Source: Armatimonadota bacterium (GTDB lineage Bacteria; Armatimonadota; Hebobacteria; CAIYQO01). From it: 64,000 nt of DNA. This document shows, in pieces, positions 1 to 64,000 of the stretch. Numbering within the stretch: position 1 is the stretch's first letter; each line of letters starts with the position of its first letter. The notes under the pieces are model-generated. The model did no database searches. It saw only the letters and a program-made list of their open reading frames with translations, and was not told the DNA's origin. Made by a program: the position numbers and the translations under genes. The stretch covers positions 3,520 to 67,519 of the forward strand of contig JAKPKV010000166.1 in NCBI GenBank assembly GCA_029553475.1, read 5' to 3'.

Positions 1-407
1 TCGCCCGCCGCTCGCGCGGCACTCCGCGCATCGCCAACCGCCTGCTGCGCCGCGCGCGCGACTTCGCCCAGGTGAAGGCGGACGGCGTCATCACCCGCGA
101 GGTGGCGGACATCGCCCTCACCGCGCTGGGGGTGGACGGCCGCGGGCTGGACGAGCTGGACCGCAAGCTGCTGCGCACCATCATTGATTTTTACCAGGGC
201 GGCCCGGTGGGCGTGGAGGCGCTGGCCGCCACCCTCAACGAAGAGAGCGATACGCTGGTGGATATGGTGGAGCCGTTCCTGCTGAAGATCGGCTTCCTCA
301 GCCGCACCCCCAGCGGGCGCAAGACCACGCCGCTGGCCTACCAGCATTTTGGCCTGCAGCCCGGCCAATCCACGCTGCCGGGGCCGGGGAATTTGTTTAC
401 CGAATAG
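1..407 (+). CDS. ruvB: Holliday junction branch migration helicase RuvB, C-terminal part (5' end lies outside the window)
   Basis: Frame-0 translation from nt 3 reads ...[40 protein letters not shown]...LAYQHFGL, the conserved RuvB C-terminal winged-helix region; stop at 405-407. Confidence 0.9.
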
Positions 408-498
408 TCGTCTGGCCGTTACCTGTGCGTCATCTTCCGCAATCTCCCGGCAACGTGGGGGTGAGATACTCCGGTATCCTAACCCGTTGGAGGTAGCG

Positions 499-1161
499 AT
501 GCGCACACTCGTCGCAACACTGTTGCTGGCAGCCGGCCTGGCCGCGTTTGCCACCCCGTCCACGCTGGTGACCATCCCCAGCACCGACATGCAGGCCGCG
601 GGCACCTGGCGCCTCGGCGCCGACACCGTGGTGCCGATGACGGCATCCGAATCGGTGCCGTTCTTCGACCTCGGCCTCACCTACGGCGCCTCGCCGCGCG
701 TGGAAGTCGGCGTGGACTTCATCAGCCCCGCCGACACCCCGCTCTGGCTCAACGCGAAGGTGCTGGTGCTCACCCCCGCGCGGTCGCCGGTGCCCGTCGC
801 CGTCGGCGTCTACAACTTCGGCACGAACGAGGCGGAGAACCAGCGCGTGCTGTATGCCGTGGGCAGCTACGTGCTCCCCGTCGCCGACGGCCTCCGCCTC
901 ACCGCCGGCGCGTGGCAGGCGAATGATAAAGCGGCCGCCATCGGCACGGAAGACACCGGCATCATGCTCGGGCTGGACACCACGATCGGCAAGTGGTGGC
1001 TGGGCGCCGATTATGTGAGCGGCGACAGCGCGCTTGGCTCGGTCAATGTCGGAGTTGGCTACGCCCTGACGGATTCCATCGGGGTTATACTGGGGTATGA
1101 TCATTACAATGCCTCGGGCGCGACCGACGCGGTGAATTTTCAGCTCGATGTCAATTTTTGA
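499..1161 (+). CDS. hypothetical exported protein with a signal peptide, possibly a small outer-membrane beta-barrel (C-terminal ...FQLDVNF)
   Basis: ATG at 499 preceded by GGAGG; N-terminal MRTLVATLLLAAGLAAFA signal-like segment; beta-rich alternating pattern; C-terminal Phe. Confidence 0.6.
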   Translation: MRTLVATLLLAAGLAAFATPSTLVTIPSTDMQAAGTWRLGADTVVPMTASESVPFFDLGLTYGASPRVEVGVDFISPADTPLWLNAKVLVLTPARSPVPVAVGVYNFGTNEAENQRVLYAVGSYVLPVADGLRLTAGAWQANDKAAAIGTEDTGIMLGLDTTIGKWWLGADYVSGDSALGSVNVGVGYALTDSIGVILGYDHYNASGATDAVNFQLDVNF

Positions 1162-1218
1162 CCTGCCGCCGTCCTGTCAGGGATGACCACCGTGCGCCCA
1201 TGGGCGGAAAGGAGTCGT

Positions 1219-1389
1219 ATGAAGCCGGAAATTCAGCCCTTGCCCGCCCGCGAGCCGGGGGGCGCGCGCGGCAAAGAGGCCCGCGTCACCTGCCCGGTAT
1301 GCGGGGGAAGCGATAAACTGAAATGCACCCACGGCATGCTCGTCTGCACGCGCTGCTACTGGGCGACGGAATGGAAACAGGCCAGTTGA
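1219..1389 (+). CDS. small zinc-ribbon protein (CPVCGG...CTRCYW), function unknown
   Basis: ATG at 1219 preceded by GAAAGGAG; two CxxC pairs; only 56 aa, so a tentative call. Confidence 0.4.
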   Translation: MKPEIQPLPAREPGGARGKEARVTCPVCGGSDKLKCTHGMLVCTRCYWATEWKQAS

Positions 1390-1466
1390 CGCACTGACAG
1401 ACCACCCACGCGAGCCCGGCGGCCACCCCGCCGGGCTCGCGCGCTCAGCCCCCCGCTCGCGTTCGA

Positions 1467-2246
1467 CTACGGGCTCATCACCTGGCCGCCGGTGACGTTG
1501 ATCGCCTGGCCGGTCATGTAGCTGCTGGCGTCGCTGGCGAGGAAGACGACCATGTTGGTGATATCGTCGTAGCTGGCGCCGCGGCCCAGCGGCACCTGAC
1601 CCTCGTACATCTTGCGCACGTCCGCCACGCTCATGCCGCGGTTGCGCGCGTATTGCTCGAAGAGACTGTCCTGCCACAGCGGGCTGTCCAGCAGGTTGCC
1701 GGGGCAGATGGCGTTGGCGCGCGCGCCGTGCGGGGCCAGCTCCAGCGCCACCGACTGAATCAGGCCGATGGCGCCGAATTTCGACGCCGCGTACGCGCTG
1801 TTGCGGAAGGAGCCGCGCTTGCCGGATTTGGAGTTGATGGCGACGAGGGCGCCGCTCTGTTGCGTGATGAACTCGCGGGCGGCGTATTTACAGCAGAGCA
1901 TGGCGCCGACCAGGTTGACGTCAATCACCGTGCGCCACTTCGCCGCGTCCGCGTCTTCAATCGCCTCGGCGATGAGGATGCCGGCGTTGGCGACCATGAT
2001 ATCCAGCCGCCCCCAGCGCGCCACCGCGGCGGCGACCATCCCCGCCACCTGCGCTTCATCGGTGACGTCCACCGTATAGCTCATGGCCTCCGGCAGGTCC
2101 GCCGCCACCGTCGCGGCGTTCCCGCCGTTCAGATCGGCCACCAGCACTTTGCAGCCTTCCGCCGCCAGCCGCCGGCAAATCGCCTCGCCCAACCCCTGCC
2201 CGCCGCCGGTGACAATGGCGACGCGGCCCTCGATATTCGCTAACAT
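1467..2246 (-). CDS. SDR-family NAD(P)-dependent oxidoreductase (sorbitol-6-P / gluconate 5-dehydrogenase-like)
   Basis: IVTGGGQGLG Rossmann motif; NSKSG and YAASKFG catalytic Ser and Tyr-x3-Lys; AAGGGAG RBS 8 nt before the ATG at 2246. Confidence 0.85.
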   Translation of the reverse strand: MLANIEGRVAIVTGGGQGLGEAICRRLAAEGCKVLVADLNGGNAATVAADLPEAMSYTVDVTDEAQVAGMVAAAVARWGRLDIMVANAGILIAEAIEDADAAKWRTVIDVNLVGAMLCCKYAAREFITQQSGALVAINSKSGKRGSFRNSAYAASKFGAIGLIQSVALELAPHGARANAICPGNLLDSPLWQDSLFEQYARNRGMSVADVRKMYEGQVPLGRGASYDDITNMVVFLASDASSYMTGQAINVTGGQVMSP

Positions 2247-2268
2247 CACATGTTCTCCCTTGGACTCG

Positions 2269-2481
2269 CTAGGCAAATTTCAAGCGCCCGATCGGCAACG
2301 GGATCGGCCGATTGAGCGATGTTGCCGTTTCGATCCACTCGTTGATGATGATCTCGGCGTTGGCCAGCGCTTCCTGATACGTGCCGCCATCGGCCATGCA
2401 ACCCGGTAGCTCCGGCACTTCGGCAATGAAGGCATTATCTTCATTGCTCCAGTAAATGATAATTTCGTATTTAATCATCAT
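2269..2481 (-). CDS. hicB: HicB-family antitoxin (UPF0150)
   Basis: MMIKYEIIIYWSNEDNAFIAEVPELPGCMADGGTYQEALANAEIIINEWIE is a typical HicB; its start overlaps the stop of the upstream hicA-like ORF (ATGATGATTAA). Confidence 0.8.
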   Translation of the reverse strand: MMIKYEIIIYWSNEDNAFIAEVPELPGCMADGGTYQEALANAEIIINEWIETATSLNRPIPLPIGRLKFA

Positions 2482-2701
2482 CGCCCCCCAACTGGTATCG
2501 CACCAGCAATTCTCGTACCTGCCTCACCTGATATGGCTTTGCATGATGTCCCAACGGCTGCAGGTTAAGAATTTCGACCACACCTTCGCGGGTGAAGATG
2601 TGATGACTCCCGCGTATACGCTCGGTGAAACCGAGTGATCTCAACAGCGCACACAGTTCGCTGAAATCAATGTCAGCATTCGCCGCGCAATATCCGATTG
2701 A
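2471..2701 (-). CDS. hicA: HicA-family mRNA-interferase toxin-like ORF; no canonical start codon is found in frame (possible non-canonical start or a decaying gene)
   Basis: Minus-strand frame reads ...ADIDFSELCALLRSLGFTERIRGSHHIFTREGVVEILNLQPLGHHAKPYQVRQVRELL..., with the GSHH core of HicA/YcfA; bounded upstream by TGA at 2702-2704; no ATG, GTG or TTG in the open stretch. Confidence 0.5.
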   Translation of the reverse strand, partial: SIGYCAANADIDFSELCALLRSLGFTERIRGSHHIFTREGVVEILNLQPLGHHAKPYQVRQVRELLVRYQLGGDDD

Positions 2702-2873
2702 TCAGCCGCGAAAACTTTGTCATCAGGCTATCCTGCCTTCAGTATAACATGGCTCACTATTACCCGCCGACTTTTTCAGCAAACCCGACTCCGCTGACGC
2801 GTTCAGGCGCTCCAGCGCGGACGGGGGGAGAGCGCGGCGTGTCCCGGCTATCCGCGTCCAATAATGCTTTCAC

Positions 2874-3455
2874 TCACCGGGCGCGCAACTCCTGCTCCGC
2901 CGTGCGTTCAAGCGTCAACTCCATATAATATTCCGGCTCCTCGGCGAAGCCGCGGGCGGGGTCGGGCTGGCGGGTTTGCTCGCGGACGACGGTGAAGCCC
3001 ATGCTGGTGTAGAGTTTCACGGCGCGGGTGTTGGCGAGCTGCACGGTGAGGGACATGACCCGTGGGCCGACCTCGCGGGCGATGGCCAGCAGGCGGGTCA
3101 TCAGCGCGCGGCCCAGGCGCTGTCCCTGATAGGCCGGGCGGAGGCAGATGCCGAAGATGCTGGCCGGCGCGCCGTCGCTCCAGCGATACCAGGCGTAGCC
3201 CGCGATGCGCCGGTCCGCCGTTTCCGCCACCAGCACCACCTCCGTGGGACTGTCCGCGCGGCTGGCGTTGCGCAGCGCGTGTTCCCGGTCCAGCGGATAG
3301 GGGCAGTAGAAGCGGATATGCTCCGGCGGGATGTCCGCGTAGCAGTCCGCCAGCGCCTCGCCGTCCGCCGTGGTCAGCGGGCGGAGGTGGACCGTCTGGC
3401 CGTTCTTCAATACTATCGCCACGCCGGGAAAGCGTGCGTGATCCGCCGGGAGCAT
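2874..3455 (-). CDS. GNAT-family N-acetyltransferase
   Basis: MLPADHARF... start preceded by AAAGGAGG; acetyl-CoA binding motif RLLAIAREVG...QGQRLGRALMTRL; the upstream 143 codons of the track ORF are a high-GC artefact. Confidence 0.8.
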   Translation of the reverse strand: MLPADHARFPGVAIVLKNGQTVHLRPLTTADGEALADCYADIPPEHIRFYCPYPLDREHALRNASRADSPTEVVLVAETADRRIAGYAWYRWSDGAPASIFGICLRPAYQGQRLGRALMTRLLAIAREVGPRVMSLTVQLANTRAVKLYTSMGFTVVREQTRQPDPARGFAEEPEYYMELTLERTAEQELRAR

Positions 3456-3514
3456 GGCGCCTCCTTTGTGAGAGCCGTCGGTGTCGTGCGAAGTGCAACT
3501 CCGCGGCCCCAGGG

Positions 3515-4798
3515 TTATTCGGTTCGCGCGTCTGCCATCTCGCGCAGCATCGCCAGGTTGGCCTCCAGCAGCATCGCGCTGCCGCGCGGGGCGACGAGGG
3601 TGACGGTGGAGATGAGGCTTTCGTAGCCGCCGGCCTGCCAGGCTTGCTCGGTGATGAGGTACCCCAGGGCGCCGTTCGCCAGCTCCACCGGGTAGGTCCA
3701 CGGGAAGGGGCTCTCCGCCTTCACGCGCAGGCCGAGCTCCACGAAGAGCTCGCCGGGGAAGGTGGCGAAGGCGACGTCGCCGATATGGAAGGCGGCGGCG
3801 CGCGCCGGCAGCGCCTGGGGGTCGAGCCGCCGCAGATCGCGCTGCGTGTCGCGGAAGAACGCCTGCTCGCGCGGCGCCCACTGCGCGGCGCGCAGCCGGT
3901 CCTCGCTATCCAGATGCACGTCGCGCGGCGGCAGGCACAGCGCGCGCTGGCGCACCCCCAGCACCGGCGTCAGTTCACGCCCGCCGGCATCCAGGCGGGC
4001 GATGATCGTCTCCGCCAGTGCCTCGCCGATCTCGCGGGTGGGGCGTATCGGATTCAGGTCGCCGCAGGCGCCTGGCATGAAGAGGGTGATGACGCCGGGT
4101 CCGTAGCGCTCGCGCAGCCGCGCCGCCACCACCGCCGGGTAGTCGCCGCTGAACGCGGACCCCCAGCGCGCATTCGCGTGCAGCGCGAAGGTGTAGAGCA
4201 CGGCGCGCACGCCGCCGTCGTCCGCGAAGGCGACGATGCCCACCTCCGGGTCAATGGGTCCGGCGGCGCCCACGGCCTGCACGTCCTCCTCGCCGCCGTG
4301 CAGCAGCCAGGTGTTGATCTCGCGGCCGTCTTTGTAGCGCAGGCGGCGGTTATGCGCCAGATCGCAGCAGTAGCCCCGCGCCCGGCGGGCGCGCATCGGC
4401 GCTTTCGCCGCGTCGGCGCGGCGCACGCACTCGGCGAAGCGCGCGAGGAGGGTCTCCCGCCAGGCGTAGTCCACCGGATCCGGCTCGGTGCTCGGCAAGT
4501 AGTTCACCGTGGCCGGCCCGCTGTGGGTGTGCGAGCAGCTCCAGACGATATGGCCGGCGGGGATGCCCGTCGCCGCCTCCGCCGCCGCCGTCAGGCGCGC
4601 CCCGAAGGCGCCGTCCAGCGCGATCAGATCGAAGATGGCGTACGCCAGCCGCGTGCGCCCGTCGTCCAGCACCAGCGCCTTCACGTACAGCGGGTCATAC
4701 ACCCCGGTGGACGCCCGGGGCTGCAGCGCCCCCGCCATCAACGCGCCGACCGGCGGCGTGATCTCCACTTCAGCGGCGCCGACGAGGAGGTGAGACAT
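3515..4798 (-). CDS. neutral/alkaline non-lysosomal ceramidase-like hydrolase
   Basis: N-terminal GALMAGA...YDPLYVKALVL...WSCSHTHSGP motifs characteristic of the neutral ceramidase N-domain; 427 aa. Confidence 0.6.
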   Translation of the reverse strand: MSHLLVGAAEVEITPPVGALMAGALQPRASTGVYDPLYVKALVLDDGRTRLAYAIFDLIALDGAFGARLTAAAEAATGIPAGHIVWSCSHTHSGPATVNYLPSTEPDPVDYAWRETLLARFAECVRRADAAKAPMRARRARGYCCDLAHNRRLRYKDGREINTWLLHGGEEDVQAVGAAGPIDPEVGIVAFADDGGVRAVLYTFALHANARWGSAFSGDYPAVVAARLRERYGPGVITLFMPGACGDLNPIRPTREIGEALAETIIARLDAGGRELTPVLGVRQRALCLPPRDVHLDSEDRLRAAQWAPREQAFFRDTQRDLRRLDPQALPARAAAFHIGDVAFATFPGELFVELGLRVKAESPFPWTYPVELANGALGYLITEQAWQAGGYESLISTVTLVAPRGSAMLLEANLAMLREMADARTE

Positions 4799-4873
4799 GG
4801 GTCGCTCCTTAGTCCGAGAGGGTAGGCCCTGCCCCCGCGTAAGGGGAAAAGGCGCTACGGGGTACGGGGAAAT

Positions 4874-5839
4874 TTACGGTCCTGGCGAGAGAGAGAGACA
4901 ACGGAACCCAACGTTGATGCTCCAGTAGTCCGGGCTGAAGTAGTAGCGGAGCGCGCCGCGGCAGTAGCCCTCGCCGTTGAGCCACGAGCCGCCCCGCAGC
5001 ACACGGTTATCGCCCGTCGCCGGGCCGGTGGGGTTGCGTGACGGCGCCGTCTTGTAGTAATCGGACTGGTACCAATCCGCGCACCACTCCCACACATTGC
5101 CCGCCAGGTCGTGCGCCCCGCACCAGCTTACACCCACCGGAAAACTCCCGGCCGGCCAGGTGCTGATGTCCTTGCTGGATGAGTTGGAGGAGTTCGCACA
5201 CTTCGCCCCGTCCCAGGCGTTCCCCCACGGGTAGAGGCGCCCGTCCGTCCCCCGCGCCGCTTTCTCCCACTGCGCCTCTGGGGGGAGTGACACGCCCGCC
5301 CAGTCCGCGTAGGCTGTCGCGTCGTGCCAGGTCACGTTCACGATGGGGTGCCCCTGCAGCGCCGTGTCCGTCCAGCCGCCCTTTCCCGCCCAACTCCGGC
5401 CGGGGGGGAAGCGCGGCAGCGCCCGCCCCGTGGCTTGACAAAACGCCCGGTATTGCGCCACCGTCACCTCGTACTTGTAGATCCAGTAGCCGTCCAGGTA
5501 GACGCGGCGCTGGGGACGCTCATCGCTGAAGCCCTCCTTGTCCGTGCTCCCCATCAAAAACTCCCCCGCCGGAACCCACGCCATCACCGCGCCATCCTTC
5601 GGGTTCGTCCGCGCTTTCGCGCGCGCCGGCGGCGGCTCCTGGCCCTTCCACGGCCCAGGGCGCAAGCCGTAGCCGATGGCCGTCAGCGCGAGGAGAAAGA
5701 ACAGGCCGGCGAGGAAGATGCCATAGCGCTTGAGGGGCCGTCCTGGGTGGGCGCGCGCGTGCAGCGCCGTCTCCGCCCCGCAGGCCGGGCAGGTGAGCGC
5801 GCCGGGAGGGAGGTGGTGGCCGCAGTGGTGGCAACTCAT
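4874..5839 (-). CDS. membrane-anchored FGE-sulfatase (SUMF1/formylglycine-generating enzyme-like) domain protein with an N-terminal zinc ribbon
   Basis: CHHCGHH...CPACG zinc ribbon, one TM helix (IFLAGLFFLLALTAIGYGL), then the FGE fold signature ...RGGSWLNGEGYCRGALRYYFSPDYWSINVGFRC. Confidence 0.8.
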   Translation of the reverse strand: MSCHHCGHHLPPGALTCPACGAETALHARAHPGRPLKRYGIFLAGLFFLLALTAIGYGLRPGPWKGQEPPPARAKARTNPKDGAVMAWVPAGEFLMGSTDKEGFSDERPQRRVYLDGYWIYKYEVTVAQYRAFCQATGRALPRFPPGRSWAGKGGWTDTALQGHPIVNVTWHDATAYADWAGVSLPPEAQWEKAARGTDGRLYPWGNAWDGAKCANSSNSSSKDISTWPAGSFPVGVSWCGAHDLAGNVWEWCADWYQSDYYKTAPSRNPTGPATGDNRVLRGGSWLNGEGYCRGALRYYFSPDYWSINVGFRCLSLSPGP

Positions 5840-6267
5840 CGTTCACGCTCTATGCCAGTCTGTTTGCAAATCCGGCGCTTGTACGCCGGGTCTTCCGCTG
5901 CAATGGAATCGCCTTCCTCCCAACAGTATTCCTCTGCTGCCGTTGCTGTCAAACCGGTCGCCTCACTCTTGTTGCCCGCGGGCGCGCGGCGATCCGCCGC
6001 GCCGCCCATCCCGGCTCCATGCCCGCCCGCCCGCGGCGCCGTTGACCGCCGCCCGCCCCCGGTGATAGGATGGGTGAAATGCACACACGTAAGAAACTCT
6101 CTCAACATGGATCGCAACCGGATTGCGGAGGATTTTGCGTGTCTGGCAAGGCGGATGTCCGAAGAGTGTATGAGGCCATACATGCTCGGACATCCAACGC
6201 GGCCAGGCGCGAAAAAGACCCGCAAGACGGCTGCGAGACGTGTTGAGAGAGTTTCTAAAGGAGCCGT

Positions 6268-8139
6268 ATGCCTGAATCCTTTTCCCTCGCGGTCGCGGCG
6301 CTGCCGGTTGATGAGCTGATGCGCGTGCTGGAGGCGGATGCGCCGGCGCTGCGCGCGTATCTGGGGCGGGAGATTTACGCGCAGGAGGACCCCGCCTACC
6401 TGGAGGCGGGGCGGGCGCGGCTGCTGGAGACGCTGCGGCTGCACCGCGAGCGGGTCGGGAACCGGCCGACGTGGCTGCTGCGCGCGCCGGGGCGGCTGAA
6501 CGCCTTCCTCGAATACCTGGACATGTGCGACGGCGACCATATGTCCACCACCATTGACGGCGACATCCCCATCGCGGTGTCGCCGCGCGAGGACGATCTG
6601 CTGGACGTGGGCAACACCCATCCCCTCTTCCCGCCGCAGCGGCTCGCGGTGCGCGCGGCCTTTCGTGACTTCACCGAGGCGCCCTTCGCCACGAAAGCGG
6701 TGGCGGGGATGGCGGACAACTGGGACACGCGCTCGCTGCTCTTCCCCTACTACGGGCGCGAGCAGGGGCACTGGCTGAACTACGTGCTGAGCCCCTACAT
6801 GCGCGTGCTGTGGGAGCATCCGGAGCTGCCGCTGTGCGGGGCGGACATCACCTTCGGCCCGGCCACTGTGCCCTTCCGCGCCGGCACCAGCTCCTCCTCG
6901 GCGGTGGTGGTGCTCGCCTTCCTGGCGATGTGGCTGACGAACCGCGAGCATCTGCCGGCGTGGTCGAAGACGGAGGTCTGCCGCCTGCTGGGCGAGGCGG
7001 AGTGGTACGTGGGCACGCACGGCGGCGCCAATGACCAGATGACCATCCTGCTGAATCCGGCGAACAGCGTCAGCTACAACCGCCACTCGCGCGCCGAGCT
7101 CGGCTCCACCCCGCTGCCCTTCCTGCGCGGCGTGCACGTGGTGCTGGCCAATTCGCTGTGGGAAGTGAACAAGAGCGCCGGCGGCAACCAGAGTTTCAAT
7201 ATGCGCAAGGGCTGGATGCAGATGGGCGACGAGCTGGCGCGGCTGGTCATCGCCGCCGCCTACGCGGCCATCCAAGCGGGCGCGGCGGCGCAGCCGGGCT
7301 GGCTGACGGCGCTGATGGCGCGCAAGTTCAATTTCACCCCCGGCCAGCCGCCGGAGCTGCTGGAGCGCCGCCCGGACTACTGGGAGCAACTCGCCACCAA
7401 ATACCACAAGTTCGGCAGCCTGCACGAGGAGATCCTCGGCATTCCCGCGGCGGCCATCGAGGAGTTCATCGCGATCCTGCCGGTGAAGATCACCCCGGCG
7501 GAGGCGGGCAAGATCCTCGGCCTGCGCCGCGAGGCGGTCGAGCGCATCTACACCTCCCCCCGCCGCGACATTGGCGGCTATCACATCCGCACCACCGCGC
7601 GGTTTTTCCACCGGCAGAATATCATCGGCCGCCGGCTGGAGGCGATCTTCCTTGAGGCGGAGGCGCGCATCGCCGCCGGCGACCTCACCCCGGACTCCCC
7701 GGACTACGACACCTACCGCCATGAAGTGGGCGTGCTGGTGGACGATCTGCAGGACGCCCTCACCTTCGATTTTCGCGTCTCCGTGCCGCAGCTCGACCTG
7801 CTGCTCAGCATCGCCAAGCGCGGCCCCGGCTACCTGGGCGGCAAGCTGACCGGCGCCGGCAAGGGCGGCTGCGTCTCCATCCTGACGCGCGGCGAGTCCT
7901 CCCACGCCATGTGCGCTTATCTCGACCGCGAATACTACGGCAAGCCGGAGCGTTTCGAGACCTACCGCCAGATGCTGGAAGACGACCTGCGCTACAGCGC
8001 CCCCGGCAGCCGCGAGTATGAGTCCGCCCAGGAGCGCCTGCATATCCTCGAGTCCGCCCTCGCCCACATCACCGATCAGCGCCGCGTGGTCACCTTCAGC
8101 CGCGGCGCCTGCCCGCTGGAGCTGGGAGGGAAGGGGTGA
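6268..8139 (+). CDS. GHMP-family sugar kinase (galactokinase-like), unusually long at 623 aa
   Basis: Galactokinase signature APGRLNAFLEYLDMCDGD; GHMP motif PFRAGTSSSSAVVVLAF; C-terminal GAGKGGCVSIL; AAAGGAG RBS before the ATG at 6268. Confidence 0.7.
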   Translation: MPESFSLAVAALPVDELMRVLEADAPALRAYLGREIYAQEDPAYLEAGRARLLETLRLHRERVGNRPTWLLRAPGRLNAFLEYLDMCDGDHMSTTIDGDIPIAVSPREDDLLDVGNTHPLFPPQRLAVRAAFRDFTEAPFATKAVAGMADNWDTRSLLFPYYGREQGHWLNYVLSPYMRVLWEHPELPLCGADITFGPATVPFRAGTSSSSAVVVLAFLAMWLTNREHLPAWSKTEVCRLLGEAEWYVGTHGGANDQMTILLNPANSVSYNRHSRAELGSTPLPFLRGVHVVLANSLWEVNKSAGGNQSFNMRKGWMQMGDELARLVIAAAYAAIQAGAAAQPGWLTALMARKFNFTPGQPPELLERRPDYWEQLATKYHKFGSLHEEILGIPAAAIEEFIAILPVKITPAEAGKILGLRREAVERIYTSPRRDIGGYHIRTTARFFHRQNIIGRRLEAIFLEAEARIAAGDLTPDSPDYDTYRHEVGVLVDDLQDALTFDFRVSVPQLDLLLSIAKRGPGYLGGKLTGAGKGGCVSILTRGESSHAMCAYLDREYYGKPERFETYRQMLEDDLRYSAPGSREYESAQERLHILESALAHITDQRRVVTFSRGACPLELGGKG

Positions 8140-8145
8140 CGGGGC

Positions 8146-8308
8146 GTATGCGCCACGATAGGGTTCGCGTATCCTTCGTACTCGTACTCATCGGAGCGCC
8201 CATTGGAGCGCGGACATCCTGTCCGCACGTATCTGATTTCGAGTACGACTACGAGCACGAGTACGAGCACGAGTACGAGCACGAGTACGAGACGAGCGCT
8301 GACGCGCT
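8146..8308. repeat. dispersed ~160-bp repeat element, copy L; contains an internal palindrome GCGGACATCCTGTCCGC and a GAG(Y)AC hexamer tandem array
   Basis: Reverse complement is a close match to 15283-15411 (same ends AGCGCTGACGCGC / TATGCG.CACGATAGGGTTCGCGTATCCTTCGTA), differing mainly in tandem-repeat copy number. Confidence 0.85.
8241..8292. repeat. hexanucleotide tandem repeat GAG(T/C)AC, ~8.5 units (12-bp GAGCACGAGTAC x ~4)
   Basis: Read directly: gagtac gactac gagcac gagtac gagcac gagtac gagcac gagtac gagacg. Confidence 0.9.
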
Positions 8309-8341
8309 GATGGCGCGTATGGGGTGAAGGCGGGGGGACGC

Positions 8342-9322
8342 ATGACACGCATCGCCTGTATTGGCGCGGGAGGTATGGCGCGGGTGCGCGGGAAGGCGCT
8401 GCGGGCGGCGGGGGCGGAGATCGTCGCCGTCGCCGCGCGGCACGAGGAGACGGCGCGCGCCTGCGCGGAGGCATTGGGCTGCGACAGGTGGACGGATGAG
8501 TACCGCCTGGTGCTGGACGCGCGGCCTGACGCCGTGCTGGTGGAGGTGCCGCACGCCGCGCAGCAGGGGATCGTGGCCTGGGCGCTGGCGCGGGGGCTGC
8601 ACGTCTTCATCGGCGGCGCGCTGGCGGGGTCGGCCGCCGAGGGGGAGGAGATTCGCGCGCTGGCCGCGCGGCGGGGTCTGGTGGTGGAGGCCGGCTACCA
8701 GGCGCGCTACCAGGATCTGTTCGAGACGGCGAAGGTGATGCTGCGGGCGGGCGCGCTGGGCGAGCTCGTGGCGGTGCGCAGCATCGCGCTGTGGGGCGGC
8801 GACCCGGCGACGTGGTACTACGATCAGGCGATGAGCGGCGGCATGCCCCTCACGCACATGACTTACGCCTTCATCAACCCCGTGCGCTGGCTGCTGGACG
8901 CCGACCCGCGCTGCGTCTCCGCCTTCGCCAACCGGAAAAAGCACACCGCGCCGCACCTCATCGCCGAGGAAACCTGCGTGGCGACCCTGCTGTTCCCCGC
9001 GGATGTGCCGTACACCCTCACCGCCGGCTTCGTGAAGCCGGACGCGCTGCCGGCGTGGAGCATCACCCTCATCGGCACCGCGGGCGCGCTGGAGCTCTTC
9101 CCCGACGACATGGAGCCCGGCCGCTATACCGCGTACCTCGGCGGGGAGCCGCGGACGGTCCCATGCGCCAGCGACGGCTTCACCGCGCAGGCCGCCGCCT
9201 TCCTCGCCGCCATGCGCGGGGAGGAGGCCTGCCGCAACGCCCCGGAAGCGACCCTCGGCGACCTGCGGGTCGCCGAGGCGATTGTCGAATCGGCGCGGAC
9301 GACGCGGACGATCGCGTTATAA
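8342..9322 (+). CDS. Gfo/Idh/MocA-family NAD(P)-dependent oxidoreductase
   Basis: N-terminal MTRIACIGAGGMARVRGKAL Rossmann motif and EVPHAAQQGIVAWALARGLHVF motif typical of the family. Confidence 0.8.
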   Translation: MTRIACIGAGGMARVRGKALRAAGAEIVAVAARHEETARACAEALGCDRWTDEYRLVLDARPDAVLVEVPHAAQQGIVAWALARGLHVFIGGALAGSAAEGEEIRALAARRGLVVEAGYQARYQDLFETAKVMLRAGALGELVAVRSIALWGGDPATWYYDQAMSGGMPLTHMTYAFINPVRWLLDADPRCVSAFANRKKHTAPHLIAEETCVATLLFPADVPYTLTAGFVKPDALPAWSITLIGTAGALELFPDDMEPGRYTAYLGGEPRTVPCASDGFTAQAAAFLAAMRGEEACRNAPEATLGDLRVAEAIVESARTTRTIAL

Positions 9323-9478
9323 GTCAGGTTCCCGATAAAATCGGAACGCACACTCGGTCCCGCCGGGACTGACTGCGCATGGCCGGATGCGCACCCGGTG
9401 GCATCGCTGCCGCCCCGTGTCGGGCGCCATCCAGCCATGCCATGCGGAGTCTGTCCCTTCCGCGCCGGCGCCGCCGGG

Positions 9479-10093
9479 CTAATTCCGCCCGCCGCCGCCG
9501 GCATTCCCGCCGGGGCCGCGCCCGCCGCCGCCCTGGAACGTCGGCTGCACGGGCTGCAACTGCGCGGGGAGGGGCTGGCGGGTGAGCTTGCCGTCGGTGA
9601 TCTCCACCGAGAGGATGTCTTTCGACCGCAGCAGGTAGAGGGTGGTATTGACCAGCAGGTAGCCGGGCGCCGGCTCCTGGCGCACGCCGCGCTGGTTGGG
9701 GTCCGCCGTCTCCGCCGGGTCCTTCAGGTTGGCCGTCGCCTCCACCTTCAGCGTGTCCTGGTTGATGCGGGCGAAGATGTCGCCGGTGACGAGGAGCAGG
9801 TCGCCGTCCTTCACCAGCAGAATGGCGGGGGCGTTGCGCTTCGCCACCTCGGCGTAATACTGCTGGAACGCCTCGCGGGCGGCGCCCTGGGCGGGCGGCT
9901 CCGGCAGCGCGCCGTAAATCTGCATCACCTTCTCCACCTTCAGCGTGGCGGGCGCGATGCGCGCCAGCACGCCGGAGCGCAGGGCGAAGATGCCCTTCGG
10001 CGTGTTCACCATCAGCGCGCCGCCGTTCGGCGCCACCTGGGCGAACAGCGCGCCGCCCAGCAGCAGGATCACGAACAGGACGAACGTTTTCAT
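9479..10093 (-). CDS. hypothetical exported protein (signal peptide, Gly-rich C-terminus) at the distal end of the secretin operon
   Basis: MKTFVLFVILLLGGALFAQVA signal peptide; long ORF with coding-like composition; C-terminal GGGGRGPGGNAGGGGRN. Confidence 0.6.
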   Translation of the reverse strand: MKTFVLFVILLLGGALFAQVAPNGGALMVNTPKGIFALRSGVLARIAPATLKVEKVMQIYGALPEPPAQGAAREAFQQYYAEVAKRNAPAILLVKDGDLLLVTGDIFARINQDTLKVEATANLKDPAETADPNQRGVRQEPAPGYLLVNTTLYLLRSKDILSVEITDGKLTRQPLPAQLQPVQPTFQGGGGRGPGGNAGGGGRN

Positions 10094-10148
10094 CAGGTAC
10101 CTCTCTTTCTCTGATTGCGCGGGTCTTTCTCTGATCGCGCGGGCCCGG

Positions 10149-12503
10149 TTATGGCTTCTCCGCCTCCGCCGCCGGCGCGTTCGGGGGCGCCGGCGCCGCG
10201 GGCGTATCGGACAGCTTGGCGCGCTCCTGCTCGGTAATCGCCGTCACGCTCTCCTCGTCGCGCAGGATATGCGGGGTGAGGAAGACCATCAGCTCGCTCT
10301 GCTGCGCCTTGTTCGCGCGCGACTTGAACAGCCCGCCGAGCAGGGGGAGTTTTGACAGCACCGGCACGCCGGAGTTGACGTTCTCGGTGTTCTGCTTGAT
10401 GATGCCGCCGATGACGATGGTCTGCCCGTCATTCACCATCACCGTCGTCTTCGCCTGGCGGTTGGCGATGATCGGCGCGTTCATTTCCACCTCGCGCCCG
10501 ATCAGCTCGTTGATCGTCTGCTGCACGTCCAGGCTGATCATGTTGCTGTTCTGGCTGATGCGCGGGGTGACGTTCAGCGAGATGGAGACGTTCTTGAACT
10601 CCACCGTCTGGCGCAGGTTGCCGTTGCTCGTCTGCTCTGACGAGGAGACGAAGGGCACGTCCTGCCCGATGCTGATCGTCGCCGGCACGTTATCGGCGGT
10701 GGTGATGCTCGGCGTGGAGTAGACCTTCACGTTGGAGCGCGTGGTGAGCGCGTGCAGCAGCGACTGCAGGTTGGCGCTGATGACGCTGTATTTCATCCCC
10801 AGCTTCTCCTCGGCCAGACTGAAGGCGGTCTTCACGTCGTGCTTCGTCGGGTCATGGTTCACCCCGTGCGGGTCGTTCGCCCAGTTCCACTCCACGCCGA
10901 ACTTCGTCGAGTCATCCAGCGTCACGTCCACGATGGCCACCTGGATGAAGACCTGCGGCGTGCGCCGGTCAAGCTGTTCGATGATGCTCTCCACCATGGA
11001 GAAGGACTGCGGCGGGCCGGTGACGAGCAGCGTATTGGTCTTATCGTCCGCCACCACGGTAATGCGGCGCAGCGAGGCGATGGGATCGCCGCTGTTGGCG
11101 TTGGCGCTGCCCATGACCACATCCCAAAAATTCATGCGCGAGCCGCTGCCGCGGAAGAGCGACATCATCGTCTGCGAGACGGTGGACGCCTTGGCGAACT
11201 TGAGCTGGAAAGTGCGGGTGACGTCGCTGAGCACGTTCGGCGCGTCGAGCTCCTCGATGAGTTTGTCGAACTCGCGCAGGTTCTGCTCGGTGGCGGTGGC
11301 GACCACGGCGTTCGTGCGCACGTCGGCGACGACGACGTTCTGCTTCAGGCCGGCGTATTCGGTGGCGGTCAACTGCCGCTGCTGCGTGGACGTCCACGGG
11401 TTGCGCGACGGAAGGCCCCCCTGCGGCTGCTGGAAGAGCGTGTTCAACTGGCTGGCCACATTGGTGGCGTCGGCATACTGCAGCCGGTAGGTTTTCGTGC
11501 GGACTTCCGGCGTGGTGTTGATGTCCAGCTTGCTGATCAGCCCGATCACCATCTTGATCCGCTCTTTCGAGGCGGAGATGATGATGGCGTTCGTGCGCTC
11601 ATCGGCGGAGAGTTTCAACTCGCCGCGCAGGCTCAGCACGCCGTCGTCCGTCGCCACCCGCGGCTGTCCCGGCTGGTTCGGCTGATTCGGCTGGTTGGGT
11701 TGCCCCGGCCGCGGCTGCACCGTCGGCGTCGCCGCGCCGAAGACCTTTTCCAGCGAGGTGATGAGCACCCTCGCGCTGGCGTACTGGCACAGGTAGACCT
11801 CCACGTCCAGCACGTCGGACGTGTCCTTGTCGAGCAGGCTGATGATCTGCATCAACCGGCGCACGTTGCCTTCGGTATCGGTGACGATGAGCGTATTGCT
11901 GCTGCTCACCGCCAGCAGGTTCGCCTGGTCGTCCGCCACCAGCGGCTTCAATTCCGCCTGCAGCTTGGCCGCGCTGATGTAGGTCACCGGGATCACCTGG
12001 GTGACGATCATGTCGCTGTCGCCCAGCGTCGCCGGATCGGCGCCCATCTGCACCGTCGCCTTGTCGGCGATGGATTTCTTCAACGGCACCACGCGGATGA
12101 GCTTGTCCTTCAGCGTGCCGACCATGGTGTAGCCGCGCACGCGCAGGGCGGCGTTGATCACCTCATAGGCCAGCGGCAGCTTCACCTTGTGCATGCTGGT
12201 GATCGTCACGGTGCCTTTCACGTCGGCGTCCATCACGATGGGGATGCCGCTCGCCATGCTCAAGAAGTTGAGCACGTTGGCGAGATCCGCCTTGGTGAAG
12301 GCGATGGACACCTCCACGGTCTCCGGGTCGGCGGGGATGGGCGGCGCCGCCGGCGCCGGGGCCCCGCCCGGCGCGGCGAACGGCACCTCGATCTGCTCCG
12401 GCGCGTCCCCCGCCGGCGCGGCGCCCTGCCCCCAGGCCACCAGCGCGGAGACCCCCACGAATAGAACTACGATCACCAGCGTGAGCTGCAAACGTTTCAT
12501 CAC
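10149..12503 (-). CDS. gspD: type II secretion system secretin GspD (secretin family; PilQ-like)
   Basis: Signal peptide; repeated N-domains; C-terminal secretin domain ...VIANRQAKTTVMVNDGQTIVIGGIIKQNTENVNSGVPVLSKLPLLGGLFKSRANKAQQSELMVFLTPHIL. Confidence 0.9.
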   Translation of the reverse strand: MMKRLQLTLVIVVLFVGVSALVAWGQGAAPAGDAPEQIEVPFAAPGGAPAPAAPPIPADPETVEVSIAFTKADLANVLNFLSMASGIPIVMDADVKGTVTITSMHKVKLPLAYEVINAALRVRGYTMVGTLKDKLIRVVPLKKSIADKATVQMGADPATLGDSDMIVTQVIPVTYISAAKLQAELKPLVADDQANLLAVSSSNTLIVTDTEGNVRRLMQIISLLDKDTSDVLDVEVYLCQYASARVLITSLEKVFGAATPTVQPRPGQPNQPNQPNQPGQPRVATDDGVLSLRGELKLSADERTNAIIISASKERIKMVIGLISKLDINTTPEVRTKTYRLQYADATNVASQLNTLFQQPQGGLPSRNPWTSTQQRQLTATEYAGLKQNVVVADVRTNAVVATATEQNLREFDKLIEELDAPNVLSDVTRTFQLKFAKASTVSQTMMSLFRGSGSRMNFWDVVMGSANANSGDPIASLRRITVVADDKTNTLLVTGPPQSFSMVESIIEQLDRRTPQVFIQVAIVDVTLDDSTKFGVEWNWANDPHGVNHDPTKHDVKTAFSLAEEKLGMKYSVISANLQSLLHALTTRSNVKVYSTPSITTADNVPATISIGQDVPFVSSSEQTSNGNLRQTVEFKNVSISLNVTPRISQNSNMISLDVQQTINELIGREVEMNAPIIANRQAKTTVMVNDGQTIVIGGIIKQNTENVNSGVPVLSKLPLLGGLFKSRANKAQQSELMVFLTPHILRDEESVTAITEQERAKLSDTPAAPAPPNAPAAEAEKP

Positions 12504-13258
12504 AGTGTCCCTTCCTGCGCGCCGCGCGCGCGCCCGCGCCCGCGGAAATCACGGGTTGGCTGCCCATTATCTATCGCCGACGGTCGGCCACCCGGCGGCG
12601 GGGCGGTATTCGCCGGCTGCGCCGCCGGCGGGTTGGGCTGGGCCGGCGCGTCAGTCTTCGGCGGCGTGGTGGCTTCTTCCACTTTATTCGCCCCCAGATT
12701 CAGCGTGACAGTGTGGCCGTGCGCCTCCAGCGTCACCACCTCCGGCTGAATGGTTTTCAGCGTGTAACCATAGACCATGCTGCCCACGCGCGCGTATTCG
12801 GCCAGCTTCGTCTCCAGGTTCTCGATCAGCGCGTACGCCTCGTCGCCGATCTCCACGTTGCCGGTATAGGCCAGGGTCGGCCGCGGCGCGGCCGGCGGCG
12901 GGGCGACCGGCGGCGGCGTCACCGGCGTGATCTGGAAGGGCACGTCCGGCACGGGCGGCGGCACGTCGGCTTGGGCGGGGATTATCGGCTTGCTGGCGGC
13001 ACCGCGCGCGCGAAAAAGGTTGCGCTGCACGATGATGCCGTCATCGGCCGTGTCCCCGCCCGCCGTCTCCGGGGCGGCGGGCGTCGTCGCCCGCGGGCGC
13101 CCGGCGCGCTCTGCCGCGAAATCCTCGCCGGCGGAGCCGGAGAGGATCCTCACCACGGCGAAGATGACGCCCCCCGACAGCGCGAGCACGACGAGGATGG
13201 CGATGAGCGCCATGCGCGGCGAGACGTCCCGTGAGGTCATGGATGCAGCGGTGCTCAT
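12500..13258 (-). CDS. GspC/PilP-like secretin-interacting membrane protein (TM helix, Pro-rich linker, C-terminal beta domain)
   Basis: Start ATG overlaps the upstream pilO-like stop (ATGA); MALIAILVVLALSGGVIFAVV TM segment; PPPVPDVPFQITPVTPPPVAPPPAAP linker; sits between pilO and the secretin. Confidence 0.55.
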   Translation of the reverse strand: MSTAASMTSRDVSPRMALIAILVVLALSGGVIFAVVRILSGSAGEDFAAERAGRPRATTPAAPETAGGDTADDGIIVQRNLFRARGAASKPIIPAQADVPPPVPDVPFQITPVTPPPVAPPPAAPRPTLAYTGNVEIGDEAYALIENLETKLAEYARVGSMVYGYTLKTIQPEVVTLEAHGHTVTLNLGANKVEEATTPPKTDAPAQPNPPAAQPANTAPPPGGRPSAIDNGQPTRDFRGRGRARGAQEGTL

Positions 13259-13809
13259 GGCTTCCCTCCCGACGTGCGGCCATCCGCCATCACGTAGCTG
13301 GACAGCGTCAATTCCACGCGCAGCGGATCGCCCGGTTGCTCGCCTGGGCGTATCGTCACCTGGTCCACCGCCAGCAGCGGCGTCGCCTCCCGCGCGCGCC
13401 GCAGCAGCGTCGTCAGCGCGGAGAGCGTGGCGGTCACTTTCAGGCGCAGCGGGAAGCGCGTCACGCCCGCGCGCGTCACCGGCGGCGCGGGCTGCATCGT
13501 CGCCACCGCGGCGCCGCAGGATTCCGCCAGCGCCCCCACCTGGGTCATCGTCGCCGGCAGGTGCTCGCTCCACGACCAGGTTTGGGCGCGCGCGGGGATG
13601 CGCGCGACGAGCGCCTCGCGTCCCTCCAGCGCCGCCGCGCGCTGCCGCGCGTCGCGCGTCGCGCGGGCGATCGCGTCGCGCGCCGTCGCGTCGGCGCGGG
13701 CGATATCCCCCGCGGCCCAGTACTGGTATCCCAGCAGCGCCGCCAGCGCGAGCACCAGCACGACCGCGGTGCCCACCATCCGGCGCATGCGCGTCAGTGC
13801 TGTCGTCAT
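13255..13809 (-). CDS. PilO/GspM-like pilus/secretion assembly protein
   Basis: Single N-terminal TM (VGTAVVLVLALAALLGY) followed by a coiled-coil-like segment; position after pilM/N; translationally coupled on both sides. Confidence 0.6.
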   Translation of the reverse strand: MTTALTRMRRMVGTAVVLVLALAALLGYQYWAAGDIARADATARDAIARATRDARQRAAALEGREALVARIPARAQTWSWSEHLPATMTQVGALAESCGAAVATMQPAPPVTRAGVTRFPLRLKVTATLSALTTLLRRAREATPLLAVDQVTIRPGEQPGDPLRVELTLSSYVMADGRTSGGKP

Positions 13810-15215
13810 CGGCGTCCCTCCGCCACCCGGCCTGGCGCGCGCGTCACCGTCGGGTCCTCGGCGACCGCCAGCAGGCAGGTCAGTTGAAAGGTATATCCCT
13901 TGCCGTCGCTGTCGGCCGTGGTGGCGTCGAGCATGGCGCGCGTGACGCCGCTCACCGCGCCCAGCGCGCGCACCGCGTCGGCAACGGTGGCGGACGTATC
14001 GGCATGCCCTTTCAGCGTCAGCACGCCCTTGCCGCGGTCATAGGAGAAGTCGGAGAGCGTCACCGGTTCCGGCAAGGTCGCGCTCAGCGCGCGCAGCAGC
14101 TCCAGCGGACGGCTCGCGGGCGCGGCCAGCGCCTCGGTGACCTGTTGCGCGGCGAGCAGCCCGCCGCCCGGCGATGGGGGCACCGCGCGCTGCGCCGCCA
14201 GCGCCTCCGCTTCCACGCGCCGCAGCGCCGCGCGTGACGCCGCCAGCCGCTGGTGCCCCTGATAGGCGAAGGTCGCCAGCACGACGGCGATGAGCAGCAG
14301 CGCGGCCAGCGCCCACGCCAGCCGCGCCCGCTCGGCGCGCGTCCGCGTCACCCGCGCCGGCAGCAGGTTCAATCCTGCCGCCCCCCGCGCCGCCAACGCC
14401 AGGCCGATGGCCGTCGTGAAGGCGCCGGGCGGATCAGGCAGCTCCTGTTGAAAGCCGTGCGGGTCGCGCACGGCCTGCCAGGGGGTGGCGCGATGCACCG
14501 GGATGCCGAGGGCGTCAGTCAACGCCTCCGCGCCGGCCTCCGCTCCGGCCAGCAGCGCCTGTGCCGGCCCCGCGGCGCCCGTCAGCCAGGGACGCGCTTC
14601 ACGGGCGATGCGCGCCGCCCAGCCGTCGGTCGCCGGCGCGCCGGCGAGCACGCTGCGGCAGTTCAGCAGGCGGTCGCCGTCATACAGGCAGAGGTCGCTC
14701 CACTTCGCCCCCGCCATCACCAGCAGGTGCGGCCCGTCCGGGTGGCGCACCGCCCCGGCGGCGGCCAGCGGCGCCGGCAGCAGCAGGGCGCAGGCGCGCC
14801 CGGATTCCCGCGCCAGCAGCAGCCGCTCCTCCACCGCCGTGCCGCGCGCGCCGGCGATGACGGCGTGCGGACGCCCGTCCGGCCCCGGCGTCAGCGCGTA
14901 ATGCCACGCCATCTCCGGCAGCGGCAGGGGAAACTGCGTTTCCGCCTCAAAGCGCACCACCCGCGCCAGCTCGGCCGGCGCCGCCGGCGGCAGGCTGGCG
15001 GTTTTCACCGCGCAATCTGACCCCGGCAGGCTCATGGCGAGGCGCGCGGCGCCCACCCGCGTCTCGCGGAAAAAGCCGGCCAACACCTCGCGCGCGGATG
15101 CGCCCTCCAGCGGCAGATACGCCGCCAGCGTCACCGCGCCGTCGCGCCGCACTTCCACGATGCGTATCGCATCGTCGCCGATATCCACGCCCAGCGTGCC
15201 GTTGCGTCCCACCAT
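13806..15215 (-). CDS. PilM (actin-like ATPase fold) fused to PilN
   Basis: N-terminal VGRNGTLGVDIGDDAIRIVEV (PilM/FtsA-like); C-terminal LNLLPARVTRTRAERARLAWALAALLLIAVV (PilN TM motif). ATG at 15213-15215; the 37 codons upstream in the track ORF run into the repeat element and are not coding. Confidence 0.8.
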   Translation of the reverse strand: MVGRNGTLGVDIGDDAIRIVEVRRDGAVTLAAYLPLEGASAREVLAGFFRETRVGAARLAMSLPGSDCAVKTASLPPAAPAELARVVRFEAETQFPLPLPEMAWHYALTPGPDGRPHAVIAGARGTAVEERLLLARESGRACALLLPAPLAAAGAVRHPDGPHLLVMAGAKWSDLCLYDGDRLLNCRSVLAGAPATDGWAARIAREARPWLTGAAGPAQALLAGAEAGAEALTDALGIPVHRATPWQAVRDPHGFQQELPDPPGAFTTAIGLALAARGAAGLNLLPARVTRTRAERARLAWALAALLLIAVVLATFAYQGHQRLAASRAALRRVEAEALAAQRAVPPSPGGGLLAAQQVTEALAAPASRPLELLRALSATLPEPVTLSDFSYDRGKGVLTLKGHADTSATVADAVRALGAVSGVTRAMLDATTADSDGKGYTFQLTCLLAVAEDPTVTRAPGRVAEGRR

Positions 15216-15282
15216 ACACGTCCTCGATCCTGACTGTTGTCGGGGGGCACCTCTCCCCCCGGCCCCATACGCGTCATCATCG

Positions 15283-15411
15283 CGCGTCAGCGCTCTTTTC
15301 GTACTCGTGCTCGTGCTCGAAATCAAATACGTGCGGACAGGATGTCCGCGCTCCTCATGAGTACGAGTACGACTACGAAGGATACGCGAACCCTATCGTG
15401 ACGCATATGCC
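15283..15411. repeat. dispersed ~130-bp repeat element, copy R, inverted relative to copy L at 8146-8308
   Basis: Reverse complement aligns with 8146-8308, including the palindrome CGTGCGGACAGGATGTCCGCGCTCC, the GAGYAC hexamers (fewer copies) and both ends. Confidence 0.85.
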
Positions 15412-15534
15412 CCCCAACTCCCTCCCCTGAGCGGGGAGGGGGAGGGAGCGGAAATATGATTCCGGTATAAATTTTCTACCCAGGTGCTCCCCCTCCCCAT
15501 TCAGCGAGGGGGTTGGGGGGAGAGGTGAAGCTCG
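15411..15534. repeat. cluster of GC-rich stem-loop repeats (CCCTCCCC-loop-GGGGAGGG; GGGGGTTGGGGGGAG motif)
   Basis: Hairpins ccctcccctgagcggggaggg and ctccccctcccc...gaggggggttggggggagag; same motif family as 20124-20251 and 41810-41940. Confidence 0.8.
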
Positions 15535-16713
15535 TCACGACTCCCGCCAATACATTGTCCGCGTCGTCCAGTCGCTCCCGTTCTGCTCCAGGCCCAGCAC
15601 GCAGGTCACCGTCGCCTGCACCCCGTCGGCGTCCTGGCCGGTGGAGCGCACGGTGAAGACGCGGGAGCGCGTGGTGAGCAGCTCCGCCACCTGGCGGAAG
15701 CGCTCGACGCTCATCCCTTCATCGTCCAGCAGCTCGCCCAGGCTCGCATACGGCCCGGTCGTCTCCCGCCGCTGCACGATGGCGTCGGCGGCGGCCTCGT
15801 CCATGTCGGGCAGGGCCATCAGCACCGCTTTCGGCGCGGTATTGATGTTCACCAGCCCTTTCCGGACGCGGTCCGTCGTGGTCGTCACCCGGTCGTAGAT
15901 CGCCGCCACCTTCTCGCGCGACAGGCCGTCCATCTGCAGCAGGTCCGCCGGGCTGCGGAAGGCCGCCGCGCCGCGCTGCGCGATGATGGCGTCAATCTCC
16001 TCTTCCGTCAGCTCTTCGCTGAACGCCTCGGTCAACTCCTCTTTGGAGGCGGTGAAAAGGTTCACCCGCGGCTGGCCGGCCGCGTCGGTGTTCGTGTCCG
16101 ACGACGAGACGGTGAGCAAATCCTCCAGCGTCCGCCCGTCCGCCGTCACCCGCGTGGCGAGCAGCTCGCGAGTGATGCCCTTCACCAGCAGCAGCTCGCG
16201 CACGGTGACGAACGGCGCGTTCCGGCACCGGTACGGCGGCGTCAGCGTCTGGTAGTAATCTGATTCCGCGCCCTGCTCGCCGGGCGTGTCGTCCTCGTCG
16301 CGCCAATCCAGCACGGCGTCCACCACCTCCGCCGGCAGCAGCATGGCCAGCGTCTCCGCCGAGGCGGTGTTCAGGTTGATCTTGCCGGCCTCGTCGTCCA
16401 CCAGCGTCCGGTAGACCGTCATCCCCGCCGCCGCGCCGTCCGCCTCCGCCGGCTCCAGCAACAGGCGGCCGGCCTGCAGCGCGGTATACGGCTGTGCCAT
16501 CTCGCTGATGAGCGCCGCTTCCGCCCGCGCCAGGCCGGCGCGCGCCGCCCAGCGCGCGCGCGTCAACTGCGCGAAATTTCCCGCCGCCTGCGTGTCGCTA
16601 TGCACGGCGGCGGCGAAGCCCGCCACCAGGATGACCAGCACCGCCAGCATCCAGAGCGCCGTGATGAGCGCGATGCCCCGGCGGTTACGGCGTCGCATCG
16701 GCACCCTCCTCAC
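15535..16713 (-). CDS. gspK: type II secretion system minor pseudopilin GspK
   Basis: RRGIALITALWMLAVLVILV N-terminus; two helix-hairpin-helix motifs INLNTASAETLAML and VNINTAPKAVLMAL typical of GspK. Confidence 0.85.
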   Translation of the reverse strand: MRRVPMRRRNRRGIALITALWMLAVLVILVAGFAAAVHSDTQAAGNFAQLTRARWAARAGLARAEAALISEMAQPYTALQAGRLLLEPAEADGAAAGMTVYRTLVDDEAGKINLNTASAETLAMLLPAEVVDAVLDWRDEDDTPGEQGAESDYYQTLTPPYRCRNAPFVTVRELLLVKGITRELLATRVTADGRTLEDLLTVSSSDTNTDAAGQPRVNLFTASKEELTEAFSEELTEEEIDAIIAQRGAAAFRSPADLLQMDGLSREKVAAIYDRVTTTTDRVRKGLVNINTAPKAVLMALPDMDEAAADAIVQRRETTGPYASLGELLDDEGMSVERFRQVAELLTTRSRVFTVRSTGQDADGVQATVTCVLGLEQNGSDWTTRTMYWRES

Positions 16714-17368
16714 CGGCCGTCTCCGCGGTGGCCATGGCGAGATTCGCGGTGGCGGAGAGCACCACCGGCGCGGCGCCGTCCGTATCCGACCGCAGCGTCA
16801 GCTCCACCCGCGCCGCCCGCGGCAGCGTGGCGCCGTCCGGCCATTCCATCAGCCAGTCGCCGTCCGCCGGCAGGTAGCGCACGTTGAAGCCGATCACCCG
16901 CGCGGAGAGCCGCCGCGTCTCCGGCTCCGCCTCCGTCTCCGTCTCCTCGGCTTCCAGGCCGGGCGTGCGGTGCACCTGCACGTACAAGCCCGGCTCCTCG
17001 CCCGCCGCCGCGTCCGCCATGCGGTAGCGCACCTGCTGGAGGTCGCCCGCCGGCGCCTCACCGTCCAGCGCATGCGCGGTGGTGAGGAAGGTCACCTGGT
17101 CGGTCTCATACTCGGCATCCGCCCCGACATTGTCCTCGCCCACGAAACCGGTCGTCTCGCCCGGCTGCGGATAGGCGCTCGCCAGCTCCGCGGTCAGTTG
17201 CGCCAGCAGCACGCGGCCCGTCTGATACACCGCCTGATGCGCCTCCGCCCGCGCCATCGCCGTGGCGGCGGCGCCATAGACGCCATACACGGCGCTGATG
17301 AAGATGAGAAAAATGCCCATCGCCACCAGCATCTCGATCAGCGTGAAGCCGGAATGGCGTCGTGTCAT
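16685..17368 (-). CDS. gspJ: type II secretion system minor pseudopilin GspJ-like
   Basis: Prepilin N-terminus GFTLIEMLVAMGIFLIF; gene order between gspI and gspK; ATGA overlap with gspI. Confidence 0.7.
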   Translation of the reverse strand: MTRRHSGFTLIEMLVAMGIFLIFISAVYGVYGAAATAMARAEAHQAVYQTGRVLLAQLTAELASAYPQPGETTGFVGEDNVGADAEYETDQVTFLTTAHALDGEAPAGDLQQVRYRMADAAAGEEPGLYVQVHRTPGLEAEETETEAEPETRRLSARVIGFNVRYLPADGDWLMEWPDGATLPRAARVELTLRSDTDGAAPVVLSATANLAMATAETAGEEGADATP

Positions 17369-17889
17369 CCGCCCGGCCTCCCCGGCGCGGCGGGGTTTTC
17401 GCCCGCGCCGCCCGCACTGCCCGCGCCGTCATCCGGCGCCGGGCCTTCTCCCCCCCGCTCTTCCTCCGCGACCGGCGGGGCTGGCAGCGGCCGCGGGCGC
17501 AGCGCGGTCTCCAGCGTGTAGCGCCGCAGGCCATGTTCCCAACTCACGGTGACGCGCAGGGGATACAGGCCCTCATCGTCCGCGCTGGCCACCTGCGCCT
17601 CCCAGGCATACCCGGACGCCAGCTCGTCGAAGGCGCCGTGCTCGGCGCCGGGCTCCAGCATCTCCTGCCGCGCATATTCCGCCGCCACCTGCTCCGCCAG
17701 CAGCGCCGCGCGCGAATAGGCCGCGGCGGCCTCGCTGCCGCGCAGGCACGCCGCGGCCGCGCCCACCACGCCGACGATGCCCACCGCCAGCACCGTCATC
17801 GCGACGATGACTTCCAGCAGGGTTAAACCCCGTCGGCGGCGATATGCGGCTGTGCGGCAATCGTTCTTCACACGTGCCCCTGTTCTCAC
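17365..17889 (-). CDS. gspI: type II secretion system minor pseudopilin GspI-like
   Basis: RRRRGLTLLEVIVAMTVLAVG prepilin-type N-terminus; position in operon. Confidence 0.65.
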   Translation of the reverse strand: MRTGARVKNDCRTAAYRRRRGLTLLEVIVAMTVLAVGIVGVVGAAAACLRGSEAAAAYSRAALLAEQVAAEYARQEMLEPGAEHGAFDELASGYAWEAQVASADDEGLYPLRVTVSWEHGLRRYTLETALRPRPLPAPPVAEEERGGEGPAPDDGAGSAGGAGENPAAPGRPGG

Positions 17890-17895
17890 TGATGG

Positions 17896-18432
17896 CTACT
17901 CATCCGCCCGGACGACCTCGCACTGCCCGGTGAGGCCGTCCACCACGATGACGCGGGCGCGGCCGCGCGCGTCGCGAAGGGTGATGCGCACGTCCTCGCC
18001 GCGGCCCAGCGCGGTGAAGGTGACGCCGGGGTCGTGCTCGGCGTCCTCCGCCGTCGCTGGATCCGTCACCTCCGCCACCTCGACCCCCGCCGGCAGCGGC
18101 CGCGAACGGCCCGCGGGGGTGGTGAGGGGGCGCCAGCTCTCCGCGCCGTCCTCATCCACCTCGCGGATGTACACCCCCACGCCGCCCGCTGCATCGCCCA
18201 GGTGCACGGCGGCATCGGTGCGGTGCGCCACCGCGTAATCGCGCGCGCAGCGCAGCGCCGCCAGCACCATGCGCGCGCCGCCGCCCAGCCGCGCGTCTTC
18301 CAACGCCGGCCCCAGCGACACCGCCACCACGCCGGTGAAGAGCACCATGATGACCAGCGTCACCATCAGCTCAAAGAGCGTGAAGCCGCGCGGCGCGCGT
18401 CCATCACTCCCAGTTGAGGATATCCGCGTCAT
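17896..18432 (-). CDS. gspH: type II secretion system minor pseudopilin GspH-like
   Basis: RGFTLFELMVTLVIMVLFTGVVAV prepilin N-terminus; the alternative upstream start at 18486 would overlap gspG by ~80 nt. Confidence 0.65.
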   Translation of the reverse strand: MTRISSTGSDGRAPRGFTLFELMVTLVIMVLFTGVVAVSLGPALEDARLGGGARMVLAALRCARDYAVAHRTDAAVHLGDAAGGVGVYIREVDEDGAESWRPLTTPAGRSRPLPAGVEVAEVTDPATAEDAEHDPGVTFTALGRGEDVRITLRDARGRARVIVVDGLTGQCEVVRADE

Positions 18433-18835
18433 TCCCGTCGCCGCCCTCCTGCCCGTCTTTGCCCAGGCTGAACAGGTCATAGGCATCCGGATTATGCTCG
18501 CCCGGCGTCTGGTAGAGATAGGCGCGGCCCCACGGGTCGGCGGGGATCGCCTTCTTCACATACGGGCCGTTCCAGTTCGGGGTCTCCTCGCCGGAGGGCT
18601 TCACCCGCAGCGCGTCCAGCGAGGGCGGGTAGGTCTGGTTGTCGAGCTTATACAGATCAATCGCCGTCTCGAAGCTGGCGATGTCCGCCTTCGCCCGCGC
18701 GTGCTTGGCGTCTTCGGTGCGCTTCATCACCAGCGCCGTCACCGTGCCGGCCAGCAGCACGAGAATGAACATCACCACCAGCAGCTCGAGCAGCGTGAAG
18801 CCGCGCCGCGCGCGACGCATCCTGTTCACTGTCAT
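18404..18835 (-). CDS. gspG: type II secretion system major pseudopilin GspG
   Basis: MRRARRGFTLLELLVVMFILVLLAGTV plus conserved GspG core ...KADIASFETAIDLYKLDNQTYP...WGRAYLYQTPGEHNPDAYDLFSLGKDG. Confidence 0.9.
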   Translation of the reverse strand: MTVNRMRRARRGFTLLELLVVMFILVLLAGTVTALVMKRTEDAKHARAKADIASFETAIDLYKLDNQTYPPSLDALRVKPSGEETPNWNGPYVKKAIPADPWGRAYLYQTPGEHNPDAYDLFSLGKDGQEGGDGNDADILNWE

Positions 18836-18885
18836 ATTCCCCTTCTTTCGCGTATCCCGCCCCCGGCGTGCGCCGGGGCCCTCAT

Positions 18886-20109
18886 CTACGACCCCAAGAG
18901 ATTGATCGAGTAGATCGGCAGCAGCATGGCGAGGATGATGCCGCCCATGATGGCGCCGACCGTGATGATGATCACCGGCTCCAGCAGGGAGACCAGCCCT
19001 TTCAGCGAGGTTTCCACCTCGATGTCGTAGGTATTGGCGACGGTGTGCAGCATGCTGCGCAGGTCGCCGGTCTCCTCGCCGATGCCGATCATGTGCGTGA
19101 GGAAGCCCGGAAAGACCCCCGTCTGCCGCAAGCGCTCGGCGAAGCGCTCGCCCTCGCGCATCCCCTCGCGGGCGTCGTCGGTGGCGCGGGCGAGGATGTC
19201 GTTGTCCAGCACGTCGCGCACCACGCTCAGCGTCTCCAGGAGCGGCACCCCGCCCTGCATGAGGGTGGCGGTGGTGCGCGCGAAGCGCGACATGGCCGCT
19301 TTGCGCATCAGCGGGCCGAAGAGCGGCGCGCGCAGGCGCAGCCGATCCACGGCCAGCCGCCCGCCGGGGGTGCGCGCGTAGCGCCGGAACCCGACCACAA
19401 GCAGCGCGATGCCCAGCGCGATGGCCCAGCCCCAGCGTCCGAGGAAGCTGGAGGTGTGGAGCAGGATGAGCGTGGGCAGCGGCAGCGCCTGGCCGAATTC
19501 GTCAAACATGGTGGCGAAGCGGGGCACTACCAGCGTCACCAGCAGGATGATGGCCAGCGCGCCGGCGATGACCAGCAGCGTGGGATACATCAGCGCGCCG
19601 CGAATCTGCATCCGGCGCGCCTGCTCCTGCTCCTGGTAGTCGGCCAGCCAGTTGAGCACGGTGGAGAGCTGGCCGCTGGCCTCGCCCGCCTTCACCATGT
19701 TCACGAAGAGCGGGGGGAAGACGTCGCGATGCGCGCCCAGCGCTTCCCACAGCGTGCTGCCGGCGTGCACGTCCTGCTGCATCTCGCCCAGCACGGCGCG
19801 CAGGCGCGGGTGCTCCGTGTGCGCGGTGAGCGCGGCGAACGCCGACATCAGCGGCACGCCCCCGGCTACCAGGTTCGCCAACTGCCGGGTGAGCACCGCC
19901 ACGTCCGCCGCCATGTTGCGCCGGCCGAACAGGCTGCCGCCGGTGCGCGCGGGCGCCGCCGTCTTCGCCTTCGCCGGCTCCACCGCCGTCGGGAAGATGG
20001 CGCGCGCTTTCAGCAGCGCGGCGGCGTTCGCCGCGTCTTCCGCGACGACCTCCCCGCTGATGGTCTTGCCGTCCTGATCTAGTCCTGTATAGACGTAGGT
20101 GGTGGGCAT
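18886..20109 (-). CDS. gspF: type II secretion system inner-membrane platform protein GspF
   Basis: Two GspF/PilC repeats (…LSTVLNWLADYQE…, …GDLRSMLHTVANTYD…) and three TM segments; ATG at 20107-20109. Confidence 0.9.
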   Translation of the reverse strand: MPTTYVYTGLDQDGKTISGEVVAEDAANAAALLKARAIFPTAVEPAKAKTAAPARTGGSLFGRRNMAADVAVLTRQLANLVAGGVPLMSAFAALTAHTEHPRLRAVLGEMQQDVHAGSTLWEALGAHRDVFPPLFVNMVKAGEASGQLSTVLNWLADYQEQEQARRMQIRGALMYPTLLVIAGALAIILLVTLVVPRFATMFDEFGQALPLPTLILLHTSSFLGRWGWAIALGIALLVVGFRRYARTPGGRLAVDRLRLRAPLFGPLMRKAAMSRFARTTATLMQGGVPLLETLSVVRDVLDNDILARATDDAREGMREGERFAERLRQTGVFPGFLTHMIGIGEETGDLRSMLHTVANTYDIEVETSLKGLVSLLEPVIIITVGAIMGGIILAMLLPIYSINLLGS

Positions 20110-20123
20110 ACGATAACTTTCAC

Positions 20124-20251
20124 CCGGACCCCTCCCCCCAACCCCCTCCCCGAACCGGGTGAGGGGGAGTGATCGCATACTATTCCGTATTATTCTTCAT
20201 GATCTTCACCCCTCACCCGGTTCGGGGAGGGGGTTGGGGGGAGGGGTCCGG
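20124..20251. repeat. 128-bp palindromic element: 43-bp perfect inverted repeat arms (GC-rich) around a 42-nt AT-richer spacer, in the gspE-gspF intergenic region
   Basis: Arm 20124-20166 ccggacccctccccccaaccccctccccgaaccgggtgagggg is exactly the reverse complement of 20209-20251. Confidence 0.9.
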
Positions 20252-20267
20252 GTACCGGAAACCCCTC

Positions 20268-21953
20268 TCACTCCACCGGCTCGATATCATCCTGCCGGGT
20301 GACGCGCACCACCTCTTCCAGCGTGGTGACGCCGAGCAGCACTTTCCGCCAGCCGTCTTCGCGCAGGGTGCGCATGCCGTGCTGGCAGGCGACGGCGCGG
20401 ATGACGGCGGCGGGGGCGCGGTCCATGATGAGCGGGCGGATGGCATTGTCCATCACCAGCAGCTCGTAGATGCCGGTGCGCCCGCGATAGCCGCTGTGTT
20501 TGCACTGCTCGCAGCCGCGGCCCATATAGAGCAGGTCGCTGTCGCCCAGCGGGAACTCGCTGTCCGCCAGCTCGATGCGCTGCGTCTCCATATCCGCGCG
20601 CGGCGCCCGACAATTCGGACAGATGGTGCGCACCAGCCGCTGGGCGACCACCGCCTCCACCGACGACGCGACGAGATACGGCTCGATGCCCATCTCCAGC
20701 AGGCGGGTGACGGCGCTGGCCGCGTCATTGGTGTGCAGCGTGCTGAAGACCAGGTGGCCGGTGAGCGCCGAGTGCACGGCGATCTCCGCCGTCTCGCCGT
20801 CGCGAATTTCCCCCACCATGATCACGTCCGGGTCCTGGCGCAGGATGGAGCGCAGCCCGGCGGAGAAGGTGAGGCCGATCTGCGGATGCACCTGGATCTG
20901 GTTCACGCCGTGCAGTTGATATTCGATGGGGTCCTCGATGGTGAGGATCTTCTTCTCCGTCGAGTAGGCGGCGGTGAGGGACGCGTACAGCGTGGTGGTC
21001 TTCCCGGAGCCCGTCGGCCCGGTGGCGAGCACCATGCCGTGCGGCAGCGTGATGAGCTGCTCGATCTTCCGATAGGTGTCCGGCAGCATGCCGATATCGG
21101 CGAGGCTGTAATTCATCGCGCTGCGGTCGAGCAGGCGCAGCACCACGCTCTCGCCGTAGAGGGTGGGCACGGTGGAGACGCGGATGTCAATCTCGCGGCC
21201 GGCGATGCGCGTCTTGATGCGCCCGTCCTGCGGCTTGCGCCGTTCGGCGATGTCGAGACTCGCCATGATCTTCAGCCGGGAGATGATGGCGGCCTGCAGG
21301 CGCTTCGGCGGCGCGGGCACCTCGTGCAGGATGCCGTCAATGCGATAGCGCACCTGCATCCCCTTCTCAAAGGGTTCCACGTGCACGTCGCTGGCGCGCT
21401 CCTGCACCGCCTGGCGCAGGATGAGGTTCACCAGCTTGACGACGGTCGCCTCGCGCGCCATCGTCTCCAGGTCGCCGATCTCATCGCTGCTCTCGTCGAG
21501 CACCTGCACGTCGTCATCGGCGGTATCGGCGATCATGCGACGGGTGTAGTGCTCCTCCACCAGCCGGCGCACGTCCAGCGGGTTGGCGTAGACCAGCTCC
21601 ACGTCGCGGCCCGTCACCAGGCGGATATCATCGGCGGCGGCGGTGTTGAAGGGGTCGGCGATGGCCACGCGCAGGGTCACCGGCGTCGCCGACAGCGGCA
21701 GCGCCTGGTGGCGGAACGCCAGCTCGGTGGGGATGAGGGCGATGACGCGCGGGTCCAGCTCGCGCTCGACGAGCGGCACGAGCGGCAGCCCGGCGCGCTC
21801 GGCGACCGCGGCCAGCGCCGTCTCCTGCGTGCAGAAGCCCAGCTCGATGAGAATTTCGTCCAGCGACTGTCCGGTCGCGGTCTGCATCGCCTGCGCGGTG
21901 CGCCACTGGTCGTGACTCAGCAGATGCCTGGTTGTGGCGTGCTCAACGGGCAC
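20268..21953 (-). CDS. gspE: type II secretion system ATPase GspE
   Basis: Walker A GPTGSGKTT, Asp box, Walker B DPDVIMVGEIRD, His box, tetracysteine CPNC...CEQC motif; N1E/N2E domains. Confidence 0.95.
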   Translation of the reverse strand: MPVEHATTRHLLSHDQWRTAQAMQTATGQSLDEILIELGFCTQETALAAVAERAGLPLVPLVERELDPRVIALIPTELAFRHQALPLSATPVTLRVAIADPFNTAAADDIRLVTGRDVELVYANPLDVRRLVEEHYTRRMIADTADDDVQVLDESSDEIGDLETMAREATVVKLVNLILRQAVQERASDVHVEPFEKGMQVRYRIDGILHEVPAPPKRLQAAIISRLKIMASLDIAERRKPQDGRIKTRIAGREIDIRVSTVPTLYGESVVLRLLDRSAMNYSLADIGMLPDTYRKIEQLITLPHGMVLATGPTGSGKTTTLYASLTAAYSTEKKILTIEDPIEYQLHGVNQIQVHPQIGLTFSAGLRSILRQDPDVIMVGEIRDGETAEIAVHSALTGHLVFSTLHTNDAASAVTRLLEMGIEPYLVASSVEAVVAQRLVRTICPNCRAPRADMETQRIELADSEFPLGDSDLLYMGRGCEQCKHSGYRGRTGIYELLVMDNAIRPLIMDRAPAAVIRAVACQHGMRTLREDGWRKVLLGVTTLEEVVRVTRQDDIEPVE

Positions 21954-22014
21954 TCTCGTTCTCCTGTCGTTCGATCTCGATGCGCCGGTCCGGGGGGAGG
22001 GATCGCCGCGTCGG

Positions 22015-22506
22015 TCATCCGTGTCCGCGTGGCGCGGGATCGGGGGCTCCCGCGGTCTCGACCGCCAGCGCGGTCTGCAGCGCGCGCATCGCCTGGATCA
22101 CCAGGGCGCGGTCGCCGTCACTTAACTGGCCCAGCGCATCCGTGAGCCGGGTGTGCGCCGCCTGCCACATGCTTGCCAGCATCGCCTGGCCCTGCGCGGA
22201 GAGGCGCAGCTCCACCCGGCGACGGTCGCTGAGCGAATAGACGCGCGCGACGAGATCGTGCTTCACCAGCACATCAATCAGCTTCGACGCCGACGCCAGC
22301 GTCAGGTCCAGCTTCTCCGCCAGCGCCGACAGTGACAGCCCGGGATGGCGATGCAGGATGCGCAGGGTACGGAACTGCGGCATGGACAAGCCCGCCACGC
22401 GTCCGTTCGCCCGGCGCATGATGCGCATGAGCAGCGGCATCGTCTCCATCACCAGGCCCGCGCACTCGTCCATGCGCGGCACAGTTAACTCGTCGAATGA
22501 TTTCAT
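22015..22506 (-). CDS. MarR-family transcriptional regulator
   Basis: Winged helix ...LSMPQFRTLRILHRHPGLSLSALAEKLDLTLASASKLIDVLVKHDLVARVYSLSDRRRVELRLSAQG. Confidence 0.85.
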   Translation of the reverse strand: MKSFDELTVPRMDECAGLVMETMPLLMRIMRRANGRVAGLSMPQFRTLRILHRHPGLSLSALAEKLDLTLASASKLIDVLVKHDLVARVYSLSDRRRVELRLSAQGQAMLASMWQAAHTRLTDALGQLSDGDRALVIQAMRALQTALAVETAGAPDPAPRGHG

Positions 22507-22936
22507 TGGTTAAGTATAATACTCTCCCCCGCACGCCCGGTCAAGAGGCGACAATCCGGGACAAGCGGGGAGCAGGGCATCCGTACAGTGATACAGACAC
22601 CATGAGCCGGAGAAGGTTGCGGGGGGCCCCGTCCCGGACGCGAAAATCATCAGGATATGCCGCCGGCATCGCGCGGGCCGTGTGTGCGGTCGGCGGGGCA
22701 GGCGGTGATCCCGATCGCGGCGGGACGCGCCCGCGTTGGCGAGGTGCGCGGGCGCGGGCGCGTCGAGCACGCGGACAGGCGCGGTCGCCCACCGCGTAAC
22801 TGGTCAGTCACTTTTCTCGGCGATCATGCAAGAAAGGCCTTGACGGTGGGAACAATGGGGCATATATTAAAGTCATAATTTTTATCTTTTATAAACTGCA
22901 CCGGTGACGCCGCCGTCACGGAGAGCGGAGGACGCG

Positions 22937-25900
22937 ATGCACAATCGTCGGCGAGAGAGGGATACGATTTCCACAGGCTACGGCATGGCCATGCGGGCGG
23001 GACGGGTGGGGTGGCTGCTCCTCCTCCTCTGCGCGCCCCCGCTCTGTGCCGCCGACACGACGCGGGAAGAGATTCACGGCCTGCTCACCGTGCTGCATCC
23101 CGGCGCGGGCGCCGTCCGCGAGGCGGAGATTGACCGCGGCGGCGACGACGGCCTGGTGGTCGGCTGGCGCGGCACGCTCTGGTCGCGCTGGGACAAGGGG
23201 GAGGCCCATGAGCGCCACGTGGCGCCCATCGGTGCCGGCGAGGTCATCAGCCTTACCCCGCGCACCGCGCGTCTCCGCCTGACCCTCACGCAGCCGGAAG
23301 GCGATGGGCTGGCGCGCGTCGGCGACCTGTTTTCCCTCAACGCGCGGGTGCCCGCGCTGCCGAATCGGTCGCTCCTCTGGCGGCTGGCCCGCCTGCACAT
23401 CACGCTGCTGGACGCCGAGAACGCGACGCCGTTCAACGACTACCGCGCGCTCTTTCATGACGAGACGCCGGACGCGACGGCCGCCATCTACGCGGCCATG
23501 CGCGAGGATATCGCCTGGACCGGGAGGGAATTCGCCGACGACGTGATGCCCGACCCCATCACAGGGGGACGGTATGACGGCCAGACGCTGCGCCAGGTGA
23601 TGGAAGGCGCCATGCGCGCCGATCTCGATCACTTCTTCCTCTTCGTCGCCGGGTACCCCGGAAAATACCTGGGCAAATCCTGGAAGCTGAACGAAACCTT
23701 CGCCACCTGGGTCATCAACGGCGCGCCCATCGGGCAGGAGGAGCTGCGGGGTCTGTTGCTGGCGGCGCAGACGCCGGCGGAGCGGACGGCGCTCGTCACC
23801 ACCTACCGCCAGGATATTCAGAATGGGAAGATGATCGCCGACTGGTACAGCGCCGCGCAGACGTTGGCGGCGGCAGGGCAGGCCGACGCCGCGCTCGCGC
23901 TGGCGGACGCGGCGCTGGACGCCGCCCGGCAACTGCGGCGCGCGGACGACGAAAGCTGGTGCCTGTTTGCCCGGGGCTACGTGCTGAGAGAAGCGAAGCG
24001 CTACCCGGATGCGCTGGCGGCGTTTGACACGGCGCTGGCCGCCTTCCGCGCGCGGGAGCAGGACGACGACGCGGCGAAAGGCGTCGCCTTCAGTCTGGCG
24101 CATCGCGGAGATCTCCTCGCCGCCCTCACCCGCTACCAGGAGGCGCTGCCCGTGTACGAGGAGGCGCTGAGAATCCGCCGGCAGACGCCGGCGCTGGCCG
24201 CCACGCAGGGGCACACCTGGTGGGCCATCGGGCACGCGCATTACAACCTGGGCGACTACCGGCAGGCGCTGGCGGCCTACGAGCAGGCGCTGCCGTTCAT
24301 CCGCGCCGGGCAGGATACCGTGAACCTGACGGCGCTGCTGGGCTGGATGGCGAAGGTGTATGCCCGCGTGGGCGACAACGCCGACGCCGAGCGCATGTAT
24401 ATCGAGGCGCTGGCGATCAGTCGCCGCGAGCAGGCGCGCGGCGCGGAGGCGGAGACGCTGGGCACGCTGGCCAGCCACTACTGGGGTATCGGCCGCTATG
24501 CCGATGCGCTGACCCATTACCGGCACGCCCTGGCGCTGCAGCGCGCCCTGGACGCGCCGGCCGAGATCGCCGCCACCCTCACCGGCATCGGCAAGCTGTC
24601 GTGGAACCTGGGGAATTTTCCAGAGGCGCTGGCCGCGCACACGGAGGCGCTGGCCCTGCGCCGGGCGTTGCGTGACCGCGCCGGCGAAGCGGAATCGCTG
24701 CGGGAGATCGGCGACCTGCGCCAGCACAGCGGCGAGTACCCCGCGGCGCTGGAGGCGTATGGCCGCGCGCGGGACATCGCCGTCGCGCTGGGCGACCAGC
24801 GGCTGGACGCGCACATCGCCGTGGCGATTGCCGGCATCCACCAGTATCAGAAGAAATACGCGGACGCGCTGGACGCGTACGACCGCGTGGTGACGGTCTA
24901 CCGCGGGCTGGCGATGAAAGCGGACCTGGCCGCGGCGCTCTCCACCCGGGGAGGGCTGCTGGAGCGCCGGCAACGCCCGGCGGACGCGGAACGCGATTAT
25001 CGGGAAGCGCTGGCCCTGCGCACGGCGATCGGCGCGCGGGCGGATGAAGCGGAGAGCCTGCTGGCGCTCTCCGGCCTGGCCTGGCGCCGGCAGGATTTCC
25101 CCGCGTCGCTGGCGCACCTGCGCGCGGCGCTGGAGATCGCCCGCGCCATCACGGATCGCCTGCTGGAAGCGCGCTGCACCCGGTACCTGGGATTCTATCA
25201 CGAGCAGGCGCTGGAATTTCCGCGGGCGCTGGACGCCTACACGCGCGCGCTGGCGATCTATCGCGATCCGGCGGTGGGCGACGCCACCGGCGAAATCGAG
25301 ACGCTGCTGAACTTGGGCAGCTACGCGCAGACCCTGGGCGATTTCCCGCTGGCCCAGCAGCAGTATCAGGCGGCGCTGGCGCGCGCGGAGCAGGCCACCG
25401 CGCGCCCGCAGCAATCGGGCGCGTTGAGCAGCCTCGGCTGGCTGTACCGAAGCTGGGGGCGGCTGGATGACGCGCTGGCCGCGCAGCAGGACGCGCTGGC
25501 CATCGCGGAAGCGGTGCAGGACGCTTACGCCCGCGCCGCCACCTATCACGCCATCGCCGCCCTCTATTCGGATTTCGGGCAGAATGCCCGCGCGGTGGAA
25601 TACGCCGGCAAAGCGCTGGCGCTGTACCAGGAGGAGCAGCACCGCTACGGCGAAGCGCTCATTGCGAACGCGATGGGCGTGTATTATTATCGCCAGGGCG
25701 ACTACGCCGCGTCCGCCCGCCACCTGCGCGCCGCGCTGGCGCTGGCGGAGCAACTGCAGAGCCACGCGGATATCCTCACCGCGCTCATCAACCTCGGCGA
25801 GCTGGCCATGCGCCAGGATGATTACGCCGGCGCCGCCGAATATCTGCGCCGCGCGCTGCCGCTCAGCGCAGCCTACGGCGGCGGCACCGGCGGCATTGAC

Positions 25901-27859
25901 CTCGGCATCCTGCTGGCGCGCATGCATCGTCTGCAGGCGGAGGCGGCGCCGGCGCAGGCCGCCACGCGTTATCGCGAAGCGGCAACGCACCTGCGAGACG
26001 CGTTAGCGCGCGCGCGGGAACAACAGCTGCCCGCCGCCATCATCGAGGCGCTGCTGGAAGAGGCGCGGCTGGCGGCGGCCCAGGGGCGCCGGACCGAGGC
26101 GCTGCCGCCGCTGGCCGACGCCATCCGCCTCGCCGAGGCACGGAAATTCCGGCATCAGCTCTGGGAGCTGTATTTCGAGCAGGGGCGGCGGCTGCTGGCG
26201 CTGGACCGCCTGCCGGCGGCAGAGGCGGCGCTGCGCAAGGCCATCGCCGTGCTGGATGAGCTGCAGGGCGGGGTGGCCGGCGGGGAGCAAGGCAAGGAAA
26301 CGTTCCTGCGCAGCCGCATCGCCGTGTACGAGACGATGGCGGAGATCCTCGGCGCGCGCAACGCCCAGGAGCAGGATCCCGCCGCCCGCCGCCAGCGGGC
26401 GGAAGAGGCGCTGAGCTACGTCGCGCTGGCGCGCTTCCAGGTGGTCGCCGGCACCGCCGGCGCCGTGGCGGAGACCGGCAACGCCGCGCTCGACGCCGCC
26501 CTGCGCCGCCGCGACGAGGTGGTGCTGCGCCAGGGGCAGCTCGCGAAGGAAGCGCTGGCGGCGCTGGAAGCCGGCAACACCGAGAAAGTGGAACGCCTCG
26601 ACCGCGTGCTCGCGCGCACCGAGGAAGAGCTCGCCGGCGCCTACGCCGACATCAAGGCGCAGGACGCCGACCTGGACGCCCGGCTGAAATTCGACCCCCG
26701 GCGATTGTCCGACGCGGCGCTGGACCTGCCCGCCGGCGCGGTGCTGCTGGTGCTCTTCCCCGGCCGTGACGACCTGCACCTGTGGGTCTACACGCGCGAG
26801 GGATTCACCGCGTGGCGGCAGCGCCCGGTCAGCCGCGCGGACCTGTATGGGCTGGTGAAGGCCTTTCGCGGGGGGATTGACGAGGTGATCAGCCGCGTGG
26901 AGCGCCGCGAGCGGATTGGGCGCGGCTTCGGCCCCGCCGCTGAGGCGAACGACGCCAACCCGTCCTGGTATCGCGAGAATATTGCCGCGATGCGCCGGGC
27001 GCTCGCCGCGCTGTATACCCACCTCATCGGTCCGGTGGACGCGGATCTCGCGCACGCCGGCCCGCTGATCATCCTGCCCTATGGCCAGCTCTGCTACCTG
27101 CCGTTTGAAGCGCTCATCCGCGAGCAAGACGGCGCGATGACCTTCCTCGGCCAGGAGCGCCGGGTCGTCTACCTCACCAGCGAGGACCACCTGCGGGAGA
27201 CGCTGCGCGCGCTGGCGCGGCCGCTGCCGGCGACAGAGGACGCCTGGGTGGCCTTCGCCGACCCGCGCGGACGGCTCGGCTCCTCGCTGGCGGAAGCGAC
27301 GGAGATCGCCGCCTTCTTCCCGACGCATGAGATTCACAGCAACGCCACCGGCACCGCCGGCAAGGACCAGGTGGAGGTATTGCGGGAGGATTGCACTATC
27401 CTGCATTTTGCCACCCACGGCTTCCTCAACGGCGCGCGGCCCAGTCAAACCTACCTGGAGCTGGCGGCGCCGCCGGGCGACGGCATGCTCTCCCAGGCGG
27501 AGATCTGGCCGAAGCTGAAGAACCTGTCGAAGCCGTTCAAGCAGCGGCGCCTGCGGCTGGTGGTGCTCTCCGCCTGCGAGACGGCGCGCGGGCAGGAGGC
27601 GCCGGAGGCGGAAGTGCTGGGCCTGCCCGACGCCTTCACCATGGCCGGGGTGCCGGCGGTGGTCGGCAGCCTCTGGTCCGTGTACACCTATACCACCACC
27701 GATTTCATGGTGGATTTCTATCGCCAGCTCGCGCGCGAGCAACGCGGGAAAGCCGACGCCATGCTCGAGGCGCGGCGGGCGATGATTACGCAGCATGACG
27801 GACGGTATGCCCATCCCTTCTACTGGGCGCCGTTCCTGCTCTTCGGCGATTGGAGGTAA
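22937..27859 (+). CDS. exported TPR-repeat protein with a C-terminal CHAT (caspase-fold) protease domain, ~1640 aa
   Basis: GGAGG RBS 6 nt before the ATG at 22937; N-terminal hydrophobic segment GWLLLLLCAPPLCAAD; ~20 TPR-like units (…YNLGDYRQALAAYEQAL…); CHAT catalytic dyad LHFATHGF (His) and VVLSACETARG (Cys). Confidence 0.85.
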   Translation: MHNRRRERDTISTGYGMAMRAGRVGWLLLLLCAPPLCAADTTREEIHGLLTVLHPGAGAVREAEIDRGGDDGLVVGWRGTLWSRWDKGEAHERHVAPIGAGEVISLTPRTARLRLTLTQPEGDGLARVGDLFSLNARVPALPNRSLLWRLARLHITLLDAENATPFNDYRALFHDETPDATAAIYAAMREDIAWTGREFADDVMPDPITGGRYDGQTLRQVMEGAMRADLDHFFLFVAGYPGKYLGKSWKLNETFATWVINGAPIGQEELRGLLLAAQTPAERTALVTTYRQDIQNGKMIADWYSAAQTLAAAGQADAALALADAALDAARQLRRADDESWCLFARGYVLREAKRYPDALAAFDTALAAFRAREQDDDAAKGVAFSLAHRGDLLAALTRYQEALPVYEEALRIRRQTPALAATQGHTWWAIGHAHYNLGDYRQALAAYEQALPFIRAGQDTVNLTALLGWMAKVYARVGDNADAERMYIEALAISRREQARGAEAETLGTLASHYWGIGRYADALTHYRHALALQRALDAPAEIAATLTGIGKLSWNLGNFPEALAAHTEALALRRALRDRAGEAESLREIGDLRQHSGEYPAALEAYGRARDIAVALGDQRLDAHIAVAIAGIHQYQKKYADALDAYDRVVTVYRGLAMKADLAAALSTRGGLLERRQRPADAERDYREALALRTAIGARADEAESLLALSGLAWRRQDFPASLAHLRAALEIARAITDRLLEARCTRYLGFYHEQALEFPRALDAYTRALAIYRDPAVGDATGEIETLLNLGSYAQTLGDFPLAQQQYQAALARAEQATARPQQSGALSSLGWLYRSWGRLDDALAAQQDALAIAEAVQDAYARAATYHAIAALYSDFGQNARAVEYAGKALALYQEEQHRYGEALIANAMGVYYYRQGDYAASARHLRAALALAEQLQSHADILTALINLGELAMRQDDYAGAAEYLRRALPLSAAYGGGTGGIDLGILLARMHRLQAEAAPAQAATRYREAATHLRDALARAREQQLPAAIIEALLEEARLAAAQGRRTEALPPLADAIRLAEARKFRHQLWELYFEQGRRLLALDRLPAAEAALRKAIAVLDELQGGVAGGEQGKETFLRSRIAVYETMAEILGARNAQEQDPAARRQRAEEALSYVALARFQVVAGTAGAVAETGNAALDAALRRRDEVVLRQGQLAKEALAALEAGNTEKVERLDRVLARTEEELAGAYADIKAQDADLDARLKFDPRRLSDAALDLPAGAVLLVLFPGRDDLHLWVYTREGFTAWRQRPVSRADLYGLVKAFRGGIDEVISRVERRERIGRGFGPAAEANDANPSWYRENIAAMRRALAALYTHLIGPVDADLAHAGPLIILPYGQLCYLPFEALIREQDGAMTFLGQERRVVYLTSEDHLRETLRALARPLPATEDAWVAFADPRGRLGSSLAEATEIAAFFPTHEIHSNATGTAGKDQVEVLREDCTILHFATHGFLNGARPSQTYLELAAPPGDGMLSQAEIWPKLKNLSKPFKQRRLRLVVLSACETARGQEAPEAEVLGLPDAFTMAGVPAVVGSLWSVYTYTTTDFMVDFYRQLAREQRGKADAMLEARRAMITQHDGRYAHPFYWAPFLLFGDWR

Positions 27860-27864
27860 TGGAA

Positions 27865-30591
27865 ATGAACGCACACCTGTACCCCCGCGGCGCCGCGCTG
27901 TGGCGCGGCCTGGTCGCTGGCCTGTTGGCCGGCCTTGTGCTCCTCACCGGCGCGCCGGCGCGGCTGCGGGGCGCGGACGCGCCTGTCAGCGCCGTCATCC
28001 TGCGCCAGGTGGATCCCAACGGCCCCTTCACCGCGGCGACGGTCATTCGCGACAGCGATGACGCCGTCCTCGTGGAGGTGGCGTGGGCGAAACCGGTGGC
28101 CGCCGATGCCCGCTACACCGTCCGCTGGCTCGGACCGGACGGCACGAACTATTACGAGAGCGCCGAGACCGTGAAAGCCGGCGCCGATTTCTTCTCCGTC
28201 GGCCTGCGCGTGAACGGATATCCACTGAGCCGCCTGAAAGGCCGGCATACGGTGGCCATCCTGCGCGCCGGCGAGGCGCAGCCGCTGGCGCAGCCCGTCT
28301 TCACGCTGGAGCCCGCCGCCCGCGACCCGAAGAAGCCGCGCTTCACCGGGCTGCTCGCCGCCGGCCTCGATGACGAGCTGACGCCGATGGGCACGGCGAC
28401 CAGCTTCTTCAGCGATACCGGCACGCTCTGGGTCCGGTATGCGGCGGAGGCCATCCCGGAGCGCGGGCACGCGCTCACCGCGAAGGTCTACGACGCGGAG
28501 GGCGCGCTGGTGCTGAGCGGCACCCCGATCACCACCGACGGCACGTCCGACATCTTCGGCGCCGGCTTCTACCTGGCCGGGCGCGCCTGGGCGAAGGATG
28601 GCGGCAAATTCACGCTGCGCGTCTTTTGGGATGAGGATCCCGACGCCGTGGTGAGCCTGCCCTTCACCGTGACGACCGCCAACCGGTATGCCCTGCTCAT
28701 CGGCATCGCCGATTACCCGGGCGAGGACAACGACCTGCCCGGCTGCGACCTGGACGTCGCGGCGGTGCGGGACATGCTCGTGGGCGCCTACGGCGTTGAC
28801 GAGAAACACATCACCACGCTGCTGAATCTGGACGCCACGAAGAAGAATATCGTGAACGCGATTACCGCGCTGGCGGCGAAGGCGAAGAAGGACGACGCCG
28901 TCTATATCCACTACTCCGGTCACGGCGGGCAGGTGCCCGACCTGGACGGCGACGAGGAGGACGGCTGGGACGAGGCGCTGGTGCCCGCTGAGCCGGTGGC
29001 CGCCATGGCCACCACCGAGGCGGATATCGCCCGCTACCTGACGGATGACGAGATCGCGGCGCTGCTGCGACAGTTCGTGACGAACAACGTCACCGTCGTC
29101 TTCGATTCCTGCCATTCCGGCACGGCGGTGCGCGCCATCGGGCCGGATGCCCTCACCCCGCCGGCGGCGCTGCGCCGCACGCGGGCGCTGAACACCGAAT
29201 TCAGCCGCGAGCTGATTCGCCGGGCGGAGGATGCCCGCCAGGCGCCGCGCGGCGATTCTGATCCCGCCGGCCTGGACATCGGCAAGCGCTACGTGTTCCT
29301 GTCCGCCGCCCGGCCGTGGGAGCTGGCCTCCGGCGACGACGACGGCGGCTTCTTCACCATGGCGCTGGTCCGCGCGCTGACCTACGCCGACGGCCGGAGC
29401 TGGGAGCAGCTGATGACCGACGTGCGGAAGGAAGTGATGGCGATCAACTTCTCGCAGAACCCTGCGGCCGAAGGCGCGGCACGCCGCCTGCCCTTCTCGC
29501 TGGCGGAGGCGGCGGAGGACGCCCCGTTCGTGCGTCCCACGCTGGCGGTGGCCGGCGCGGCGGAAACGGGGCAGGAGCAGCCCACGCGGCTGGCCGCCGG
29601 CAGCGCCGGCAAGCACCTGGCGCTCATTGAAGGCCAGAGCACGGTTTACCTGGAGCAGATCGGCGCGCTGTACGACGTCTATCCCGCCGGCGCCACGCCG
29701 GCGGCGAAAGCCAAAGGCCGCGTGCGCATCACCGGCGACCGCCAGGTGGCGGCGATCCGCAACAAGAAAGGCGAGGTGGTCTTCGAGGAGCGCTACACGG
29801 CCGGCGAGCTCCTCGCCGGCACCGTGAGCCGCGGCGACCGGCTGGTGGCCGTGTCGGTGCCGGCGCCGGCGGCCAGCCCGAAGGTCGGCTTCTTCATCGG
29901 CAAGGACAGCCTGGACGTCGAGCGCAAGACCGCGCAGACGATCAGCGAGACGCTGCGGCGCGATCCGGCCATCCGCATCATGGACCGCGGCGCCTTCGCC
30001 GACATGGATTACGTCGTCGAGACGCGCCTGCGGAACACGGTGCTGACGGCCATCATCTGGTCGCCGGGCGGCTGGCTGATGGCGGACTTCACCGGCGCCG
30101 AGCGCGAGCTGGGCGAGAAGGTGAAGGCGTTCATCGCCGACCGGCATCAGCAGTACGCGCGCTTCATCCGGGTGAGCAACCCCGGCGCGGCCTACGCCCT
30201 GCGCGCCGACGTGGCGGGCGGCGACCTGCCCCGGAAACGCGGCGAGACGGTGACGATCACCGTCACCGGCGGCGCGCCGGGCTACCTGACGGCGCTGGCC
30301 GCGCCGGCCTTTGGCGCGCCGCGGCTCATCGGCGCCTCGGCGTCCGCCATCCCCGCGGGCCGGGCGCACACCTTCGCGGTGACGCTGCCGGATACGCCGG
30401 GGCGTGTGCCGGTGAAGATCATCAGCACCGCGCGCCCGCTGGACGGCGCGGCGATTGACAGGGCCGCACCGGCCGGGCGCACCGACGCTTTCCTCGCCGC
30501 CCTGCGCGGCGCGGTCGGCGCCGGGCTGGCGCCCAATCACCTGCCCACCGCCGACTGGGCGGATGCCATCGTCTGGATAGACGTCCGGTAA
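27865..30591 (+). CDS. exported peptidase C14 (caspase/metacaspase-like) domain protein with large flanking beta-rich domains, ~908 aa
   Basis: Caspase catalytic dyad YIHYSGHGG (His) and VVFDSCHSGT (Cys) in RYALLIGIADYPGEDNDLPGCDLD...; N-terminal hydrophobic segment LVAGLLAGLVLLTGAPA; start overlaps or abuts the stop of the CHAT gene (TAATGGAAATG). Confidence 0.85.
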   Translation: MNAHLYPRGAALWRGLVAGLLAGLVLLTGAPARLRGADAPVSAVILRQVDPNGPFTAATVIRDSDDAVLVEVAWAKPVAADARYTVRWLGPDGTNYYESAETVKAGADFFSVGLRVNGYPLSRLKGRHTVAILRAGEAQPLAQPVFTLEPAARDPKKPRFTGLLAAGLDDELTPMGTATSFFSDTGTLWVRYAAEAIPERGHALTAKVYDAEGALVLSGTPITTDGTSDIFGAGFYLAGRAWAKDGGKFTLRVFWDEDPDAVVSLPFTVTTANRYALLIGIADYPGEDNDLPGCDLDVAAVRDMLVGAYGVDEKHITTLLNLDATKKNIVNAITALAAKAKKDDAVYIHYSGHGGQVPDLDGDEEDGWDEALVPAEPVAAMATTEADIARYLTDDEIAALLRQFVTNNVTVVFDSCHSGTAVRAIGPDALTPPAALRRTRALNTEFSRELIRRAEDARQAPRGDSDPAGLDIGKRYVFLSAARPWELASGDDDGGFFTMALVRALTYADGRSWEQLMTDVRKEVMAINFSQNPAAEGAARRLPFSLAEAAEDAPFVRPTLAVAGAAETGQEQPTRLAAGSAGKHLALIEGQSTVYLEQIGALYDVYPAGATPAAKAKGRVRITGDRQVAAIRNKKGEVVFEERYTAGELLAGTVSRGDRLVAVSVPAPAASPKVGFFIGKDSLDVERKTAQTISETLRRDPAIRIMDRGAFADMDYVVETRLRNTVLTAIIWSPGGWLMADFTGAERELGEKVKAFIADRHQQYARFIRVSNPGAAYALRADVAGGDLPRKRGETVTITVTGGAPGYLTALAAPAFGAPRLIGASASAIPAGRAHTFAVTLPDTPGRVPVKIISTARPLDGAAIDRAAPAGRTDAFLAALRGAVGAGLAPNHLPTADWADAIVWIDVR

Positions 30592-30614
30592 GCGGGACGC
30601 GAAAGCGGGCGGGC

Positions 30615-30648
30615 GAGCGTCCCCCGGATGTGCATCCGGGGGACGCTC
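30615..30648 (+). terminator. strong GC-rich hairpin immediately downstream of the caspase gene (candidate intrinsic terminator, no U-tract)
   Basis: gagcgtcccccggatg tg catccgggggacgctc: 16-bp perfect stem. Confidence 0.5.
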
Positions 30649-30650
30649 CG

Positions 30651-30760
30651 CCCACCACTGGGGCCGCGGCGTTGTACTCCGCATGCATTTCTACACAGGT
30701 CTATCAGATAATCCATGTGCAGATGCGTGCGGAGTGCAACTCCGCGGCCCCGGTGGTGGC
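30651..30760. repeat. ~110-bp palindromic element: ~36-bp imperfect inverted repeat arms, ~38-nt AT-richer spacer
   Basis: cccaccactggggccgcggcgttgtactccgcatgc ... gcgtgcggagtgcaactccgcggccccggtggtggcg; the arm motif GTGCAACTCCGCGGCCCC also occurs at 3493-3510. Confidence 0.75.
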
Positions 30761-30847
30761 GTTGTTCGGGGGAGGTAGGGTGTAGAGGATGCAGAGAGCG
30801 GAGCGCGTGACCGCGAAAGCGGGGCGCGCAGGCCGGCGCGGCGGGCA

Positions 30848-32380
30848 TCAGTACGCGAAAAAATCCACGATCCGCCGGAGGAGTTCGCGCTGGAGCGACT
30901 CCACGGTCTGCGGCGCGGCGGCCGGCCCGGCGGCGGCGGTCACGCGCGCGCGCGATTCCCGCAGCTCGTGCTGGCGGGCGGCGAGGACGGCGCTGATATG
31001 CTCCGCGAGGCGCGGGGTGGCGTCCAGCGCCTGGCGCATGGCGTCCTTCCCCATCACCAGCAACTCGCTCTCGCCCTCGGCCACCACGGTGGCCGAGCGC
31101 GGTTCGCCGGTGAGGAGCGAAAACTCGCCGAAGAACTCGCCGGCCTGCAGCGTGTGCGAGAAGACTTCCCGCCCCTCATCATCGCTCGCCGTCACCCGCA
31201 CGTGGCCGCGCGCGATGACGTAAAAGGTCTGCCCCGCTTCCCCCTGGCGGCAGATCGTCTCGCCGCTGGCGAACAGCGCGGGGTGCAGGCGGTCCGCGAG
31301 CTGCTGCATCTGCTCGGGCGACAGGCTCTGCAGGAAGGGAATCGCGCGCAGCAGGGCGACCCGCGCGCCGGCGGCCGCGGCCGGCGCCGGCCGCCGCAGC
31401 GTCACCGCGGTGGCGGGACAGGCGAAGCAGATATTCGCCCGCCGGAAGTGATACCACAGCGCACGGTGCACGGCGGTGAGGATGGCGTCGCGCGCGCCGA
31501 AATCGGTGATCCAGAACCGCACCGCGTAGCGGATGCCCTGGCCGTCAAACGCGAGCAGCCGCGTCTCCGGCGCCGGCGCGGGGCTGATGCCGTCAAGGTC
31601 CCGCAGCGCCTCCAGCAGCACGCGCTCGACCTGCTCCGGCGGGTAGCCGCACTCCACCACCACCGCGACTTCGTCGGCATGCAGCCCACCCCGCGCGGCG
31701 AGGTTGACCACCTCCACCTTCGCCAGCAGGCTCAACGGCAGGATGACGCGGTCGCCGGCGGCGGTGCGGATGGTCAGCGAGCGCCAGTCCGATCCCTCCA
31801 CCTGTCCCTGGTGCTGCCCCACGCGCAGCCAGTCGCCCGGGCGGTAGAGGTTCGTCACCTGCAGGCTGAAGCCGGCGAAGAGGTTGGCCAGCGCTTCCTG
31901 CATGAGCAGGCCCAACCCCAGCAGCAGCACCGCCGCCCCAATGAGCACACCGGCGACGATCTTGATGTTGAAGAGGCTGACGAGCACCAGCAGCACGGCG
32001 AGCAGGTAGATCAGCCCGCGCACGAAGGCCTGCACCACCGGCGGCACGTCCATACGCCGCCGCACGGCATACACGTAGTCGAAGATGATCACCAGCAGCG
32101 TTTCCACCGCGATGATGACGAGCAGGGCGAGGATGCCGGTGCGCGGCAGCCAGGACAGCCAGACCTTGACCGAGAGCGCGGCCAGCGGCGCGTGTGCCAG
32201 CTTGGCGCCGATCCAGTTCAGCGTGCAGAGGAGGATGAGCAGGTAGACCCAGAAACGCACCCGCCGCGCGATGGGCTCGACAAACGAGCCGCGCCAGGGC
32301 AGGAATTTGTACAGCAACCAGTATAGCGTGCTGAGCCCGATGAAGATGAGGGCGGCCTGCAGGATAATCATCACGCGCAT
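30848..32380 (-). CDS. mechanosensitive ion channel (MscS family) with a C-terminal cyclic-nucleotide-binding domain
   Basis: Multiple N-terminal TM helices; MscS core ...AGFSLQVTNLYRPGDWLRVGQHQGQVEGSDWRSLTIRT; cNMP domain ...FGEFSLLTGEPRSATVVA. Confidence 0.85.
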   Translation of the reverse strand: MRVMIILQAALIFIGLSTLYWLLYKFLPWRGSFVEPIARRVRFWVYLLILLCTLNWIGAKLAHAPLAALSVKVWLSWLPRTGILALLVIIAVETLLVIIFDYVYAVRRRMDVPPVVQAFVRGLIYLLAVLLVLVSLFNIKIVAGVLIGAAVLLLGLGLLMQEALANLFAGFSLQVTNLYRPGDWLRVGQHQGQVEGSDWRSLTIRTAAGDRVILPLSLLAKVEVVNLAARGGLHADEVAVVVECGYPPEQVERVLLEALRDLDGISPAPAPETRLLAFDGQGIRYAVRFWITDFGARDAILTAVHRALWYHFRRANICFACPATAVTLRRPAPAAAAGARVALLRAIPFLQSLSPEQMQQLADRLHPALFASGETICRQGEAGQTFYVIARGHVRVTASDDEGREVFSHTLQAGEFFGEFSLLTGEPRSATVVAEGESELLVMGKDAMRQALDATPRLAEHISAVLAARQHELRESRARVTAAAGPAAAPQTVESLQRELLRRIVDFFAY

Positions 32381-32597
32381 GTGCTCCTCTCATACGGTAA
32401 CAGGGGAGCGGCATTTTGTCGAGTCGCGCGTCCCGACCAGGTCACCAAACCATCCCGTTCGTAGCCAGGCACGCAGCGGCGCGGCGTGCCGTGCGCAGGG
32501 GGACAGTCCCCAGTGTGTTCACTACGAACGGGGTTTGGTGTTACCACGTGCAAAGTCGTCCGCTGGCGCAGACCCCCGTGCGGCGCCAGGTATAGCG

Positions 32598-34322
32598 TCA
32601 CTCTTTCAACGTCACCGTTTCCTCCACGCGGTAGACGGCGCCGTCGCGGATGGCGAAGTAGTGGAGTTTGGTGGGGGTGTCGAAGAAGACGCGGCTGATG
32701 ATCCGGTGGTAGGTGGGGCCGAGGTGGCCGTTGACGACGGCGCTGTCGCGGCTGTAGCGGGTGGCGGTGTAGGCGACCAGCGGGGCGTCGGGGGCGAAGA
32801 CGGGGTGATTGAGGCTGCTGACGGTTGGGCCGCGCCGGCCATCCACCACCAGCGCGCGGCCATCCGGCATGTTGATCTGATAGGAATAGTGCCGACTGTC
32901 GGGGGTGAAGGTGATGAGTGACTCAATGGACGCGCTATGGCGCAGGGTCTCCCGGCCGTCCACGACGACCACCTGCTGACCGCGATCCTTCGCGAGGTAG
33001 ATGGCGCGCTTGCCGTTCGGGCTGAAGACGACGTAGGGATCAATCTCCGCGTAGCGGTTGCCGGCCTGCCCGTCCATCACCATCTGCTGGTATTTGCCCA
33101 CCTGCGCGAGGTAATAGACGCCGGGGCTGTGCGGGATGCCGCCCAGCATGTGGATTTTATCGTAGCGCCGGCTCTCCTGGCCATTCACCACCACCACGTA
33201 CTGTTTGCCGACGGGCGCGGCGAACGCCCAGGTGCCGCCGTGGTGCAGGACATGTTCTTTAACGGGGTAGCGCTCCTTCGGCGGCGGCGTTGTCAACGGC
33301 ATGGTGATGGCCACGGCCAGAAGCTCGCGAACGAACAATACGGTCGCCCCCTCATCCATCCCCGCCGCGATTGACGCGGGCGGCGGGGCGAATTCCCGCC
33401 GGTAGACGGCATCCTGGCGGGTGGTTTCGCGGCCGTCCACCACAAGCATTTTGCGGCCGCCGCGCCAGGCGGGGTAGGCGAGGTGGCGGCTGTCGCGGCT
33501 GAAGGCGAGATCTATGCTGCTGGAATAGGCGTAGGCGGGGATGATCTGGTCATACAGCGCTTTCGGCTGGCCGTCCACCACCACTTTCCAGCCCGCGCCC
33601 TGCTTGGCGACGTAGGCCAGGCGTTTTCCATCCGGGCTGAAGGCGATGGCGCCGATGCGGTCATACGGCGGCCCTTCCACGCCGTCCACCACCACGTGCT
33701 GCTTCCCTGCGCGCTTGATGACCCAGGCGAGACGATGCGTCGCCTCATGCACCAGGGCGAATGCCGGTGAGAAGGCTGGGCGGTCGGATGGCATGTAGCA
33801 CGAAGAGGTGGCGAAGTATGTACGAATGATCGGCGCGTTCGGATCGCATTCCCGCCAATCGCTGCCTTCCACGCTCCCCGTCGGGCGGTCACTGGCCACT
33901 TGCAGCGATTTAATGCCGTCATACGGGCCGTATTCCCGCGTGCCGTGGACAAGGTCGTATCGCGCGTCCTTCTTCGCCAGGTAGTAGGGCGTGTCATCCC
34001 GCGTGCAGTGAATCGGACTGATGACTTTGTCGAATACTTTGTCCGGGACGCCGTTGATGAAGACGGTCTGCGGCTCGCCGTCCTTGCGCGCGCTGGTATG
34101 GACAAGGAGCTTGCCGTTGGGACTCACCAGATACTGCGGGCCGCTGAACACCGACGCGAAGATGAAGTTCCGCGAACGAGGACTGACCGTCTCACCATTT
34201 TCGGTCTTGACCGGCGGCGGCGGGGGCACGAGCAGCGTCTCCGTCGTCGTGCGTTCCGCCACCGGCGGAACGGCCAGCGCGGCGCCGGCGAGGGCGAAGC
34301 AGAGGATGAGCATCCGTGACAT
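32598..34322 (-). CDS. exported beta-propeller repeat protein (PD40/TolB-like repeats)
   Basis: Signal peptide MSRMLILCFALAGAALA; recurring ...FSPDGKRLAY / VFSPNGKRAIY / TFTPDSRHYSY ... VVVDG... repeat units. Confidence 0.7.
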   Translation of the reverse strand: MSRMLILCFALAGAALAVPPVAERTTTETLLVPPPPPVKTENGETVSPRSRNFIFASVFSGPQYLVSPNGKLLVHTSARKDGEPQTVFINGVPDKVFDKVISPIHCTRDDTPYYLAKKDARYDLVHGTREYGPYDGIKSLQVASDRPTGSVEGSDWRECDPNAPIIRTYFATSSCYMPSDRPAFSPAFALVHEATHRLAWVIKRAGKQHVVVDGVEGPPYDRIGAIAFSPDGKRLAYVAKQGAGWKVVVDGQPKALYDQIIPAYAYSSSIDLAFSRDSRHLAYPAWRGGRKMLVVDGRETTRQDAVYRREFAPPPASIAAGMDEGATVLFVRELLAVAITMPLTTPPPKERYPVKEHVLHHGGTWAFAAPVGKQYVVVVNGQESRRYDKIHMLGGIPHSPGVYYLAQVGKYQQMVMDGQAGNRYAEIDPYVVFSPNGKRAIYLAKDRGQQVVVVDGRETLRHSASIESLITFTPDSRHYSYQINMPDGRALVVDGRRGPTVSSLNHPVFAPDAPLVAYTATRYSRDSAVVNGHLGPTYHRIISRVFFDTPTKLHYFAIRDGAVYRVEETVTLKE

Positions 34323-34400
34323 CGTTTCACTCCCGAACAGCAGTGTTCTCATCTCATACGCCATAGCGGGCGAGCGGTTGCCGGAGGCTCGCCCGTCCCG

Positions 34401-36413
34401 TTACCAGCGAGCGGCGTTGATGGCCTCCTGGGCGTCGGGGTATTTCCCGGCGGTGGTGAAGGAGCGGTAATATTCGTAGGCGGCGCCGGTCCAGCGGTAG
34501 AAGCGGAACTGGTAACGGGCGTCAGGGTCGGCGGGGGTGGCGTCGCCAGCGCGGCCGGCGGTGATGATCTCCAGGCCGGGGGCGGCGCGGTCGGCGTCGT
34601 CGAAGAGCCAGGCGCCTTTCGCCGCGTGGGCGAAGGGCAGGCGGCTGATGAGGCGCAGTTGCGCGGTGCCCGGCCAGGCAAAGAGGAACAGCGCTTCCTC
34701 GCCGGTGCGGGCGGCGAGCACGACGTAGAGCTCCAGCACGCCGTCGCCGTTCACGTCGCGGATGCCGAAACTGCCCAGCGGCGCGGGGATGTCCGGCGTG
34801 GCGCCGGCCAGCCCGGTCCAGCGGAAGGCGGTCTCGTTGGGGACGCGCTCGTCAAAGGTGAGGGTATCGAGCAGCTCGGCGGGGATGACGCCGTGCTCAT
34901 CCGGCGCGGGGAAGATGCGCAGCATCGGCGGCAGGTCGGTGCCGCCGTCCGCGACGGCCACCGCCACCGTTTCCGCCGTCCCGTCGCCGTTCAGGTCGGC
35001 CGTCCACGCGCCGACGCACTGATAGCCCTTCGAGAAGAGGCGGGGAAATCTCGTCTCCGGGCGGGCGATCATCTCCATGGGCACCGCCGGGCGCGGGGTG
35101 TCCGTCGCCGCCCCGACCGGGATGACCACGCGGAAACCGACGTTGGCATACATCTCGCCGGGCCGCATGGTATCCAGCCGGTAGGCGCAGCGGAACTTGT
35201 AGCCGTGCGTATCCATCGGGTCGAAGCAGGAGTTGCCGCGCACGGCGTACTCCTTCAGCGCCGCCGGCCCGCGCGGGTTGGCCCAGCGGCTGCTGCCGGG
35301 ATCATCGGGGACCAGCCAGTCGGCGCAGAGCTCCGCCATGTTGCCGGCCATGTCCAGTAGGCCGTACGGGCTGGCGCCCCCCGGAAAACTCCCCACCGGC
35401 TTGCGGGCATCAATGCCCGGCTTGCCCATGAAGGGCGCGTAGCGCGTCTCGTCGCGGCGATTGCCCCACGGATACTCGCGCCCGTCCGTGCCGCGCGCCG
35501 CTTTCTCCCATTCCGCCTCGGTGGGCAGGCGCCCGCCCGCCCAGGCGGCGAAGGCGGCGGCTTCTTCCGGCGTCATGCCGCTGACCGGGTAGTCGTCCTT
35601 CCAGCCCTCCACGATTTTGCCGTCGTCGCGCAGCACCTGCGGGGGCACCGGCATCGGCGTTTTCGTCGCCGCGCAGAACTTTGTATACTGCCCGGCGGTC
35701 ACCTCGTACTTTGAAATCCAGTAGCCGTCCAGGTGCACCATGCGCGCGTGATGCTCCAGCGGGTTGCCCGTCTCCTCGATCTGGAAGGCGGTGCTCTGCA
35801 GCGTCACCGCTTTATCCGCGCCGTCGCCGGTGGGGGTGAGCACCGTCGTCTCCAGCGGCACGGGGCGGGCGCGTTTCAGGCCGCTGCTGCCCATCTGGAA
35901 CGCGCCGGCGGGCACGAAGACCATGAGGCCGCCGTCGGGGCTGTTCAGGCGCAGCGTGGGCAGCGCGAAATCCGGTTTCGGCGGCCCGGCGCGGAGGAGG
36001 GTGCGCATGGTGGCGGCGTCGCGGCTGAGCTGCACGTTGAGCAGCCCGGCCAGCCCGCGCGCGATCACGTAGCCGACGGCGTCATATTTCAGCATCGGCT
36101 TGCCCAGGTCCACCGTCTTGATCACCGGCGCACTCTTCGGGCCGCTGCCGTCCGCCGTCGGCTGCCAGGCCGGATCGAGGATCTCCGCTTTCGCGCCCAT
36201 CATGGTGAAGCGGATCACCGTGCGCGGCACGGCGGGGAGGGTGAGGGTGAGGGTATTCGTCGGCGGGTCGAAGACCAGCTCGCCCCCCGCCCACTCCGCG
36301 GCGGCGCGCAACGGCACGTAGGTGGTATCTCCCACCAGCAGCGCGAAGGGCTCGTCGGCGAGGAGGGCGGCGGCGCAGGCCAGCGCGCAGACCAACATGG
36401 CGCGGCGAAACAT
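34401..36413 (-). CDS. exported multidomain FGE-sulfatase (SUMF1-like) domain protein
   Basis: ATG at 36411-36413 preceded by GGAAAGGA; signal peptide MFRRAMLVCALACAAALLA; central FGE domain ...GYWISKYEVTAGQYTKF...WEKAARG...RGNSCFD; the 360 codons upstream in the track ORF are not coding. Confidence 0.8.
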   Translation of the reverse strand: MFRRAMLVCALACAAALLADEPFALLVGDTTYVPLRAAAEWAGGELVFDPPTNTLTLTLPAVPRTVIRFTMMGAKAEILDPAWQPTADGSGPKSAPVIKTVDLGKPMLKYDAVGYVIARGLAGLLNVQLSRDAATMRTLLRAGPPKPDFALPTLRLNSPDGGLMVFVPAGAFQMGSSGLKRARPVPLETTVLTPTGDGADKAVTLQSTAFQIEETGNPLEHHARMVHLDGYWISKYEVTAGQYTKFCAATKTPMPVPPQVLRDDGKIVEGWKDDYPVSGMTPEEAAAFAAWAGGRLPTEAEWEKAARGTDGREYPWGNRRDETRYAPFMGKPGIDARKPVGSFPGGASPYGLLDMAGNMAELCADWLVPDDPGSSRWANPRGPAALKEYAVRGNSCFDPMDTHGYKFRCAYRLDTMRPGEMYANVGFRVVIPVGAATDTPRPAVPMEMIARPETRFPRLFSKGYQCVGAWTADLNGDGTAETVAVAVADGGTDLPPMLRIFPAPDEHGVIPAELLDTLTFDERVPNETAFRWTGLAGATPDIPAPLGSFGIRDVNGDGVLELYVVLAARTGEEALFLFAWPGTAQLRLISRLPFAHAAKGAWLFDDADRAAPGLEIITAGRAGDATPADPDARYQFRFYRWTGAAYEYYRSFTTAGKYPDAQEAINAARW

Positions 36414-36842
36414 GGCGGCGATCCTTTCCACGGCGTCCGGGGAGCGGCGTCCACGACAGTACCCGAGTCTGCCTCCATTATATCGGGAAGCCGGGTCTAT
36501 ATCCATAGACACCGGCCGCGGCGGAGAGTTTTGCCGCGGCCCGGCGCGGGCGCCCGGCGAGAATGTCGGCGCATGAGCCCATCCTCGTCCAGCCTCGCTG
36601 GATGGCGCCCGGGAAAATCCGCACATCTTCGCGCCGCTGTCACGCTTTTGCCGCATGGCGCGCCTGCCGGGGAAAAGTGACGGCGAACCGGCACGTCGCG
36701 CGCTCACCCGGTGTGCGAGACTGGGCTGGAACATCGGGCATCCCTCGCGCCCCGTGTCATGTACCCGTACCGCAGCGGTGGCATGGCCAGCGGGTGAGCC
36801 GGTGGATTCGACGATACCCTTGGGGAAAAGGAGGATCTCCCG

Positions 36843-38444
36843 ATGAAAAACGGGTTGATGGGTCTGCTCGTCGGCCTTGCGCTGGTAGTGAGTGCCAGCG
36901 CGATGGCCGCGCCGCAACCCCTCACGAATGCCGCCCTCGACCAGGTGGTCGCGGGGGAGGCGACGGCCAGCGGACCACAGGCCGTCGCCGTGGACGGTGA
37001 TGACAGCGCGAACGTCGCGGCGGGCGCGCTGGCGGCCGGCGCGGCGCAAGCGGTGAACGGCGCCGGCAATATCACGACGCAGAATCCGACGAACAGCGCG
37101 GTGTCGTCCACGGACGGCGTCAGCCTGAACGCGGAGAACGGCGGCATCGCGGCGGCGCTGGCGGCGGATGCGCTGGCGGCGGCGTCCAACAATCCGGACG
37201 AGAGCGCCGTGGCGCTCGGCCATGACAACCTCGCGCGGAATTTCGCGGACAACGACGATGTCGCCAATGCCTCGGGGGCCGCGCTGGCCATCGCGGAAGC
37301 GGATGACGCCGCCAACGCGTTCGGCGCGAACAGCCAGGCGTTCGACGGCAACGATGACCTCGCGGTGGCCGACAACGGCACGGCGATCGGGGCGGCCGGG
37401 GACGCGGCGCTGAATCTCGGCCATGCCAACGTCGCCATCGAGGCGCCGGACAACGCGACGCTGGCGCAGGGCCAGGGCGAAGCGGTGCAAAACACGGGCG
37501 CGCTAGCCTGGGCCGATACCGGCGTGGCGGTGGCCAATCCGTCCGACCTGGCGCTGGCGGCCGGCAGCGGCATCGCCGCCGTCGGCAGCGACTTCGCTCT
37601 CGCGTCGGACGACGCGGCGGCGGCGAACGCCAACGATGACGCCGCGCTGGCGCTGGGCGTCGGCAATATCGCGCTCGATGCGCCGGACGACGTGGCCGTG
37701 AATACCGGCAGCGGCGTGGCCGCCGTGGACAGTGCCCTCGTCCTCGCGGAAGAGGGCGGCATCGCCGCCGCGGATAGCGACGAGGCGGCCAACGCCCTCG
37801 GCCATGGGAACACGGCCATCAATGTCGCCGATAACGCGGATAGCGCCATTGCCGTGTACGGCGGCAACGCGGGCCGCGCCAACGGCAACGGCCAGGCGGC
37901 GGCCGGCGACGGCAACACGCAGCAGTATCAGGACGCCACCAATGCCATCGCGGCGATGGATGACGCGGTGGTCCACGTCACCGCGTCCGCCATTGACGAC
38001 ACCACGGTGGAACGCGGCTCGGCCGCGATCATCGGCGAGAGCAACCAGGTGGCGGCGCTGGCGGGTGAGACGGAGATTGATGTCGAGACCGATGGCGGCG
38101 ACCTGGAGATTGACGGCGTGGTGGCCAAATCCGCGGCAATCGTGTGCGCCTTCAACGAGGACGACCGGACGATCACGGTGGAGGTGGAGATTGGCGACTC
38201 CTTCAACGTCGAGAACAACGTGCTGCGCATCTGCGGGATGGATCAGGCGTCCGGCATCGTGCTGGCGAGCTCGCTGAACGACCAGCAGACCGGGGCGAAC
38301 CTGAACGTGACCAGCGCCACCAGCGTGGTGCCCACGGTGACGGGGACGAGCGTGCCGGCGACGGCGGTGGGCACGGCGACGGCCGACACCGCGCTGAACC
38401 AGTTGGTGAGCAACGGGTCTGCGCTGGTGAATATCCAGTTCTGA
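36843..38444 (+). CDS. secreted Ala/Asp/Asn/Gly-rich low-complexity repeat protein, paralog 1 (candidate fibre/amyloid subunit)
   Basis: AAGGAGGATCTCCCGATG start context; signal peptide ...SASAMA; then APQPLTNAALDQVVAG; degenerate ~20-30 aa repeats (DAALNLGHANVAIEAPDNATLAQ...); C-terminal ...ALVNIQF. Confidence 0.8.
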   Translation: MKNGLMGLLVGLALVVSASAMAAPQPLTNAALDQVVAGEATASGPQAVAVDGDDSANVAAGALAAGAAQAVNGAGNITTQNPTNSAVSSTDGVSLNAENGGIAAALAADALAAASNNPDESAVALGHDNLARNFADNDDVANASGAALAIAEADDAANAFGANSQAFDGNDDLAVADNGTAIGAAGDAALNLGHANVAIEAPDNATLAQGQGEAVQNTGALAWADTGVAVANPSDLALAAGSGIAAVGSDFALASDDAAAANANDDAALALGVGNIALDAPDDVAVNTGSGVAAVDSALVLAEEGGIAAADSDEAANALGHGNTAINVADNADSAIAVYGGNAGRANGNGQAAAGDGNTQQYQDATNAIAAMDDAVVHVTASAIDDTTVERGSAAIIGESNQVAALAGETEIDVETDGGDLEIDGVVAKSAAIVCAFNEDDRTITVEVEIGDSFNVENNVLRICGMDQASGIVLASSLNDQQTGANLNVTSATSVVPTVTGTSVPATAVGTATADTALNQLVSNGSALVNIQF

Positions 38445-38781
38445 CGCCGAATCCCCCCGGCAGGGGAGCTGTGCGCGCGGGCGCTGTCGCTCGCGCGCAC
38501 AACGTTGTCTGGCACGTCGCGCAACCGGCCGTGGGGCAGGCGATGGGCTGAGAAGTCCACAACGGGGCGTGTTTGCACGGATTTACACGCAAGCGGGCAT
38601 GCCGGGCGGGACAGTGGCGGGGAAGGTGCACATGCCCGGCATGCCGGGGGTGCGAGACTATGCATGAACGCCGGGGAGCCGCTCGCCCCTGATGCTGGGG
38701 TATGATACCGCTGCGGCAGCGTGAGGATGGCGCGGGCCTCCCGATGATTCGACCACCAAGGGGAAGAAGGAGGATCTCCCG

Positions 38782-40452
38782 ATGAGACAACGTGTCACAG
38801 TGTTGATGGCGGCCTGTGTACTGGCGATCAGTACGGCCGCCTTTGCCGCGCCGCAGCCGCTGACGCAGGCGGAGCTGGCGCAGGTGTCCGCGGGCGCGGG
38901 CATCCTCGACTGGTTCCTGGGCGCCGGCACGGGCAATCCGGCCAGCGGCTTAGCGAACTCGACCGGCACCGCGATCGCCGATGGTGAGCAGGCGGTGGCG
39001 GTGGATGGCGACGGCAGCGCCAATGCCGCCGCGGGCGCGCTGGCCGACCAGGCCGCACAGGCGGTGAATGGCAACACCAACACCACCGAGCAGAACCCGA
39101 CGGCGAGCGCGGTGTCGTCCACCGGCGGGTTGAGCGCGAATACCCAGGATGACGGCATGGCGCTGGCGGCGGCGGAGAGCTCGCTGGCGGCCTATTCCGA
39201 CAATCCGACTGACAGCGCGGTGGCCGCCGGGGTGGGGAATGACGCGCTGAACTTCGCCGACAACGGCGACGTGGCCAACGCCACCGACAGCGCGCTGGCG
39301 ATCGGCGACGCCACCGGCGCTGCGAATGCCTTCGGCGAGAACAGCCAGGCTTTCGACGGCAACGATGACGTGGCGGTGGCCAGCAACGGCGTGGCGATCG
39401 GGAATGCCGACGGCGCCGCGGCGAACATCGGTGACGGCAACGTCGCCATTGACGACCCGAATAACGTGGTGCTGGCGCAGGACCAGGGGCTGGCCGTGCA
39501 GAACGACGGGGAGCTCGCCTGGACGGCGAGCGGCATCGCGGTGGCGGATCCGGGCGACGTGGCCATCGCGACCGGCAGCGGCATTGCCGCCGAGGACAGC
39601 GCCTTCGCCGTGGCCTCCCAGAACGGCGTCGCCGCCAACGACAATGACGCCTCGGCGGTGGCCGCCGGTCAGGGCAACATCGCCATTGACGACCCGAGCG
39701 ACGCGGTGGTGAACACCGGCAGCGGCATCGCTGCCGGCGATAGCAGCCTGGCTGTCGCCACCGGCAGCGGCATCGCGCTGCAGGACAACGATGACGCCGC
39801 CAACGCGGTGGGCACCGGCAACACCGCCCTCAACGCCAGCGACAACTCGGACAGCACGATCGCGCTCGGCGGCAACGCCGCCACCGCCACCGGCAGCGCC
39901 CAGGCGGCGGCCGGCGACGACAACAAACAGCAGTATCAGGACGCCACCAATGCCATCGCGGCGATGGACAACGCCAGCGTGACAGTGGCGAAGAACGACA
40001 TTCGCGACAGCACCATCGAAGACGGTTCGGCGGCGGTGGTGGGCAACGGCAACCAGGTGAGCACCGTCTACGACGAGACCACCATCGCGCTGGAGACCGA
40101 CGGCGGCGATATCGAGGTGACCGGCGTCATCGCGAAGGAAGCGGTGATCACCGATTCGTTCAACACCAAAGAGGTGGAGATTGACGTCACGGTGACCATC
40201 AGCGACTCCTTCAACGTGACCACCAATGTCCTGGAGATCAGCGGGCAGAACGGCGTGTCCGCCATCGTGCTGGCCAACTCGCTCGGCGAGCAGTATATCG
40301 GCACGAACCTGAACGTGACCAGCGCCGCCAGCACGGTGCCGTCCGTGTCCGCGCCCGGCGTCCCGGCGGCCACCATCGGCACCGCGACGGCCATCACCAC
40401 GCTCAACCAGATCGTCATCAACGGCAGCACAGACATCACGGTTACCTTCTAA
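38782..40452 (+). CDS. secreted Ala/Asp/Asn/Gly-rich low-complexity repeat protein, paralog 2
   Basis: Identical start context AAGGAGGATCTCCCGATG; signal peptide ...STAAFA; then APQPLTQAELAQVSAG; collinear with paralog 1 including the ANAFGENSQAFDGNDD block; C-terminal ...DITVTF. Confidence 0.8.
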   Translation: MRQRVTVLMAACVLAISTAAFAAPQPLTQAELAQVSAGAGILDWFLGAGTGNPASGLANSTGTAIADGEQAVAVDGDGSANAAAGALADQAAQAVNGNTNTTEQNPTASAVSSTGGLSANTQDDGMALAAAESSLAAYSDNPTDSAVAAGVGNDALNFADNGDVANATDSALAIGDATGAANAFGENSQAFDGNDDVAVASNGVAIGNADGAAANIGDGNVAIDDPNNVVLAQDQGLAVQNDGELAWTASGIAVADPGDVAIATGSGIAAEDSAFAVASQNGVAANDNDASAVAAGQGNIAIDDPSDAVVNTGSGIAAGDSSLAVATGSGIALQDNDDAANAVGTGNTALNASDNSDSTIALGGNAATATGSAQAAAGDDNKQQYQDATNAIAAMDNASVTVAKNDIRDSTIEDGSAAVVGNGNQVSTVYDETTIALETDGGDIEVTGVIAKEAVITDSFNTKEVEIDVTVTISDSFNVTTNVLEISGQNGVSAIVLANSLGEQYIGTNLNVTSAASTVPSVSAPGVPAATIGTATAITTLNQIVINGSTDITVTF

Positions 40453-40522
40453 GTCATCTGGTCGGACCATCCGGGGAGCCGGCGGGAGGCCGGCTCCCCA
40501 CCGAGGAAGGAAGGAGGGAACG

Positions 40523-41059
40523 ATGGGCAGGAACGTGAGCCGTATCCTCGGCTGCGCGGGCATCGCGCTGATGATGAGCCTGATGGCGGTGGCCGGCCCT
40601 CGTCCGATGAGCGATGATCAGCTCGACGCGGTCTACGCCGCCGGGTTCGATGTCGAGATCAGGATGGATATGGATCTCGCGGCCAGCAACCCGGACGCGC
40701 TGGTGCTGCAGGGCGGCGACCCGGAGATGCTGGCGCAACTCTTCACCAGCGGCATCCCGCTGCTGCGGAGCGCCGGCACCGGGCGCAATACCGCGCTGAT
40801 AGATCCATCCGGCGCCTATATGCCCAATCTGCAAAATCTGACGGTGAACAACATCAACATCACCGGCGAGGCGCTGAAAGGGGCGACCACCCTGCTGAAC
40901 ATCTTCGCGTTGGATGGCGACGTGGCGGTGGGGCTGAACCTGAACGTGATCGTGAATCCAGTCGGCGGCACCTGGAACATCAATCAGACGAACATGAACT
41001 GGGCGAATCTGCTCGTTTCGGATGCGCTCAAGACACTGGGCGCGGGCGGCGCGTGGTAA
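40523..41059 (+). CDS. small secreted protein sharing the N-terminal leader-like motif of the repeat proteins (candidate nucleator/accessory subunit)
   Basis: Hydrophobic N-terminus ...ALMMSLMAVAG; then PRPMSDDQLDAVYAAG; Asn/Leu/Gly-rich beta-like C-terminal half. Confidence 0.65.
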   Translation: MGRNVSRILGCAGIALMMSLMAVAGPRPMSDDQLDAVYAAGFDVEIRMDMDLAASNPDALVLQGGDPEMLAQLFTSGIPLLRSAGTGRNTALIDPSGAYMPNLQNLTVNNINITGEALKGATTLLNIFALDGDVAVGLNLNVIVNPVGGTWNINQTNMNWANLLVSDALKTLGAGGAW

Positions 41060-41089
41060 ACTGAACGGCGAAGCGATGTGAGGACGTTC

Positions 41090-41809
41090 ATGCGGCTGAC
41101 CGGTACCTGGACGATACTCCTGGGCCTGGCGCTCTGGGCCCTGGCGGGCGCCTCACCCGTGTGCGCGGGTGAGGCGCGCATTCCCGTCGGGCCGGCGGCG
41201 GCGCTGACGCTGTCCGTCGCGGTGGACAGCATCAAAGAGATGCGCGAGGCGGGCATCACCCTGCAGCAGCTCGATTACAGCTGCGGCTCGGCGGCGCTGG
41301 CCACGCTGTTCACCGCGTACCTGGGTCAGCCGTATACCGAGGCCGATATCATCAACTTCATCGTCAAATCCACGGATTTGCAGAAGGTGGCGGCGCGGCG
41401 GGGCTTCTCGCTGCTCGACCTGAAGCGCTTCGCGGAGGCGCACGGGGTGCAGGCGGAGGGGTATCAACTGGATACTCCCGGCCTGCTGGAGCTGAACTGC
41501 CCGGTGCTCGTGCCGCTGTATCGTCCGGACACGAAGATGCGGCACTTCGTCATCTTCCGCGGGGCGCTGGGCGACCGCGTCTTCCTCGCCGACCCGGCGG
41601 TGGGCCGGCAGACGATGTTCCGCGCGGAGTTCGAGCGCCTGTGGAATCCGCGCGTGGGCATGGTCTTCACCCACGCGGGCGCGCCGCCCACGGAGGAGAC
41701 GCTGCTCGGCGTGAAGCCGGGCGACGAGATCTACATCGGCGCGGAGGCGCTGCGCGCGCTGGTGATGCGCACCGCGCTGCAGTTTATCCATCAGGCGCAT
41801 GAATACTGA
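41090..41809 (+). CDS. stand-alone exported peptidase C39-like cysteine protease
   Basis: Signal peptide MRLTGTWTILLGLALWALAGASPVCAG; C39 catalytic motifs QQLDYSCGSAALATL (Cys) and HFVIFRGALGDRVFLADP (His...Asp). Confidence 0.8.
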   Translation: MRLTGTWTILLGLALWALAGASPVCAGEARIPVGPAAALTLSVAVDSIKEMREAGITLQQLDYSCGSAALATLFTAYLGQPYTEADIINFIVKSTDLQKVAARRGFSLLDLKRFAEAHGVQAEGYQLDTPGLLELNCPVLVPLYRPDTKMRHFVIFRGALGDRVFLADPAVGRQTMFRAEFERLWNPRVGMVFTHAGAPPTEETLLGVKPGDEIYIGAEALRALVMRTALQFIHQAHEY

Positions 41810-41940
41810 TCGCCCACCTCTCTCCCCGACTCCCTCCCCTGGGAAGGGAGGGAGAGACATGGCGAAGGGCGGGGAGCACCTCTCCCCCCAACCCCCTCCC
41901 CTATGAAGGGAGGGGGAGACATGGCGACATAAAAAGGAGC
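41810..41940. repeat. two tandem ~55-bp GC-rich stem-loop units between the C39 peptidase and beta-barrel genes
   Basis: Unit A ...actccctcccctgggaagggagggagagacatggcgaagggcgggg; unit B ...cccccaaccccctcccctatgaagggagggggagacatggcgacat; each contains a 9-bp stem CCCTCCC/GGGAGGG with a 7-nt loop. Confidence 0.8.
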
Positions 41941-41945
41941 GCGGC

Positions 41946-43037
41946 GTGCGAACCCATCTGCTCTACACCATCACCCTCGTGGTGGGACTGATGTGTCTTG
42001 GCATCCTCGCGCGGGCGCAGACGCCCGCGCTGCCGGCGGACATCCCCGCGGCGAGCGGCACGCCGGCCCTGCCGCCGGAGGGCGGCGACGGCGGCGCGAC
42101 GGACGACGGCGCCACCCCGCCGCCGACCGTCACCCCGCAGCTTCCCGCCAGCGCCACCCGCTCGGACCTGCTGGTGCGCCGGGGGGCCAAAGAGGTGGAG
42201 CTCCGGCTGGCCTACTCGCATTTCTCGAAAAACACCCTCTTCATTGACGGCGTGGCGATGCTGCCGGTGCTGGTCATCGGCGAGGTAGCGGTGGAATCGG
42301 TGCGGCGCGACGTGCTCATCGCTTCCGTCGCCGGGCGCTACGGCATCCGCGACAACCTGGAGGTGGAGGTGAAGGTGCCCTTCCGCTACCAGTACGAGAC
42401 GCGCGACGTGCCGCAGGCCGACCCGCCGCAGCAGATGTCGCTCTCCGCGCTCGGCCTCGGCGACATCGAGGGCGCCGCCTACGTGCACCTGGCGTCAAAA
42501 CGGCGGACCGGCGCGCGCTGGATCGCCAACGTCTCGGTGAAGTCCGCCACCGGCAAGGATATCTTCTCCATTGATCCCGATACCGACGTGCCGCTCGGCA
42601 CCGGTTTTTGGAGCACGCGCGTGGGCGTCACCGGCATCAACATCGCCGACCCCGGCGCCGTCTTCTGGAACGTCGGCTACACCTACAACTGGCTGCGCAC
42701 AGATATCCGCGTCGTCACCGAGGACGCACAGACCGGCGACCAGTTCGTCAGCTACGTGGACATCAAGCCCGGCAACACCTTTGACGTGGGCGCCGGCTAC
42801 GCCTACGCCATCAACCCGCGCATGTCGGTGAACACGGGGCTGTCCATCTCCTTCAATGGACCCACCCGCTCCAACGGCCGTGAGCTCGCCAACACCCGCC
42901 TCACCAGCGCCGCCCTGCGCCTGGGCGCCGTCTGGCTCACCGAGCGCAAATTCCCGGTGGACCTCGCCGTCAGCATCGGCCTCACCGACGACTCGCCGGA
43001 TTTCACGGTGGATTGGCGGCATAGCTATAAGTTCTGA
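41946..43037 (+). CDS. outer-membrane beta-barrel protein (candidate export pore of the repeat-protein locus)
   Basis: Signal peptide; Pro-rich linker; alternating amphipathic beta strands; C-terminal aromatic ...WRHSYKF typical of OMP beta-signals. Confidence 0.7.
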   Translation: MRTHLLYTITLVVGLMCLGILARAQTPALPADIPAASGTPALPPEGGDGGATDDGATPPPTVTPQLPASATRSDLLVRRGAKEVELRLAYSHFSKNTLFIDGVAMLPVLVIGEVAVESVRRDVLIASVAGRYGIRDNLEVEVKVPFRYQYETRDVPQADPPQQMSLSALGLGDIEGAAYVHLASKRRTGARWIANVSVKSATGKDIFSIDPDTDVPLGTGFWSTRVGVTGINIADPGAVFWNVGYTYNWLRTDIRVVTEDAQTGDQFVSYVDIKPGNTFDVGAGYAYAINPRMSVNTGLSISFNGPTRSNGRELANTRLTSAALRLGAVWLTERKFPVDLAVSIGLTDDSPDFTVDWRHSYKF

Positions 43038-43273
43038 GCGGGGGCGTGTCTGGCGATAAATCCGGGGAGGGGGGCCGCCGCCGTCCCGCCTGTGCCCTCG
43101 CGGGGTTGGGAACAGCGCCACTCCACTTCGTTGCGTGGCGCACTACCAACGAACGGGTGCAAGATCGGCGCCGTGCTTCCCCGCTGTCGCCGTTTCGCCC
43201 CGCGCCTTGCCAGCAGCGGCCTCTGGCGCGTATACTGGGGGCAACCCCGCGGCCTGCCGCAGTCGGTTCGCCC

Positions 43274-46200
43274 ATGTATCTCAAACGACTCGAACTCGCT
43301 GGCTTCAAGACCTTCGCCGAGCGCACGACGCTGGAATTCGGTCCCGGCATCACCGCCATCGTGGGGCCGAACGGCTCCGGCAAGAGCAACATCAGCGACG
43401 GGCTGCTCTGGGTGCTGGGCGAGCAGGGGCTGAAGGCGCTGCGCAGCGCGAAATCCACCGACATCATCTTCAACGGCTCCGAGGGCCGCAAGGCGCTGGG
43501 GCTGGCCGAAGTGCACCTGACGCTGGACAACGCCACCGGCTTCCTGCCGACCGAGTTCACCGAGGTCACCGTCACCCGCCGCGTCTTTCGCTCCGGCGAG
43601 TCGGAATATCTCATCAACCGCACCCCCGTGCGCCTGCGCGATGTCCAGGAGCTGTTCATGGACACCGGCATCGGCAAGCACTCGTACTCCATCATCAGCC
43701 AGGGCGAGGTGGACGCCGTGCTCTCCTCGCGCTCGGAGGACCGCCGGGCGCTCTTTGAGGAGGCGGCGGGCATCACCAAATACAAGCAGCGCAAGAAAGA
43801 GGCGCTGCGCAAGCTGGAGCAGACGCGCCAGAACCTGCTGCGCGTGAGCGATGTCATCAGCGAGCTGGAGGGGCAGATCGGGCCGCTGGCGGAGCAGGCG
43901 GAGGCGGCGCGCGCCTACCAGGTGCTGCACGCGGAACTGGTGGAACTGCAGCTCGCGCTGCTGGTGGCGCAGTATACCGGCCTGCAGAGCAGCCTGGGGC
44001 GCGCCCGCGAGCGCGAGACGGAGCTGACCACGGAGTTGGAGGGCCTGCGGCACGCGCTGGGGCAGATCGAAATCCGCGAGACGACGCTGCGCGCCGAATT
44101 GGCCGCGCTGGAAGACGAGCTGGAGGAACGGCGGGGGCTGGAGAACCGGCTGGCGAGCGCCGTGCAGGCGGTGGAGAGCCGCATCACCCTGCTGACACAG
44201 CAGGAGGAGCAGGCCCGCCGCGAGCGCGCGCGGCTGCAATCCGAGCGCGAGGGGTGGCTGGGCGAGGCGGAGCTGTTTGACGGCGAGATCGCCGCCGCCG
44301 ACGCGGAGTGCGCGCGGCTGCACGGCGTCATCGCCGGACTGGACGCGGAGCTGGCCGACGCCGACGCCGCGGTGAAGGACGCCGCCGCCGCCGTGGACGC
44401 GCTGGCGGCGGAGATTCAGGCCCGCCGCGGCGTCTATTTCGACGCCCTCGACGCCGCCGCCAGGATGCGCAACGAGCTGGCGCGGGTGGCCTCGCTGCTG
44501 CGCTCAGCCGAAGGGCGCGCGACGCGCATCGCCGACGAGCAGGCGGAGATCGCCCGCAAGCTGGCGGCGGCGGGGGCGGCGCGGGCGGCGGCGGCGGCGC
44601 GCGCCGATGAGCGCCGCGCCGCGCGCGAAAAACTGGTGGCCGCCCGCGCGGCCGCCGGCCGCGCCCGGCAGGGCGCGGCGGAGGCGCAGGCGGGGCGGCG
44701 CACGGAGGAGGCGCGCGCGCGCGAAGAGTTGGCCGGCCTGCGCGCCCGCCAGCAGACCCTGCGCGAGTTGGAAGAATCGCTGGAGGGCTATTTTCCCGGC
44801 GTGCGCGCGGTGGCCGCCGCCGTGCAGGCTGGGCGACTGACGGGCTGGTACGCGCCCGTCGCGGAGCTGCTGGACGTGCCCGCCGAGCTGGAAACCGCCA
44901 TCGAAGTGGCGCTGGGCGCCAACCTGCAGGATATCGTCACCGATACCGAGGAAGCGGCGCGGGCGGCGGTGGCGCTGCTGAAGAGCACGCGGGCGGGGCG
45001 CGCCACCTTCCTGCCGCTTGACCTTATCGCCCCCGCGCCCCGCGCGGACGTGCCCGCCCTGCCCGGCATCCTCGGGCTGGCGATGGATCTGATTCGCTAC
45101 GACGCCGAGTTTGAAAAGATTGCCCGACACCAGTTGGGCCGCGTGGTCATCGCCCGCGATTTGGACGCCGCGCTGGCGCTGGCAAAAGCGGGCACGGCGA
45201 AGGGCTGGAGCCGCATCGTCACGCTGGAGGGCGAGGTGGTGCATCCGTCGCGCGCCATCACCGGCGGCTCGTTGGGGAAATCCGGCGGGCTGTTGACGCG
45301 CAAGCGCGAGCTGCAGGAGCTGACCGACGGCGTGGCGCGGCTGGAGCGCGCGTGCGGCGCATTGCAGCGCAAGGCGCAGGACGCGGCGGCGGAGGTGGCG
45401 CGGCTGGACGCGGAGCTGAGCGCGCTGGCGAAAGCGTCAGAGGAGGCCGCCGCCGGCATGGCGGACGCGGAGCGCGCGCTGGCGACGGTGGGCCGCGACG
45501 TGGCGGCGCTGGACGAGCGGCGCGCGGCGCTGGCCGACGAGGCCGAATGGCTGGCGCGGGAGCGGGCGGAGGCGAAGACGGAAGAGACGCGGTTCCTCGC
45601 CGAGCTCGACGCGCTGGACGTGCGCTGCCGCGAGGCGGAGGCGGCGGTGGATGCGGCGGAGCGCGCGCTGGCCGGCGGCCAGCAGGATCGCGACGCCGTC
45701 ACCGAGCGCTACGCCGCGCTGCGCCTGCGCGTCACCGAGGAGCGCGGCACGCTGCAGGCCCGCCAGTCGGCGAAGCGCCGGGCGGCGGAGATGCGCGACA
45801 GCCTGGCCGAGCGGCTGGCGGCGAATGCGCGGGCGACGGCGGCGCAGGAGGGGGCGCTGGCGGAGCTGGCCGTCCAGCAGCGCGAGGCGTCCGCCGAACT
45901 GCTGCGCGGGCGGCAGGCGTATGCCAGCGGGTCAGCGGAGGTGGAGGCGGCGCGCAACCGCCGGGCGGCGCTGCTGGAGTCCATCGCCGCCAACCTGCAG
46001 GAGCACAAAGACGGCCGCGACGCGATTGAGGAGTGCCAGGGGCGGCTGCATCGCGCCAACCTGCGCACCACGCAGGTGGAGACGGAGCTCGGTTTTTTGC
46101 GTGGGCAGTTCTTCGAGGATTACCGCCTCACCGTAGACCAGGCGCTGGGGAAAGCCGCGCCGGTGGAGAGCCGCGGCGTCGCCGTCGCCCGCCTGCGCGA

Positions 46201-46834
46201 GCTGCAGGCGGCCATCGAGGAGATGGGGCAGGTGAACCTGGGCGCCATCGAGGAATACGCGCGCATCCAGCAGCGCCTCGGCTTCCTCACCGCCCAGCGC
46301 GCCGACCTGGAAGAAGGCCGCGAGCGGCTGGTGACGGTGATCGCCGAGATTGACGCCACCTGCACGGCGAAGTTTCTGGAGGCGTTCGCCGCCATCGCGC
46401 GGGAGTTCCAGGACCTGTTCGTGAAACTCTTCGGCGGCGGCCATACCGAGCTGTCGCTCACCGATCCGTCTGACGTGCTGGAGAGCGGCATCGAAATCCA
46501 CGTCACCATCCCCGGCAAGCGCAATCAGCATCTCCTGCAGCTCTCCGGCGGCGAGCGCGCGCTCACCGCACTGGCGCTGCTGTTCGCCATGCTGCGGGTG
46601 AAGCCCAGCCCCTTCGTGGTGCTCGACGAGATTGACGCCCCGCTGGACGAGGCGAACGTGGGGCGCTATTGCGACGTGCTGCGCGACTTCACCGCCGACA
46701 CCCAGTTCCTCATCATCACCCACAACAAGGGCACCATGGAAGCCGCCGACGTGCTCTACGGCGTCACCATGGAGAAGGCGGGGATTTCAAAAATCGTCAG
46801 CGTGCGGCTGGCGGAGGCGGGGGCGGCGGGGTAG
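43274..46834 (+). CDS. smc: chromosome segregation protein SMC
   Basis: N-terminal Walker A [39 protein letters not shown]; long coiled coils; hinge; C-terminal signature [16 protein letters not shown] and Walker B [12 protein letters not shown]. Confidence 0.95.
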   Translation: [1186 protein letters not shown]

Positions 46835-46914
46835 GGGAACCGACGGATCGTGACACGACGCGCGCCCCGGGCCGGCGGCCCGGGGCGCGCGTCGTTGGTC
46901 AGCGCCGCGCCGCT

Positions 46915-48126
46915 CTACAGCAGGGAGAACTTGATGTTCTGAATGGTCACTTTGACGTTGCTGGAGTTGGAGAACACCGCGGCGGTCATCTTGTTCTGGG
47001 TCATGATGCCGCTGACATCTTTCGTGCCGGACCAGGTGTAGACGGTGCTGCCGCCGATGGGGCCGATGGCGCCGATATGGCTCTTGCCGCCGAGCAGCGT
47101 GTAGGTCCAGCGGAAGTAGGCGCTGGTCGGCGGGGCGCCGGTGACGTAGCCGGGGAGCTTGCTGGCGCCGACCACGCCGGAGGTGGCGGTGGGGGCGGAG
47201 AGGCCGGCTGTCTGCGCGCAGGTCACGAAGCTGACCGTAGCCAGGTAGCCGCCGGTGAAGACGCAGTTCGCGAAGGGCACCACGCCCTGCAGCCAGCTAT
47301 CGCTTGATTGCGTGACGGGCGTGGTGCCGGGATCAAACAGCGTGAAGCCGTAGGCCACGTAGTCATTGACGTAACGGGTTTCGTTCATCTCCAGCTCCAC
47401 GCGGATGTCCGGGACATTGCCCTCGGCATCTTTCAGCAGTTGGGAGGGGATGGTGATAAACGGGTCAACGCGGGCGGACATATTGGCGGCGGTCTGCTGT
47501 GCGCTGTAGGGGCCGGCCAAGGTGGAGACCAGCTCCACCACCGGGAAAAAGTCGTACCCGCGGTTTCCCAGCGCGACGAACTTGCTGCCGCTCACGTTGT
47601 TGAAGGACTCGTAGGCGACGTGGCCGTCCACGCAGGTGAGCACCAGGCCCTTGTTGTGGCGGGCATCGAGGTCAACGTCGTAGTCTTTCAGCGCGTAGTT
47701 CGGCGGCGGGTTGTCCTTGCTCAAGTCGGCGGTGAGCACGGCGGCGACGGGGTTCGGCACGTCGCCGAGCGCTTTGCCGAAAAGCTTGCCGTTGAAGCCA
47801 TACTCCGGGGCGGTGTTGCTGCCTTGGCCGGTCTTCGTCGGACAGTCGTAAATCGTGGGCTCGTTGTAGTCCTTCAGCAACGACGACCAGGCGTTGGTGC
47901 CGGTATCGCGGATGAAGGTTTCCGCGTGGTCCTGCACGTACATCGTCATGGCGATGGCGATCTGCCGCTGATTGTTCATGCAGGTGTTGGTGCGCGCCTT
48001 CTCCCGCGCCTTCGCGAAGACGGGGAAGAGGATCGCCGCTAGGATCGCGATGATGGCGATCACCACCAATAGCTCGATGAGAGTGAACCCCGTGCGAGGG
48101 GTCCCCCCACGTTGCGTGTGAAACAT
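46915..48126 (-). CDS. prepilin-type N-terminal cleavage/methylation domain protein of the DUF1559 (H-X9-DG-like) type, pseudopilin-like
   Basis: [36 protein letters not shown]-terminus, characteristic of the large PVC/Armatimonadetes pseudopilin family. Confidence 0.85.
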
Positions 48127-48182
48127 ACCTCTACACTCCTTTCGACGAATGCAGTCGCGTTGTCAACGCGAAAAAGTCCAAG

Positions 48183-48373
48183 AATCGCATGTTTTCGGAA
48201 ACTAGCGGGCGAAAAACTTCATACCTGGCATCGCGTAAAGCGTGAAGGGGGTGCACTGGGCCACCGATGGCTGCTGTCCGGCGGCGATATAGGGGATAAT
48301 TGGGGATAAATGCTTGAAATACTTGACGAAAGAGGCTCATACCGAGTATGCTAGTTTCCGAAAACATGCGATT
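48183..48373. mobile_element. 191-bp MITE-like element or paired operator: 24-bp perfect terminal inverted repeats separated by 143 bp, in the upstream region of the DUF1559 gene
   Basis: aatcgcatgttttcggaaactagc (48183-48206) is the exact reverse complement of gctagtttccgaaaacatgcgatt (48350-48373); the internal 143 bp carries a TTGACG-N17-TATGCT-like promoter motif; no target-site duplication recognised. Confidence 0.5.
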
Positions 48374-48692
48374 TTCGGAACCGTCCGCGCGGGCACGATA
48401 GCATCAATCCTCGGCATGAAGAGTCTTTGGGTGCTCATCCGTGAGCGGGCCGGCGGTGTACGGCCGGCATTCTCCTACCCCAGAACAGCGTAAGTCCCGG
48501 CCGGCAGGCGGCGGAGGCCCGTGTCCGGTCGCATTGACGCATCCCGGCAGGCGCGAGCCAACGGCTATGTGCCTGGCGTCCCCGACGTCAAACGGCTCGC
48601 GGGGGCGCGTCTCAGCCGGGGAAGATCTCATCCGTCGTGTGCGCACGATACCGCGGGCGCGGACCGCCGGAACTGATGCCACGCCACGGGCA

Positions 48693-49028
48693 TTACAAGC
48701 CCGCGTCCCGCTTGAAGGCGTCCTGTTCCACCAGCGCCGTCGCCTGCTCCAGCACGCTATGCGCGTTGGCGGTGGCGTAGTCTTGCGGAGGAATGGCGGC
48801 CACCGGCACGCCGTACTGCGCGCCCTGGGCGCTGATCTCCGGCAGCAGGTGGCGCATCTGCGGGCCTACCAGCACGACATCCACGCGCTGCCAGGTGGCG
48901 TCGTCCAGCGCGCTGGTGCTGGTCGCCTCCACCGTCACCTCCAGCGCCCGCTCCGTCGCGAGTTTTTGCATATTATTCGCCAGCAGGCTGGTTGACATGC
49001 CCGCGGCGCAGGCGAGCAGAATGCGCAT
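48693..49028 (-). CDS. PTS EIIB component (lactose/cellobiose-family IIB fold), orphan in this window
   Basis: MRILLACAAGMSTSLLANNMQK... with the phosphorylatable Cys in the CAAGMSTS motif; GGAGGG RBS before the ATG at 49028. Confidence 0.7.
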   Translation of the reverse strand: MRILLACAAGMSTSLLANNMQKLATERALEVTVEATSTSALDDATWQRVDVVLVGPQMRHLLPEISAQGAQYGVPVAAIPPQDYATANAHSVLEQATALVEQDAFKRDAGL

Positions 49029-49150
49029 GGTTGTCCCTCCGATCCTCCTCATCGTACCTGACCGCGCCCTCTTGCGCAAGGGCAATGTGCCGACAGGGAT
49101 TCCACTTCCGGCAGCGAATGAAGCGCTATCCGCCGCGAAGGAGCCACGCC

Positions 49151-52100
49151 ATGTCTATTCGGGGATTGCTGGTCGTGCTGCTGCTGCTGGGCCTCGCCGC
49201 CTGTGCCGCGCCGCCCATCACCTTCACGCTGAAAGAGTATCTGGGGGAAGACTGGACGCAGGAGCGGGTGAGCTTTCCGGTGACGCTGCCGAGGGGGTGG
49301 GATGCGGACGCGTTGGTGGTGCGAGAGCCCGGTGGCACAATACTGTCGGCAGAGTTTATTCCAGATGCACTCGGAAGCGGTAACGGCGAAGGACAGGTGT
49401 GCTTCATCGTAGACCTGCCGGCAAAGGCACGGCAGACGTGGACGCTGGTTCCGGCTTCGGCAAAGCCACAAACGGATTTGTTTGTGAACGACATGCCGCG
49501 CAGTTATTATGAATTCGGCAACAACCATATCGCCGTCCGCTGTCCGAGAGGGATCTGGGGACTTGATGCGTCGGGGGAAATCCCGACGCCAATACAGGCC
49601 ATCCGCATTGGTGGCGGTCCCTGGGTGAGTGGCGGAAAGCTGGTGAGTGCACACAAGCTGATCGGCGCCGAAGGGCGATGGTTATACGATAGCTCCGTTT
49701 CGCTGAAATACCGCATGACCTACACCTTCGAAGGCGGCAAAACCTACACCATCACGCTGGAGGCGCTGGCCGGGCAAGAGGTGATCCTCATCCGCGAGGA
49801 GTCGAACCTGCACGACAAGGCGCAGTTCATGGAAGGCGTCCGTCCCGCCGGCGCGCCGGAGGGGAACTACGTGATGCAGGGCTACAGCACGCGGGGGCGG
49901 GAGCAGGGGAGTTACTGGACGCTGGGGCTGGACGGCGCGGACCGCATCGCCTGGCAGCCCACCGGCACCGTGTGGGGGGCGAAACCCGCCGACGGCGAAC
50001 CCTGGGGCACCTTCCCCCGGCCGACGGCCCCCGGATCCTTCGTCGTGCTGAATCCGTCGCACGGCGAGTGGTGGATGAACTGCAGCCAGTGGGCGGGCGT
50101 CTACGCGCATAACAGGCAGCCGTTCCTCGGCCTGCTGGCGCTGAACGCCGGATTATGGAAGACCCCGCACGAGAACGCCATCGTGCTGGAGAATGACGCC
50201 CAGGGCATGCCGCGGGCGGTGCTGCCCATCAACACCGGCGCGCGCGCCTGGGCGCTGTATGCCTCGACGAAGGACGCCGCCACTGCCATCCCCGGCGAGG
50301 AGCCGCCGGGCGAAGAGTATCCCGGCCGGCAATACGCGCGCCCGCCGCATCTGGCGACGATCAAATACGGCCTGCTGCCGCTGGATACGGTGAAGGACTG
50401 GACGCTGGAGTTTCCCGATCCGAAGGGCACCGTCTTTCCGCATGTCTTCTCGCAGGCGGCGGCGCTGCCCGCCATTCGCACGCGTATCGCCGAGACGCCG
50501 GCGCTGCAGCAGCAGGTGGACCGGCTGAAGGGGCCGTGGGCCGGCTACGTCGCCAGCAGAGACCCGAATTTTCCCCTCTATACGATGCGCCGCATGTATC
50601 CGCGAGGGCTGGATAACCTCTACATGGCCACCGGCGACGAGGAATACGCGAAGGCGATGACCGTGCTGCTGCTCGATCACCTGCATTATTACCTCCACCA
50701 GACGAAAGCGGGGGTGGGCGTCACCGGCTACCGCTGGAGCCACAGTTACGGCATGTTCCACCTCACCACCGGCGTCATCCCGTACTGGTTGAAGATGGCC
50801 GACCTCGCCCTTGGCTCACCGAGCGTCACCCCGGAGCACAAGGCGGAGATTCGCGCGCTGATGGCGTTCTGGGGCGAATTGTTCTCCTCGCGCGACTATG
50901 CCCCGCCGGGCTACAACCACGGCAATACCGACATGGTGGCCAGTTGGGCGACGACGCTGGGCGCCATCGGCTGCCTGCTGAACGGGCACCCGAAGGCGAA
51001 GGCGTGGGCGGCGATCGCGGTGCGCGACATTGACCACGCGCTGACGCGGCGCTGGCACCTGCCCGACTACACCCAGGACGAGTGGTACGGCGCGCTGACG
51101 CTGGAGATGTGCACCTGGTCGGCGGTCATGCTCAAGCAGGCCGGCTTCCACGACTTCTTCGCGGACCCCCGCTTCCGCGAGGGGCTGGACTTTTACGGCA
51201 AGCTGCTCACCCCGCCCGACCCGCGCCACGGCAACGCCGGCTCCATCGTCCCCTTCGGCAACGGTCAGGGGCCGTGGAACCGCTCCGGCATGTGGGCGGT
51301 GGCGGCGGCGGCGGTGAACAAGGATGATCCGGCGTTCGCCGGGCGGCTGATGTGGTACTGGCAGCGCGCCGGGCAGCCGGGCGCCTTCCGCATCGGCGAC
51401 CGCAACGATTTCGGCTGGTCCACCCTCGGCTGGATTGACCCGACCATCCCGGCGAAGAACCCGGAGTTCGCCAGCGAGTGGCTGACGGACTGGGGCATCC
51501 TCTTCCGCGCCGGCTGCGGCACGCCGCGGGAAACGTATATGGCGCTGCAGATGGGCAAGCCCGCCGGCCTTGGCGGCTACAACGCCGAGGGCGGCTTCCA
51601 CCTCTACGCGCAGGGGGTGCCGCTGAGCCTCATTTTCGGCATCCGCTCATATGACGTGGCCATGCACAAAGGTTCCGGAAACCTGACCCGGCAACGCTGG
51701 CTGGCCAACCGCCCCAGCTTCGACAACCGCAACGAGCAGCAGGGCGGCACCGGCACGGTGGTGGAGTGGGCGCCGTCGTTCGGCGCCGACTACGCCTGCG
51801 GCGAGTGGACCTTCACGCGGCTGCAGGCGATGGTGAACCCCTATCCCCGCGAGGGCGACGACCGCCTCATCCTCAGCACGCCGCGCTGGGAACCGGAAGG
51901 CCTGGAGCCGAACATCGCCGGTCCGATGAAAACGGTGCCGCCCATCACCTGGCGGCGGCAGGTGCTCTTCGTGAAAAGCCCCGATCCCGCCGGTCCCAAC
52001 TATTTCGTCATCCGCGACAGCGCGAAGACGACGGTGCCGTGGGATTGGAACGTGTGGTGCCTGGCCAGCGAGCTGCGGGTGCAGGACAACGCCGCCAGCT

Positions 52101-52690
52101 TCACCGGCAAGTTCGGCGTGGACCTGGACGTGGTGCCGCTGACGCCCGTGCCGGAGCTTGTCACCGGCGCCTGCGGCCCGACCCAATCCTTCGCCGGCGA
52201 CTGGCGGCAGCAGGTGTATCAGGGGCGATTGCCGGGAAAAGACGGTGAGTTCGCCGCGGTGTTGTTTCCGCGGAAGCATGGGGAGGCGGCGCCGACGATT
52301 GCGGTCATCGGTCACCATGGCGCGACGATTCGTCTGCCTGATGCGGTGCATCTGGTGGGCTTTGCGAATGATGGCGCAGTGCTGGTGGTTGATACGAAAA
52401 AGCAGGTCACCATTTCAATGTTCGCTTCCGACGGTCAGATGCTTTACGACGATTACAGCGTTTGGGTCTCATGCGAGAAACCGGTCACGGGCAGCCTGAC
52501 GGCGACTTTCGCCGAGGGGGCCATTACCGGTGATGCGCACGGGTCCCAGCGCGAGGTTGAGCTGACATGGGAGAATATGGCATTCACCACCCTCGTGCTC
52601 GACGGCAAACCCGTCGAGCCGACAGAGAGAGACAACGGGAAGGTACGGTTCACCATTCCGGCGGGCGACCACAGCTTTGTGGTAAAATAA
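49151..52690 (+). CDS. large secreted enzyme, heparinase II/III-like (polysaccharide lyase-like) protein, ~1179 aa
   Basis: AAGGAG RBS; signal peptide MSIRGLLVVLLLLGLAACAA; central alpha/alpha-toroid-like region with motifs ...MATGDEEYAKAMTVLLLDHLHYYL... and ...WHLPDYTQDEWYGALTLEM...; the family assignment is by resemblance only. Confidence 0.5.
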   Translation: MSIRGLLVVLLLLGLAACAAPPITFTLKEYLGEDWTQERVSFPVTLPRGWDADALVVREPGGTILSAEFIPDALGSGNGEGQVCFIVDLPAKARQTWTLVPASAKPQTDLFVNDMPRSYYEFGNNHIAVRCPRGIWGLDASGEIPTPIQAIRIGGGPWVSGGKLVSAHKLIGAEGRWLYDSSVSLKYRMTYTFEGGKTYTITLEALAGQEVILIREESNLHDKAQFMEGVRPAGAPEGNYVMQGYSTRGREQGSYWTLGLDGADRIAWQPTGTVWGAKPADGEPWGTFPRPTAPGSFVVLNPSHGEWWMNCSQWAGVYAHNRQPFLGLLALNAGLWKTPHENAIVLENDAQGMPRAVLPINTGARAWALYASTKDAATAIPGEEPPGEEYPGRQYARPPHLATIKYGLLPLDTVKDWTLEFPDPKGTVFPHVFSQAAALPAIRTRIAETPALQQQVDRLKGPWAGYVASRDPNFPLYTMRRMYPRGLDNLYMATGDEEYAKAMTVLLLDHLHYYLHQTKAGVGVTGYRWSHSYGMFHLTTGVIPYWLKMADLALGSPSVTPEHKAEIRALMAFWGELFSSRDYAPPGYNHGNTDMVASWATTLGAIGCLLNGHPKAKAWAAIAVRDIDHALTRRWHLPDYTQDEWYGALTLEMCTWSAVMLKQAGFHDFFADPRFREGLDFYGKLLTPPDPRHGNAGSIVPFGNGQGPWNRSGMWAVAAAAVNKDDPAFAGRLMWYWQRAGQPGAFRIGDRNDFGWSTLGWIDPTIPAKNPEFASEWLTDWGILFRAGCGTPRETYMALQMGKPAGLGGYNAEGGFHLYAQGVPLSLIFGIRSYDVAMHKGSGNLTRQRWLANRPSFDNRNEQQGGTGTVVEWAPSFGADYACGEWTFTRLQAMVNPYPREGDDRLILSTPRWEPEGLEPNIAGPMKTVPPITWRRQVLFVKSPDPAGPNYFVIRDSAKTTVPWDWNVWCLASELRVQDNAASFTGKFGVDLDVVPLTPVPELVTGACGPTQSFAGDWRQQVYQGRLPGKDGEFAAVLFPRKHGEAAPTIAVIGHHGATIRLPDAVHLVGFANDGAVLVVDTKKQVTISMFASDGQMLYDDYSVWVSCEKPVTGSLTATFAEGAITGDAHGSQREVELTWENMAFTTLVLDGKPVEPTERDNGKVRFTIPAGDHSFVVK

Positions 52691-52725
52691 GGCATCACGT
52701 CGGGCGGGGAACGCGGTAGGCTATC

Positions 52726-53364
52726 ATGTTCACCGGTATCATTGAAGAACTTGGCGTCGTCGCCTCGCTGCGGCGGGAGGGGAACGTGGCGCGGCTGGCG
52801 GTGCGGGCGGAGGCGGTGCGCGGTGAGCTGCGCATCGGCGACAGCCTGGCGGTCAACGGCGTCTGCCTCACGGTGGAGCGCATCGAGCCCGCGCAGCTCT
52901 GGCTCTCCATGATGCCGGAGACGCTGCGCCGCACCACGCTGGGCACCCTGCGCCCCGGCGCGCCGGTGAATCTGGAGCGCGCGCTGCGCCTGGATTCCCG
53001 CCTGGGCGGCCACCTCGTCGCCGGCCACGTGGACGGCATCGGCGCGGTGCAGGCGGTGAGCGGGGCCGGGGAGGAGCGCGTGCTCACCATCCGCCTCCCC
53101 GCCGACCTCGCCCGCTTCGTCGCCCCCAAAGGCTCCATCGCGGTGGACGGCGTCAGTCTCACCGTCGTCGCGGCGGAGGGCGGCAGCGTCTCCGTCTCCC
53201 TCATCCGCCACACCCTCGCCGCCACCACCCTCAGCCTGCGCGCCGTCGGCGATCCGGTGAACCTGGAGGTTGACCTCATCGCCCGCTATCTCGACCGGCT
53301 CCTGCAGGGCGGCGGGCAGGGCGACGGACTGTCGCTGGCACGGATGCGGGAGCTGGGATTCTGA
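52726..53364 (+). CDS. ribE: riboflavin synthase alpha subunit
   Basis: MFTGIIEELG... N-terminus and duplicated lumazine-binding repeats (GDSLAVNGVCLTV / GSIAVDGVSLTV). Confidence 0.95.
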   Translation: MFTGIIEELGVVASLRREGNVARLAVRAEAVRGELRIGDSLAVNGVCLTVERIEPAQLWLSMMPETLRRTTLGTLRPGAPVNLERALRLDSRLGGHLVAGHVDGIGAVQAVSGAGEERVLTIRLPADLARFVAPKGSIAVDGVSLTVVAAEGGSVSVSLIRHTLAATTLSLRAVGDPVNLEVDLIARYLDRLLQGGGQGDGLSLARMRELGF

Positions 53365-53408
53365 AACAGCGGCGCCGGCCGTTGGTCGTGCGCCACAAGG
53401 AGCGATGG

Positions 53409-54233
53409 ATGCGCACTCTCCCCATGGTGTTGATCCTCACCCTCGCGACGCTGGCCGTCGCCGCGCCGACGTACCCCTGGCTGACAACCCCTCCCAAACC
53501 GGAAAACCGGCTGGAGCGGCGCATCGCCGCGCCGCGCGGCTATACGCGGGTGGCGGTGACGCCGCATTCGTTCGCCGAGTGGCTGCGCGGGCTGCCGTTG
53601 CGGCCGGGGCGGCCGCCGGTGCTGCTGTACACCGGGAAGCCCAAAGGGCGGCAGGACGTGCACGCGGCGGTGGTGGACCTGGACGTGGGGACGCGCGACC
53701 TGCAGCAGTGCGCTGACGCGGTGATGCGGCTGCGCGGGGAGTACCTGTATTCGCGGAAGGATTACGCCGCCATCCACTTCAATTTCACCAGCGGCTTCCG
53801 CGCCGATTTTTCCAAGTGGGCGCAGGGCTACCGGGTGGCGGTGCGCGGCGCCCGCGTGAGCTGGGTCAAGCGCGCGGCGGCGGACAGCTCGCACGCGTCC
53901 TTCCGCGCCTACCTGGATACCGTCTTCACCTACGCCGGCACCGCCTCGCTGAGTAAAGAGCTTGCCCCGGTGCGGGTGGAGGAGATGCAGATCGGCGACG
54001 TCTTCATCCGCGGCGGCTTTCCCGGCCACGCCGTCATCGTGGCGGATCTGGCGAAGGATGCCCGCACCGGCAAGCGCGTCTTTCTGCTCGCGCAAAGCTA
54101 CATGCCCGCCCAGCAGGTGCACCTGCTAAACAACCCCGCCACCGGCACCCCCTGGTATCCGCTGGATTTTGGCGAGGAGCTGGTGACGCCGGAGTACGTC
54201 TTCACGCGCGGGGAGCTCAAGCGGTTCACGTAA
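53409..54233 (+). CDS. hypothetical exported protein (DUF-type, function unknown)
   Basis: Signal peptide MRTLPMVLILTLATLAVAAP; coding-like composition; 274 aa. Confidence 0.6.
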   Translation: MRTLPMVLILTLATLAVAAPTYPWLTTPPKPENRLERRIAAPRGYTRVAVTPHSFAEWLRGLPLRPGRPPVLLYTGKPKGRQDVHAAVVDLDVGTRDLQQCADAVMRLRGEYLYSRKDYAAIHFNFTSGFRADFSKWAQGYRVAVRGARVSWVKRAAADSSHASFRAYLDTVFTYAGTASLSKELAPVRVEEMQIGDVFIRGGFPGHAVIVADLAKDARTGKRVFLLAQSYMPAQQVHLLNNPATGTPWYPLDFGEELVTPEYVFTRGELKRFT

Positions 54234-54312
54234 TGCCGGGCTCCCCGTTCCGCAATCACAACGGCACGCCGCCGCGCGCCGACGAACGGGGCCGGGTCGG
54301 CATGCCGCGCGT

Positions 54313-55395
54313 TTAGCCGTGCCGGCGCTCAAAATCGCCCATGAACGCGATGAGGGTCTCCACGCAGGCGCGCGGCACGGCGTTGTAGAGGCTGGCGCGG
54401 ATGCCGCCCACCGAGCGGTGGCCCTTCAAGCCTTCCATGCCGGCGGCGGTGGCTTCCTTCACGAAGCGCTCTTCCAGCTCCGAACTGGCGAGGCGCCAGC
54501 AGACGTTCATGATGGAGCGGCTCGCGGATTGTGCCACCGGCCGCCAGAAGCGGCTGCCGTCGAGGACGGCGTAGAGCGCCGCCGCCTTCGCCTCGTTGGC
54601 CTGCTGGATGGCGGGGATGCCGCCCTGGTCCAGCATCCACTCGGTGACCAGCTTGGTGATGTAGATGCCCCAGGTGTTCGGGGTGTTGTACAGGCTGTGC
54701 TCCGCGGCGTGGGTGGCGTAGCGCAGGAAGACGGGCACGGTCTCCGGGCAGCGGGCGACGAGGTCTTTGCGGATGATGACCAGCGCCAGGCCGGAGGGGC
54801 CGATATTCTTCTGCGCGCCGGCGTAGATCATGCCGAAGCGGCGCACGTCCACCACGCGGCTCATGATCTCGCTGGACATGTCCGCGAGCAGCGGCACGTC
54901 GCCGGCCTCGGGAAAATCGCTGAAGCGGATGCCGCCGATGGTCTCGTTCGAGCAGATGTGCAGGTACGCGGCGCCGGCGGGGGCGGCGATCTCGTCGGGG
55001 CGCGGGGCGCGGGTATAATTCTCCGCCTTGCCGTCCCACACCACCGCCGTCTCGCCGGTGATCTTCCCCTCTTTGATGGCTTTACTCGCCCAGCTTCCGG
55101 TGTTCACGTAGGCGCCGGCCTGGCCGGGGGGGCGGAGATTGAGCGGGAACATGGCGAACTGCAGGCTGGCGCCGCCCTGCAGGAAGAGGATGTCGTAATC
55201 GTCGGGCACGCCCATGAGCTGGCGGATGTTGCCCTCCGCCTGCTCGACGATGGCCATGAAGGATTTGGCGCGGTGCGACAGCTCCATCACGGACATGCCG
55301 TGCCCGGCGTAGTCCACCATCTCCGCCTGCGCGCGCTCCAGCACGGGCAGCGGCAGCGCGGCGGGGCCGGCGTTGAAGTTGCAGATGCGTGCCAT
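54313..55395 (-). CDS. serC: phosphoserine aminotransferase
   Basis: MARICNFNAGPAALPLPVL... N-terminus, PLP-Lys region ...YAGAQKNIGPSGLALVIIRKDL, C-terminal ...HRSVGGIRASLYNA, all diagnostic of SerC. Confidence 0.95.
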   Translation of the reverse strand: MARICNFNAGPAALPLPVLERAQAEMVDYAGHGMSVMELSHRAKSFMAIVEQAEGNIRQLMGVPDDYDILFLQGGASLQFAMFPLNLRPPGQAGAYVNTGSWASKAIKEGKITGETAVVWDGKAENYTRAPRPDEIAAPAGAAYLHICSNETIGGIRFSDFPEAGDVPLLADMSSEIMSRVVDVRRFGMIYAGAQKNIGPSGLALVIIRKDLVARCPETVPVFLRYATHAAEHSLYNTPNTWGIYITKLVTEWMLDQGGIPAIQQANEAKAAALYAVLDGSRFWRPVAQSASRSIMNVCWRLASSELEERFVKEATAAGMEGLKGHRSVGGIRASLYNAVPRACVETLIAFMGDFERRHG

Positions 55396-55622
55396 GGTCT
55401 CGGTTCCTTTCGGGCCTGAATCGTTCGTGGGAACAGTATTTCCGCGGGAATCGAGCGCTCCCCTGCCTGCGGGGGAAGAGATTGACGGGGAAATGGCGAT
55501 ATTTTCACCCCGGACCGTGACCGCGGTCAGGGGCGTGCCCGCGCCGGCGCGGGCGTTTTACCGACGCGGACATCCGGATGTTATGGCGAAGACGGTATTC
55601 AGCGAACCTGCCGGCGATGACA

Positions 55623-56003
55623 TCATGACGTCCGCCTCTGATTATAGAACACCTCGACGCAATAGCCATCGGGATCGCTGACGATGAGGCTGCTGAATTC
55701 CGGCTGGTCAATCTCCACGTGGTCCGCGTCCTCCGCGAACTCCGCCTTCACCGCCTGAAACTCCGCCGCGGAGACCTCGAATCCCAGCGTATGAATACAG
55801 CGGCACGCGCGCGGGTCGGCCAGCGGGGCGTCGGGATTGTCGTGCGGGGACAGCACGAGCTCGATATCGTTGACGGCGATGACGATGCCGCCCTCCACGG
55901 CGTAGCGCGGGGTGAAGCCGAAGTGCGTGTGGTACCAGGCCAGGGCGGCGTCCAGATCGCGGACTTTGAGGTTCATCGCATTCAGGCGCGTGAGGGTAAT
56001 CAT
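55623..56003 (-). CDS. VOC-family (glyoxalase/bleomycin-resistance fold) protein
   Basis: [30 protein letters not shown]... with an AAGGGAG RBS; the track ORF extends 66 codons upstream into the palindromic element, which is not coding. Confidence 0.75.
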   Translation of the reverse strand: [126 protein letters not shown]

Positions 56004-56117
56004 CGGGCTGGCTCCCTTCTTCGTTGGCCGGCGCGTGGTCAGTGGACTATTCGGCGCTGATGTGGTGATGGCCTCCTTGTACCCGTTGTGATGGGCTACG
56101 CGTCCCCGATGCCGATG

Positions 56118-56258
56118 CGCCGAGCGGGCGAGCGTCCCCGCGAGCCGACTCCGGGGGGAAGTCTGGAATGTCGTGTTCGATAGTGAGACTATCTCGTGCA
56201 CACGACGGATAAGACTTCCCCCCGGAGTCGGCTCGCGGGGACGCTCGCCCGCTCGGCG
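56118..56258. repeat. 141-bp palindromic element: 47-bp perfect inverted repeat arms around a 47-nt spacer that itself contains nested palindromes
   Basis: cgccgagcgggcgagcgtccccgcgagccgactccggggggaagtct (56118-56164) is the exact reverse complement of 56212-56258; the spacer contains gtcgtgt...acacgac and gatagtgagactatc. Confidence 0.9.
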
Positions 56259-57041
56259 TCAGGCCGGGGCGTATTTCGCCGCGAAAGGCCGGTGCGAGAT
56301 GGGCGTCAGCCGGGTGAAGGGGCCGGCCAGCAGCTCGTCGGCGTCCAGCCTGAAGGCGTCGGCGAAGGCGCGCAGGCGCGGGGTGAGCGCCTTGAGGCCG
56401 TCGGCGCTCACCGGCTCGCTGGACAGGTAGGGCGCCCTGGGCAGCGCGTCCGGCGTGGCGCGCAGGAAGATTTCGCCGCCGTGGATGCCGGAGGCCAGGT
56501 AGCCGCCCACCAGCCGCTGGCCGGGCTTGCGGTCGAGGCCGAGCACCACCAGCATGCCGCCGGCCATATATTCGCCGAAGAAATCGCCCACGCAGCCGCC
56601 GATGACGACGGCGGGAATCTGCGTCTTATACGCCTTCATGTGGATGCCCACGCGATACCCGGCGTCGCCGCGCACGAAGAGGCTGCCGCCGCGCATGCCG
56701 TAGCCCAGCGCGTCGCCGGCGTGGCCGTGGATGATCACGCGGCCGTCATTCATCGTGTTGCAGGCGGCGTCCTGGCCGTTGCCGAAGACTTCCAGCGTGG
56801 GGCCGTCCATGAAGGCGGCGAGATCGCCGCCGGGCACGCCGTGAATGGTGATGCGCACGTCTTTGCCGGTGAGGCCGTCGCCGATGTAGCGCTGTCCGCG
56901 CACGTTGCGCAGCGTCAGCGCGGTCTCGCCCGCCGCCACCAGCTCGCGCACGCGGCGGTTCAGGTCGCGGTAGTGCAGTCCGGCCGCGTCAATCACCACG
57001 CCCGCCTGCTGATCCGCCTCCACTTGCTCGGTTGTCGTCAT
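56259..57041 (-). CDS. glutamate synthase domain-3 (GXGXXG beta-helix) protein, split archaeal-type GOGAT subunit
   Basis: Repeating G-X-G-X-X-G beta-helix motifs ...IHGHAGDALGYGMRGGSLFVRGDAGYRVGIHM...VVIGGCVGDFFGEYMAGGMLVVLG. Confidence 0.85.
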   Translation of the reverse strand: MTTTEQVEADQQAGVVIDAAGLHYRDLNRRVRELVAAGETALTLRNVRGQRYIGDGLTGKDVRITIHGVPGGDLAAFMDGPTLEVFGNGQDAACNTMNDGRVIIHGHAGDALGYGMRGGSLFVRGDAGYRVGIHMKAYKTQIPAVVIGGCVGDFFGEYMAGGMLVVLGLDRKPGQRLVGGYLASGIHGGEIFLRATPDALPRAPYLSSEPVSADGLKALTPRLRAFADAFRLDADELLAGPFTRLTPISHRPFAAKYAPA

Positions 57042-57105
57042 CGTCGGTATCCTCGGTTTCCACGGTCCGCGCCCCTCGTCACGGAGAGCGGGGGCCGGCG
57101 TCAGC

Positions 57106-58620
57106 TTATGCCCCTACGCCGGCGGGTTTCACGCCCAGGATGGCCAGCGTCCGGTCATCCAGGCCGACGGCGCGCAGGCGCTCGCGGCTGCCGCGCAGCG
57201 ATTCCACGGCGTTGACGCCCATCGCGCCCAGCATCTCTTCCAGCTCGGCGGCCCAGGCGTGCACCAGGTTGGCCACGCGCTCGGCGCCCCACACCGGGTC
57301 AATGCGCCGGGTGAGCTCGGGATCCTGGGTGGTGATGCCCCACGAGCAGCGGCCCGTGTAGCACTTCTGGCAGAGCGTGCAGCCCAGGCTGAGCAGCGCG
57401 GCGGTGCCGATGGCCACCGCGTCGGCGCCCAGCGCGATGGCTTTGGCCATGTCGGCGCTGGAGCGGATGGAGCCGGCGGCGATGAGGCTCGCCTGATTGC
57501 GGATGCCCTCCTCGCGCAGGCGCTGGTCCACCGCGGCGATGGCCAGCTCGATGGGGATGCCCAGGTTGTCGCGGATGACGCTGGGCGCCGCCCCGGTGCC
57601 GCCGCGCACGCCGTCCAGGTAGACATAGTCGGCGCCGGCGCGCACGATGCCGCTGGCGATGGCCGCCACGTTATGCACGGCGGCGATCTTCACCCCCACG
57701 GGCTTCTGGTAATCCACCGCTTCCTTCAGCGCGAAGATGAGCTGCCGCAGGTCCTCGATGGAGTAGATGTCGTGCTGCGGCGCCGGCGAGATGGCGTCGG
57801 AGCCGAGGGGGATCATGCGCGTGGTGGAGACGTCCGCCGTCACCTTCTCGCCCGGCAAATGCCCGCCGATGCCCGGCTTCGCGCCTTGCCCGATCTTGAT
57901 CTCCACCGCGGCGCCGGCGTGCAGATACTCGACGTTCACGCCGAAGCGGCCGGAGGCGCACTGCACGACGGCGCAGTGGGCGTACGGTTTCACCTGCTCG
58001 TGCAGGCCGCCTTCGCCGGTATTCCAGAGGATGCCCAGCGCCTCCGCCGCCATCGCCAGGCTTTTTTGCGCAGTGAGCGAGATGGAGCCGTAGGACATCG
58101 GCGAGAAGATGATGGGGAAGGCGAGCTGATAATTCGGCGCGAGCGGCGTTTTCAGCGACACGCGGCCGTCGGCGGCGACCGCCACCTCGACCTGCTCCGG
58201 CTTGCGGCCCAGGTAGGTGCGCAGCTCCATCGGCTCGCGCAGCGGGTCAATGGAGGGGTTCGTCACCTGGCAGGCGTCGAGGAACAGGCTGTCGAAGAGC
58301 ACCGGGAAATCCTGGTCGGCGCCCATGCCGGTGAGCAGCACGCCGCCGGACTCCGCCTGCCGGTAGACGTTTTTCCGGTGGCGCAGCGTCCAGTTCGCGT
58401 TCGGCCGGTAGAAGGTCGGGTTGGGCAGCACGGTGATGCAGGACTCCGGGCAGAAGACCTCGCAGCGATGGCAGCCCACGCACGCCTGCTGATCGGCCAC
58501 CACGCGGTGCTCCCAGCGCAGCGCGCCCCAGCCGCACTGCTTGATGCAGCGCTTGCAGCGGCAGCAGGTCTCGGTATCGTTCGTCCAGCGAAATTCAGGC
58601 GGGATATAGCTCGTTGACAT
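57106..58620 (-). CDS. glutamate synthase FMN-binding domain-2 protein with N-terminal 2x[4Fe-4S] ferredoxin segment
   Basis: CCRCKRCIKQC...CVGCHRCEVFCP ferredoxin motifs; GOGAT FMN/Fe-S domain ...GQGAKPGIGGHLPGEKV...IYSIEDLRQLIFALKEA...LDGVRGGTGAAP...LGCTLCQKC. Confidence 0.85.
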   Translation of the reverse strand: MSTSYIPPEFRWTNDTETCCRCKRCIKQCGWGALRWEHRVVADQQACVGCHRCEVFCPESCITVLPNPTFYRPNANWTLRHRKNVYRQAESGGVLLTGMGADQDFPVLFDSLFLDACQVTNPSIDPLREPMELRTYLGRKPEQVEVAVAADGRVSLKTPLAPNYQLAFPIIFSPMSYGSISLTAQKSLAMAAEALGILWNTGEGGLHEQVKPYAHCAVVQCASGRFGVNVEYLHAGAAVEIKIGQGAKPGIGGHLPGEKVTADVSTTRMIPLGSDAISPAPQHDIYSIEDLRQLIFALKEAVDYQKPVGVKIAAVHNVAAIASGIVRAGADYVYLDGVRGGTGAAPSVIRDNLGIPIELAIAAVDQRLREEGIRNQASLIAAGSIRSSADMAKAIALGADAVAIGTAALLSLGCTLCQKCYTGRCSWGITTQDPELTRRIDPVWGAERVANLVHAWAAELEEMLGAMGVNAVESLRGSRERLRAVGLDDRTLAILGVKPAGVGA

Positions 58621-58656
58621 ACGCGTTCCTCTGCAAAACCTCCGCGTGGGGCGACC

Positions 58657-59844
58657 TCACCGGGTCGTCTCCTGCGGCGCGAGCGGGCCGAAATCGGCGC
58701 GGGTGACCGCCGACGGCACCGCGGGGAAGACATCGGCGTCCAGCTCGACGATGGTCGGCTCGCCGCCGCGCGGCGCCCAGATGCGGTCCGGGTCGGGGCA
58801 CATCTCCAGGATGCCGGACTCCTCGCTGGAGAGCAGCACCCAGTCATCCTTCTCGGCGGCCACCAGCGGGCGCAGCTTGATGCGGTCGTTCAGCCCCACC
58901 ATGCCGCGGCGATGGCCGAAGACGATGGCGAAGGGGCCGTTCACCAGCGCGCCGGCGTACACCATGCGCAGCGCGCGGTAGAGCTCCGCTTTCTCCGGAT
59001 CACGCTCCGCCAGCGCGTCAATGTCCCGCCAGAAGGGGGCGGCCATCACCGTGCAGGCCACGTCCACCGGCAACTGGTGCCGGCGCAGCAGCAGGTCGAG
59101 GAGATAGGCCATCACCTCGGTATCGGTGCGCAGCGTGCACTGGTAGCCGAACTGCTCCAGGTAGCGCTTGTTGATGCCGTAGCTGGAGATCTCGCCGTTA
59201 TGCACCACCGCGAAATCGAGGAGCGTGAAGGGGTGCGCGCCGCCCCACCAGCCCGGCGTATTGGTCGGGAAGCGGTCGTGCGCAATCCAGATATACCCCT
59301 GATACTCCTCCAGCCGGTAGAAGCGGCCAACCTGGTCGGCCGAGCCGACCGCTTTGAAGGCGCCCATGTTCTTGCCGGAGCTGAAGACGTAGGCGCCGTC
59401 AAGGCGGACGTTGATCTCCATCACCGCGCGCAGCACGTAGTCCTCGGCGGTGGGCAGCATGGACTCGGCCAGCTTCAGCGGTTTCGGATGCAGGAAGTAA
59501 CGGCGCAGCGCCGGCGCGGTCGAAGGATCCACGCCTTCCACCGGGCGGGTGGGGATGTGCTCCTCGTGTACCAGCTCAAAGTGCTCGTCCAGGTAGCGCT
59601 CCGTCTCCTCCTGCGCGCGCGGCGTGTAATACATCAGGTGGAAGGCGAACTCCTCGGCGTAGTGCGGGTAGCAGCCATACACCGCGAAGCCGCCGCCCAG
59701 GCCGTTGCCGCGCTCCCGCAGCAGGCCGATGGAGCGGATGATCGCCTCGCCGTTGACCGAATGCCCGCGGCGGCTCATCATCGCGCTCAGGCCGCAGCCG
59801 GAGAGCGTGCGTGCGGTCAGATCAAAGGGCGTGTGTCCCTGCAT
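58657..59844 (-). CDS. class-II (Ntn) glutamine amidotransferase domain protein, GOGAT domain-1 homolog, with an N-terminal propeptide
   Basis: Predicted nucleophile in ...LSG-CGLSAMMSRRG at residue 17, implying propeptide removal; class-II GATase core ...HDRFPTNTPGWWGGAHPF... Confidence 0.75.
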   Translation of the reverse strand: MQGHTPFDLTARTLSGCGLSAMMSRRGHSVNGEAIIRSIGLLRERGNGLGGGFAVYGCYPHYAEEFAFHLMYYTPRAQEETERYLDEHFELVHEEHIPTRPVEGVDPSTAPALRRYFLHPKPLKLAESMLPTAEDYVLRAVMEINVRLDGAYVFSSGKNMGAFKAVGSADQVGRFYRLEEYQGYIWIAHDRFPTNTPGWWGGAHPFTLLDFAVVHNGEISSYGINKRYLEQFGYQCTLRTDTEVMAYLLDLLLRRHQLPVDVACTVMAAPFWRDIDALAERDPEKAELYRALRMVYAGALVNGPFAIVFGHRRGMVGLNDRIKLRPLVAAEKDDWVLLSSEESGILEMCPDPDRIWAPRGGEPTIVELDADVFPAVPSAVTRADFGPLAPQETTR

Positions 59845-59880
59845 GGTCGGTGTCTCCCTGTCCCGGTCGCCGGGGGCGTC

Positions 59881-61200
59881 TCATCGCTCGCCGAGCAACG
59901 CGGCCACCTCGTCGGCGCCGGATTTCGGCACGGCGGGCAGTTTCAAGCGTTTCCGCGCGGCTTCCGAAGTCGCGATCATCGCGCCGGTGCCGGTGACGGC
60001 GGCGATGCCGTCGGCCACGCCGCCGGGCACGGCGCCGCGCGCGACGGCGAGGTGTTTCACCGTGCGGAAGATCTCGAGCATGGAGTAACTCTGGCAGCAG
60101 CGGTCGCTGCACGTGTAGCACTCGTGGCACTTCCAGGCGCTGCGGTCGGCGATGACGCCGTCCAGGTCGCCGGCGGCGAGGCGGCGGATGATCGCGTTCG
60201 GCACCCAGGTGGGATCGCCCAGGTTCACCGGGCAGTCGTTGCGGCAGCCGTTGCACGCGGCGCAGCCCGCCAGCCCTTGCAGGTCGAAGTGCGGGGCCAG
60301 CGTCTCCTGCGCCGCCCGCAGCGCCGTCCAGCGGGCGAAGAAGCGGTCGGTGCTGACGCGGTGCGCGGCGATGCCCAGCTCCTCCGGCGCCAGCCCCAGC
60401 GCGAGACCGAGCAGCTCCAGGTAGGAGAGCACCGGCACGTCGTAGACTTCGCCGCCGCGCGCCAGGTTGGCCTGCTGATACTCGTATTGCATGGTGCAGG
60501 ACGGGCAGGTGGTGGTGAGGCAATCCACGCCGAGCTTCGCCAGCTCGGAGAGCTTCATGCGGCACATGTGCTCGGCCTGCGACTGGTCATCGGCGCGCGC
60601 CAGCAATCCGCCGCAGCACAGCGACTTGGTGGTGTAGGTCACCGAGGTGGCGCCCAGCGCCTCCACCAGCGTGTCGAACTTGCGCGGCGCGAAGGGGTCG
60701 TCGAAGGCGAGCTCCGTGCTGGGGCGCACCAGGTGACAGCCGTTGTGCACCGCCACGCGCAGGCCGGTGAGCGGGCGGGTGACGCGCTGGCGCAGCGTCT
60801 GCGCGCCGAAATCGTCCCAGAGCACTTCCAGCACGTGCTTCACCGGGACGCGGCCCTGATAGCTCCGGCCGACGCGCGCCAGGCGCGCGTTCACCATCGC
60901 CAGCGCGTCGGGGTGGGCGGCGAGCGCGTGGTTGGCGCCTTTCAGCGTGCCGTAGCAGCCGGTGCAGGGGGTGACGATGGCCACGCCGGCGTCCTCAGCG
61001 ATCGCCAGGTTGCGGGCCGCCATGGTCAGCCACGTATCGTGGTCGGCGTTCTTGATCATGGACTTTTCGGGGCAGCAGCTCAGCCCCTCCAGGTCCTGGG
61101 CGGCGATGCCCAGCGCGGCGAACGCCGCGCGCATCGCTTTTTCGAGATGCGGCATGCGGCTGGGGAGGTAACAGCCCCAGAAATACCCGTATCGCGCCAT
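59881..61200 (-). CDS. Fe-S oxidoreductase with CCG domains (HdrB/GlcF-like) and a C-terminal 2x[4Fe-4S] ferredoxin-like domain
   Basis: CCG-type cysteine motifs (…PCTGCYG…, …TTTCPSCTMQYE…, …LCCGG…); C-terminal CAACNGCRNDCP and CHECYTCSDRCC; GGGAG RBS before the ATG at 61200. Confidence 0.7.
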   Translation of the reverse strand: MARYGYFWGCYLPSRMPHLEKAMRAAFAALGIAAQDLEGLSCCPEKSMIKNADHDTWLTMAARNLAIAEDAGVAIVTPCTGCYGTLKGANHALAAHPDALAMVNARLARVGRSYQGRVPVKHVLEVLWDDFGAQTLRQRVTRPLTGLRVAVHNGCHLVRPSTELAFDDPFAPRKFDTLVEALGATSVTYTTKSLCCGGLLARADDQSQAEHMCRMKLSELAKLGVDCLTTTCPSCTMQYEYQQANLARGGEVYDVPVLSYLELLGLALGLAPEELGIAAHRVSTDRFFARWTALRAAQETLAPHFDLQGLAGCAACNGCRNDCPVNLGDPTWVPNAIIRRLAAGDLDGVIADRSAWKCHECYTCSDRCCQSYSMLEIFRTVKHLAVARGAVPGGVADGIAAVTGTGAMIATSEAARKRLKLPAVPKSGADEVAALLGER

Positions 61201-61406
61201 GATGTCTCGCTCCCTCATCGAGCCGGTCGCCGGCGGCCACGGGCGGTGACGGGGCGTGGGGCGACCGTGGACGTCTCACCCTCCCCGCGGCGTTGACCCC
61301 CGTCGCGGGCGGGAAGGAGGGGACGCGTCCAGGTATTAGGGTACGGGGACAATGTTTCCAACAGATTACGCGCGCGGGAGCGCTGGCGCGGGGCACGCCC
61401 GGGCGG

Positions 61407-61844
61407 TTATTCCCCGGCGCCGTAGAGGGCGGTGAGGTGCGTTTTCACGCGCCGCAGGGCTTCGCGGGCGTTCTCGAAGACCACCAGCTCCATGCTGTCC
61501 CGCGGGGTGGCCCAGCGATAGGCGACGTGCTCCCAGGACAGGTAGATCTCCGTCGAGAGGGCGCGGGCGAGAAAGTAGGTCACTTCCTTATCCACCAGCG
61601 TGCGGCCGCGGCGGTAGCGGTAGTGGATAACGGAGCGGAAATCGGGGTCGAACTCGATGGCCCGCAGGCCGGTCTCCTCGGCGATCTCGCGGCAGGCGGC
61701 TTCCTCCTCCGATTCCCCGCGGTTCAGCTTCCCCTTCGGAAACCCCCAGGGCTTGCCGGGGGCGGGCTGCAGCAGCAGGAAGAGGTAACGCCCGTCTTCC
61801 GCGATCCGGTAGACCACCGCGCCCGCCGAATGCTCCTTCACCAT
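61407..61844 (-). CDS. NUDIX hydrolase
   Basis: Nudix box GFPKGKLNRGESEEEAACREIAEETGL. Confidence 0.85.
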   Translation of the reverse strand: MVKEHSAGAVVYRIAEDGRYLFLLLQPAPGKPWGFPKGKLNRGESEEEAACREIAEETGLRAIEFDPDFRSVIHYRYRRGRTLVDKEVTYFLARALSTEIYLSWEHVAYRWATPRDSMELVVFENAREALRRVKTHLTALYGAGE

Positions 61845-61923
61845 GATCGAATCCCGCACTTCCTCACCGCACACTCAAATCAGTATACGGAAAGGCGCGC
61901 CGTCTGTCCAGCCGCGGGACGTG

Positions 61924-62883
61924 CTATTCCGCCGCCACCGCCGCGTCACCGCGATACCAGAGACGGCCTTCGATGCGGTCCCATTCCGTCCACGCGTGCT
62001 CCGGATTGCCGCCCCGCAGCATCTCGAGGCAGTGGGTGGCTTTGGCCTCCAGGTTGTCCACCGCGTGGAGGATCACCGCCTCCAGCATCTTCGGCACCAC
62101 CGGCGCGCCGAACTCGCCGGTGCCGTGGTGGCTGAGGATGAGGTGGCGCAGGCGGGTGGTCACCTCATCGGAGATCCGCAGCCCGCGCGCCCACTCATAC
62201 ACCAGGCGGTCGCCGATGACGATGTGGCCGTGCAGGTTGCCGATGGTGCTGTATTCGATGGCCAGATGCGCCCAGTCGAATTCCTCGATCTTGCCGATGT
62301 CGTGCAGCAATACCCCGGCGAGCAGCAGGTCGCGATCCACCCGCGGGTAGCAGCGGGCAGCCGTCTCCGCCAGCTCCGCCTGGCGCACCACGTGCTCCAG
62401 CAGGCCGTGCAGGTAGGCGCCGTGCACGCCGCGCGCGGCGGGCGCCTCGCAGTACTTGCGGCGAATCTCCGGGTCGGCGAAGATGGCGCGGATGAGCGGG
62501 CCGATGTCGGGGTCGGTGAAGGAGGCGATGAGCGCGTCCAGCTTCGCGATGAGCGCGGTCACGTCGCCGTCATACGCCGGCAGGAAATCGGCGGGGTCCA
62601 CCGCGCCGTCCCACGGGGCGATGGCCGACAGCGTGAGCTCCAGCGCGCCCTGGTAACTCTCCACGCGCCCCGTCACCTTCACCACCGTGCCATCGGGGAT
62701 GCGCGCGGCGTCCTCGGCATCCTCCCACAGCTTGGCGCCGACGCTGCCCGAGCGGTCGCTCAACGTCACGCGCAGAAAATTGCCGGGCTTGTTTTTGAAG
62801 GGCGTCAGGCGAAACTGCCGCGCGACGGCCAGCGTGGAGACGGTCATCCCTTCATTCAGCTCAGTCAGCATCGTCTTCGCCAT
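61924..62883 (-). CDS. YhaM-like 3'-5' exonuclease (OB-fold + HD phosphohydrolase domain)
   Basis: N-terminal OB fold (...FLRVTLSDRSGSVGAKLWED...); HD domain ...LLHDIGK...LILSHHG. Confidence 0.7.
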   Translation of the reverse strand: MAKTMLTELNEGMTVSTLAVARQFRLTPFKNKPGNFLRVTLSDRSGSVGAKLWEDAEDAARIPDGTVVKVTGRVESYQGALELTLSAIAPWDGAVDPADFLPAYDGDVTALIAKLDALIASFTDPDIGPLIRAIFADPEIRRKYCEAPAARGVHGAYLHGLLEHVVRQAELAETAARCYPRVDRDLLLAGVLLHDIGKIEEFDWAHLAIEYSTIGNLHGHIVIGDRLVYEWARGLRISDEVTTRLRHLILSHHGTGEFGAPVVPKMLEAVILHAVDNLEAKATHCLEMLRGGNPEHAWTEWDRIEGRLWYRGDAAVAAE

Positions 62884-63221
62884 GGGGCACCTCGCTCTAG
62901 GATGGGGATCGGGCGCCTGCCCGGGACTACGGGGCTATTGTAGCAGAGATGGCGGCCCGGTGGAAATGCGGAGCGGTGAATGCTGAATGGCGGACCGCGC
63001 ATGATGGGCGCGACGGCGTTGCGCCGCCTGCCAGGGGACCGACGCTGTCAGCGGAAAATGGTAACCATCACGCATTAGTGGGGGTGGATCGCCTGGGAGG
63101 GTGGGACTCCGTCGAGCCGATCTGCTGGAGGGCGAGACGGATGACGATGACGACGACGATGACGATGGCGACCTACGGTCCCTGCGCGCGCGGCGCGACG
63201 GCGTCTCGCCGGCCAGAAAGC

Positions 63222-63986
63222 TTACACGACCAGCTCCACTTCCCACGCGCGCAGGCGCGGGTCGTGGGCGGCGGCGGCGATGTCGGCGGGGGAAGTGAAG
63301 TGCATGCGCTCGCCGATGAGCGGGAAGGCGGTGATCGGCTCGCCGTGCCGCAGCATGTACTCCATGGTATAGGTCACGTAGAACTCGCCCGTTTCCGGGC
63401 GCGGGGTGCGGTCAATGTAGTCCCAGATCGCGGGGGTGAAGACCATGAGGCCGGCGATGTTCCAGTGGGTGCCGGCGGTGCCGGGGGGCAGCTTTTCCGC
63501 CAGCCGCAGCACGCGGTCGCCGTCGCGGTAGACGGCGCCGCCGGCATAGGGGTCCTCCACCCAGTTCACCCCCAGCACCACGGCGGGGTCCGCGGGATCG
63601 GTGATGAAGCGCTCGATGATGGCGGGGTAGTTGGCGGGGTCCACCAGCAGGTCGCCCCACTGCATGAGGAACGGCTCGTCATCGAAGAGATCGCGGGTGA
63701 GGCGCATGGCGTCGGCGGTGCCGCCCAGCGTGGGCTGGGCACGGTAGTGCAGGCGCATGCCGACGCGCGCGCCGTCGCCGAAATAGCGCTCGATCGCCGC
63801 GCCGTGGTAGCCGTGCACCACCACCGCGTCGTCAATGCCGGCGACGCGCAAGCCGCGCAGGATGCGCTCCAGGATGGGCATGCCGCCCACCGGCACCATG
63901 GGTTTCGGACATGCCGCGGTGAGCGGCATCAGGCGGACGCCGCGGCCGGCGGCCAGTATTAACGCGCGATGCGGGATCGTGTGCAC
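63222..63986 (-). CDS. sugar-phosphate nucleotidyltransferase (NTP-transferase fold)
   Basis: ALILAAGRGVRLMPLTAACPKPMVPVGGMPILE N-terminal signature of glucose/mannose-1-P nucleotidyltransferases. Confidence 0.8.
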   Translation of the reverse strand: MHTIPHRALILAAGRGVRLMPLTAACPKPMVPVGGMPILERILRGLRVAGIDDAVVVHGYHGAAIERYFGDGARVGMRLHYRAQPTLGGTADAMRLTRDLFDDEPFLMQWGDLLVDPANYPAIIERFITDPADPAVVLGVNWVEDPYAGGAVYRDGDRVLRLAEKLPPGTAGTHWNIAGLMVFTPAIWDYIDRTPRPETGEFYVTYTMEYMLRHGEPITAFPLIGERMHFTSPADIAAAAHDPRLRAWEVELVV

Positions 63987-64000
63987 GCGGACTCCTTCTC

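Follow-up and report, generated by a model that had tools for sequence, protein, structure and literature searches.

The question raised by this locus is whether three adjacent secreted proteins, encoded by genes A, B and C, carry behind their Sec-type signal peptides a second leader that is read by the C39 peptidase encoded beside them (D). A sequence-only reading had proposed a double-glycine-type leader at this position and maturation in two steps. Within the window, the whole stretch of 64,000 nucleotides that was analysed, a putative two-step maturation of A, B and C is still the best reading of the sequences. With a probability of about 0.6, positions 36843-43037 would form a five-gene Fap/Fil-like outer-membrane secretion operon, in which the tag is cut by D and the cargo is exported via E (Table 1).

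Table 1. Genes and N-terminal elements of the operon. Arrows mark the predicted signal-peptidase sites; leader positions are counted back from the putative second site.
Feature	Positions	Strand	Remarks
Gene A	36843..38444	+	ORF; 533 aa, secreted
A Sec-type signal peptide	36843..36908	+	aa 1-22, MKNGLMGLLVGLALVVSASAMA; AMA↓A; crude n/h/c-region detector; AxA kept in all homologues
A leader-like propeptide	36909..36956	+	aa 23-38, APQPLTNAALDQVVAG, followed by E; L-12, L-7, V-4, A-2, G-1
Gene B	38782..40452	+	ORF; 556 aa, A paralogue
B Sec-type signal peptide	38782..38847	+	aa 1-22, MRQRVTVLMAACVLAISTAAFA; AFA↓A; crude detector
B leader-like propeptide	38848..38895	+	aa 23-38, APQPLTQAELAQVSAG, followed by A; L-12, E-8, L-7, V-4, A-2, G-1
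Gene C	40523..41059	+	ORF; 178 aa, secreted
C Sec-type signal peptide	40523..40594	+	aa 1-24, MGRNVSRILGCAGIALMMSLMAVA; AVA↓G; crude detector
C leader-like propeptide plus invariant Gly41	40595..40645	+	aa 25-40, GPRPMSDDQLDAVYAA, followed by GF; M-12, L-7, V-4, A-2, A-1, G+1
Gene D	41090..41809	+	C39 cysteine peptidase, stand-alone, own signal peptide; GTG at 41078 as alternative start
Gene E	41946..43037	+	FapF-like outer-membrane beta-barrel (plug + barrel), signal peptide, Pro-rich linker

A conserved tag behind the signal peptides

The product of A, which is 57% identical to B, is strongly acidic, rich in Ala, Gly, Asp and Asn, and contains imperfect 16-17/48-residue repeats; its start codon has a strong ribosome-binding site (AAGGAGGA) 7 nt upstream. 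An identical sequence is on record from an Armatimonadota MAG, annotated as a "hypothetical protein". A is presumed to be a cargo protein or fibre subunit, and by analogy all three proteins may be fibre subunits; B and C gave AlphaFold models of low confidence. Searches of Pfam and NCBIfam with A, B and C gave no match at E<=1. Beyond the signal peptide and leader C shows no kinship with A or B: BLASTP of C against B found no significant match and hhalign of C with the A/B family aligned mainly these two elements (columns 2-104 of 202; probability 93.9%). The tag is almost the sole feature that A/B and C have in common.

The signal-peptidase sites, called with a crude home-made detector of n-, h- and c-regions, are the same as those in the sequence-only reading. 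The motif claimed there for the three proteins is also confirmed: a 12-residue stretch, [LM]-[ST]-x3-L-x2-V-x-A-[GA], begins four residues past the signal peptide in each of them, and across all six reading frames of the 64-kb window the strict core [LM][STD]x3[LM]x2[VI]xA[GA] has exactly three matches, all at these tags and all at one offset from the signal-peptide site. Conservation in orthologues, suggested at the time as a check, bears this out, with the motif being the best-conserved part in all 26 that were found. In the 17 orthologues of C, Asp31, Leu34, Asp35, Ala39 and Gly41 are invariant and Val37 and Ala40 are kept in at least 90%. The nine homologues of A/B all follow AxA↓APQPLT[NTS]x[DE]L[ADS][QK]V[VTS]AG, with Ala22 to Thr28, Leu32, Val35 and Ala37 invariant despite an overall identity of 45-60% (87% for the closest homologue). 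In A and B the tag is directly followed by a variable, indel-rich linker.

Double-glycine leaders, whose register has been defined by experiment, have the consensus L-12 x3 E-8 L-7 x2 [IV]-4 x G-2 [GAS]-1. The claimed agreement with this spacing is exact for A and B, which have L-12, (E)L-8/-7, V-4, A-2 and G-1, but C is in register only when P2-P1 is taken as Ala-Ala with the invariant glycine as P1', and is off by one when counted from that glycine. While L/M-12, L-7 and V-4 are present in all three proteins, only B has E-8. All three have Ala at -2, and Gly, Gly and Ala, respectively, at -1, whereas classical leaders have Gly at -2 (GG, GA, GS); the hydrophobic register is thus retained and the glycine at -2 is not. 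Besides the -12/-7/-4 spacing, the tags resemble the leaders of the ComA, LahT and PCAT1 exporters in having a residue at -8 that is acidic or polar, small residues at both -2 and -1, and a helix predicted to make two turns. Residues 29-36 of B (equivalent to the leader of A) and 31-40 of C are helical in the AlphaFold models, with low confidence. Instead of forming the extreme N-terminus of a protein without a Sec signal, however, the tag in A, B and C is internal, preceded by a signal peptide with an AxA site, and the cargo is of 178-556 residues rather than a small peptide.

Peptidase, barrel and their relation to Fap and Fil

That a soluble, exported C39 peptidase lies next door is correct. 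D is a stand-alone protein with a signal peptide, matches Pfam Peptidase_C39 at 3.9e-17 and has an intact catalytic set of Gln63, Cys69, His156 and Asp172 (numbering from the GTG start), the first three of which are invariant among 60 relatives, with Asp172 kept in at least 90%. The distance of 40 nt that had been given needs amending, since D starts 30 nt past C at the ATG (239 aa; GAGGA 6 nt upstream) or 18 nt past it at the GTG (243 aa). The protease family and catalytic residues are those of the C39 domains of PCAT/AMS exporters, and the nearest solved structure is LahT150 (6MPZ). In contrast to those exporters, D is a soluble periplasmic protease; it is not fused to an ABC transporter, the operon encodes none (E is followed by the gene for SMC), and export is proposed to run across the outer membrane via a beta-barrel.

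This barrel, E, matches the NCBIfam models of FapF (1.3e-29) and FilC (6.5e-14), both under the cut-offs, as well as Pfam Phenol_MetA_deg, and its residues 80-363 align with the FapF crystal construct (5O65/5O67) with E=1.6e-19. Its N-terminal region, as read from the sequence, is a Pro-rich linker without heptads or the periplasmic coiled coil of FapF. The genes for D and E are adjacent, each with a signal peptide, and the same synteny is seen in two other loci, L001 and L002. With a stand-alone C39 peptidase and a FapF-like barrel, the arrangement in the window is a distant relative of the Fap and Fil fibre secretion systems. What had been described as non-canonical is thus not without precedent, FapD/FapF and FilB/FilC being distant homologues of D/E.

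In the Fap system of Pseudomonas (fapABCDEF) the Sec-exported C39 peptidase FapD is paired with FapF, a trimeric outer-membrane barrel, and FapB, FapC and FapE are the secreted subunits (PMC3684753, PMC5557850). FapD was established between 2013 and 2017 as a periplasmic protease essential for amyloid secretion, which is abolished by the Cys38Ala mutation. Reviews as late as December 2025 still list its substrate and recognition sequence as unknown, or at most name FapE as what the substrate is "thought to be" (PMC6173800, PMC12822426). The window resembles Fap in that a homologous plug-and-barrel protein is encoded behind a stand-alone Sec-exported C39 peptidase, all components have Sec signals and the secreted subunits are repeat-rich. 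In the equivalog tests, on the other hand, D scored 93.5 bits against FapD (NF058616, cut-off 330) and E 103 bits against FapF (NF058560, cut-off 700). D also belongs to a clade different from that of Pseudomonas FapD, and by these comparisons it is a homologue of FapD but not an equivalog. Neither FapBC repeats (PF27129), which Pseudomonas FapB and FapC do match, nor similarity to FapA, FapB, FapC or FapE was found in A, B and C.

The Fil system of Acinetobacter and Pseudomonas (filABCDEF) includes the DUF6160 subunit FilA, the C39 peptidase FilB, the FapF-like barrel FilC and the FadL-like barrel FilD. FilA makes real extracellular filaments (PMC10980823, PMC11539960). FilB is the best NCBIfam match of D (2e-31, followed by FapD at 1e-26, both under the curated cut-offs); in the equivalog tests D reached 109 bits against FilB (cut-off 475) and E 52 bits against FilC (cut-off 630). 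Pfam detected no DUF6160 in A, B or C, and downstream of E no genes for FilD (FadL-like), FilE or FilF were found, SMC being there instead.

The tag at related loci

To follow the tag beyond the window, the a priori expression [LMIV]x4[LMI]x2[IVM]x[GA][GAS] was run on the signal-peptide ORFs of 82 loci around related peptidases (the window, L001 and 80 that were fetched). Among such ORFs it matched 68 of the 314 that lie beside the peptidase and 16 of the 609 at other places in these loci, and shuffled sequences gave a mean of 6.5 matches and a maximum of 14. This is a ten-fold enrichment (Fisher p=2e-20), though the loci are phylogenetically related and p overstates their independence. The end of the motif peaks 15-19 residues past the signal-peptide site, and a tagged signal-peptide neighbour is present in 60 of the 71 loci with intact upstream sequence and in 17 of 22 peptidase clusters (50% identity). 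A chance likeness in Ala/Leu/Gly-rich proteins of high GC content might be suspected, because about 2-5% of signal-peptide ORFs in the genomes concerned match the loose pattern by way of background. The limitation of strict matches in the window to three at one common offset speaks against it, and the conservation and enrichment tests in effect refute this explanation, which we regard as highly improbable.

The variant of the motif tracks the peptidase clade, being xTAG/YAA↓G for the window clade, TGQ↓DGIS for Fil and RG[GKR]↓[FY] for Fap, where the arrow marks the putative cut. FilA-like proteins have [LM]xDxxLxx[VI]TGQ directly after the signal peptide, like the window tag, and FapE shares the leader-like motif at the same place (AYA↓SSAFKPIEMNDAELAELRGR↓F, with the motif ending in …ELRGR). 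The final pair is Gly-Gln in Fil and Gly-Arg in Fap, as against A-G/A-A in the window. Whereas all three window cargo proteins are tagged, in Pseudomonas only FapE is. The main secreted subunits there, FapB and FapC, lack the motif, so the tag is not a universal export signal for the class of FapF-like pores, and a degenerate copy in FapA is not cut, as shown by a peptide that runs across it and was detected 14 times.

Tagged neighbours occur in Armatimonadota, Omnitrophota, Acidobacteriota, Campylobacterota and Alpha-, Beta- and Gammaproteobacteria, and belong to different Pfam/NCBIfam families or to none (DUF6160 for the FilA-like proteins, no match for the rest). Could the motif then be a structural element of the mature proteins, for instance an N-terminal helix or strand by which subunits make contact, linked to the peptidase merely by co-inheritance of the cluster? 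N-terminal extensions serve polymerisation in the fibre subunits of other systems, and what we see is conservation, whereas removal is what we propose. Such a role is nevertheless improbable in our view, as the tag is common to otherwise dissimilar cargo families, both A/B and C and the neighbours at other loci, always follows the signal-peptide site at a short, constant interval and matches a protease recognition consensus at four spaced positions.

The wider class is one of a Sec-exported stand-alone C39 peptidase and a FapF-like barrel with tagged cargo, and the window has both the pair and the tag. At the level of sequence it is established that D is homologous to FapD/FilB and E to FapF/FilC, and that motif and peptidase co-occur across phyla; the tag is a general hallmark of C39-plus-barrel systems. 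As the pairing of peptidase and barrel is already known, the new point is apparently the tag.

Proposed maturation and export of the cargo

In the proposed mechanism A, B and C would be exported to the periplasm by Sec and cut by signal peptidase I at AxA. This would expose the 16-residue propeptide, whose core L-x4-L-x2-V-x-A-G/A would form a short amphipathic helix and dock in a hydrophobic groove of periplasmic D, as double-glycine leaders do in the C39 domains of ABC exporters. D would then cleave behind the small-residue pair, probably AG↓ in A and B and AA↓G in C, and recognition and cleavage may license or target the unfolded cargo through the barrel E to the cell surface. There the repeat proteins A and B would probably build a matrix or fibre in which C is a minor constituent.

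The motif might instead be a docking or targeting signal that is not cut there. The C39 protein or the barrel would hold or deliver unfolded cargo, as HlyB-type C39-like domains do, and the true target would lie elsewhere, for instance in the linker of the barrel. Rouse et al. noted that canonical C39 sequences are absent from Fap proteins and regarded the linker of FapF as one place where FapD might cut. The putative P1 of the Fil and Fap clades is Gln, Lys or Arg, unfavourable for the classical C39 S1 pocket, which is described as narrow in LahT150; given this misfit the scissile bond in these clades, or even cleavage itself, may differ. The C family is moreover highly conserved straight across the putative site (AAGFDV), as expected if the site belonged to the mature protein. 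Against docking, D has the full catalytic set and the role of FapD in secretion needs the catalytic Cys, while cleavage, rather than the docking of a helix, is what calls for a small residue at -2 throughout and for the pair of small residues in the window clade. The N-terminal peptide of FapE is also missing from published whole-cell mass spectrometry, with no peptide before residue 72, which is negative evidence taken from ragged data with low counts. On balance we consider docking without cleavage rather unlikely and favour cleavage of the tag by D.

A more tentative proposal, to which we would give somewhat less than even odds, is that the substrates of the entire FapD/FilB peptidase family (893 clusters at E<1e-10) are defined by a hitherto unrecognised "Sec first, C39 second" leader, with the periplasmic cut as the ticket through FapF-like barrels. 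If true, these systems would be the outer-membrane counterpart of peptidase-containing ABC exporters, FapE residues 21-40 (…ELRGR↓) would be the long-sought FapD site, and S1 pockets accepting Gln, Lys or Arg would have evolved in the FapD/FilB branch of C39. In the window operon the recognition element is unusually clear: the signal peptide of each of three cargo proteins is immediately followed by a tag that has a small-residue pair. FapE and FilA-like proteins share this tag, as does the cargo of unnamed systems from several phyla. The question of the FapD substrate would become testable by simple experiments, there would be a sequence rule by which cargo could be found at hundreds of secretion loci not yet characterised, and recognition of double-glycine-type leaders would be extended from the cytoplasm to the periplasm.

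A leader-like tag in the secreted proteins A, B and C

Five co-directional genes, A to E, form an operon in the window (36843-43037, + strand), flanked on its upstream side by a divergently transcribed gene and on its downstream side by SMC. A, B and C encode proteins with Sec-type signal peptides, the presumed cargo, D a stand-alone C39 peptidase and E a FapF-like outer-membrane barrel. The E-SMC synteny is kept at one of the comparison loci around relatives of D (L001). Scans for promoters, terminators and Rfam families across the operon gave nothing meaningful. We take the product of the divergent gene, judged by eye, to resemble the formylglycine-generating-enzyme/sulfatase-modifying domain; its long ORF call runs spuriously upstream of the likely start MFRRAMLVCALA…. 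Long minus-strand ORFs antisense to A and B (e.g. 36704-37918 and 38950-40563) were dismissed as high-GC artefacts, since homologues and synteny are conserved for the plus-strand products.

Genes of the A-E operon and its flanks (positions within the window)
Feature	Position	Strand	Length	Remarks
Divergent upstream gene	34401-36400	-		encodes a secreted protein
A	36843-38444	+	533 aa	
B	38782-40452	+	556 aa	
C	40523-41059	+	178 aa	
D	41090-41809	+		alternative GTG start 41078
E	41946-43037	+	363 aa	
SMC	43046-46834	+		directly after E

According to a crude detector of n-, h- and c-regions, the signal-peptidase site falls at AMA|A in A, at AFA|A in B and at AVA|G in C. These are the sites behind which the sequence-only reading had noticed a double-glycine-leader-like motif, and that observation is confirmed. 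The tags, 12-residue cores within a 16-residue propeptide, begin four residues past these sites: LTNAALDQVVAG in A, LTQAELAQVSAG in B and MSDDQLDAVYAA(G) in C. A and B have the register L-12, L-7, V-4, A-2 and G-1, with E-8 in B. For these two the register first proposed is exact; C fits it only with A-A at -2/-1 and an invariant Gly at +1, and shifts by one when counted from that Gly, a count partly implied in the sequence-only reading. Across all six reading frames of the 64 kb the strict pattern has exactly three matches, only at the tag sites of A, B and C.

The leader positions are also conserved when orthologues are aligned, as the first reading had suggested checking. The 17 orthologues of C show no change at D31, L34, D35, A39 or G41 and hardly any at V37 or A40, and all nine A/B homologues (9/9) carry AxA|APQPLT..[DE]L.[QK]V.AG. 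Ten of the 16 residues of the A/B propeptide are invariant or identical across every homologue; elsewhere identity is 45-60% (87% for the closest). At a syntenic locus where the A/B homologues are much shorter, AP[RK]xLSSx[DE]LDxVAAG is retained.

A and B are paralogues, 57% identical, with 21-25% Ala, 67-69 acidic against 7 basic residues, and imperfect repeats with periods of 16-17 and 48 residues. Entries identical to A and C exist among the hypothetical proteins of an Armatimonadota MAG, and none of the three proteins matched a Pfam or NCBIfam model. Apart from the signal peptide and leader, BLASTP and hhalign found no domain common to C and A/B; a weak C-terminal BLASTP similarity (E=0.11) was unconfirmed by hhalign. 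Since the profile-profile alignment of the two families (probability 93.9%) rests chiefly on the signal peptide and leader, over columns 2-104 of 202, we regard the tag as a portable module outside any shared domain. AlphaFold models of C (18 sequences, pLDDT 42.6) and B (10 sequences, pLDDT 38.5) were too poor for a fold search, with regular short strands in B; the motif is helical in both of these low-confidence models.

A and B end in a Phe (38430-38444 and 40438-40452) that is invariant in all nine homologues (…VNIQF, …ITVTF) and is reminiscent of an outer-membrane beta-signal; FapC (…GVRF) and FapE (…LGY) of the Pseudomonas amyloid system, Fap, likewise have an aromatic C-terminal residue. 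The ~250 nt 5' of A and B (36560-36845 and 38500-38784, + strand) have conserved blocks in common, which recur at the orthologues (L002 5470-5753 and 7385-7709; L001 7465-7654 and 8830-9019). The blocks include AAGTGnnGGnnAA, GTGCGAGACT, CATCGGG and CCGCnGCGG, and the start region AAGGAGGATCTCCCGATG is identical. This shared region had no Rfam match and weak RNAalifold covariation (-0.19); it may represent the duplication of a promoter or 5' leader.

The peptidase, the barrel and a proposed maturation route

D has its own signal peptide and matches the Pfam C39 peptidase family (3.9e-17). Its alignment with 59 relatives shows no variation at Gln63, Cys69 and His156, and at least 90% conservation of Asp172. 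The nearest solved structure is the double-glycine protease LahT150 (6MPZ), and the best curated matches are FilB of the Acinetobacter Fil system (2e-31) and FapD (1e-26), both far under the equivalog cut-offs. E matches FapF (1.3e-29) and also FilC, again far under the equivalog cut-offs, and its alignment with the FapF crystal construct spans plug and barrel (E=1.6e-19). A soluble exported C39 enzyme had been thought unusual; given the matches of D and E to FilB/FapD and FapF/FilC and to the FapF structure, the arrangement is instead a distant relative of a known one.

Beyond the catalytic core D has a 40-50-residue tail (41680-41809), as have the peptidases of L001-L006, L013, L020, L031, L045, L065 and the Pseudomonas fap operon (L082). 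In the window's and Fap clades the last residues of the tail are usually an acidic one and then Phe/Tyr (…AHEY, …ADEF, …GPGDF, …SDFF), a possible motif for docking onto the barrel protein. At the N-terminus of E (41946-42180) a Pro/Ala/Thr-rich linker of ~55 residues stands in place of the periplasmic coiled coil, which is present in FapF and most homologues of other loci and absent from all Armatimonadota, L001 and L002 versions.

In LahT150, residues -4 to -11 of the leader form a two-turn helix. The window tag resembles that leader in its three hydrophobic residues, the acidic or polar residues between them, the small pair and the helix predicted at low confidence by AlphaFold. Because of these LahT150-type hydrophobics, the small pair and the helical prediction, the most likely course is that A, B and C, as predicted, are exported by Sec and cleaved by signal peptidase I, that D would then bind the 16-residue propeptide and cut after AG in A/B and after AA in C, and that the cargo would pass through E. 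We put the probability of this cleaved-leader mechanism at roughly 0.6. The two-step maturation proposed in the sequence-only reading is thus partly supported: its parts, the tag and the register stand, while binding by D, leader cleavage after AG/AA and passage through E are what we infer. The main alternative is that the tag is bound but uncut at that site; it gains plausibility from P1 being Gln, Lys or Arg in other clades and from the conservation of C on through the putative site (AAGFDV). We rate this alternative as less likely than cleavage.

The tag across related peptidase loci

The stand-alone C39 peptidase family comprises 893 clusters at E<1e-10, mostly of 210-280 aa. In 80 genomic loci around relatives of D, with ORFs and signal peptides called by one script, the a-priori pattern [LMIV]x4[LMI]x2[IVM]x[GA][GAS] was sought up to 80 residues from the signal-peptide site. 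Next to the peptidase, 68 of 314 signal-peptide ORFs carried it, against 16 of 609 at other places in these loci (Fisher p=2e-20, a value that overstates independence because the loci are phylogenetically related); shuffled neighbour sequences gave a mean of 6.5 matches and a maximum of 14. The motif end peaks 15-19 residues past the signal-peptide site. A slightly wider pattern found a tagged neighbour, often two to five, in 60 of the 71 loci whose upstream sequence reaches 2.5 kb or more, and tagged neighbours occur in 17 of 22 peptidase clusters (50% identity). A stronger argument than the p-value is the spread of the tag over unrelated cargo families and phyla.

Several of the 'background' matches are evidently further cargo genes. 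At L057 clear tagged signal-peptide ORFs lie at ~-7.8 kb (+ strand) and +5.6 kb (- strand) from the peptidase, and at L070 at ~+7 kb (- strand); the tags of these distant or opposite-strand ORFs are SDRLSDTQMDQISAG, GQPLSDQQMDGVIAAG and LSPMQDSDLSAVSGQ|DGVT. Cargo genes are not necessarily in the operon, so the tag could help to find dispersed substrates.

The consensus of 116 ORFs is L-[DTS]-D-[AS]-[EAQ]-L-[DA]-x-V-[TR]-[GA]-[GQA], and on the peptidase tree the motif variant follows the clade. The window's clade (Armatimonadota, Omnitrophota, Acidobacteriota, Campylobacterales and some Gamma- and Alphaproteobacteria) has xTAG or YAA|G, the Fil clade TGQ|DG[IV]S with FilA/DUF6160 as cargo, and the Fap clade RG[GKR]|[FY]. 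One Macondimonas-like/Acidiferrales clade (L016, L023, L059, L063, L079) has no credible tagged protein upstream of the peptidase; L016, L059 and L063 end close to the peptidase, and the cargo may lie downstream or elsewhere. The sole match at L079, VALAVLMPIVAS, is an apparent false positive. A FilC-like barrel follows the peptidase gene in this clade.

Relation to the Fap and Fil systems

FapD is a C39 protease exported to the periplasm by Sec, and amyloid secretion via FapF requires its catalytic Cys (PMC5557850, PMC3684753); FapD/FapF gene pairs are found in five further phyla (PMC6173800). According to a December 2025 review FapD 'is thought to' process FapE and FapF (PMC12822426). FilA forms real filaments on Acinetobacter (PMC10980823, PMC11539960).

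FapE sequences and a complete fap operon were retrieved with the FapE peptides of Rouse et al. as query. FapE reads AYA|SSAFKPIEMNDAELAELRGR|FVMPGR, with the tag in the same place and G-R at -2/-1. The FapE peptide SSAFKPIEMNDAELAELR would be one of the N-terminal peptides missing from the published mass spectrometry, which fits removal of the leader without proving it. FapB and FapC of this operon lack the tag, which is therefore not a universal export signal for this pore type; its action in Fap may run through FapE alone, and in the window all three cargo proteins are tagged. The Edman N-terminus of FilA was reportedly published by Hori et al. 2011.

In FapA (L082 4405-4854) a degenerate version of the motif, ELSDMDIRGI, lies ~50 residues past the signal peptide and resembles the 'LDDxRGG' of small proteins adjoining FapD-like genes in Cupriavidus and Ralstonia. 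FapA was ruled out as a second FapD substrate, the corresponding spanning peptide of UK4 being intact and abundant in the published mass spectrometry; it was seen 14 times, so the degenerate copy is uncut.

The window locus falls outside each of the named systems. Unlike classical double-glycine/PCAT substrates, its proteins have a Sec signal and Ala at -2 and lack an ABC exporter; it scores under the Fap cut-offs and lacks FapBC cargo, and it scores under the Fil cut-offs and lacks both DUF6160 cargo and FilD. It would work like the PCAT, Fap and Fil systems and is a member of their wider class; its cargo families are new. Full-text searches of the literature outside subscription journals found no leader motif described for peptidases of the FapD or FilB type; the leader itself, and its unifying of Fap, Fil and unnamed systems, is apparently a new finding.
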